Assembly: GCF_003231495.1 (NCBI RefSeq)
Contig: NZ_PQWO01000010.1
Coordinates: 120,001-152,000 of the forward strand
Direction: 5' to 3'
Length of the DNA: 32,000 nt
Origin: Acaryochloris thomasi RCC1774
Lineage (GTDB): Bacteria; Cyanobacteriota; Cyanobacteriia; Thermosynechococcales; Thermosynechococcaceae
The notes under the pieces were generated by a model, which ran no database searches, had not been told where the DNA came from, and saw only the letters and a program-made list of their open reading frames with translations. The position numbers were made by a program, and so were the translations under genes. Below are positions 1 through 32,000 of the stretch, in pieces (the first letter of the stretch is position 1; every line of letters starts with the position of its first letter).

Positions 1-3000
1 TTCCTAGAGGATGTGCTGCGGGTCTATTGCCCCGATCTGCAGATCTTTATCTTTCTCGATGAGATTGATAAGGTTTTGAGCCTTGACTTTTCTCTGGATG
101 ATTTCTTTGCCCTGATTCGCTCTTGCTATAACCAGCGGGCCGATGACCCTGCCTACGAGCGCCTGACCTTCGCTCTATTTGGCGTGGTGGCACCCGCTAA
201 TCTGATCCGAGATAAGGCTCAGACACTCTTTAATATTGGGCAAGCGATTGAATTGACGGGGTTTCAGTTTGCTGAAGCTCAGCCGCTGGCGCAGGGGTTA
301 GAGAGCATTGCAGAGCGTCCGGGAGAGGTGCTGCAAGAGATTTTGGACTGGACCGGCGGTCAGCCTTTTTTAACGCAGAAGCTGTGCCAGGGCATTGCTC
401 GAGCTGATCTTGAGATTAAAGCAGGGCAAGAAGCTGAGGCAGTGGAGCAGTTTGTGAGATCGCAAGTGATCACCCACTGGGAATCTCAAGATCAGCCGAT
501 TCACCTGCGAACCATCAGAGACCGCATCTGCCGCAACCCCCAGACCCTCGGCCAGCTTTTGGGCCTTTATCAAACCATTTGGCAGCAGGGACAGATGGCC
601 ATCGATAACAGTCCTGAGCAAAGTGAGCTACGTCTGTGCGGTCTCATCGTTCAGCACCAAGACCAGCTCCGTCTCTACAACCGCATTTACCGCGAGATCT
701 TCAACCAGCAGTGGATTGACCTCACCTTCAGCCGCCTGCGCCCCTACGCCAGTGCGATCGCAAATTGGGAAGCCTCCCACCGCATTGACGAATCTCAACT
801 TCTGCAGGGACAGGCCCTACAGAGCGCCCTGCAGTGGGCCACCGGCAGCAGCCTGAGCAGCCAGGACTATCAATTCTTAGCCGCCAGCCAAGCCTTAGAT
901 AACAGACTGGTTTTGGCTGCAGAACGCGAAGCGCGACAGGTTCAACTTCTAGAAACACAGCTAGCCGCCGAGAAAAACGCCAAGCAGCAGCTTGCCGATG
1001 CCTATAGAGAAGCCCAGCGACGGCTGCGGCTGGGGTCCGGTATTTTGGCGTTCTCTTTAATCGGGGCGATTGTCTCAACCGGCTGGCTCGGCTATAGCTG
1101 GCGACAGCAGCGTCAATCGCAGGCTCAGGCGCTAGAGTGGGCCGGCAAGAGCGCCCTAAAGCAATTTGAATTTAGTCAGATCGAGGCCCTAATTACAGCA
1201 ATGGAGTCCAGTCAGGTCTTAACGACCCTTGTCTCAGCTCAGCAACTCCGCGAAGATTACCCCACCACATCACCCCTGACGGCCCTGCAGGAAATTCTGG
1301 ACAAAATTGATGAGCGAAACCGCTTAGAAGGCCATGAAGCCAGCATCACTAGCATTCGATTTAGCCCCACCAAAGATCAGATTGCGACCGCCTCCCGAGA
1401 CGGAACCATCAAGCTTTGGACTGTACAGGGCAAGGAAATAAACACGTTCAAGGGTCACCAAGGCGATGTCTACAGCGTCAATTTCCGTCCAGATGGGCAA
1501 CAGTTGGTCACCGCCTCCAAAGATGGCTCGGTTAAGCTTTGGACGCTACGGGGGAAGAACCTGGCAACCTTTACAGGACATCAGGGCGACGTCTACAACG
1601 CCGTCTTTAGCCCCGACGGTCAACGCATCGCCACGGCCTCTCAGGACGGCACCGCCCGCCTCTGGACGCTACAGGGACAGGAACTCATACAGCTCAGTCA
1701 CCCAGGCGACGTCTACAGCATTGCCTTTAGTCCTGATGGTGAAATACTAGCCACCACCTCACGGGATAAAACCGCGAAGCTGTGGACGCTTCAAGGCCTG
1801 GAACTCGCAACCCTCAGCGGCCACCAGGAACCCGTCTTTGACGTCAGCTTCAGCCCCGATGGCCAGTATATTGCGACGGCCTCCGGTGACACACAGGTGA
1901 AGCTCTGGTCCCCGCAAGGCAAGCTCATCAAGACGCTACAGGGACATCAGCGACCGGTCTACGACCTGAGCTTTAGTGCCGATGCTCAACGGTTGGCAAC
2001 CACCTCCGGAGATCGCACCGTCAAGGTCTGGGACGTCCGTAATCCTAAGCAGGCAGTTCTACAAAGAACGCTGGCGGGTCATCGCGGGGCAGTCTATGCA
2101 GCGGAGTTCAGCCCTAAGGGGCAGGCCCTAGCAACCGCAGCCGATGATGAAACCATCGCTCACCTCTGGACGCTAAAGCAGCCCAACGAGCTACCCCGAC
2201 AGGCAGATGCCCAACGCATTACCAGCCGAAGCCTTAGCCCAAACGGACAGTACATCCTCACGGCCCTAAAAGATGGAACGCTATTCCTCTCAGACCGCCA
2301 GGGCCGCAAGCTACGAACCTTTCCTCTTAAGTCAGAAGTGATGACCAGTCTGGCCTTTAGCCCTGACAGTCAAAAATTTGCGGCGGCTTCTAGACAGGGC
2401 ACCGTCCGCATCTGGACGCTGAAGGGACGACAGCCCACCACATTTTTGGCCCACCCCGATACAATTTATCGTCTACAGTTCAGTCCAGATGGCTATCAAC
2501 TGGCCACTGCTTCCAGAGACGGCACAGCTAAGCTATGGACGGCAGAAGGGCAGCAGCTCGCCTCCTTTGAAGGCCATCGCGCAGCGGTCTATGGCGTCAG
2601 CTTTAGCTCAGACGGGCAAAAAATTGCCACAGCTTCAGATGATGCCACCGCCAAGTTATGGACGGTTCAGGGTCAAGAGCTGGTAACGTTAACGGGGCAT
2701 CATAGCGCAGTCCACGACGTTGGATTTGGCCCCCGAGGTCAGCGAATTGCCACGGCGGCAGGGGATGGCACAGCCAAGATTTGGACGGTCCAGGGCAAGC
2801 AGCTAGCCACGCTGAAGCATGAGTCTAGCCTCGTTTATCGGACGAGCTTTAGCCCCGATGGGCAGTATCTTGCCACCGGCACCAAGGATGGCACGCTCGA
2901 AATCTGGAACCGCCAAGGCAAGCTAAAAACGGCCTTCACAGGGCATCAAGATCTGATTCATAGCCTGCAGTTCCTCTCAAATCAAGAGCTACTGGCCATT

Positions 3001-3153
3001 GCCCAAAACGATCTGCAGGCGAAAGCTTGGCCCGTCGAAGAGACGACGCTAGAGCGGACTCAGTTGCTTCTCGGCCAAGGCTGCCAGTGGTTAGCAGACT
3101 ATTTTGCCAGCCATCCCCAAGCGCGCCAAGAGATCTGTCGCTCAAGACAATGA
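1..3153 (+). CDS. STAND/AAA-like ATPase domain, single TM helix and 14 WD40 repeats (5' end lies outside the window)
   Basis: The frame is open to the window edge (codons 1-12 have no stop). IFIFLDEIDKV is a Walker-B-like hhhhDE motif. There is a hydrophobic helix, GILAFSLIGAIVSTGWLGY. It is followed by 14 units of the pattern GH..VY.V.FSPDGQ.IATAS.DGTAKLW. Confidence 0.8.
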   Translation, partial: FLEDVLRVYCPDLQIFIFLDEIDKVLSLDFSLDDFFALIRSCYNQRADDPAYERLTFALFGVVAPANLIRDKAQTLFNIGQAIELTGFQFAEAQPLAQGLESIAERPGEVLQEILDWTGGQPFLTQKLCQGIARADLEIKAGQEAEAVEQFVRSQVITHWESQDQPIHLRTIRDRICRNPQTLGQLLGLYQTIWQQGQMAIDNSPEQSELRLCGLIVQHQDQLRLYNRIYREIFNQQWIDLTFSRLRPYASAIANWEASHRIDESQLLQGQALQSALQWATGSSLSSQDYQFLAASQALDNRLVLAAEREARQVQLLETQLAAEKNAKQQLADAYREAQRRLRLGSGILAFSLIGAIVSTGWLGYSWRQQRQSQAQALEWAGKSALKQFEFSQIEALITAMESSQVLTTLVSAQQLREDYPTTSPLTALQEILDKIDERNRLEGHEASITSIRFSPTKDQIATASRDGTIKLWTVQGKEINTFKGHQGDVYSVNFRPDGQQLVTASKDGSVKLWTLRGKNLATFTGHQGDVYNAVFSPDGQRIATASQDGTARLWTLQGQELIQLSHPGDVYSIAFSPDGEILATTSRDKTAKLWTLQGLELATLSGHQEPVFDVSFSPDGQYIATASGDTQVKLWSPQGKLIKTLQGHQRPVYDLSFSADAQRLATTSGDRTVKVWDVRNPKQAVLQRTLAGHRGAVYAAEFSPKGQALATAADDETIAHLWTLKQPNELPRQADAQRITSRSLSPNGQYILTALKDGTLFLSDRQGRKLRTFPLKSEVMTSLAFSPDSQKFAAASRQGTVRIWTLKGRQPTTFLAHPDTIYRLQFSPDGYQLATASRDGTAKLWTAEGQQLASFEGHRAAVYGVSFSSDGQKIATASDDATAKLWTVQGQELVTLTGHHSAVHDVGFGPRGQRIATAAGDGTAKIWTVQGKQLATLKHESSLVYRTSFSPDGQYLATGTKDGTLEIWNRQGKLKTAFTGHQDLIHSLQFLSNQELLAIAQNDLQAKAWPVEETTLERTQLLLGQGCQWLADYFASHPQARQEICRSRQ
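1324..3035 (+). repeat. Coding tandem repeats of about 123 bp (41 aa) that encode the 14 WD40 blades (two 7-bladed propellers)
   Basis: FSPDG...ATAS.DGT.KLW recurs periodically in the translation. The recurring DNA strings agccccgatgg and ctgtggacg are also visible. Confidence 0.7.
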
Positions 3154-3168
3154 CCGCCCCAGGTTAGA

Positions 3169-4317
3169 GTGAAGACAGTTCTACCCCCGCCTCAGATGTT
3201 ACGACCCCTGTCCCCCATACTTGCGATCGCACTTTTAGGACTGCAAGGCTGCACCGCAATTCAGCCGAGGAATAGCGAGTCTCCACTCCAGCCCGCGACG
3301 ACAGCCCCACCCGCAGTCGATCTGCCCGCAGACAATGAAGACATCGTCAAAGTCGTCGATCAGGTCGGACCTGCCGTCGTTAGAATCAACGCTTCTCGCA
3401 CCGTGGGTCAATCCGATCCCTTCTTTGAGCGGCCTCAAGAACGGACTGAGCGCGGCACAGGCTCAGGCTTTATTTTTGATTCTAAAGGGCTGATTTTGAC
3501 CAATGCCCACGTCGTTGATCAGGCCGATCAGGTGTTTGTTGTCCTCAAAGACGGGCAGCAGTTTCAGGGCGAAGTCCTCGGGGCCGATCCCCTGACAGAC
3601 GTAGCCGTTGTGAAAATTGACGCCCAAGATTTACCCGTCGCCAAACTTGGCAACTCAGAGAACCTCTTGCCAGGACAGTGGGCCATCGCCATTGGTAACC
3701 CCTTGGGGCTGAACAACACCGTCACCGTCGGCATCATCAGCGCCACCGGACGCTCCAGCGCCGCCATTGGTAGTCCTGACCAGCGGGTTGACTTTATTCA
3801 AACCGACGCCGCCATCAATCCCGGCAACTCAGGTGGCCCCCTCCTTGATCTCAGAGGAGAAGTCATTGGCGTCAATACAGCGATTATCAGTGGTGCCCAA
3901 GGCCTAGGGTTTGCGATTCCTGTCGCCGTCGCGAACCGAATTGCCCAACAGCTAATCGCAACCGGGAAAGCCCAGCATGCCTATCTTGGCATTCAGATGG
4001 CAAATCTATCTCCAGAACTGCGGGCGCGGCTGCAGGAGCAACAGCCTGATATCTCACTGCCCGATAGCAAAGGGGTTTTAGTGATGCAGACCGTTCCTAA
4101 CTCGCCCGCTGAGCAAGCTGGGCTTGAGCCGGGCGATCTGATCACTCAAATAAACAAAACGCTCATCGAGGACAGCGAGCAGGTGCAGCAAGTCGTTGAG
4201 GGTACGGTTCCCGGCGATCTGCTTGAGATTGAAGTCAAACGCGAGAATCAAACGCAAGTGCTGCAAGCCAGGGTGGGTGAACTCAAACCGTCCAGCTTCG
4301 AGGAGCGAAATGAGTAG
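3169..4317 (+). CDS. HtrA/DegP-family serine protease with a C-terminal PDZ domain
   Basis: Trypsin-fold motifs are present: TNAHVV (His), DVAVVKI (Asp) and GNSGGPL (Ser). The PDZ-like tail reads [24 protein letters not shown]. The ORF starts at GTG 3169, with an alternative ATG at 3196 that gives a signal peptide ending in the lipobox-like LQGC. Confidence 0.88.
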
Positions 4318-4374
4318 AAACCGGACCTTGCGAACGTATGCTCATTGCCTAGCATAGAGAGCTGGAGCCGCTCC

Positions 4375-5013
4375 CTAGCGGAGGAAACTACTCACCAACC
4401 AAAATATAAACAGAACGGCCACGGTAATCACGGCATCGTCTTGAGCCGCTCCCGCAAGCAGGCCACTTTGATGGAAGCCCTGCAGGAATGCAGCTCCAAT
4501 TAGTCCGCCAATGACCAATGCGGCGAGGGAGAGCAGCACCGCCCGTCCCAGCTTCTGTTCTTTGCGGTTGAGCCAATAGAGATTGATACCAAAGCCAATG
4601 GCGAGCAAGAACTGTAGAACGCTAGGGCTGGCCGCACCGTTCTGCTGAGCCAAGACGCCCACGAGGCCGAGAGCCGCGTAGGTACCGCCCAGTATCGAAA
4701 TTTCTCGGGTGTTGGGGGTATCCATCGTCCGCTGCATCCAGGACGATGACGGGTTCACTCTGGGCAGTGACAGTTTCGGCTGCTTATCCGTGAGCCGCTC
4801 TGCAAACCGGATCCCTTCTGGAACCTTTATTTTGCCTTCTTGGCGCTTACGCAGTCGATCCATAAGAATGGCGTCGTAGGCCACCTCAACCTGCGCTCGG
4901 TTCCGCTCATCGTCTTGATAGACTTTGAACATGCGATCGCGGGCGGATTGGATATCGTCGAAGGTTGCATCTTCTGCAACTTCGAGCTGCTCGTAGGGGG
5001 TCTGCTCGCTCAT
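4375..5013 (-). CDS. J-like domain membrane protein, CPP1/CDF1-like (DUF3353-type)
   Basis: The N-terminus is DnaJ-like without HPD (PYEQLEVAEDATFDDIQSARDRMF). It is followed by about 3 predicted TM helices. The assignment is from memory of the family. Confidence 0.6.
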   Translation of the reverse strand: MSEQTPYEQLEVAEDATFDDIQSARDRMFKVYQDDERNRAQVEVAYDAILMDRLRKRQEGKIKVPEGIRFAERLTDKQPKLSLPRVNPSSSWMQRTMDTPNTREISILGGTYAALGLVGVLAQQNGAASPSVLQFLLAIGFGINLYWLNRKEQKLGRAVLLSLAALVIGGLIGAAFLQGFHQSGLLAGAAQDDAVITVAVLFIFWLVSSFLR

Positions 5014-5311
5014 GCGTTTAATTTATGATTGTCTTTACAGCTTAGCTTGATGATCGATTTTAAGTAATTCTACTGGCTTTGAAAAGCCGCCCTGCTACGC
5101 TCTGCCTTAAAGAAAATTAATGGTTTTCCCGCTGCCTAGCGCGATGGCTTGAACGATTGCGCATCCGTAATTGACCGCTTCTGGAATATACGATCGGGCA
5201 GTTCTTGAGGGTGGGCGATTTGAACCCGGCGTAGACAGATCCCAAAACATTGGTGCGAAAAGGCTGTTAGAGACGTATTGGAAATCCAGGAGATTTACAA
5301 CTTGGGTGTGA

Positions 5312-5698
5312 CTACTGGTAAACCTTGCCGTTGTGCTTGATCCATCCGCCAATATGGCGTTTGGTTGGGTCTTGGTGAGTCCAATGGATGACACCCCATT
5401 CAGGATTCCATTCGTATTCACCATAGAATTCGACATAGTCACCGAGCTGGACGGATTTTACCCTGGGAGCAAGGTCACTGTTGTGGGCAATCAGCAGGGT
5501 TTTTCCTGAACTGAGTTGCACAATAAATCGCTGGTGTCGACTGCCTTCGAGATCATCTGGAAGCAGCTTGACTATATTGCCGTGACTCTTGACCTGGAGA
5601 TCACTGATCTGATTTGTAAACGCATCTTCTAGCTGTCGTACACTGTCATCCATTGCAGCTGAGGTTCCTGAGATACAAGCAAATGAGTACACATTCAC
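5312..5698 (-). CDS. DUF3465-family protein
   Basis: The C-terminal signature is GDYVEFYGEYEWNPEWGVIHWTHQDP..HIGGWIKH. The start is GTG at 5698, with an alternative ATG at 5653. Confidence 0.6.
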   Translation of the reverse strand: MNVYSFACISGTSAAMDDSVRQLEDAFTNQISDLQVKSHGNIVKLLPDDLEGSRHQRFIVQLSSGKTLLIAHNSDLAPRVKSVQLGDYVEFYGEYEWNPEWGVIHWTHQDPTKRHIGGWIKHNGKVYQ

Positions 5699-5761
5699 AG
5701 CTTCGCAGATATTGGATTATTCTCAGCCGCCGATAGTTTTGAGTTACTTTACGATTAAAGA

Positions 5762-6790
5762 ATGCAACAAATCACCATAACCCAACCCGACGACTGGCAT
5801 CTACATGTACGTGATGGTGAAGTGCTGAAGGCGGTTTTGCCGCACACGGTGCGTCAGTTCTCGCGCGCTATCATCATGCCAAATTTGAAGCCCCCCGTGC
5901 GCTCGGTAGAAGACGCGGCGGCCTATCGAGATCGGATTATCGCAGCGATTCCGGCTGGCAGACAGTTTGAGCCTTTGATGACTCTCTATCTCACCGATAA
6001 CACTAGCCCTGAAGATATTATCGCGGCCAAAGCGTCCCAGTTTGTTAAGGCAGTCAAGTACTATCCAGCCGGGGCTACGACCAATTCAGATTTTGGGGTA
6101 ACGGATATTCGGAGATGCGATCGCATCTTCAAAACAATGCAGGAGGTAGACATGCCTCTATTGCTCCACGGGGAAGTAACCGATCAAGATATTGATGTGT
6201 TCGATCGTGAGAAAGTCTTTATCGAGAAATATTTGATTCCTCTCAAACAGCGATTTCCTAACCTGCGGATCGTGCTGGAGCACATCACCACCTCAGATGC
6301 GGTGGAGTTTGTCCTGGCTGCGGACAACGTGGCTGCAACAATCACACCACAACACCTATTGTTTAACCGCAACGTTCTGTTTAAAGGGGGAATTCGACCC
6401 CATTTTTATTGCTTGCCCATATTAAAGGCTGAAGAGCATCGTCAAGCAATTTTGCAAGCTGCGACTTCTGGCAGTCCTAAGTTTTTTCTGGGGACTGATA
6501 GTGCCCCTCATGCTCGCAACAGCAAAGAAACGTCCTGTGGCTGTGCGGGTTGCTTTTCAGCTCTACATGCACTGGAGCTATACGCAGAAGCTTTTGAGCG
6601 TGCTGATGCACTGGATAAACTTGAAGCTTTCGCCAGCTTCTATGGGCCAGATTTTTATCAGCTCCCACGCAATAATGAACAGGTTACTTTGACCAAATCG
6701 ACTTGGCGTATTCCTGATGAAGTGCCGCTTATTAAATCTGAACTCGTGCCCTTGTGGGCAGGGCATGAGATAACGTGGAAAATGGTTTGA
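5762..6790 (+). CDS. pyrC: Dihydroorotase, class II (E. coli type)
   Basis: [11 protein letters not shown] supplies the metal-binding HxH. The motif [10 protein letters not shown] is present, and the length of 342 aa is typical of homodimeric-type PyrC. Confidence 0.92.
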
Positions 6791-7194
6791 TACTGATTCA
6801 GAACGGCTCACGGTAACATCGGCACCAAACAACTGAGTCTGCACTTGCTTAGCTCGTTAAGAGCAAACAACTTTCTACGGTGCAAAGAATTTTTCTTGAG
6901 AAGGATAACGGCTCGGCCATCAGGGGCGCGAGCAAAAACATTTAAAGAGTAACGAGTTGCTTCAGCCGAGCGTCCTTTGCATGGGCTGGTTAGACACAAC
7001 TAGCACTGATAGCAGACTCTTTTGGATCATAACTGACCCACCCAAAACAAGCCCACTTCGCAATAGAAATTCAAAGCGTAACGCGCCTCAACCGAAACAC
7101 TCAGCAATTGAAACTCAGAGAATTAAAGCGAAGCCACCGAATGCTTGAAAGCGAGACTGGGATTTGGATGAAGGTTTAGGAGTCTAACTACTTA

Positions 7195-7361
7195 TTATAC
7201 GGAATTAATCCTGATATACAGTCCCAATAGGTTTTTATATGGATTGTATTCCACATATCATGTCACCACAGGTGTTTATACGGAAAATTTTCTGTATATC
7301 ATCCCGATTTCAGGATCTTATACGGAAAAAATCCGTATATATCCTCGTGTTCTTTAGGATC
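7195..7361. repeat. Four head-to-tail units of 40-44 bp, iteron-like, each opening with a TATACGGA-N5-6-TCYGTATA dyad
   Basis: Units start at 7195, 7235, 7276 and 7318. The best dyad is TATACGGAaaaaaTCCGTATA at 7319-7339. Units 3 and 4 both end in AGGATC. Confidence 0.75.
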
Positions 7362-7414
7362 GGTTTTTCTATGATTGATATCGAGTCGATTATCAATTGG
7401 AAGTCCTGCTCCTT

Positions 7415-8386
7415 ATGGAAGCTCGCCCAAAAAAGCTGCTTGACCAAGTTCGCGACCGACTTCGCGTCAAACACTATGCCTATAAAACGGAAGAGTGCTA
7501 CGTCAACTGGATTCGTCGCTTTATTCTCTTTCACAACAAGCAGCACCCTAATATGATGGGGCCTGTTGAAGTCGAAGCCTTTCTAACTCACCTAGCCGTA
7601 CATGACCATGTGGCGGCGTCCACTCAAAATCAGGCGCTGAGTGCCTTGCTCTTTCTCTATCGAGATGTTCTACATCGAGATCTAGGAGAAAACATTAATG
7701 CCATTCGAGCCAAGCGTTCCCAACATTTACCAACAGTGCTAACGCCAGACGAGGCTCTTGCTGTCATTGCTCAACTCTCAGGCGTTTATCGATTGGTTGC
7801 TCAACTACTGTACGGTAGCGGTCTACGATTAAAAGAGGCTTTGAGGCTAAGGGTTAAAGACCTAGATTTTTCTCAGAACCAGATCTCAGTTAGAGAGGCA
7901 AAAGGGAGCAAAAGTCGGTTCACTATGCTACCCGTCTGTATCGCAGATCCTCTGAAAGAACATTTACAAGGTGTGAAACGCTTGCATCAGCAAGATCTCG
8001 AACAAGGATATGGTTCTGTTTATTTACCCTATGCGCTAGAACGCAAATACCCCGATGCAGATCGTCAATGGATCTGGCAATACGTTTTCCCTTCGAGTCA
8101 GCGCTCAATCGATCCTCGCAGTCAAATGACTCGCCGACACCATCTCAATGAGAGTAGTCAGCAAAAAGCTGTCAAACAGGCAGCTCGAAAAACAGGCATC
8201 AATAAGCGAATCAGTTGCCATACCTTTCGACACAGCTTTGCAACTCATTTGCTCCAAAATAACTATGACATTCGTACTGTTCAAGAATTGCTCGGTCACA
8301 AGGATGTCAAAACGACTATGATTTATACCCATGTTCTCAACAAAGGAGGAAAAGGTGTTCTCAGTCCTCTCGATGCCTGTGCTTAG
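7415..8386 (+). CDS. intI: Integron-type tyrosine recombinase (IntI family), apparently intact
   Basis: The N-terminus reads [33 protein letters not shown]. The IntI-specific insert [21 protein letters not shown]...DPRS...RRHH is present. The catalytic motifs [12 protein letters not shown] and [29 protein letters not shown] are also present. The first ATG is at 7415, and the ORF track starts at an upstream TTG at 7397. Confidence 0.87.
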
Positions 8387-8388
8387 CA

Positions 8389-8516
8389 TTCAGAGAGACA
8401 GCAGAAATATCGGTCATCTGAGCGTTCCAGATGATGTGCTTGAGGAGCTGTTGGGGCGTTTGCGATCGCAACGCATGCAAGTGTCCTTGGAAGCGCAAGA
8501 CAGCCAAAAAATATCG
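8389..8516 (-). pseudogene. Decayed, start-less copy of the 3' end of the neighbouring rarA-fusion gene
   Basis: The minus-strand reading ..[29 protein letters not shown] aligns to the true C-terminus ..VRSQMTQQLLNQTITWKTQIAYISAFHSA. Segment 8402-8472 matches 9500-9571 at about 70-75 percent identity by hand alignment. The two share the 16-mer TTGAGGAGCTGTTGGG. A TGA at 8517-8519 bounds the frame upstream. Confidence 0.6.
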
Positions 8517-8538
8517 TCACAAGCAGAGCAAGGTGAAC

Positions 8539-8730
8539 CTACTCAACCAGGCAGTCAGCTTGAACAACCCGTTTGATATCTGCAGTCGTTAATCCATCAG
8601 CTTGAATACAGCTTGGCCTTTGAGTCAGTTCTAGCAAAACCTGTGTTTTCGTTTCTCCAGGCTCCAACGCATCAAATAACGCCCAGAGTGCTTCTTCCGG
8701 TAACTCAGTCAAATTAAGAGTGGCTGTCAT
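8539..8730 (-). CDS. Hypothetical 63-aa protein
   Basis: This is an ATG-initiated ORF only, and I recognise no motif. It lies between the remnant and parE. Confidence 0.35.
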   Translation of the reverse strand: MTATLNLTELPEEALWALFDALEPGETKTQVLLELTQRPSCIQADGLTTADIKRVVQADCLVE

Positions 8731-8828
8731 TGTTATCTTCCTCTTGAGGTTGATAAGTAAAGATTCGGCGAACGCTTCTTTGATTGCAATGATGGAACAT
8801 GAGAATCAGCTAAGTAAAACAATCAAAA

Positions 8829-9128
8829 CTAATTATCAAATAGAGCTGATAAGTCACGATAACCACTGACGACCCTCAAGATCTCAATATCTTCGCCGAT
8901 TGGCATGTATAGAATCAGATAACGTTCAAGGGAAAGGCTGCGCAAGTTAGGCAAAATTTCATTCCGCTGCCGCCCCAGGCTTGGGAATTGAGTGATTTTT
9001 ATAAACTTGTCATTCAACTTTGCTAAAAACTGTTCGGCTCGGTCTAGATTGGACTGCTGTGCGATGTAATCTGCAATCTGCTCAATATCTTTAACGGCAG
9101 GCTCAGTTAGGCGAAATTGAGGAGTCAC
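8829..9128 (-). CDS. parE: ParE/RelE-superfamily toxin (type II TA)
   Basis: The protein is 99 aa. It reads FRLTEPAVKDIEQIADYI...FPSLGRQRNEILPNLRSLSLERYLILY...IEILRVVSGYRDLSALF. It overlaps the upstream antitoxin gene by 4 bp. Confidence 0.85.
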   Translation of the reverse strand: MTPQFRLTEPAVKDIEQIADYIAQQSNLDRAEQFLAKLNDKFIKITQFPSLGRQRNEILPNLRSLSLERYLILYMPIGEDIEILRVVSGYRDLSALFDN

Positions 9129-9394
9129 GTGTTACTTGACTCACGGCGGTCTCGTAAGTTAGCTCGAACCTGAGACATAGCGGTAGGACCATCTATGGTC
9201 TGCCCCTGCTGAGATGCTTCCCAACCGATCATGGCATCTTGCTGTAGCTCACCTAAACGCCCTTGATAGATATCTTCCTGCTGTTGTAGCAGTTCAACTG
9301 CAGCGAGGATCAGATCCTCAACACTTTGATATTTATCACTGTTCAGTTGGCGCTGAACGAAAGCTTCAATCTCTGGAGGAAAGGCAAGTTGCAT
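9125..9394 (-). CDS. parD: ParD-family antitoxin
   Basis: FPPEIEAFVQRQLNSDKYQSVEDLILAAVELLQQQE is a typical ParD N-terminus. The ATG is at 9394, and the track starts one codon earlier at a TTG. The gene sits immediately upstream of parE. Confidence 0.8.
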   Translation of the reverse strand: MQLAFPPEIEAFVQRQLNSDKYQSVEDLILAAVELLQQQEDIYQGRLGELQQDAMIGWEASQQGQTIDGPTAMSQVRANLRDRRESSNT

Positions 9395-9441
9395 CAATAC
9401 GACTCGGGTAAACGGGCTATTTTTTGATCCAGTAAAGTACT

Positions 9442-9456
9442 TAGCTATTATAGCTA
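9442..9456 (-). promoter_or_regulatory. Candidate parDE promoter/operator: the dyad TAGCTA-TAA-TAGCTA with a perfect TATAAT -10 box inside it
   Basis: The minus strand reads gaTAGCTATAATAGCTAag, about 50 bp upstream of the parD ATG. TA operons are commonly autoregulated at palindromes that overlap the promoter. Confidence 0.4.
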
Positions 9457-9482
9457 TCCCGTAACTGTTGAGAAGTAGCTCA

Positions 9483-11666
9483 TCATGCTGAATGAAAAGC
9501 CGAAATGTAGGCGATCTGAGTCTTCCAGGTGATGGTTTGGTTGAGGAGCTGTTGGGTCATTTGAGATCGCACCTCTCCCACTTCCCCCTCCGACAAATGC
9601 ACCAACAAGCGGTCCCGATAAGACAACCGCTCCGATGTCGAAGAAAACCACCGCTCCAAAAGCTGCGCTGTCACGTATAAATCAAAGCTACTTTCTTCTA
9701 AAATTACTTCTACCTGTAGCCCCAACTCCTCAAAAAGCTGCTCTACCCCCCCAGGATTTGCAGCCAAATCTCCCACATCATAAAGACATTCCTCCGCCGC
9801 CACCCAGCGATCGTAGAGTCCCGGCTCATTGGGCAAATCCACCAAGTCATACAGTCGCTGACTCTGACTGGGAACGTTCTCAGCCAAAATGATTCTTCCC
9901 GTTGGCTGTAGTAAAGAGACTAACTGCGCCGCAATCTCTGACTGCTGCTCATGCCCCATCAACACATTGCGCCCCACAATCGCATCAAAGGGCTGATCCT
10001 GAAGTGTCTTTTGCAGATCGAGCAGTGCCGTTTGTACAACGATGGGCCGCTGCAGCTCGGGCAACTTTGTGGCCTGGGTCTTCAAATCCTGCGCCGCTTG
10101 TAGATCTGCAACACAAGCATAAACGCTGCCTTCTGGCACTTGGCGCAGGGCTTCCCAAGTTAGGAGTCCGGTTCTGGCCTGCAGGTCTAACACCACGTGA
10201 TGTCGCTGAAGTTTTGTTAGAGAGAAAATGCGATCGCGTATCTCCCCTGCATGGTTTCCAGCCTGCCCAATTGTTCGCTGCAGCCACCGATCCTGAGCAT
10301 GATTGACGGGGCTGTAGCTCACCACATCCGCCATCGACTCACCACTATCAAGCTGAGCCTCCCGCCTTCGTGAAACCTGCGCTGCAATTTCAGCTTCCCA
10401 ACCTTGATCAGAGGGCTGATAAAAAACCTGCCCCTGGAGGTTATTGGGCAAATATTGCTGGGCGACCCAGTGATCGCGGTAGGCATGGGGATATTTATAG
10501 TTGGCACCGTGGCCGAACTGTTTGCTGTCCCGACTCCCATCCTTCAGCGGATTGGGCACCTCCATTTCCCGTTCTTTCTCCACCGCAGAAAGCGCATCAA
10601 AGTAGCCCAAGACGCTATTAGATTTTGGGGCTGCAGCTAAATACAAAGCCGCCTGAGCCAAAGGATATTGGCCCTCCGGCAAACCCACGCGATCAAAGGC
10701 TTGAGCACAGGCCATCACCACCCCCACCGCCTGCGGATCGGCCAGTCCCACATCTTCGCTAGCAAAAATCACCATCCGGCGAAAGATAAATCGCGGATCT
10801 TCTCCGGCATAGACCATCCGCGCTAGCCAGTAGATCGCTGCGTCGGGGTCAGACCCGCGCATACTTTTGATGAAGGCGCTGATCGTGTCGAAGTGAGCGT
10901 CGCCTTCTTTGTCGTACAAAATTGCCCGTCGTTGTATAGATGCCTCTGCGATCGCAAGTGTAATTGCGATCGTACCTGTCACGTCTGGCTCCGTCGTCTC
11001 CACCGCTAGCTCCAGCGCATTCAGCAAAGCACGAGCATCGCCATTGGCAATATTGATCAAATGCACCAGGGCTTCAGGTTCCAGCTCAATCGTTTTTTTG
11101 CCGTACCCCTGCTCTTGATCCGCCAAAGCCCGATGCACAACCTGCCTTAGGTCGTCCGGAGCCAGTGGCTTGAGCTGGAAAATACGAGAGCGACTAACTA
11201 AAGCTTTATTGACCTCAAAGTAAGGATTCTCCGTCGTTGCCCCAATCAAAATCAGCGTTCCGTTTTCGACCCAGGGCAGCAGAGCATCTTGCTGAGCCTT
11301 GTTAAACCGGTGGACCTCATCTACGAAAAGAATCGTGCGTTGACTGCGCTGCCCTCGCAGGTGTTGCGCGGTATCAACGGCTTCACGAATAGCTTTAACG
11401 CCAGCCAGCACCGCGTTGATCGAAATGAAGTGAGCCAGCGTCGTGTTGGCAATAATCCGGGCCAGCGTCGTTTTCCCGGTGCCAGGGGGGCCATAAAAGA
11501 TTAGGGATGAAAGCTGATCGGCTTGAATCGCCCGCCGCAATAACCGACCTGGCCCCACAATGGCAGACTGCCCTACAAATTCATCTAGTGTATGCGGGCG
11601 CAATCGCGCGGCAAGGGGGGCTTCAGATTCAATGAGCTGCTGGCGCTGGTGATCAAACAAATCCAT
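9483..11666 (-). CDS. rarA: RarA/MgsA-type AAA+ ATPase fused to a C-terminal class-I methyltransferase-like domain
   Basis: The N-terminal ~440 aa carry LRPHTLDEFVGQ, the Walker A motif GPPGTGKTT, the Walker B motif ILFVDEVHRFNK, and the MgsA C-terminal region. The C-terminal ~280 aa carry VVLDLQARTGLLT and AIVGRNVL, which suggest a Rossmann-type methyltransferase fold. Confidence 0.85.
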   Translation of the reverse strand: MDLFDHQRQQLIESEAPLAARLRPHTLDEFVGQSAIVGPGRLLRRAIQADQLSSLIFYGPPGTGKTTLARIIANTTLAHFISINAVLAGVKAIREAVDTAQHLRGQRSQRTILFVDEVHRFNKAQQDALLPWVENGTLILIGATTENPYFEVNKALVSRSRIFQLKPLAPDDLRQVVHRALADQEQGYGKKTIELEPEALVHLINIANGDARALLNALELAVETTEPDVTGTIAITLAIAEASIQRRAILYDKEGDAHFDTISAFIKSMRGSDPDAAIYWLARMVYAGEDPRFIFRRMVIFASEDVGLADPQAVGVVMACAQAFDRVGLPEGQYPLAQAALYLAAAPKSNSVLGYFDALSAVEKEREMEVPNPLKDGSRDSKQFGHGANYKYPHAYRDHWVAQQYLPNNLQGQVFYQPSDQGWEAEIAAQVSRRREAQLDSGESMADVVSYSPVNHAQDRWLQRTIGQAGNHAGEIRDRIFSLTKLQRHHVVLDLQARTGLLTWEALRQVPEGSVYACVADLQAAQDLKTQATKLPELQRPIVVQTALLDLQKTLQDQPFDAIVGRNVLMGHEQQSEIAAQLVSLLQPTGRIILAENVPSQSQRLYDLVDLPNEPGLYDRWVAAEECLYDVGDLAANPGGVEQLFEELGLQVEVILEESSFDLYVTAQLLERWFSSTSERLSYRDRLLVHLSEGEVGEVRSQMTQQLLNQTITWKTQIAYISAFHSA

Positions 11667-11873
11667 TACAGGAACCTTGGGAAGGAGATGCTGGACACCG
11701 CAGAACAGACAGTTCTGGAAACTCGCCCATTCACGACAAGATCATTGCCGACGACAAATCTGCGGCTAGGTTGAAGGTCTCTGCCTCAATATCTCACGGG
11801 CATGTCAAGAGTCCCTATTTTCCGCATTACGCTTTCCGCAACGACCCGGTCTCTTCTCTATCAAGAACTCAAA

Positions 11874-13151
11874 CTACTGACTTTGGCCGACCACTTCCAG
11901 CACAGCCTCAATCGCTCGGTCTTTCTGAGGATCTGTACCTTGGGCATAGGGCACCGAAAACGGAACGTCGATATCGGGAGCAACGCCAACCCCCTCAAGA
12001 CGCTGATCTCCATCAAGATAGATATCTTGAACCGCCACGTATAAGAGACTCCCGTCCTCCATTGCAAACAGAGTTCCGGCAACAACTGCGCCGGTTGTTC
12101 GAGCGCCGACCACAGGTCCGATCCCATGCTTGCGAAACCCATAGGCAAGAATTTCCTTGCCGCTGCGACTCCCTTCATTGACCAGCAGCACCACGGGTTT
12201 ACTCCAAGCCGAATTCCAGGTTGAAGAAGGGCGGTTACGGCTAGAGCCAGTCAGTGGGATGTTGCGAGGATTGTAGATATTGAGATACTCAGGCGAAGCA
12301 CCTCCCCATCCATCTCTGACATCCAGAATAAAGGCATCTGTATTTTTCAAGCGACCATAGAATAACTCTTCTTCTAACTTTTCCTGAAATTGATCACCCG
12401 CATAAGACCAGATATGGACATAGCCAATTTTCTGTCCTGCTTGCTCAATGACTTGAATGCTGGCGTCCATAGCGTCCAAAAACATAGTGATACCGTCAAA
12501 CAGCTTGGGCTTAACGGTAACTTCTATTTGGCTATCGACTGTCGGGGTCCGCTGAATCAAAATTTTGACGGGTTGATCGACCTGATCCGCAAAAGACCGA
12601 ATGGGATGGAAAGGCTGTCCCCCCACACTGAGGATGCGATCGCCCACCCGTAGATCTACGTTCGAGGCAGGGCTGCCATCAAGAATTCCACTGATGAAGA
12701 TATTACCGTTCTGCTGTTGAGTAAAGATTCCAATACCGCTGTATTGAGGTTTGTCATCCGCTAGAAAAGGTCGTAGCTTCTGCTGCAATTTAGAGCTCCT
12801 CGGCAGAAAAACGCCTGCGAGTTGGTAATACTTTGGATCATCGGGGATATAGAAATGGGTATGCGAAGTTTGTAGCTCAGAGAGCATTTGATTAATGATC
12901 GGTGCCAGCTCAGACTGAGATTGAGCTTGCTTAGCCTGAGATTTATACTTTTTGCGGATGTCTTTCCAGTTGACGCCGTTGAAATTGGGGTCAAAAAAAT
13001 GATCGTTGACGGTTTCCCAAACCTGCTCAAATGTATCGATTTGCGTTTGTCCGGCCGTGGGCAAGAGCGCTCCTGAGAGCAGCAATATGAAAGCGCTCAT
13101 CAACGCAATAAAGATGAGACGGATATGATGCATTCGGTTAAGTTTCTGCAT
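11874..13151 (-). CDS. S41-family (tail-specific/C-terminal processing-like) peptidase with a PDZ domain and a signal peptide
   Basis: The PDZ-like segment is ISGILDGSPASNVDLRVGDRILSVGG. The S41 core is VVLLVNEGSRSGKEILAYGF. There is a hydrophobic N-terminus. The ATG is at 13151. Confidence 0.75.
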   Translation of the reverse strand: MQKLNRMHHIRLIFIALMSAFILLLSGALLPTAGQTQIDTFEQVWETVNDHFFDPNFNGVNWKDIRKKYKSQAKQAQSQSELAPIINQMLSELQTSHTHFYIPDDPKYYQLAGVFLPRSSKLQQKLRPFLADDKPQYSGIGIFTQQQNGNIFISGILDGSPASNVDLRVGDRILSVGGQPFHPIRSFADQVDQPVKILIQRTPTVDSQIEVTVKPKLFDGITMFLDAMDASIQVIEQAGQKIGYVHIWSYAGDQFQEKLEEELFYGRLKNTDAFILDVRDGWGGASPEYLNIYNPRNIPLTGSSRNRPSSTWNSAWSKPVVLLVNEGSRSGKEILAYGFRKHGIGPVVGARTTGAVVAGTLFAMEDGSLLYVAVQDIYLDGDQRLEGVGVAPDIDVPFSVPYAQGTDPQKDRAIEAVLEVVGQSQ

Positions 13152-13225
13152 GTCCAAGTCTCAGAACTCTATCTAGTGAACCGACACAGACTAAAGAGAC
13201 CACAACAACTGCAAAGAGAGAAGCG

Positions 13226-13600
13226 CTAACGGTGCACTAACTTTGCATAGGCGGAGCGAGAGACTGCAACACAGGGCATGAGTACCTGTAACAGACTGGT
13301 CTGATGACTGATGGCCCAGCTATTGATCGCCAAACACACAACCGCCACAATCGACAAAATGTACGTGGGCACCATGATTACACCAATAATCCACCAGCTC
13401 CAAACATGGAAGATCATGAAGCTAGCGGTGAGACTGGCTAAGCCTGCAGTCAAGTAGAGATGCTGGCGCGGATGCCTAGCCCCCACATGATAGAGACTCG
13501 TAAAGGTCATCAATAGCGAGAAAGGTACGAGAACGCCACAGATCGAAAGGCAGTGGGCGTAGGAAAAGTTAAGCAGAGACGTGAAGATACTCATGAGCAA
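13226..13600 (-). CDS. Small integral membrane protein (about 4 TM helices), unknown function
   Basis: The evidence is the hydrophobicity pattern only. Confidence 0.45.
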   Translation of the reverse strand: MLMSIFTSLLNFSYAHCLSICGVLVPFSLLMTFTSLYHVGARHPRQHLYLTAGLASLTASFMIFHVWSWWIIGVIMVPTYILSIVAVVCLAINSWAISHQTSLLQVLMPCVAVSRSAYAKLVHR

Positions 13601-13701
13601 GAGTTTGCCACAGATTCTTTTGGAGATGCTTTGAATATCGCAAAAATTAAAGGTCTGCTCTGATCCCTTAAGCTAAAAGCAACGCTATTCTTCGACGAAT
13701 C

Positions 13702-14589
13702 ATGTCATCCATCAATGCTCCTGTAGTGTTGATCACCGGATGCTCTTCAGGCATCGGACGGGCCTTAGCCCTTGAATTCTGGCAGCAAGGTTACTGTGTC
13801 TATGCCACCGCTCGGCGGGTGGATGCGATCGCATCTCTCCAACAGCCCGGTCTCAACATTGCCCAGCTCGACGTCACAGACACCTCTCAAATCACCCACT
13901 GCCTGAGGGAGATCGGGGATCAGGCTGGCAAAATCGATTTGCTGATCAATAACGCCGGTTACGCCGCCGTCGGTCCCTTGCTTGAAATGCCACAGAGCGA
14001 AGTCCAGGCTCAGTTCGCCACCAATGTTTTTGCACCGCTAGCGCTGATTCAGCAGGTCGCGGCTCACATGATTGAACAAGGCAGCGGCACGATCGTTAAC
14101 ATTGGCAGCGCTTCCGGGATTCTAGTGACGCCCTTCGCCGGAGCTTATTGCGCGTCTAAGGCCGCACTTCATGCTCTATCAGAAGCATTGCGCATCGAAC
14201 TAGCTCCCTTCAATATTCGCGTTGTCCTAGTGCAAACCGGCGCAATTCAGTCCAACATTGGCAATGCCGCAACAGAGCGACTGGCAAATACGCTAGCAAA
14301 GCCCTCACGCTATGAGACCATCATGGACAAGATTCGAGCGCGGGCGATGGCTTCTCAGCAAAATGCCACATCGACAGAGACCTATGCTCAGCAACTTGTT
14401 AACGATCTGTCAAAAGAACAGATCCCAGCCTGGATTGTGCTCGGTCACCATAGCCGTTGGCTTGCGTTCCTGCGCCGGTGGCTACCGCAAAAGCTTCGAG
14501 ACCAAATTTTGATCACTAAATTTGGCCTGAACCTGCTCCACCCCTCGCCACCAAGGCAGCAAAAAAGCCCAGACAACGATCGCCCCTGA
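13702..14589 (+). CDS. Short-chain dehydrogenase/reductase (classical SDR)
   Basis: The cofactor motif is TGCSSGIGRA and NNAG is present. The catalytic motif is YCASKAAL (YxxxK). Confidence 0.9.
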   Translation: MSSINAPVVLITGCSSGIGRALALEFWQQGYCVYATARRVDAIASLQQPGLNIAQLDVTDTSQITHCLREIGDQAGKIDLLINNAGYAAVGPLLEMPQSEVQAQFATNVFAPLALIQQVAAHMIEQGSGTIVNIGSASGILVTPFAGAYCASKAALHALSEALRIELAPFNIRVVLVQTGAIQSNIGNAATERLANTLAKPSRYETIMDKIRARAMASQQNATSTETYAQQLVNDLSKEQIPAWIVLGHHSRWLAFLRRWLPQKLRDQILITKFGLNLLHPSPPRQQKSPDNDRP

Positions 14590-14671
14590 GCCTTTTTGTT
14601 TTTAAGAAATACCAACCTCTATCGCCAAGCTTCCACAAAATCATGCAGCCTTTGAAGAAAGCGCTGCTAGC

Positions 14672-14935
14672 TTATAAAGCCTCAGCGAGAACCTTCTCTG
14701 GAGCCTGGATCGGTAGCTCGGGCACGGCCTCGTGAACTGCATCCTGCCACTGTAGCGGCAGCCTCTCTTCCAACTGATCCCAAGATGTTGTGAAGCTGGG
14801 GATCATTAGAGGACAGGGCTTCCAGTCTCCTCGAACATGAACATCAAGCCGTTGGCAAATTCCACCGCGTCGCCCCTCATGGTGAAAGTGTTTGCAGTGC
14901 CGACAGGCCAAAGCTGATGTATTTTTATTTTTCAT
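14672..14935 (-). CDS. Small Cys-rich protein (possible zinc ribbon), unknown function
   Basis: The pattern is CRHCKHF...GGICQ...WKPC, with four Cys in the first 41 aa. Confidence 0.45.
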   Translation of the reverse strand: MKNKNTSALACRHCKHFHHEGRRGGICQRLDVHVRGDWKPCPLMIPSFTTSWDQLEERLPLQWQDAVHEAVPELPIQAPEKVLAEAL

Positions 14936-15384
14936 AAGATGATATTAAAAAGGATTCACTGACATCCTCAGAGATTTAATGACTCATCTGGTCATTATCA
15001 AACTTTCCTTATAACGCCCAAGTAACTTTGAATATTTAAACTAAGGATGACTTGCCTTTAATCTTAACGATCCCAGCTTGGCTCTTTTGGCCTCTTGCAC
15101 AACTCTGCAACATCGAAGGAGAGAGTTTTTTAGCAATCCCCTATACCGCGAGAGGGTTCAGACTTTCTTTAGAATCATGTAACTGAACATTGCCTATTGT
15201 TACGGAATATTTGATTCTCTAATTTAATGTTGGAGGTTAGCGTCAGCCTGCTTGTTTTTGGGAACCCTACAGCCGAGAAAGTAGAGTAATCATCATCCGA
15301 CTTTTAGGTATGCCTGTGATCTGATCCCCGAAGGTGAAAGATAGAGAGTCGTTCTTCCTCCCTTCACCTCATGTGGGGGCTGCG

Positions 15385-15840
15385 CTATCCCAGATAGGTC
15401 TGCCAAGCAGCACGAAGGCTACGTTGATCTAGCTCGGGAATCCAGTCTTCGATAATGGTCTCCAGCAGGGAAGTTCCACCCAGTTGATAGAGGAGTTTGC
15501 CACTTGACTGAGCCACCCTTGTTTTAGATGCGATCGCATCATTCTCTGCCTGTTGATAGGCTGAGCGTTGTTCACCAACTGAGCACCGAGCATCTTCCGC
15601 CAGGCTCAGATACAGCAGCTTAAGAATCACCTTGCTGGCAAAGATCGCGTCGAAGGCCATCAGGTCCGCGTGGGGCAACAAATTAGGCGTAAAACCAGAC
15701 TGATAGCGTTTAAGCACTCTACTGGCCCGAACTCTAGCGACGTAATCTCGCTGCTGCTCTCCCGGCGAGGAGGAATGATCATCGCCAAGGATTTCTACCG
15801 CAGCCTCAAGCGGAGCCAGCGACTCTTCTGAGTTTGACAT
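15385..15840 (-). CDS. Hypothetical protein (conserved cyanobacterial type, family not certain)
   Basis: This is a 151-aa ORF with coding-like composition. I cannot name any motif with confidence. Confidence 0.5.
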   Translation of the reverse strand: MSNSEESLAPLEAAVEILGDDHSSSPGEQQRDYVARVRASRVLKRYQSGFTPNLLPHADLMAFDAIFASKVILKLLYLSLAEDARCSVGEQRSAYQQAENDAIASKTRVAQSSGKLLYQLGGTSLLETIIEDWIPELDQRSLRAAWQTYLG

Positions 15841-15966
15841 CTTGAACTACTCTCCTTAAGCGGTGGTCTCTACCCACAGGCCCATTGGAGACACACCCTT
15901 ACTCGTCAGCATAACTCACGGTTCAAGCGTGCATTCGGTTCAGACAGTCCTGGGTTTCAGCAAACG

Positions 15967-17313
15967 TTAGGGAGCCATCGTCTCGACCGTCAGCACCTGG
16001 GGCGGTGTGGCATCAGGGGGATATAGAAAGTCAACTTGAACCAGCTTTGTTGACTGAGGATCGAGCTTCATGGTGGCGAGGGGATCGCCCTGCTGCCCGC
16101 GAAATTGAACGAGGTGAACATACCTTGTCCGTGGACTCCCCTGATCGTCTTGATAGCGAACCCGTACAGTTCCCCGGAAAAAGACGCGCTCTGTGGGGTT
16201 ATCAAAAAACTGTAGATTGCCTGTTTTATCATCATTTTTGAGAGCTGTCTGCAGCTTAACCGTCGCCGTTTGGGGCTGACTGGTGGGGTTATGGAGCGGC
16301 AGGCTCAAGCTGTACTGAATGCCGTAATTGCCGTGGGCGGCATAGGCAGTATCCGGGTAGCGAACCAGCATTGGCGCACTCTGAACCTGACCGGTGCCGA
16401 AGGTGCCGTTATCCACGCTGCTAACGACGTAGGAGAAAGCTTTGCCCGGGTCTGGAATGTTGAGCTTGAAGCCGTCGGCATCGGCCAGTTGCGATCGCCA
16501 AACCGAGCCACGGGCCACTCCGGCCACACGACTATAGATTACCGGTCGCGCCCCAGTGGGAGTGGGCGTTTTGTCTCTAGGCCCTGAAAGTTGACCGGAT
16601 TCTAAAAGCTTTTCCCATTCTTCTAGGGTCGGGGCGCGTTCAGCACCTGCGGCATCGGTGCGCGCAAACATCGCCAGACTGGCCGCGTAGACATTGCCCG
16701 AACTCCGCAATCTTGCCAGCGTTGAGCGACCATTAATCGGGGGATCAAGCTCACGTACCGGAATCGGAATGTTCAGTAGCATTCGGCTTTCTCCGGCGGG
16801 GATCGTCAACTGTGCAGGCCAGCTTTCCTGTCGCTGGCCGCGCAGAACAGTATCAGTAGCGCGGCCCCCTGGGCCGGCATAGACTTTCCCGTCAGGATTC
16901 TCGGAGACAGCCGGTAGTTCGATAAAGGGAGCGTCGGGCTGACTGAGGTAGCTAGCCGCCTGCAGCACGTCCACTCGTACTTCTTGAGGGCCTGGATTAT
17001 GAAGGAGCACGCCCATATAGAGCGTCTTCAAATCATCGGGGCCCGTAGCTTTGGCAATATGATGGGTAAAAACATCGAACCGCCCGCCTAAAAGCTGGTT
17101 GAGGTGAGCGGCGGGCACGGCTTTATCGGTGCCGGGGAAGGTTGAGAGTAAAATGCCTTCGGTCTGCACGACTTCAGGACTGTTGCTGTTGAAGACTAAT
17201 ACATTGTCTAAGCCACCGGTTAACGGTCGCACCTCTTGGGGTTGAACGATAACTTCAGGTTGGGGGGCGGGGGCTGATTGGGCAATCAACAGAGCAGACA
17301 GAACCGGCAGCAT
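15967..17313 (-). CDS. Secreted protein, DUF3370-like
   Basis: There is a signal-like N-terminus. The motif VRPLTGGLDNVLVFNSNSPE resembles the cyanobacterial DUF3370 family as I remember it. Confidence 0.55.
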   Translation of the reverse strand: MLPVLSALLIAQSAPAPQPEVIVQPQEVRPLTGGLDNVLVFNSNSPEVVQTEGILLSTFPGTDKAVPAAHLNQLLGGRFDVFTHHIAKATGPDDLKTLYMGVLLHNPGPQEVRVDVLQAASYLSQPDAPFIELPAVSENPDGKVYAGPGGRATDTVLRGQRQESWPAQLTIPAGESRMLLNIPIPVRELDPPINGRSTLARLRSSGNVYAASLAMFARTDAAGAERAPTLEEWEKLLESGQLSGPRDKTPTPTGARPVIYSRVAGVARGSVWRSQLADADGFKLNIPDPGKAFSYVVSSVDNGTFGTGQVQSAPMLVRYPDTAYAAHGNYGIQYSLSLPLHNPTSQPQTATVKLQTALKNDDKTGNLQFFDNPTERVFFRGTVRVRYQDDQGSPRTRYVHLVQFRGQQGDPLATMKLDPQSTKLVQVDFLYPPDATPPQVLTVETMAP

Positions 17314-17455
17314 ATGCTTTTAATGACCAACAACAATTTAGGAGATTATCACGATGGGGAACGCTTCAGCATTCTAAGACCTATGATGTCTCTCACAGTT
17401 CCTGTCCGTTCTAGAACCGTTTTTGCTATTGGATTGGATTTGATGGCAAAACTTT

Positions 17456-17504
17456 AAAAAGCAAAAAGCCCTTGGGCGTCTTTCCTTGTTTCGACTCCAA
17501 GAGC
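17456..17504 (-). terminator. Intrinsic terminator of sRNA copy B
   Basis: The stem is 8+3 bp (GCTCTTGG/CCAAGGGC with an inner GTC/GAC). It is followed by TTTTTGCTTTTT on the minus strand. Confidence 0.6.
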
Positions 17505-17530
17505 TGTTTTGCTAATCACTCCTCACATTC
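17456..17530 (-). ncRNA. Small RNA candidate, copy B (Yfr2-family-like)
   Basis: On the minus strand there is a -10-like TACATT (17539-17534). It is followed by AUGUGAGGAGUGAU, then the hairpin GCUCUUGGAGUC-GAAACAAGGAAA-GACGCCCAAGGGC (17504-17468), then UUUUUGCUUUUU. Confidence 0.5.
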
Positions 17531-17615
17531 ACAAATGTAGTGGTTGCCACTACGCTTATGCGGTTACTTAGTGACACTTCGTTGAGTGTCCACCGTTGAA
17601 AGCTGAATTTTGCAC

Positions 17616-17660
17616 AAAAAAAAGCTCTCGGGCGTCTTTCCTTGTTTCGACTCCAAGAGC
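17616..17660 (-). terminator. Intrinsic terminator of sRNA copy A
   Basis: The stem is GCTCTTGG/CCGAGAGC with an inner GTC/GAC. It is followed by T8 on the minus strand. Relative to copy B, the substitutions in the stem preserve base pairing. Confidence 0.65.
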
Positions 17661-17685
17661 TTCTTTATAAATCACTCCTCACACC
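17616..17685 (-). ncRNA. Small RNA candidate, copy A (Yfr2-family-like)
   Basis: On the minus strand there is a -10-like TAGATT (17695-17690). It is followed by GGUGUGAGGAGUGAU, which is the exact complement of ACUCCUCACAC. Next comes the hairpin GCUCUUGGAGUC-GAAACAAGGAAA-GACGCCCGAGAGC (17660-17624), then U8. Confidence 0.5.
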
Positions 17686-17778
17686 TAATAATCTACAGGG
17701 GAGTAGGGAGAAGGTTGCGATCGCAAGTGCCACTTTCTGAACTGTCAGCCCAGAGCTGATCCCACCCTCACACCTTAT

Positions 17779-18360
17779 TTACCAAGCAGAGTGAAACCGA
17801 AAGTTATCGTAGAAATGGAGCCGCCCAAACCCGAGAAACTGTCCCTGACTTTTCTCTCCTGCTGGGAACGCCGTCACCCCAAATAAATAGACACCATCGG
17901 TGTAGGGATTCCGGCGCGGACGCAGACCCACCACCAACGTCTCACCCGGCGCAATGGGTGGATCGAACCAAACTGAGACCCTCCCCTGCTCATCAATCTG
18001 AACATCGCTGGGGATCACAGGCTGCCGCCGCCGCTGGTCGGCAAATGCCCGTGTTCGTTGGGGCAAAAATTTAACTCGATTTAGCCCTTCCCGCTGCTCA
18101 AACATAACCCGCTGCAGCGGTTCGCCTGCATCATCAGGAACACTGAGCGTGAAGTAGTAGGTAGCTCCAAAGTCACCTGCATCTTTATTCGTGGTGCGGG
18201 CCTGCAACAGACGCGGAACCCCAACAAAATGCACCGTACCGTCAGCCAGTTGGACAGCCTGTGTCGCAGAGGGAACAAACGCCGCCAGACTCGCCACCAA
18301 ACTCCCGAAAATTCTTGCCTTTACAGCCATAGCAACCCCGCTTTTGACTTCCGTCGTCAT
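17779..18360 (-). CDS. DUF2808-family secreted protein
   Basis: The motifs are VWFDPPIAPGETLVVGLRPRRNPYTDGVYLFGVTAFPAGEKSQGQFLGFGRLHFY. The likely start is ATG 18360 (MTTEVKS...), which gives a signal peptide ending in ATQA. The track ORF extends to 18477. Confidence 0.7.
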   Translation of the reverse strand: MTTEVKSGVAMAVKARIFGSLVASLAAFVPSATQAVQLADGTVHFVGVPRLLQARTTNKDAGDFGATYYFTLSVPDDAGEPLQRVMFEQREGLNRVKFLPQRTRAFADQRRRQPVIPSDVQIDEQGRVSVWFDPPIAPGETLVVGLRPRRNPYTDGVYLFGVTAFPAGEKSQGQFLGFGRLHFYDNFRFHSAW

Positions 18361-18564
18361 TCTTACTTTTCTCCATCCTAACCATTGAGAATCTTGATGG
18401 CCGCCGCTTAGAAGCATCAACGATCTCTGACAAAATCGACAATTCCCGGTTCTGTTGCCAGAATAGAGACGATCCAAGTTACAGTGAATTCACTGTTGAG
18501 GCGAGCAACCCGGCACGCATGTGGCCAGCTTTTGCACCCAGAACTACATAGATATACCTAGATC

Positions 18565-18921
18565 ATGTCAGATTCCCCTACTCGCAGTCCCCTGGCAACG
18601 CTGCTCACCCAGCTCACCGCAACAAATCAAGAGCTATCTCAGTCCCTAGCTCGCCTAGCCCAGACAACAGAGCGTTTATCCCAGAACCTAGATTGGGTCG
18701 ACGGTCGCATCACAATCCTTGATGAAGATCAGCATCGTTTGGCCGAGCCTGAAGCCACGCTGACTCAGGCCATTCAAGAAGCAGGTCCCGATTTGATGGC
18801 AACCCTAATGATGCAGCGCTCTCAGCTGCAGCTGCAGTCTCGGTCCTTAAGCCACAATTTTCAGCAAGATTGGCTCCAACATGGCTCCCGTAAAGGCCAG
18901 CCCAAGCCTCAATCAGACTAG
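18565..18921 (+). CDS. Hypothetical coiled-coil protein (118 aa)
   Basis: The sequence is Leu/Gln-rich with a heptad pattern and lies directly upstream of the GGCT-like gene. Confidence 0.5.
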   Translation: MSDSPTRSPLATLLTQLTATNQELSQSLARLAQTTERLSQNLDWVDGRITILDEDQHRLAEPEATLTQAIQEAGPDLMATLMMQRSQLQLQSRSLSHNFQQDWLQHGSRKGQPKPQSD

Positions 18922-18929
18922 CCTCAACC

Positions 18930-19427
18930 GTGCTCTATTTCGCCTATGGCTCTAACATGCTGACGGCACGGCTGCAGCAGCGTGTTCCTTCCGCCACAGC
19001 CGTGACAAGCGGCCACATTGAGCGACAGCATCTTGTCTTCAATAAGCTGGGCAAAGACGGCTCCGGTAAAGCCAATATTGAACCTCACCCCCACCAGCGC
19101 GTGTACGGCGTAGTCTATCGGATGGATCCTTGTGAGCTGGGGCCACTGGATCAAGCCGAAAGTCTCGGCGTTGGCTATGAACACCACCGAGTCACTGTTC
19201 AATCGGCTCTGGGAGAACAAGAAATATTGACCTATCGCGCAATCAAGCTGGCCACAGGGCTAAAGCCCTACAGATGGTATCTGGACTTGATGCTCTCCGG
19301 TGCGATGACCCATGGACTTCCCCCCGACTATATTGCGGCCTTGGCCACCTGCCCAGCAGCTTTAGATCCTGATTCTGAGCGTCGACGACGACACCACTCT
19401 CTCTTAAATATGAGCATCACAGCATGA
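18930..19427 (+). CDS. Gamma-glutamylcyclotransferase-like (AIG2/GGACT fold) protein
   Basis: The N-terminus LYFAYGSNMLTARLQQR carries the YGSxM signature. The segment VYGVVYRMD is present. The start is GTG. Confidence 0.78.
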   Translation: MLYFAYGSNMLTARLQQRVPSATAVTSGHIERQHLVFNKLGKDGSGKANIEPHPHQRVYGVVYRMDPCELGPLDQAESLGVGYEHHRVTVQSALGEQEILTYRAIKLATGLKPYRWYLDLMLSGAMTHGLPPDYIAALATCPAALDPDSERRRRHHSLLNMSITA

Positions 19428-19807
19428 CTGAACTCCCTCAAAATCACATTGAGCGCGTTGACCTAACCCTAGAGGTTGTGACCCAGGCACAACTCGAGTT
19501 TGCGACGTCTTTACGGAAGCTGACGCAGCGTATAGAAGGCGTAACCGGGCAAATGGACCGGATGGTCGGGCAGGTCGATCAGGTGATCACTCATGTCGGG
19601 ACTCTTGCCGACTCACAGCGAACGTTGATCGAGAACCAAAGAGCATTACTTGAAAGCCAGCAATCTTTAGCGACCAGTATGGGACAGCTTGCAAGCACGG
19701 TTATCCCTCGACTGCAGGAAAATCAAGCATCAACAGGGGCCGCCATTGAGCGCCTTGATCGCATTCTGGACTATCTACTGCGCCACGATTCTGTCTGTGA
19801 AGAGTAG
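19424..19807 (+). CDS. Hypothetical coiled-coil protein (127 aa)
   Basis: Its start overlaps the GGCT stop in ATGA (19424-19427). It has long heptad-like Q/L/V repeats. Confidence 0.55.
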   Translation: MTELPQNHIERVDLTLEVVTQAQLEFATSLRKLTQRIEGVTGQMDRMVGQVDQVITHVGTLADSQRTLIENQRALLESQQSLATSMGQLASTVIPRLQENQASTGAAIERLDRILDYLLRHDSVCEE

Positions 19808-19814
19808 GCGATCT

Positions 19815-20096
19815 TCACGGATTCTGATTAACCTGCACCCACTCATGCAGATCATAGTCAACGCAGCCATGAACCACGAGGGGATCTTGCTTAACGAGAG
19901 ATTCCGCTGCTTGCCGGGAGTCAGCTTCAAACAACAGCATCCCCCCAGCGCTGTTGCGCCAGTATCCCGTTTGCGCCTGATGTCCTCGCTCCACTAGTGC
20001 CTGGACGTATTCAAGGTGAGCCGGTACATGACAATCAAAGGTTTGTTTATCGACAATTCCCCGCTCAATTTTGACGAACCAGGGCATAGGCTTCAC
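19815..20096 (-). CDS. YciI-like small protein
   Basis: The protein is 93 aa. Segments HLEYVQALVERGHQAQTGYW and LFEADSRQAAESLVKQDPLVVHG fit the YciI fold pattern. Confidence 0.65.
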   Translation of the reverse strand: MKPMPWFVKIERGIVDKQTFDCHVPAHLEYVQALVERGHQAQTGYWRNSAGGMLLFEADSRQAAESLVKQDPLVVHGCVDYDLHEWVQVNQNP

Positions 20097-20117
20097 TTAT
20101 AACGGCACTACTCTATC

Positions 20118-21293
20118 TTAGGACCGGCTGTCCCTCAGAAATTGGTCAATCTCCTGACGCCAAAGGTCTGGATCAACGGTCACCAGTAGCTGATGCCCTG
20201 CAGTCGGAAAGACAACGCGCTGTGTGGGTCCGCGAAACTGTTTCTGTAGCGCTTCAATCTCGGCAAGTGTTGTCCACGGATCTTGCTGCCCTTGAAGAAT
20301 GAGGCTTGGAGCGGTGATCTGCTTGGCGTAGGTAATTGGGTCATGGGTGAAGCCATTAAAGCCCTGCTGGATGCCGCCCCAGAACACTAATAGCTCAGCC
20401 ATCGGAGAAGTGGGCAGCGGAAACAGGGATAATCGACTTCTGATAGCCTGAGTCAAACGGCTAAAGGGTAGCTCCAGAATGATGGCAGCGGGTTGGACCT
20501 TGTGGGTTGCGATGACCTCCGGTCGGCCTGTCTCTGAGAAAGGAGCTTCACTAACGGCCATCGCCCGTAAAATGGCGGCAGTCCCCATCGATACGCCGTA
20601 TAAAATCAGCGGCTGCGGCAGATTGAGCTGCTGCGCCTGCTGTAGGGCTAGAGCAACATCTTCAGCCTCCCAAAAACCCACGCTCGTCTTGTAGCCGCTG
20701 GAGCCACCCGCCCCTCGAAAATCAACGAGCAAGCAACTGTAACCGAGGTCATGGAAAACCTGCGCAGGGGGTAGTAGCTGTCCTCCTTTGGTTCCATGAT
20801 TGCCGGGGAACAGTAAAACCGTTCCCTGAGGCTGTGGATTGGGAATCAGCCAAGTCTCTATCCATTCGGCTTTGTTAACGCGAATGCGATGCGAGGTATA
20901 GGCCAGTCCGAGATCGGTCGGTTGTCGAGAACTCTGAGGTTTGGGCCTGCCCAGCCCCCATTGCCCCGGCGTTGGAGAGTGGGTCAAGGCATAGGCTCCC
21001 GTAAAAGCCACCATGTTGAGGCCGATAAAAACAATGCAAACCACCCCGACAATCTGTTTCTTTGTGGGGCGACCGCAGAGCCAGCCACTCACCCCACAGA
21101 TCAGGCCACTGATCGCAAGAAAAACGCCAAACGGGCGCAGCGGCAGTTGCAAAATCGGGAACATGCCAAGCCAATAGCTGACCAGCGCTATCACAATGAG
21201 CGTCAACCAAAGAAGTAAGGCAATCTTCCCAGCTTTGATTAGCTGCCTGGACGGCAAGGATTTACGACGAGGCAACGGAACTGGAGACGGCAT
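20118..21293 (-). CDS. Membrane-anchored alpha/beta hydrolase
   Basis: There are three or four N-terminal TM helices. They are followed by LLFPGNHG, the nucleophile elbow GVSMG, and the C-terminal AGHQL. Confidence 0.75.
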   Translation of the reverse strand: MPSPVPLPRRKSLPSRQLIKAGKIALLLWLTLIVIALVSYWLGMFPILQLPLRPFGVFLAISGLICGVSGWLCGRPTKKQIVGVVCIVFIGLNMVAFTGAYALTHSPTPGQWGLGRPKPQSSRQPTDLGLAYTSHRIRVNKAEWIETWLIPNPQPQGTVLLFPGNHGTKGGQLLPPAQVFHDLGYSCLLVDFRGAGGSSGYKTSVGFWEAEDVALALQQAQQLNLPQPLILYGVSMGTAAILRAMAVSEAPFSETGRPEVIATHKVQPAAIILELPFSRLTQAIRSRLSLFPLPTSPMAELLVFWGGIQQGFNGFTHDPITYAKQITAPSLILQGQQDPWTTLAEIEALQKQFRGPTQRVVFPTAGHQLLVTVDPDLWRQEIDQFLRDSRS

Positions 21294-21342
21294 GAAACGT
21301 AGTCAGGAGAATCTGAGAGCAGGTTAGCCTAACGAGAGAATG

Positions 21343-22269
21343 CTACAGATATTTTTTCAGCAGTGCCGCTAGCTTCTGTTTAGTAGCTTCTGGGATTTGA
21401 TCCATGGGCGTAAAAATGGCGCTCTTTAAGGCGCGATGGGCTTTAGAATCCGGCGGATTTTTGCTGAGTCGCTCCACGGTGGACTGGATGACGAGCTGAG
21501 CATTTTTAGCGTTGAGCTGCAGGTTGCCAATAATCATCTCAACGGTGACGCTGTCGTGTTCAGGGTGCCAGCAGTCGTAGTCGGTGACCAGCGCTAAGGT
21601 GGCATAGGCTATTTCGGCTTCACGGGCCAGCTTCGCTTCGGTGAGGTTGGTCATGCCGATCACAGTGCCGCCCCAGCTTCTGTAAAGGTTTGACTCTGCT
21701 TTGGTCGAGAAGGCGGGGCCTTCTATACAAATGTAGGTACCGCTGCGGTGCAGGGTGACGTCGGGGAGATTTAAAGATGCGATCGCATCTCCCAAAACCC
21801 CAGCTAGGGACGGACAAATCGGATCGCCAAACCCAATGTGAGCCACAATTCCATCACCGAAGAACGTCGCCTCTCGGTCCTTCGTGCGATCAATAAACTG
21901 ATCGGGCACCACCATATCCAGAGGTTTGGCTTCGGCCTGCAGAGAACCGACCGCCGAGGCCGACAGCAAATACTCAACCCCCAGACTCTTCATGGCGTAG
22001 ATATTGGCCCGAAAAGGTAGCTCAGAGGGCAGCAGATGGTGATTGCGGCCGTGGCGAGCGAGGAAGACAACGCGATGGCCGTCTAAGGTTCCCAGAATAA
22101 AGGCATCGGAGGGATCACCAAAGGGAGTTTCAATCTTAATTTCTTCAACATCAGTCAGCGCCTCCATTTTATAAAGGCCACTGCCGCCAATGATGCCAAT
22201 TTTTGCCTCGGGCATTGCTTCTATCAATTGCTGTAGGTCTTTTGTAGTGTACTGACTTCGTTGGGCCAT
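21343..22269 (-). CDS. mtnP: S-methyl-5'-thioadenosine phosphorylase
   Basis: The motifs are [19 protein letters not shown], and [30 protein letters not shown]. Confidence 0.9.
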
Positions 22270-22445
22270 GACAAAGGATTGCCGCTCACGCTGTTTCTAT
22301 TTGACGCGAAGCGTAGATTTATTGTGCCAATGGTCAATATTAAGAGCAAGCCACGATCGGAGCCGAGGGTAAACCCAGGCATTTGAATCGTCTCTGACAA
22401 AAGCCATACCGGTTTTGAAACCATCTTTTAGCTTTGGGAAGAATC

Positions 22446-22763
22446 ATGACCTCACTGAAAAAAACTGTTTTGGGTTGCTTGGGTGTTGCGATCGCATCTA
22501 GCCTAACGCTTGCCTATTCCCCTGCATCAGCACAATCGAAGCCCCAGCAAGAGAAGGCTGCAGCCCTGGGTGGCCCACTTACCCCCTCCAATCCGGCTCT
22601 CTTTCAGGCACAGGCTGAGCCAACAGACTCCAGCATCAAGCTAGAAGAGAAAGAAAAAGCGCTGCAGTCCGGCAATACTTCTATGGATTGGCAGTCAGAA
22701 CATTTAGACGAACAGCGTCAGTTTGACAGTAATTTTTCAATTATCAACGTCGATCTGAACTAG
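22446..22763 (+). CDS. Small secreted hypothetical protein
   Basis: The signal peptide is MTSLKKTVLGCLGVAIASSLTLAYSPASA. The ATG is at 22446. Confidence 0.5.
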   Translation: MTSLKKTVLGCLGVAIASSLTLAYSPASAQSKPQQEKAAALGGPLTPSNPALFQAQAEPTDSSIKLEEKEKALQSGNTSMDWQSEHLDEQRQFDSNFSIINVDLN

Positions 22764-22927
22764 CTCTGTATCAGTGTAAGCAGTCAAAACAAATGCGGGG
22801 CATCGATTATCAGCACGCTCCGCCGATTGCCCATTGAGCAAAAGTTTGCCCGTGGCTTCAAATAATCTTCCACTGTTAACCGCAAACAACCCTGCAGAAT
22901 AGCTTAGGCTAACTGAGCCTAATCCTT

Positions 22928-24391
22928 CTACTTAGCCTTAGATTTTTTTGGTTGCGATGGTTTATTTTTCACCTTTGGCTTTGCCGATGACCGCACCTTC
23001 TGATCTGACTGGGTTACTTTTTTGCGTTGCGCTTTGGGTTTTGTTGCTTTCGTTACTTTAGCTTTTGGCTTTGCTTGTTTCAGAGTATTTTGTGCCGGTT
23101 TGGTCTTAGTTCGGCGCTTCATGGTCGACTTTGTAGGCTGCCGCACGTTCTGAGCTGACTGGGTTGTTTTTTTGCGTTGCGCTTTTGGCTTTGTTGCTTT
23201 CGTTGCTTTAGCTTTTGGCTTTGCTTGTTGCGAAATATTTTGTGCCGGTTTGGCTTTAGCCCGGCGCTTCATGATCGGCTTTGCAAGTTGCTGACCGTTC
23301 TGAGCTGGCTGGGGCTCTTTTTTGCGTTGAGCCTTGGTTCTTGTTGTTTTCAGCGCTTTAGCTTTTGGCTTTGCTTGCCGCAGAATATTTCGCGCTGATT
23401 TAGCTTTGGTCCGGCGCTTCACGGTCGGCTTTGCTGTCTTTGCCGTTTTGCCTTTAGGCTTCTCTAGTTCAGTCTCGTTCATATCAAGACTAGGATAAGA
23501 ACGCATTGGTGTCCGGTAAGCATTCTTTGGGCGTACAAATCTGTGTCTTACCCATTGATGTCTAAGAGAAAGCCACAAATGTCTTTGTTGAAAGGATGGT
23601 TGCTGAACAACTTGGAGCCCCTCCTTATATCGAAAAATGGGAATCCCAAGATTAACCCATTGATCAGGAACACTCCCATCTTCGTTCGTTTCTTTGCGCC
23701 CATGAATAGCAATCACATGGCCATACCGATTGAAAACTGGGCCGCCACTCATGCCACTACGCGTAAAGTTGCTGTAGGCAACACTATATCCATCTCGTCC
23801 TGCTTTAGGAAAAAGGGTAGTAATTTTACCTGTCGTGATAAAAAATACAGGGTTTTGAATGTTGAGTCCAGGCGTTGGATAGCCAGCGACGTGAACTTCA
23901 TCAGCTTCTCGAACTTGCTCAAATTCACCTAAGGGAGCAACATCATAATTTTCGTCACTTTCGAACTGAAATCTTGCCAAGTCAAGACCTGGAAATCTTT
24001 GAACATTTTGGACTGGGTATTGAAACTCATCTTTAATTTTGACAGTAAATGGGGCATCACTCTCTAGTACATGAGCTGCCGTCAGAACTGCATATGTATT
24101 GCCTTTCTTCGCAATAATCACTCCAGAGGCAAAGTGCTCGGGATCCTGACTATTTTGAATGAAAGCTGTAGTATTTCTGGCAATTTCGTGAACTTCTTCT
24201 GCTCTTTTCTGGTCAATAGCTTCTTGGTTGGTTAGGTAAACTTTTTCTTCCTTAACCTTTTCCTTTTCTGTAACTTGACCAAAGGCTGGATAGTTGGTAG
24301 CAAAGGGCTGAACCAGGGTAACCATGGCTCCAGTTAACCCTGCCATCAATGTGTATAGAAATTTCATAAGCGCACTCATCGCTGAATACAT
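22928..24391 (-). CDS. Secreted trypsin-like (S1/S1C-type) serine protease with a long lysine-rich repeated C-terminal tail
   Basis: There is a hydrophobic N-terminus. LTAAHVL supplies the His and GMSGGPVF the Ser. The last ~190 aa are K/R/A/Q/P-rich with 50-aa periodicity. Confidence 0.8.
   Translation of the reverse strand: MYSAMSALMKFLYTLMAGLTGAMVTLVQPFATNYPAFGQVTEKEKVKEEKVYLTNQEAIDQKRAEEVHEIARNTTAFIQNSQDPEHFASGVIIAKKGNTYAVLTAAHVLESDAPFTVKIKDEFQYPVQNVQRFPGLDLARFQFESDENYDVAPLGEFEQVREADEVHVAGYPTPGLNIQNPVFFITTGKITTLFPKAGRDGYSVAYSNFTRSGMSGGPVFNRYGHVIAIHGRKETNEDGSVPDQWVNLGIPIFRYKEGLQVVQQPSFQQRHLWLSLRHQWVRHRFVRPKNAYRTPMRSYPSLDMNETELEKPKGKTAKTAKPTVKRRTKAKSARNILRQAKPKAKALKTTRTKAQRKKEPQPAQNGQQLAKPIMKRRAKAKPAQNISQQAKPKAKATKATKPKAQRKKTTQSAQNVRQPTKSTMKRRTKTKPAQNTLKQAKPKAKVTKATKPKAQRKKVTQSDQKVRSSAKPKVKNKPSQPKKSKAK
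23009..23458 (-). repeat. Three in-frame 150-bp tandem repeats encoding the polycationic tail
   Basis: Units start at 23009, 23159 and 23309 on the plus strand, each beginning ctgggtt/ctggggc. The encoded units are AKP.(V/M)KRR.KAK.A.NI..QAKPKAK..K.T..KAQRKK. Confidence 0.88.
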
Positions 24392-24543
24392 TACACAGAC
24401 ACAGTTCTACTGACGTAGAACCCTGTAAATATTAGTGCTACATATTACAAACCTGTAGTCCAGGTGAATAAATAGGGCCATCCCAAGAGTGGGTGCTCTA
24501 TTCCAATCTTAATCTGTGTCTGTTTCCGTGCGATCTAGATGGC

Positions 24544-25557
24544 TCAAACGCCAGCGTGACCCAGGGCTAAACCCGTCACCAACATTCCGAGGACGAGGAA
24601 AGGCTGGGCACTCGCTTGGTACTTGACATCGTTCTTGAGGGGATCGCGCAGAAAGTACATATCCTGGAAGGTGATTTGCGGAATCACCAGCAGGATTAAA
24701 ATTACGGCATAAATGTTTTCGTGAATGCTCATCAGGTACGCAGCCATTCCGAGCTGAAACACGTCGATCATAGAGACGCAGATCCAGGCAGCGGTGGTAA
24801 TTCCGAACATGACGGGGAGCGACTGCAGACCAAGCTGAGCATCACCCTCAACGCTCTTGAAGTCGTTGACGATCGCAATGCCTAAGCCCGCCAAGCTGTA
24901 GACCAGGGTCAGGATAATCACCTTGAGGCTTAGGTCACCAAATAGAGCTTGACCCGCCCACCAAGGTAGAGCAATGTAGCTTGCGCCTAGGGCATAGTTC
25001 CCGAGCCAGCCGTTCTGCTTCAGCTTTAGTGGTGGAGCAGAGTAGATGTAGGAGATAAAGGAACCACCAATGGCTAAGACCGTGATGGTAGGAAAGGTGT
25101 GACCGGCCCATTTGTCTAGGGTATATGCGATCGCAACTCCGGCAATCAGCAGCACCCAAATCTGCACAATCACGCGCGGTAGCGGAATCGCCCCCGAAGG
25201 AATCGGTCGATAGGGTTCATTAATAGCGTCAATCTCGCGGTCGTAGTAGTCATTAATAGTCTGGGTATAGCCCGTCAAACAGGGACCGGACATCACCATA
25301 CACAGCAGCGAAATCGCAACATATTCTGGCTTCCAGACAAAGTGACCGGATGATGCCGCACCACAGACAACGCCCCAAATCAGGGGCACCCAGGTAATCG
25401 GCTTCATCAACTGCAGATGAATCTTCCAGATATTGGTCTCACCTGCCGCACCCTTCATTCCGAGCAGTTGGCGAGCAGCGCTACCTTTCTCTTCCGCAGC
25501 GGGCGTGGCTTCGGTCGTCAGCTCTGATGCTGGAGTGGAAGAATCAGAATCAGCCAT
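24544..25557 (-). CDS. chlG: Chlorophyll a synthase (UbiA-family prenyltransferase)
   Basis: The motifs are LMKPITWVPLIWGVVCGAASSG and NDYYDREIDAINEPYRPIPSGAI, with multiple TM helices. The ATG is at 25557. Confidence 0.92.
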   Translation of the reverse strand: MADSDSSTPASELTTEATPAAEEKGSAARQLLGMKGAAGETNIWKIHLQLMKPITWVPLIWGVVCGAASSGHFVWKPEYVAISLLCMVMSGPCLTGYTQTINDYYDREIDAINEPYRPIPSGAIPLPRVIVQIWVLLIAGVAIAYTLDKWAGHTFPTITVLAIGGSFISYIYSAPPLKLKQNGWLGNYALGASYIALPWWAGQALFGDLSLKVIILTLVYSLAGLGIAIVNDFKSVEGDAQLGLQSLPVMFGITTAAWICVSMIDVFQLGMAAYLMSIHENIYAVILILLVIPQITFQDMYFLRDPLKNDVKYQASAQPFLVLGMLVTGLALGHAGV

Positions 25558-25741
25558 AGTCGTTTGTGATTTCAATAGGTGAACTCAGATCGGATGACCT
25601 GCGCCCTCATTCTGACAAGTTCTGGAAGATATTCCAAATCGTTGACGGCACCGAACGTCATCCATTGCCCATCACACACAACCATGAATTAAAATCTTTT
25701 CAGTCAGGCTTGCTGGCCTCATTGTGAAGCTGGGAAGGATC

Positions 25742-25957
25742 CTAAAAACCTCCAACCTCTATCACATCTCCCGGAGCGACTGTATTCAGTGCATTACAGG
25801 CGCCTGGAATCAAAGGAACTAGATCAGGAAGCCTATTGCTGGAGGCGACAAGGACAACAACGGCGACACCCGCTTGCTGCAAGTTTTGCTGATGACGTAA
25901 GTTCTGATCTGTGGTGAGCAGGATCGTGAACCCTTCTTGAGTCATCAATTTAAGCAA
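25742..25957 (-). pseudogene. DUF5615-type PIN-like toxin gene, apparently 5'-truncated or frameshifted
   Basis: Only the C-terminal ~70 aa are in frame (GFTILLTTDQNL...GVAVVVL). There is a TAA five codons upstream. A possible N-terminal remnant, FPITRSVRSLKWGGRV, lies in another frame across a T7/A7 run at 25965-25971. Confidence 0.45.
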
Positions 25958-26020
25958 TTCACCATTTTTTTACCCGACCACCCCATTTCAACGACCGTAC
26001 AGATCTCGTAATCGGAAAGT

Positions 26021-26242
26021 TTACGCTTCATTCGCATAGGCCATCAGCATTTCCTTCGCTAGTTCAAGGGCCGCGATCGCTTGCTCGCGGTTGACGCTTG
26101 GGAAGTGGTCTAAAAATTCATCTAGTGGATCGCCCGCTTCAAGATAATCTAGGAAAGTTTTGATCGGCACACGAGTCCCCACAAAGACAGGGGTGCCGCC
26201 CAGGATATCAGGATCGCTATGAATCACACGCGCTGCAGTCAT
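26021..26242 (-). CDS. DUF433-domain protein (antitoxin-like partner of DUF5615)
   Basis: The sequence is IHSDPDILGGTPVFVGTRVPIKTFLDYLEAGDPLDEFLDHFPSVNREQAIAALE. Confidence 0.8.
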   Translation of the reverse strand: MTAARVIHSDPDILGGTPVFVGTRVPIKTFLDYLEAGDPLDEFLDHFPSVNREQAIAALELAKEMLMAYANEA

Positions 26243-26433
26243 TATGTCTGCTCCACACTAAGATCTTTCTCTGATCGATAGGCAGTCAGAGGATTTTTTT
26301 GTATTTCTATATCAACTTGAGCTATCAATTCATCCAGAGTAATGTTCAACTCGTCAAACTGATGGCAGACTTTTTTTAGCGCGGATACAGTCTTATCTAT
26401 CTTTTTTGAATCAGGCAGAATCGGCTGTGTCAT
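26242..26433 (-). CDS. Hypothetical 63-aa protein, translationally coupled to the DUF433 gene
   Basis: Its stop overlaps the DUF433 start as TAATG at 26240-26244. I recognise no motif. Confidence 0.45.
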   Translation of the reverse strand: MTQPILPDSKKIDKTVSALKKVCHQFDELNITLDELIAQVDIEIQKNPLTAYRSEKDLSVEQT

Positions 26434-26553
26434 CAGGTGCTCCAGTCATTTCTTGCTTCTCTAATCGTAGCTTCACCAGCAGCAACCACAGCCTGAGCTT
26501 GATCTATATGAGTGGTGTGAGTCCAGGATTGGCAGTATCGCTATTTTTAGAAC

Positions 26554-26901
26554 TCACAATTCTGGCTGATAAGTTGCTGACGGCCATAAAGCGTTGATTT
26601 CATCTGCCTGATGCTGGGCGCTAAAACGCTCCCAAACAATGCCATTCACATCTGTCTCTTCACTAAATTCTGGTGCAGAGGCATCCTCCCAGCCCAAGTG
26701 CCGGAGTGCTCCAGGTGCATTGGCGTCATAGCGAATGGATATATTAAGCGACTCAGTTCTCCATAGGGCATATTCACCATTGATGACCGAACAGGGAGAA
26801 GCGCCAAAGCGTTTGCTGTAGTCTTTGACTGTTTCGTCTATCTTGTCTGTAGAAATAGCTAAGTGTAATTTCTTCAAAATTTCTTCTCTGCTCAGGCCCA
26901 T
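26554..26901 (-). CDS. VOC (glyoxalase/bleomycin-resistance fold) family protein
   Basis: The pattern is LHLAISTDKIDETVKDYSKRFG...ALRHLGWE. The likely start is ATG 26901, which avoids overlap with the divergent M50 gene. Confidence 0.55.
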   Translation of the reverse strand: MGLSREEILKKLHLAISTDKIDETVKDYSKRFGASPCSVINGEYALWRTESLNISIRYDANAPGALRHLGWEDASAPEFSEETDVNGIVWERFSAQHQADEINALWPSATYQPEL

Positions 26902-26934
26902 CCAAAATTTACAGTAGGCTACAGGAAGATAGCA

Positions 26935-28062
26935 ATGCTGCAAGGCTTAGAAGCGTTCGGTGCACGATTTGCGAGGTGGGTGATGAATTCAGGGGTCCGC
27001 GTTGGCTCAATCGTAGAGATTCCTCTGTTGATTGATCGATCATGGTTGGTGATCATGGTGCTGCTGACGACGACCAATGCACTGACCTTCGCCCCCCGGT
27101 TTGGCATCATTCCCGGATTTTTAGCTGGGTTTGTGATGGCGCTGCTGCTCTTTGCTTCCGTCTTACTGCACGAGCTAGGTCATAGCGTCGTCGCCCAATC
27201 TCAGGGCATTAAGGTGCTGTCAATTACGCTGTTTTGCTTTGGTGGGGTGGCTGCAATTGAACGTGAATCCAGTTCACCAGGGAAGACGCTGCAGGTTGCG
27301 ATCGCAGGTCCAGCAGTCAGCTTAATTCTTTTCTGTATATTCAGTACCCTAACGCCCCTATTCCCCAGCGGTAGCTTAATCCATCAACTTGCCGTCAACT
27401 TAGCAACCATTAACCTAGCCCTAGCACTCTTCAATATGATTCCAGGGCTACCCCTCGATGGCGGGCAGGTGCTGAAGGCTATCATTTGGCAGATCACAGG
27501 CGATCGCATACAGGGGTTTCGCTGGGCGGCTTACAGTGGAAAGTTGTTGGGAGGAGTTGCGATCGCAACTGGCCTTACCCTCACAATCACAGCTGGGCAG
27601 TGGGGCGGCCTGTGGATGGCGCTGATCGGGGGCTTTATCTGGCGCAACGCCAACCGCTACGGCCAGCTCACTAATCTTCAGGGTGCATTACTGAAGCTGG
27701 TGGCCGCTGACGCCATGACCCGAGACTCCTGGGATGTCACAGCCAGCACCCTGCGCCAGTCGATTTCGAGATTTTTGCCCGTGGCCCAAGAGCACGTGGT
27801 CCAGGAGCAAACGCCTCTACTAGAAGTCATAAAGCATCTGGAGCGCTCCCGACTCCGGCAGATCACCGTCCTCACATCCGCAGGTTACGTCGCAGGGGTG
27901 ATCGATCGAGGCGATGTTGTGAATGCCGTTGCCCGTCAGCTCAAAGTGCCCCTTTCAGAAGGACAGATTCAGCAAATTAAGCTGCAGGGAATTTATCCAC
28001 AGCAGTTGCCGCTAGTTGCGATCGCACAAACAATTGCCCCCATCGACGTCCAGCTCGGCTAA
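26935..28062 (+). CDS. Site-2 protease family (M50) zinc metalloprotease with a C-terminal CBS-like region
   Basis: HELGHS is the zinc motif and NMIPGLPLDGG the second conserved motif. There are multiple TM helices. Confidence 0.85.
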   Translation: MLQGLEAFGARFARWVMNSGVRVGSIVEIPLLIDRSWLVIMVLLTTTNALTFAPRFGIIPGFLAGFVMALLLFASVLLHELGHSVVAQSQGIKVLSITLFCFGGVAAIERESSSPGKTLQVAIAGPAVSLILFCIFSTLTPLFPSGSLIHQLAVNLATINLALALFNMIPGLPLDGGQVLKAIIWQITGDRIQGFRWAAYSGKLLGGVAIATGLTLTITAGQWGGLWMALIGGFIWRNANRYGQLTNLQGALLKLVAADAMTRDSWDVTASTLRQSISRFLPVAQEHVVQEQTPLLEVIKHLERSRLRQITVLTSAGYVAGVIDRGDVVNAVARQLKVPLSEGQIQQIKLQGIYPQQLPLVAIAQTIAPIDVQLG

Positions 28063-28193
28063 CACCCACGATCTCCGGGGCCAGCGGCAGAGAAGATCTA
28101 TCCCATAACAGAGGTGCGATATTGAGCGAGCCTGTCTAATCAAAAGTGTTAAAAGCGTTAAAGATAAACGATTCAAAGAGTTAAATCATCAGC

Positions 28194-28763
28194 ATGACCG
28201 GACAGGCATCAAAAAAATCTTTTCAAGAATTAGCTGCAGCGCTTGCTCCAGCAGAGCAAGACAGTCTTCGCAATGGGCAGGTTGTGATATCTGGAGACGC
28301 CGGTGAATACATTGCCAGAGTTCTTGTTGACGCTTCGCCATCATTAGTGTGGGAGGTGCTAACCGACTATGCAAACTTCCATAAATTTCTACCCAACGTC
28401 TCTGCCAGCGAGGTTTTAGAGACAGACGACAGCCGTACAGTTGTGGAGCAAACCAACAACACACAGATTCTGCTCGCTGACATTGAGTCAACTATCCAGA
28501 CAGAAAATATAGAGCGAGGGCAGCAGCGCGTCGACTTCACAATGACAGAAGGAGACCTCAAAGAGTTTCGCGGATACTGGCAAATCACGCCCGTTAACAA
28601 CGCTGAGCAACAGGATCAAACACTCATCAAGCAATTCGTTGTGGCTGACGCTGACCTAGGTCTAATGGATGGAACCTTCCATGCCGTATTCCGAGGAGCA
28701 CTGCAAACCAGCCTCAAAGCCATTCAGACAGAAATCAGCAGGCGTCAACAACAGACAGATTAA
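28194..28763 (+). CDS. SRPBCC (cyclase/dehydrase-like) family protein
   Basis: The sequence ARVLVDASPSLVWEVLTDYANFHKFLPNVSASEVLE is typical of polyketide_cyc2/SRPBCC proteins. Confidence 0.72.
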   Translation: MTGQASKKSFQELAAALAPAEQDSLRNGQVVISGDAGEYIARVLVDASPSLVWEVLTDYANFHKFLPNVSASEVLETDDSRTVVEQTNNTQILLADIESTIQTENIERGQQRVDFTMTEGDLKEFRGYWQITPVNNAEQQDQTLIKQFVVADADLGLMDGTFHAVFRGALQTSLKAIQTEISRRQQQTD

Positions 28764-28781
28764 GCAACCGAGGGTTTGATC

Positions 28782-29074
28782 ATGATTCTAGAAGTTGCAA
28801 TTCTTGATGTCATTCCCGGTCAAGAGGTCAAGTTTGAGCAGGCTTTTTCCCAGGCACAGCCGCTTATTGCCAGCGTCTCTGGCTACATCAACCACGACCT
28901 TAAAAGTGCATCGAGAAACCGCATCGATATATCCTGCTGGTCACCTGGGAAAAGTTGACTGACCATACCGAAGGCTTTCGCAGTTCGCCTCAATATCAAG
29001 ACAGGAAAACTCTACTCCATCCTTTCTATGAAACCTTTCCAGAGGTCGAGCACTACGAAGATATCGTCACCTGA
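28782..29074 (+). pseudogene. ABM (antibiotic biosynthesis monooxygenase-like) domain gene, interrupted by a 1-nt frameshift
   Basis: The first frame reads MILEVAILDVIPGQEVKFEQAF...GYINHDLK and ends at 28958. The family continues in the next frame as CIEKPHRYILLVTWEKLTDHTEGFRSSPQYQ...EVEHYEDIVT* ending at 29074. The switch point is at the run AAAA 28902-28905. Confidence 0.7.
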
Positions 29075-29202
29075 GATCTCAAGAGTAGAGCAGACTTTAA
29101 GTTGTGTCTTTAGCAGATTATGTGCAGAAAAAGGTACATCAGGGACACAGAATCACCAACGGCAGGGTGATAATATTCACCTATTAAAAAAAATTAAATC
29201 CG

Positions 29203-29517
29203 ATGTTTGAATCCAACCGATACTCTCCGGAGCCACTGCCCCTTGATTCTTTACTGGCAAACTTTCAATATTGGCTGAGCCGTGCACGATCGCTCTTAGA
29301 GCATGAATCGCTTGATTTGCTAGACGAGCAAAGACAGGCAGAGCTACTCCGCCGCGTTCAGAGTACATTGCCAAAGGTCGCAGCAGCCCGCAGCCTATTC
29401 AAAGCGACCTCTGGACAAATAGGGATAGAGCCGCCCATTCTCATATGCTGGCATCAGCTGGTCACAGAATGCTGGCAGGTTATTTTTGAGTTTCGACGCA
29501 GCAGCTACGCAACGTAA
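29203..29517 (+). CDS. Hypothetical protein (104 aa)
   Basis: The ORF has coding-like composition. I cannot assign a family with confidence. Confidence 0.5.
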   Translation: MFESNRYSPEPLPLDSLLANFQYWLSRARSLLEHESLDLLDEQRQAELLRRVQSTLPKVAAARSLFKATSGQIGIEPPILICWHQLVTECWQVIFEFRRSSYAT

Positions 29518-29617
29518 GCCATCAGCAATTGCCCTGAAATGAGTAGAATAGATATAGTGCGAGCGTCTTTGTTCAGATGCTGCTCAAGTTTCCGTTGGCA
29601 ATGGAGAGACCAAGAAC

Positions 29618-29917
29618 ATGGTACAGCTACTCTACATTCTTGCGTTCACGGTGCTGACGACTCTAGTAATCAGTAACCTAATTCGCAACTTACTCATGTT
29701 TGGGCGTGAGGCCCAGCGTCCCTACTCCCGCACCTCTCCTCGCGCTTCTCAACGACGTAAAGCCCCCCACCCAGAGCTGATGGATGATCACGGCAATGTG
29801 ATCGATGAGCCGTTGTTAGTCATGCGTTCAATGACGGTAGATGATGCCCGCGAACAGCTTGATGCACTCTATGACCAGTCTCCAGGTTCAGATGATGCAC
29901 CCAGCGGTCGATCCTAG
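29618..29917 (+). CDS. Small protein with an N-terminal TM helix (DUF2973-like)
   Basis: LLYILAFTVLTTLVISNLIRNL is an N-terminal helix followed by a charged tail. The family name is from memory. Confidence 0.5.
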   Translation: MVQLLYILAFTVLTTLVISNLIRNLLMFGREAQRPYSRTSPRASQRRKAPHPELMDDHGNVIDEPLLVMRSMTVDDAREQLDALYDQSPGSDDAPSGRS

Positions 29918-29931
29918 ACGCTGACGACAGC

Positions 29932-31242
29932 ATGACCCAAGATGCTGAGCATAAGCCCGAAAATTCTTTGCCCAAAAATGAGGGTAAGAATCGATGGCGG
30001 CTCCCTAAGAGTTTTCCTCAAGACTGGCTGAAAAATGCCCGTGGCCTTCTTTCGCCACTTCAGCAGGCTCAAGAGTTAGTCAGCCGCTGGTTTAGCGTTA
30101 GCGATCAAGATATGGCGGCGATTCTAGAGCAGATTCGAGCTGAGCTACCGACAACAGAAGTCTTGATGATCGGCAAGCCTCAGACTGGTAAAAGCTCTAT
30201 TGTGCGCGGATTAACGGGGGTCAGCGCCGAAATTGTTGGCCAAGGATTCCGGCCCCACACGCAGCATACACAGAACTACGCCTACCCCACAGAAGATTTA
30301 CCACTGCTGATTTTTACAGACACCATCGGCTTAGGGGAAGGTGGCAACGAAGCCGATGAACTGGCAGACGAACTAAACAAAGTCCTTCCCAAGGATGTCG
30401 GGCAGGCATCACGGGTGATTATCCTAACGGTGAAGGCCACAGATTTTGCCACGGATTTTTTGCAGCAGCTTATGATGCGGATCCGCGGTGCTCACCCCGA
30501 GATTCCTTGCTTGCTGGCGATCACCTGTTTGCACGATCTGTATCCCACAGACCACCATCCGGCTTATCCACCGACCTATCCTGAGCTGCAGCGAGCTGTA
30601 ACAGCACTAAAAGAGCAGTTTTCTGAGATTTGCGATCGCACCACCTTAATCGACTTCACGCTAGAAGAAGACGGGTTTACTCCGGTTTTCTACGGCCTCG
30701 ACGCCTTCGCCAACGAACTAGCCGAACTGCTCCCCGCCGCTGAATCTCAAATGATTCATCAACTGCTAGAGCAAACGGAGGGCGGAGATGAAATTGGGCA
30801 GCTGTATAGAGACGCGGGCCGCCGGTACATTTTGCCGTTCTCAATGATGGCGGCAACACTAGCGGCTGTCCCTTTGCCCTTAGCCACGATGCCGGTGCTG
30901 ACAGGGCTACAGGTCACCCTCGTCAGCCTGCTAGGCCAGCTTTACGGTCAGCGACTGTCTTTTTCTCAGGCAGGGGGCGTTGCCAGCGCCATTGCCGGTG
31001 GCTTTTTGGCACAGCTCATTGGCCGGGAACTGATTAAATTCATCCCAGGTATTGGCAGCGTTGTGGCTGCCTCTTGGGCTGCTGCCTACACTTGGGCCTT
31101 AGGCGAAGGAGCCTGCGTTTATTTTGGTGACTTAATGGGCGGCAAAACACCCGACCCGCAAAAAATCAAACAGACCATGAAAAAATCCTTTCAAGAAGCT
31201 CAAAAGCGTTTTCGTGATTCAGTGCGGTCTCAGAAGTCGTAA
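29932..31242 (+). CDS. P-loop GTPase fused to a C-terminal DUF697-like membrane domain
   Basis: G1 is GKPQTGKSS and G3 is DTIGLGE. The C-terminus has hydrophobic glycine-rich helices (AIAGGFLAQLIGRELIKFIPGIGSVVAASWAAAYTWALG). Confidence 0.72.
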   Translation: MTQDAEHKPENSLPKNEGKNRWRLPKSFPQDWLKNARGLLSPLQQAQELVSRWFSVSDQDMAAILEQIRAELPTTEVLMIGKPQTGKSSIVRGLTGVSAEIVGQGFRPHTQHTQNYAYPTEDLPLLIFTDTIGLGEGGNEADELADELNKVLPKDVGQASRVIILTVKATDFATDFLQQLMMRIRGAHPEIPCLLAITCLHDLYPTDHHPAYPPTYPELQRAVTALKEQFSEICDRTTLIDFTLEEDGFTPVFYGLDAFANELAELLPAAESQMIHQLLEQTEGGDEIGQLYRDAGRRYILPFSMMAATLAAVPLPLATMPVLTGLQVTLVSLLGQLYGQRLSFSQAGGVASAIAGGFLAQLIGRELIKFIPGIGSVVAASWAAAYTWALGEGACVYFGDLMGGKTPDPQKIKQTMKKSFQEAQKRFRDSVRSQKS

Positions 31243-31289
31243 TACACAGGAGCCGCCCCCCTGACTCTAAAAGCTCATCACTGTAATGG

Positions 31290-32000
31290 ATGATCGTTAT
31301 GACTGCTCCAGCTATTCCCAATGCGTCAGACGCCCCCCGTTGGCTACAAACGCTTCAATATACCTTCAACCCGCTGGAGTCTATGGATCAAGCGGCGGTT
31401 CGCTGCGGAGATCTATTTAATGCACCCGTCATCGGCAAGCACGCTCAGGTTTTATTTGTCAGCCATCCCGAAGCCATTCAAAAATTTTTTCCAGCGACAC
31501 CAAAGAATTAGCCGCGCTCTCTAACCAGCTCCTGCGGCCCATTGTCGGGGACCACTCGGTGTTTGGTTTAACAGGGCATCGCCATCGCCGCGAGCGCAAA
31601 CTGCTGATGCCCCCTTCCACCGAGACCACATTGCGAACGACGGTCATCTGATTACGGACCTAACACTCAAGGCTCTGGCTCCTCTATCGATAGGGGAATC
31701 CTTCATTGCTCGAACGTTAGTGCAAGATATTTCCATTGAGGTGATTCTGCGCGTTGTCTTTGGCCTCAATGAAGGCTAGCGATTCCAGCAATTAAAAGCA
31801 CTACTGGTGGCGTTCTCTGACCGGATCCAAAATCCGCTGTTCATCCCCGCGCTGCAGCAAGACTAGGGTAAATTGACGCCCTGGGGGTACCTGAAATCAC
31901 TGCAGCGACAGATTAGCCAATTGCTCTATGCTGAAATTCAAGATCGCAGAGGCCAGCAAGACGCTTCCCCACAAGATATTTTGAGTCTTTTGATGGCAGC
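31290..32000 (+). pseudogene. Cytochrome P450 gene (CYP110-like N-terminal half) with two frameshifts and two in-frame TAG codons; continues beyond the window
   Basis: The family-like sequence can be followed across three frames. The segments are ..VSHPEAIQK / IFSSDTKELAALSNQLLRPIVGDHSVFGLTGHRHRRERKLLMPP / FH..HLITDL...VFGLNEG*RFQQLK...LQQD*GKLTPWG...DILSLLMAA. The frame switches fall at A5T6 (31480-31490) and C5 (31610-31614). The TAG codons are at 31777-31779 and 31864-31866. Confidence 0.75.

Follow-up and report, generated by a model that had tools for sequence, protein, structure and literature searches.

An old insertion at the rarA 3' end of Acaryochloris thomasi probably left a decaying duplicate of the gene end, with the neighbouring integron integrase as a bystander

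The window analysed here, a stretch of 32,000 nucleotides from Acaryochloris thomasi RCC1774, carries directly behind an integron integrase gene a displaced, non-functional copy of the rarA-fusion 3' end, covering its last ~28 codons and recognised by its sequence as a neutrally decaying duplicate. We consider it likely that an old insertion duplicated the rarA end and that the present arrangement arose in four steps without involvement of IntI, which has no demonstrable part in any of them. The locus can be described from its gene and site content as an In0-like integron beside an insertion scar. The features, with positions counted from the first letter of the window, are the following:

5762-6790, plus strand: pyrC (dihydroorotase), left neighbour, outside the feature; TIGR00856, 518.8 bits
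6791-7182, no strand: non-coding AT-rich spacer; GC 0.42 over 6791-7396
7183-7341, no strand: candidate attI region; GTCTAAC at 7183-7189 (reverse complement GTTAGAC fits GTTRRRY), then three iterons
7415-8386, plus strand: intI, integron integrase, 323 aa; ATG at 7415, the ORF opening at TTG 7397
8387-8470, minus strand: remnant B, decaying duplicate of the last ~28 rarA codons; strong similarity over 8400-8470
8462-8469, no strand: HIP1 octamer GCGATCGC, inner border of the remnant and duplication breakpoint; also in relatives L168 and L167
8471-8809, minus strand: orf63 block, with the conserved small gene orf63 at 8539-8730
8810-9475, minus strand: parDE module; parE 8829-9128, parD 9125-9397, -10 box TATAAT (minus strand) at 9447-9452
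9483-9571, minus strand: live copy C, the functional rarA 3' end; stop codon 9483-9485, HIP1 site mutated to GAGATCGC
9483-11666, minus strand: rarA (MgsA), 727 aa, an AAA+ ATPase with a fused methyltransferase-like domain; NF009881, 1203.7 bits, positions 1-722 of 736

The gene calls of an earlier note on this DNA were borne out by profile matches for intI (TIGR02249), ParE (PF05016), pyrC (TIGR00856) and the 727-aa protein (NF009881). The latter is a full-length RarA-methyltransferase fusion with the domains MgsA_C, AAA_assoc_2 and Methyltransf_12, showing 86-88% amino-acid identity to its counterparts in L001 and L167-L169. The interval downstream of rarA is AT-richer, as had been suspected, with a GC content of 0.42-0.46 for 6791-9475 versus 0.54 for rarA and 0.51 for the window. 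The depletion of HIP1 that had also been suggested for it is not significant, one octamer being seen in 6791-9482 against ~1.8 expected (21 sites in the 32 kb window).

The second rarA-fusion end, located immediately 3' of the intI stop codon (8384-8386), is real. Local alignment of 8400-8470 with the live end at 9498-9571 yielded a score of 73, compared with a mean of 15.6 (sd 2.3, maximum 25) in 500 shuffles; with extended limits, 8387/8400-8470 pairs with 9486/9498-9571. The 16-mer TTGAGGAGCTGTTGGG reported for both copies is present at 8440-8455 and 9541-9556 and nowhere else in the window. An nhmmer profile built from the rarA ends of relatives only, with none from the window, matched 9571-9481 (E 2.4e-24) and 8470-8391 (E 2.3e-14), and the tail of the remnant (8387-8399) agrees with the tail of the live rarA in relative L082. 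A third patch had been proposed behind pyrC (6791-6860, anchors 6796-6840), in line with two tandem insertions that each left a decayed gene end. Its alignment score of 16 was equalled by 150 of 500 shuffles and the rarA-end profile gave no match in 6700-7400 even at E<=100, so this patch is attributable to chance and a single remnant is left. Since pyrC lies apart from rarA in every relative fetched, the accompanying idea that both were once convergent neighbours is without support.

Among the relatives, two assemblies of run SRR3310977, from a stromatolite sample (L168 from Logan, L167 from ENA), contain rarA, orf63, HIP1 and another copy of the rarA end, joined in the same way as in the window, and neither intI nor parDE is present in them. 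The order in L168 is rarA, orf63, a 68 nt spacer, HIP1 and the second rarA end (score 79 versus 18.7±2.5 in shuffles), and window positions 8425-8809 are collinear with this locus at 85% identity; in L167 the remnant is partially deleted. The other arrangement was found in L082, a 1.36-kb Logan contig for which a collapsed assembly across similar repeats is a remote possibility. Here intI (IntI 90% identical) and the live rarA are convergent, 2 nt apart and without insert, and window positions 7332-8470 are collinear with positions 1-1158 of the contig (intI and rarA end) at 80%. The three lineages are about equally distant, with 80-82% nucleotide identity.

These loci bear directly on the reading put forward in the earlier note, in which two integrative elements (iterons plus intI, and orf63 plus parDE) inserted successively at the rarA 3' end, bringing surrogate ends, with IntI as the integrase. 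The decayed copy right after intI, the AT-richer interval and the resemblance of L082 to an empty site for the orf63/parDE interval would fit, but we regard this reading as highly improbable. The absence of the insert from L082, and the occurrence of the same remnant and junction in L168 and L167 without intI and parDE, argue against tandem islands; the latter observation is one that the earlier note had itself named in advance as speaking against it. In L082 intI adjoins a single live rarA end, so it is not the content of an island with copies of the gene end at its borders. Moreover, there is one remnant instead of two, orf63 and parDE are unlike in age and distribution, a motif-plus-fold scan revealed no attC-like structure, and the candidate attI of intI faces the opposite way. 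What stands is that the displaced end flanks the DNA between itself and the live end, and that several acquisitions have built up downstream of rarA. As relatives lacking intI and parDE also carry it, the remnant is to be seen as an ordinary insertion scar and not as evidence for island-building by IntI at gene ends.

The divergence of the copies speaks against surrogate ends as well. The remnant in the window shares 83% identity with the live copy of the same genome versus 71-75% with the L168 remnant. Between the window and L168, the remnants and the non-coding spacer both show 71% identity versus 84% for the live end, which points to neutral decay of the remnants, while the live copy C matches its live counterparts in relatives at 82-89% identity, which stays steady across 9571. 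Only one site shared by the two remnants differs from all live copies; together with the spacer-like divergence this agrees with a genuine duplication of the rarA end in place and its subsequent neutral decay. The two copies were nearly identical at their formation, so that a diverged surrogate end supplied by a foreign element is not indicated. An assembly artefact, with the second copy or the apparent empty site stemming from mis-joined contigs, has a nearly negligible probability: L082, L168 and L169-L171 are indeed short metagenome contigs and several end at HIP1, but the orf63-HIP1-remnant junction was recovered separately from the A. thomasi isolate genome and from L168 and L167, at 71-86% identity, and the copies, being only 76-83% identical, are too different for assembly collapse.

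Between the direct repeats, which include the gene end both in the window and in L168, only orf63, parE and parD are encoded in the window, and only orf63 and a non-conserved ORF in L168; integrase or excision functions are absent from both. The orf63 block is 85-86% identical to and collinear with that of L167-L171, where it follows directly downstream of rarA. Differences within orf63 fall mostly on third codon positions (7/1/14 by position), its upstream stretch is 90% conserved, and on the other side a 68 nt neutral spacer extends up to HIP1. An orf63 homolog, P0241, is 89% identical. It is rather unlikely that this block is a small non-autonomous site-specific module, comparable to cis-mobilisable elements, with the rarA end from HIP1 onwards as att sites and a recombinase encoded elsewhere. 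Such a module would account, through integration and excision, for presence and absence among relatives (L082 lacks the block), for the 3'-end repeats around it with the gene left intact, for the identical HIP1 breakpoint in the window, L168 and L167, and for the stromatolite contigs that stop at HIP1 (L169-L171) or continue beyond it in two different ways (L167 and L168). On the other hand, no recombinase is found in or beside the block in L167 and L168, orf63 and its flanks diverge about like host genes (85.7% versus 80.8% for rarA), and the remnants, with their one shared change, behave as independently decaying resident copies. The block was also seen at this site only, and P0246, the one further member of the orf63 family that was fetched, is an ordinary small gene in a neighbourhood without rarA.

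The parDE genes, which had been grouped with orf63 as one insertion, represent a second event of different age: the orf63 block and remnant are present in relatives without parDE, which is absent from all of L167-L171. ParE is matched by PF05016 at 64.7 bits (cutoff 23) and ParD weakly by PF03693 (17 bits, cutoff 21) and TIGR02606 (22.6 bits, cutoff 46.2). With a ParE domain and an antitoxin gene upstream overlapping it by 4 nt (9125-9128), the pair is classified as a predicted type II toxin-antitoxin system with its own TAGCTATAAT promoter. Its insertion took the place of about 112 nt of spacer between rarA and orf63, and the borders of this replacement could be mapped. Relatives of the module with 72-80% amino-acid identity and the same promoter lie between the binding-protein and permease genes of an ABC-transporter operon, and neither flanking repeats nor orf63 were found at those loci. 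From this distribution, parDE is recognised as a separate, later and portable module.

The IntI protein is, by its profile matches, a bona fide integron integrase. It scores 477 bits with TIGR02249 (cutoff 265, model positions 1-314 of 315), contains PF13495 and PF00589 and is 100% identical to A. thomasi RCC1774 protein P0001. Upstream, palindromic iterons built as TATACGGA-N6-TCCGTATA occur three times, at 7196-7218, 7277-7298 and 7319-7341, the third of them being kept in L082. A matching arrangement, GCCTAAC followed by an array of ATATACGGA..TCCGCCTATAT, precedes intI in L081, and 11 of 65 loci show an enrichment of iteron half-sites on the upstream side of intI. Region 7183-7341 may therefore function as attI. 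A motif-plus-fold search for RYYYAAC...GTTRRRY pairs, rather than the IntegronFinder covariance model, revealed no attC in the window, the spacer 6791-7182 included, and gives 24 attC hairpins in related loci, two of them in L081. This result, and the position of the candidate attI and iterons on the other side of intI, characterise the locus as In0-like.

Toxin-antitoxin cassettes occur in Vibrio chromosomal integrons, and parDE, or orf63 with parDE, could in principle be a gene cassette caught by the adjacent IntI. The toxin-antitoxin pair lies less than 0.5 kb from a bona fide intI, and copy C contains GTTGGGT (fitting GTTRRRY) at 9552-9558. A cassette origin is nonetheless extremely improbable. 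The sole motif pair in the window is internal to parE (9012-9112) and does not close an attC-type hairpin, its folding energy being -21 kcal/mol over 101 nt versus -38 to -41 over 87 nt for the attC of L081. The folding of remnant B, copy C (z about 0 for both) and the junction segments is no stronger than that of shuffled sequences (z -0.86 to +0.91 overall). The orf63/parDE segment is situated 3' of intI, opposite to the candidate attI, while relatives carry attC sites and cassettes 5' of intI, and homologous parDE modules reside in a non-integron operon. The link between IntI and the insertion assumed earlier is thus not upheld.

The four-step history that we favour would have started in the ancestor shared with the stromatolite relatives, when ~0.45 kb of DNA with orf63 entered the rarA 3' end with HIP1 as breakpoint. 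The resident end would have been duplicated on either side, the proximal copy keeping rarA intact and the distal one becoming the scar. Single-crossover integration is known to leave a copy of the homologous segment at each side of the inserted DNA, and integration via short homology is the most likely route, either by a Campbell-type single crossover of a circle or by homology-facilitated illegitimate recombination after natural transformation. In the second step, the integron platform (intI, with iterons and candidate attI on its far side) would have come to adjoin a rarA end, which thereby got different last ~7 codons; this junction is common to A. thomasi and L082. In the third, the rarA-end copies may have served as substrates of homologous recombination, by which either L082 lost the orf63 block through repeat-to-repeat deletion or A. 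thomasi gained it through allelic recombination. Steps two and three are possible in either order. Finally, in the A. thomasi lineage only, the compact parDE module, reaching from the promoter to a point ~20-35 nt beyond the stop codon of parE, would have replaced ~112 nt of the rarA-orf63 spacer.

The breakpoint falls exactly at HIP1 in three haplotypes, which could point to a sequence-specific process. The rarA stretch from HIP1 to the stop codon might be a repeatedly used, sequence-specific gateway through which small integrase-less modules enter and leave, a proposal to which we give only a slim chance. The presence and absence of orf63, the remnant deletion in L167 and the integron junction would then result from HIP1-associated or trans-acting site-specific recombination, possibly with the adjoining IntI acting on a non-attC site, instead of from a single old accident and later homologous recombination.

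The insertion history serves mainly to correct an impression: a gene end duplicated beside intI suggests island-building by IntI, but the relatives show the integrase to be a bystander. In addition, the locus offers a dated example of an insertion scar decaying at the neutral rate while selection continues to act on its twin copy, a rearrangement breakpoint that coincides exactly with a HIP1 octamer in three haplotypes, and a parDE unit that moves, without recognisable ends, among intergenic spacers of unrelated operons in marine cyanobacteria.

Some integrative elements and islands target protein-coding genes at their 3' end and restore them with an element-borne end, and their integrase-less derivatives are cis-mobilisable elements. 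The present locus resembles them in the 3'-end direct repeats around an AT-richer insert, the intact gene and the displaced copy at the far border. It differs in that the insert, ~0.45 kb before the arrival of parDE, has no integrase or excisionase, the copies were near-identical at their origin with one decaying neutrally, and the structure is inherited in relatives with no mobility seen. Campbell-type single crossover and homology-facilitated illegitimate recombination predict the order homology, insert, homology, with initially identical copies and the proximal one continuous with the gene. The present locus shows this order, and one of the two routes would probably be its origin; the exact HIP1 breakpoint is predicted by neither.

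In0-type chromosomal integrons have an intI gene but lack recognisable attC sites (Cury et al. 2016, PMC4889954). The window agrees with this type in its full-length IntI above the TIGR02249 cutoff, the candidate attI and iterons 5' of intI and the lack of detected attC, and its cassette side consists of just 0.4 kb of non-coding DNA ending at pyrC; L081 and other related cyanobacterial loci, in contrast, are complete integrons with attC hairpins of 61-132 nt. The parDE pair is like chromosomal type II systems in its PF05016 ParE, the 4-nt gene overlap and its own promoter. It is unlike them in a ParD below the curated cutoffs and in that the unit, from the promoter to just past the parE stop, recurs without recognisable ends in unrelated intergenic spacers.

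In the window, the region from pyrC to the rarA fusion has the following layout.

Features between pyrC and the rarA fusion (window coordinates)
5762-6790, + strand: pyrC (TIGR00856)
between pyrC and the iterons: non-coding spacer of 0.4 kb
7196-7341: three palindromic iterons
7415-8386, + strand: intI (TIGR02249, 477 bits against a cutoff of 265)
8387-8470: 84-nt stretch between intI and orf63, the rarA-end remnant
8539-8730, - strand: orf63
8829-9128, - strand: parE (PF05016)
9125-9397, - strand: parD
9483-11666, - strand: rarA-methyltransferase fusion, 727 aa (NF009881, full-length match)

The family assignments of intI, the rarA fusion, ParE and pyrC are solid. The encoded integrase has 100% identity to the protein annotated in A. 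thomasi RCC1774, the strain of origin of the window. Exact-protein look-ups with the IntI and RarA of the window returned no record, and no match was obtained for the RarA C-terminus as a homolog-search query, for the interval in an Rfam scan or for the insert in a plasmid collection. Elsewhere in the window, two Cyano-1 sRNAs lie in tandem on the minus strand (17457-17532 and 17614-17688; RF01701, 47-51 bits, gathering threshold 41). At 1359-2894 a coding repeat with a 123-nt period, WD40-like judged by that period, occurs twelve times; three 150-nt tandem repeats were found at 22968-23417, in a region of extreme AT skew.

The recurrence of the rarA end beside intI, as described in the earlier note, was confirmed. 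Local alignment of 8400-8470 with 9498-9571 in the live copy scored 73, against 15.6±2.3 (maximum 25) for shuffled sequences, and the 16-mer common to both copies occurs nowhere else in the window. A DNA profile built from relatives' rarA ends only matched the live end (E 2.4e-24) and the copy beside intI (E 2.3e-14), with no other notable hit. A third copy, proposed to lie after the pyrC stop, is a chance resemblance: its score of 16 was equalled in 150 of 500 shuffles, and the profile did not match this patch even at E<=100. The interval is indeed AT-richer (GC 0.42-0.46 versus 0.54 in rarA); the argument from scarcity of HIP1 octamers is weak, as the interval has one site where about 1.8 would be expected from the 21 present in 32 kb.

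The same duplication was found in one of a set of stromatolite metagenome contigs (L167-L171) from an Acaryochloris-like population (runs SRR3310977, SRR3311162 and SRR3311145); intI and parDE are absent from these contigs. In all of them the immediate downstream neighbour of a 728-aa rarA fusion is an orf63 homolog (89% identical). In L168, a short contig, 68 nt separate orf63 from a HIP1 site, after which comes a second rarA-end copy (score 79 versus 18.7±2.5 for shuffles), and positions 8425-8809 of the window are collinear with it at 85%, spanning the same junction. Contig L167 represents a second haplotype, which shows no difference as far as the HIP1 site but has most of the remnant beyond it deleted. 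The three further contigs (L169-L171) terminate at this site. Relatives without intI and parDE thus carry the duplicated segments, which contradicts the proposal that tandem islands accumulated at the rarA 3' end, each with its own decayed gene end. Among 80 reference-genome loci with the rarA fusion, none had intI, parDE, orf63 or pyrC nearby, and the closest (L001, 86% amino acid identity) showed no downstream synteny with the window.

It is established that a block with orf63 was long ago inserted at a HIP1 site within the rarA 3' end, duplicating the resident gene end. Single-crossover or homology-facilitated integration, which gives the order homology, insert, homology, would be the best-fitting route. 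In three haplotypes the inner border of the duplicated end coincides exactly with a HIP1 octamer (window 8462-8469, L168 2959-2966, L167 4827-4834); in the live copy of the window this site has been lost (GAGATCGC at 9563-9570). Because of this exact coincidence, a small probability is retained for a sequence-specific process behind the breakpoint.

The nature of the remnant was assessed by alignment of six rarA ends, four live and two remnant. Live ends are 82-89% identical among themselves; the remnant in the window has 83% identity to the live copy beside it and 75% to the L168 remnant, and the two remnants share a single position against all live copies. In essence, then, the remnants descend from the resident rarA end rather than from a diverged surrogate end brought in by a foreign element. 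Since then, the remnants have drifted independently of each other. Between lineages they are 71% identical, the same as the adjoining non-coding spacer (71%), and the live end is 84% identical. A foreign origin of the live end was also rejected, as identity to L082, a 1.36-kb metagenome contig from run SRR22878281, does not drop across the repeat border at 9571, and so was a mosaic rarA, with no clear step along the gene against L168 or L001. DNA comparison gave no sign that the repeat continues beyond the rarA stop into the following gene of L168 and L167; the N-termini of the two short ORFs match over 14 residues only (E=0.007 in a single pairwise comparison), too little to count as proof of such an extension.

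Differences in orf63 fall on codon positions 1, 2 and 3 in numbers of 7, 1 and 14, so it is a real gene; its product is a small conserved domain. Weak matches to it were found in three proteins of 1648-2207 aa, each with 8-12 repeats of the matching stretch, and in a 63-aa protein (P0246) encoded elsewhere, upstream of an ABC permease gene.

The junction of the integron with rarA is shared with L082, whose IntI is 90% identical to that of the window. In this short contig a convergent live rarA fusion has its stop 2 nt beyond the intI stop, and orf63 and parDE are lacking. Window positions 7332-8470, comprising intI and the remnant, are collinear with L082 1-1158 at 80%. The rarA tails abutting intI (window 8387-8399, VSLNAK..; L082 1058-1084, DHLKPESI*) have unusual last ~7 codons, found in these two only; the tails in L001, L168 and the live copy of the window read VYAAK*, FLAAQ* and FHSA*. 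These distinct codons, common to both intI-abutting ends, put the integron junction within rarA, at its very 3' end. No convergent rarA fusion was found at 80 metagenome IntI loci (60-72% identical). At two metagenome loci with IntI 64-65% identical to that of the window, an ORF with rarA-like N-terminal similarity follows intI by ~30 nt on the same strand (L118 1208-1428; L115 1129-1518, 129 aa only); this could be a second, independent adjacency or a coincidence.

The parDE module (8810 to ~9475) stands in place of about 112 nt of the L168-type spacer between rarA and orf63, and the spacer beside the parD promoter has no significant similarity to that of L168. The arrival of parDE is an event separate from, and later than, the orf63 insertion. 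Relatives of the pair (72-80% amino acid identity) keep the same TAGCTATAAT promoter; in genomes and MAGs of marine cyanobacteria they lie between the binding-protein and permease genes of an ABC-transporter operon. There, orf63 is absent, as are flanking repeats in the three loci searched for them (L083-L085). Reaching from the TAGCTATAAT promoter to a point ~35 nt beyond the end of parE, the unit is a compact module recurring in unrelated intergenic spacers (window 8810-9475, L083 1480-2160, L084 4660-5340). A perfect 9-bp inverted repeat is located near its ends in the window (AGCTAAGTA at 8808-8816, TACTTAGCT at 9438-9446).

Following the orf63 insertion, the integron platform would have come to adjoin a rarA end, leaving the junction common to A. 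thomasi and L082. Recombination between the repeats could then have left one rarA end in L082 and two in A. thomasi, the block being either deleted in the former or imported by the latter; with the three lineages at roughly the same distance from one another, both alternatives stand. Insertion of parDE in the A. thomasi lineage would be the last of these four steps. IntI is a bystander throughout.

IntI homologs with 60-74% identity are common among Cyanobacteria, many of them within complete integrons. One such relative (L081) has an iteron array 5' of intI, together with two 87-nt attC hairpins. A motif-plus-fold scan, used in place of the IntegronFinder model, detected 24 attC hairpins in the loci retrieved and none in the window, and neither the two rarA-end copies nor the junction segments folded better than shuffled sequences; on these two results the insert was rejected as an attC-bounded cassette. 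A candidate attI core (GTCTAAC, 7183-7189) is followed by the iterons, the same layout as in L081 (GCCTAAC). The iterons have the palindromic form TATACGGA-N6-TCCG(T/C)(A/C)TATA, preceded by an RYYYAAC motif (window 7183-7341, L081 3278-3540, L082 1-20), and are kept between IntI loci just 73% identical. In 11 of 65 loci half-sites lie upstream of intI; elsewhere their frequency is 0.024 per 400 nt. The iterons may serve as attI accessory IntI-binding sites or as an operator for intI.

The idea that IntI built islands in tandem at the 3' end of a gene finds no support. The duplicated rarA end is real, but as an insertion scar beside an In0-like integron it is ordinary. Integrons have been noted in Cyanobacteria and In0 has been defined (PMC4889954; PMC2426708). 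Given the attC-free window, the non-folding copies and the L081-like attI and iteron layout, the locus looks like an In0-type integron, with its recombination side toward pyrC and away from the rarA scar.

Follow-up and report, generated by a model that had tools for sequence, protein, structure and literature searches.

What purpose is served by the four similar inverted repeats that stand immediately upstream of an integron integrase gene (intI) in the window, that is, in the whole 32-kb stretch of DNA analysed here? The initial annotation described this region as four head-to-tail units, each opening with a dyad, and offered three readings of them: an attI-like platform, a repressor operator array, or replicon-type iterons. 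Inspection of the sequence confirmed unit starts at 7195, 7235, 7276 and 7318 (the preceding T included) and the periods of 40, 41 and 42 bp. The left arm of the units is TATACGGA at 7196, 7277 and 7319, and TATATGGA in unit 2 at 7236. All four dyads are present, and dyad 4 has the perfect 8-bp arms ascribed to it (TATACGGA-N5-TCCGTATA); dyad 1, however, needs two inserted bases if it is to be drawn as it was originally. The elements of the array and its surroundings are the following.

7195 to 7217, no strand: dyad 1, TTATACGGA-ATTAA-TCCTGATAT, centred at -208.5 from the intI ATG; its right arm is degenerate.
7235 to 7258, no strand: dyad 2, TTATATGGA-TTGTAT-TCCACATAT, centred at -168, on the family peak; its right arm is degenerate.
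7276 to 7299, no strand: dyad 3, TTATACGGA-AAATTT-TCTGTATAT, centred at -127; a 22-bp palindrome with one G/T mismatch.
7296 to 7321, no strand: secondary palindrome between dyads 3 and 4, ATATCATCC-N8-GGATCTTAT.
7318 to 7340, no strand: dyad 4, TTATACGGA-AAAAA-TCCGTATAT, centred at -85.5; the best-formed copy.
7374 to 7397, no strand: separate dyad ATTGATA-N10-TATCAAT, overlying a possible intI promoter and 5' leader.

Two smaller details of the earlier description were also found in place. Units 3 and 4 both end with AGGATC (7312-7317 and 7356-7361), and the separate dyad lies at 7374-7397, ending 18 nt 5' of the ATG at 7415. In the closest relative (locus L001, IntI 90% identical), the right arm of dyad 4 and the next 30 nt are retained, and only part of the separate dyad is; other palindromes occupy the same position in relatives. 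This dyad is lineage-specific and lies outside the conserved array. The gaps between dyads in many relatives are filled by a palindrome of the CCCC...GGGG type that is similar to the one between dyads 3 and 4.

The exact sequence TATACGGA occurs four times in the 32-kb window, each time inside 7196-7339. The generic form of the dyad is TTAnnnnGA-N5/6-TCnnnnTAA. When matches in the window were accepted at 9 or more of the 10 fixed positions, five occurrences were found, four of them in the array. In simulated sequence of the local composition (34% G+C, 5000 runs), a stretch of 220 bp contained 0.05 dyads on average, and no run reached four.

The genes around the array are listed below.

5762 to 6790, plus strand: pyrC, the left neighbour.
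7415 to 8386, plus strand: intI, an intact integron integrase gene with a 323-aa product.
Right of intI: an ORF of 63 aa.
8829 to 9397, minus strand: parE/parD, right of intI.
9483 to 11666, minus strand: a RarA/MgsA-methyltransferase fusion gene, the right neighbour.

The product of intI matches the integron integrase model TIGR02249 with 477 bits, against a cut-off of 265, and aligns over its full length to VchIntIA (PDB 2A3V; 329 bits). As read from this alignment, the catalytic R, K, H, R, H and Y positions and the IntI-specific insertion are present. The protein is 53% identical to IntI1, and its closest relatives are cyanobacterial. The parDE pair was considered as a cassette and rejected: neither flank carries an attC, and the pair has inserted into the neighbouring gene at its 3' end. 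A blastn comparison of a 251-bp region with plasmids gave no match. An Rfam scan of the window at the gathering threshold returned just two Cyano-1 RNAs, both far from the array. These RNAs and the cyanobacterial relatives of IntI show that the host belongs to the cyanobacteria.

We compared the window to 80 loci from cyanobacteria and Chloroflexi whose IntI is 65-73% identical to that of the window. Generic dyads are concentrated 48-fold 5' of intI in these loci (167 in 30.5 kb, against 60 in the other 521 kb). Of these 167 upstream dyads, 147 have their arms 5 or 6 nt apart. About 104 centre-to-centre intervals could be measured; 71 of them span 40-42 bp, and a second peak falls at 82-84. 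The centres themselves cluster near -210, -170, -130 and -90, to be compared with -208.5, -168, -127 and -85.5 in the window, and at least three strict dyads are found in 34 of the 65 loci that have at least 300 bp of upstream sequence. The upstream regions of related intI genes therefore carry an array at the same position and in the same phase in dozens of loci. Short motifs from the dyads behave likewise: TATACGG is 55x enriched in the 300 bp 5' of intI across related loci, where it is present in 31 of them, and GTTATAC is 23x enriched.

The half-site consensus from these dyads is TTAKRCRGA. The outer TTA and the inner GA are nearly invariant, and the middle four bases depend on the lineage (TTATACGGA, TTAGACGGA, TTAGGTGGA, TTATCCAGA and TTAGCCCGA are the variants). 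The TATACGGA half-site is common to cyanobacterial and Chloroflexi loci. Apart from intI, no gene is conserved next to the arrays; the largest further family is found in 10 of 81 loci. The same architecture is present in a cultured strain, on plasmid pB of Kovacikia minuta CCNUW1 (NZ_CP083584.1).

Inspection of the sequence to the left of dyad 1, outside the coordinates originally noted, revealed an integron-type recombination site, which has two further parts.

7182 to 7188, minus strand: attI R box and crossover, GTCTAAC, which is GTTAGAC on the cassette strand; cleavage point G7188/T7187.
7189 to 7194, no strand: central spacer of the simple site, TACTTA, 6 nt.

The R box is located at -231 from the intI start and 6 nt left of dyad 1, and GTTAGAC fits GTTRRRY, the R-box consensus of integrons. 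The L box is supplied by the left arm of dyad 1 (7195-7203). The result is a simple site with two inversely oriented core-like boxes, GTCTAAC-N6-TTATAC, spaced as in attI1. At least 36 of the related loci have an R box ahead of dyad 1, and the combination [CT]TAAC-spacer-dyad is mostly located 213-240 nt 5' of the intI start.

The initial annotation had likened the short inverted arms to the core sites of tyrosine recombinases. This holds for the simple site next to dyad 1, but not for the dyads themselves. The R box, 6-nt spacer and L arm resemble a core of the dif/loxP type in that TAA and TTA point toward the central region. The four dyads differ from such a core, since their TTA points outward, and they are not candidate crossover sites. 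Because their polarity is the reverse of that of a core site, we regard the dyads as accessory sites.

On the far side of the R box, the window contains an attC and a cassette.

6903 to 6995, plus strand (the model strand, intI-sense): attC of a single cassette, covariance-model match of 27.7 bits, E 2.8e-5 (a rough value).
6909 to 7187, minus strand: gene cassette, the first and only one, 279 bp, beginning with TTAGAC where it joins attI and ending on the G of the R' box of the attC.

The covariance model was home-made from 17 attC sites found in relatives (22 pairs, 15 with compensatory changes). The match at 6903-6995 is its single significant full-length match in the 32-kb window; the runner-up has E 0.44, and the E-values of this model are rough. 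Among the 80 loci the model found 51 distinct sites, all located 5' of intI and all on the intI-sense strand, with which the attC of the window agrees. A heuristic hairpin scan also found canonical attC sites 5' of intI in relatives. The same type of scan, which demands AAC...GTT ends and a stable DNA hairpin, found nothing near intI in the window; it missed the attC because the linear R boxes pair at only 5 of 7 positions.

On the cassette (minus) strand, R'' of this attC is GTCTAAC (the reverse complement of 6989-6995), and the linear R' is GTTATCC (the reverse complement of 6903-6909). The latter is complementary to R'' at only 5 of 7 positions. In contrast, the ends of the cassette, G6909 and TTAGAC (7187-7182), rebuild GTTAGAC, which is complementary to its own R'' at 7 of 7. 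The cassette ends thus rebuild a perfect R', and 7182-7188 is thereby independently marked as an attI x attC junction. The minus strand of the 279-bp cassette contains no ORF of more than 33 aa, and the cassette is ORF-less.

An integron-type recombinase, at least one attC adjoining intI and the G|TT boundary of a GTTRRRY box are all present, and the locus reads as a complete integron in the classical layout: pyrC, attC, cassette, attI (R box and dyads), intI. The attC has several non-canonical pairs and seems somewhat decayed. Given this decay and the two degenerate right arms among the dyads, the copy in the window may be inactive.

When metagenomes were scanned for the perfect dyad TTATACGGA-N5/6-TCCGTATAA, at least 120 loci were found. 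A strict regular expression for [CT]TAAC left many of these matches unclassified, and the histogram of offsets was the informative test. AAC is found exactly 6 nt outside the dyad in 75 of the 120 listed matches (63%), whereas any other offset accounts for 13 at most. Five contigs have one and the same sequence up to and including ...TCCGTATAA-TACATA-GTT and show no relation past that point. The identity breaks directly after GTT, so different cassettes have been joined at that G|TT in nature.

The intI gene adjoins the dyad in 26 of the 120 listed loci. In 31 the contig ends less than 450 bp from the dyad, and many of these contigs begin inside the array. Between 25 and 31 of the 120 listed loci, about a quarter by a classification based on orientation, have an R box and one or more dyads but lack intI over at least the following 1.3 kb. 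One of these (L117) retains about 3.5 dyads without intI; another (L106) has one dyad, located between genes for a tRNA synthetase and a nitroreductase. These loci fit the interpretation as orphan attI remnants that persisted after loss of intI. A handful of the listed loci (e.g., L083 and L112) look like chance matches in A+T-rich DNA.

Five loci (L123, L192, L092, L151 and L139) contain integrons in an inverted layout. Their order is the intI stop, about 30 nt, one half-site, 17 nt, a full dyad, 6 nt, the R box and the cassettes. No dyads were found 5' of intI in L123, L192 and L092, the three loci whose upstream sequence is long enough to tell. Both layouts retain the R box and dyad 1, which can therefore be regarded as the constant core of this attI. 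The inverted integrons manage with 1.5 dyads; dyads 2-4 would thus not be essential for recombination and may serve another purpose.

As a control from class 1 we used attI1 on plasmid p2 of Acinetobacter baumannii AB5075 (NZ_CP144561.1; locus L203). In the same orientation it reads GCCTAAC-TTTGTT-TTAGGGCGA-ctgccct-GCTGCGTAAC...CCATAAC. Like the array in the window, attI1 is situated between intI and the first cassette, and the two share a crossover at G|TT within GTTRRRY. The geometry of the simple site, AAC-N6-TTA, is also the same (GCCTAAC-TTTGTT-TTAGGGC in attI1, GTCTAAC-TACTTA-TTATACG in the window). DR1 of attI1 is inverted relative to L; the two together form one dyad, AAC-N6-TTAGGGCGA-N7-GCTGCGTAA, like dyad 1 of the window. 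Both sites contain 7-mers that resemble core sites, GTTATGG in DR2 of attI1 and TTATACGG or TTATATGG in the arms of the window. The R box and dyad 1 of the window thus appear to correspond site for site to R, L and DR1 of attI1, with dyads 2-4 extending the design.

The two differ in number and order. In attI1 there are four sites in about 65 bp, whereas the window has nine in about 160 bp (the R box and eight arms). The fourth site of attI1, DR2, is a direct repeat, and nothing in attI1 is phased; in the window all accessory sites are paired across gaps of 5-6 nt (7 nt in attI1) and repeat every 40-42 bp. The attI of the window is therefore not of the attI1 type, because it has, in place of two direct repeats, four inverted pairs of accessory sites in a 41-bp phase. 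Experiments on the binding of IntI1 to the attI1 sites reportedly go back to Collis 1998, Gravel 1998 and Partridge 2000.

The chromosomal sedentary integrons, with attIA of Vibrio cholerae and most environmental attI, have a simple site beside intI, as does the window. The R, L, DR1 and DR2 sites of attI1 are described as sites bound by IntI1, and DR1 and DR2 have been proposed to act as enhancers or topological filters (PMC3146285, PMC8946536). In these two sources, accessory sites are described only for attI1 (DR1/DR2) and a few environmental look-alikes (PMC3146285, PMC8946536); attIA and most environmental attI are reported to be without accessory repeats (PMC8946536, PMC3146285). Unlike attIA, the attI family with dyad arrays has an unusually large and ordered accessory set.

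Outside integrons, Tn3/gamma-delta res, the arm-type sites of lambda att, and the Xer sites cer and psi are cases in which a crossover site is flanked by several binding sites that are not cleaved. These sites build a defined synaptic architecture or a topological filter, and res consists of several dyads with differing spacers. The likeness to the window is one of function only, since these systems use different enzyme families or host accessory proteins.

What the dyads are as molecules bears on the choice between the explanations. Among 126 distinct dyads, the complementarity between the arms at the four variable positions is only 48%. The mismatches are balanced between 62 of the G.T type and 70 of the A.C type, with no strand bias, and most of them cannot pair. 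Pairing is therefore not under selection, and each arm is best described as a protein half-site in its own right, on double-stranded DNA. These numbers speak against hairpins in single-stranded DNA or RNA, be they folded substrates like attC or a structured intI leader. The region does fold as single-stranded DNA at -29.4 kcal/mol, against -16.8 for shuffled sequence (z = -4.0), and integrases of the IntI family recognise folded attC DNA; however, a good fold is expected of any palindromic repeat, and no Rfam family was found in 6700-9600 even at E up to 1. We consider this explanation very improbable. Hardly any credence attaches to replicon-type iterons or to a generic repeat scattered over the genome, for instance a MITE or the site of a global regulator. 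The repeats are short, phased, head-to-tail and located in an A+T-rich stretch, as iterons would be, but the neighbourhood contains no replication gene (it consists of pyrC, intI, parDE and the RarA/MgsA-type gene). The initial annotation had pointed to dispersal over many unrelated loci as the sign of a generic repeat; what we found instead is that exact TATACGGA is confined to the array in the window, that the dyads follow intI across phyla with the 48-fold concentration given above, and that they are fused to an R box in at least 63% of the 120 listed metagenomic matches. The iteron reading is rejected on gene context and on this concentration.

The operator reading is more serious, though we still find it unlikely as the main role of the dyads. 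According to it, a repressor, either IntI or a host factor, controls divergent promoters of intI and the cassettes through the array, and recombination needs the R box and dyad 1 only. The array does occupy the whole space between intI and the first cassette, its arms contain hexamers like a -10 box, and GTATAAT is 29x enriched 5' of intI in related loci. The 1.5 dyads at the attI of the inverted integrons also show that the extra ones are dispensable for integration. Promoter-like matches (TTTATA-16-TATCAT) overlie dyads 2 and 3; however, the number of such matches, 6, is not above the 4.0 +/- 1.9 of shuffled sequence. No conserved regulator gene is found nearby, a half-site common to two phyla argues against a host factor, and the window contains no cyanobacterial LexA box (RGTACNNNDGTWCB) anywhere; among the relatives, a strict match to this box within 100 bp 5' of intI was found in only 2 of 75. 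Read on the cassette strand, the left arm of dyad 1 gives TATAAT 6 nt ahead of the R box; no consensus promoter that could be the outward cassette promoter Pc was called on that strand. The inverted integrons have no dyads 5' of intI, and control of intI does not need them there. The dyads accompany attI rather than the intI promoter, which weakens the operator as the primary role; regulation may be a secondary function of the array.

We therefore return to attI, for which the initial annotation had suggested a platform 5' of intI. A true integron integrase, a conserved phased array, an R box at a fixed distance of 6 nt, natural exchange of cassettes and an attC on the far side all support it. 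In our judgement 7182-7340 is likely to be the attI of a chromosomal integron in the classical divergent layout, composed of a simple site and four accessory dyads that are probably bound by IntI. The arm motif TTAKRC matches positions 2-7 of GTTRRRY. IntI is the most economical candidate for the binding protein because the arrays have no partner gene, the half-site crosses phyla, it resembles a core site, and the arms have the character of protein half-sites; IntI thus probably binds the dyads as accessory sites.

The attI reading would work as follows. Cassettes would join attI on the minus strand, where GTTAGAC is cut between G7188 and T7187. The R box, the 6-nt spacer and the left arm of dyad 1 would form a dif-like simple site, and IntI would occupy its R and L boxes and exchange strands with a folded attC. 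The other seven arms would be extra half-sites resembling core sites (TTAKRCRGA), belonging to four dyads on one face of the helix at a distance of about 41 bp, or four turns. IntI most likely holds these seven arms without cleaving them, as IntI1 does on DR1/DR2 of attI1. Several protomers would be kept beside the crossover in this manner, and the DNA would be shaped, bent or looped for recombination with the folded attC. The 41-bp phase would set the dyads on one face and so allow cooperative contacts that retain IntI at attI. Occupancy of the arms probably also modulates transcription in both directions (from Pc and PintI), since the TATA-rich arms occupy the stretch that separates intI from the cassettes; this is the weakest step of the mechanism.

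We infer the identity of IntI as the dyad-binding protein, the higher-order complex and any effect on promoters from sequence comparison. Besides the decay of this copy and the dispensability of dyads 2-4, two further points stand against the mechanism. Pairing of IntI protomers across a gap of 5-6 bp in dyads of reversed polarity is hard to picture, and the palindromic spacers between the dyads do not follow from the attI model. A bolder version, which we put forward tentatively and would not bet on, is that the array nucleates a large ordered complex of IntI and DNA, with up to nine protomers over about 160 bp (four dimers on one face and the simple site). Such a complex might wrap or loop attI, act as a filter for topology or strand selection in attI x attC recombination, and set the expression of intI and of the first cassettes. 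We know of no attI intasome of this kind described for integrons.

As a kind of site, attI is already known. What appears to be new here is the architecture of three to five phased inverted dyads across an integrase clade from cyanobacteria and Chloroflexi, to which the reduced form with 1.5 dyads in the inverted integrons also seems to belong. A literature search on cyanobacterial attI found no description of it, and the motif strings matched only unrelated primers.

Outside classes 1-3, attI "cannot be searched for", and in most integrons the sequence of this site is unknown (IntegronFinder paper, PMC4889954). The composite AAC-N6-TTAKRCRGA-N5/6-TCYGYMTAA, repeating its dyads every 41 bp, would mark attI for an integrase clade that spans cyanobacteria and Chloroflexi. 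With this signature, empty platforms, complete integrons and orphan attI remnants could be separated from one another, and cassette junctions could be placed to the base. The R, L, DR1 and DR2 sites of attI1 may be the minimal form of a broader design based on dyads, and the long-open role of the accessory attI sites would thereby become directly testable.

A complete integron of the window type is present in a cultured cyanobacterium, Kovacikia minuta CCNUW1, where it is carried on a 58.5-kb plasmid:

NZ_CP083584.1 (plasmid pB), 28024-36983: integron locus L202

The integrase of this locus is 69% identical to the window IntI. About 4.5 dyads accompany the R box GCTAAC in this integron. It has two attC sites, and a DNA cytosine methyltransferase gene is located between intI and the nearer one.

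Among the metagenome contigs, two further arrangements were recovered:

L123, L192, L092, L151, L139: integrons with the inverted layout (attI downstream of intI)
L106 1900-1935; L117 375-520; L089, L114, L120, L156, and others: orphan attI sites

In the inverted integrons, the attI site follows the stop codon of intI and consists of only 1.5 dyads, then the R box. Their integrases are 53-63% identical to the window IntI in the four of five loci where this is measurable (L139 provides a short C-terminal piece only). A CCCTTAC heptamer repeat occurs upstream of intI in L092 and L192. The orphan sites, found in several metagenome loci, retain an R box and between one and 3.5 dyads, and no gene for an integrase lies within at least 1.3 kb of them; they adjoin housekeeping genes, such as those for tRNA synthetases, and represent about a quarter of the perfect-dyad matches listed from the metagenome.

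Two sequences recur beside intI or the R box in relatives:

L019 about 2560-2620, L044, L062: structured sequence (...GGAAGGACTTTCAGGAGTCCTTCCAACTCCCCCGAACGACTTCGAGTCGCGCG-CCTAAC), immediately beyond the R box
L006 5236-5484 plus nine more loci: ORF family of about 82 aa (MFVDIAQGAVASTL...), downstream of intI

The former, shared by three different genomes, is strongly structured and opens the first cassette; it may represent either a structured RNA or a cassette that has been conserved. Of 81 loci, 10 have a member of the small-ORF family shortly after intI, and the window has none.

In the window, these features lie downstream of intI:

about 8476-9490: inserted segment of about 1.07 kb, with a 63-aa ORF and parE/parD
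8539-8730, minus strand: the 63-aa ORF
9483-11666, minus strand: RarA/MgsA AAA+ ATPase gene, encoding one 727-aa protein

The RarA/MgsA-methyltransferase gene has its 3' end (9490-9575) duplicated, over about 75-90 bp and at about 75-80% identity, directly after the intI stop codon (8386-8475). Because this 3' end is duplicated after intI, and because the gene immediately follows intI in the closest relative (L001), the parE/parD segment is concluded to be an insertion into the 3' end of the gene. No attC flanks the segment. The C-terminal part of the 727-aa protein has a weak match to Methyltransf_12 (29.3 bits, just under the Pfam cut-off of 30); an ATPase of this type and a methyltransferase-like C-terminus in one protein would be an unusual fusion.

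Farther downstream, the window contains the Cyano-1 RNA (RF01701) twice in tandem, with both copies above the gathering score of 41, and a repeat-bearing ORF:

17457-17532 and 17614-17688, minus strand: Cyano-1 RNA, 47 and 51 bits
22928-24391, minus strand: 487-aa ORF
22991-23434: tandem repeat inside this ORF, three 150-bp copies, 83% identity

Close to the intI start, the window and its relatives carry different palindromes:

7370-7375: possible -10 element, TATGAT
L031, L037, L043, L079, L202 3965-3989: examples of the ATGTACTAT...GTACAT-type palindrome

In the window, the dyad ATTGATA-N10-TATCAAT (7374-7397) overlies the possible -10 element and the intI leader. It is partially retained in the 90%-identical relative (TTGGTATCA...TGATCAA), and the conserved element at that position in other loci differs from it. 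Within the zone from 75 to 8 nt before the intI start, 12-13 of 76 loci of relatives have the ATGTACTAT...GTACAT-type palindrome, at a distance of about 40 nt from intI; the window lacks it. TGTACT and TAGTAC are 10-16-fold enriched in this zone in relatives, and two loci (L073 and L079) contain a strict match to the cyanobacterial LexA box. The palindrome in these relatives may be an SOS-type operator.
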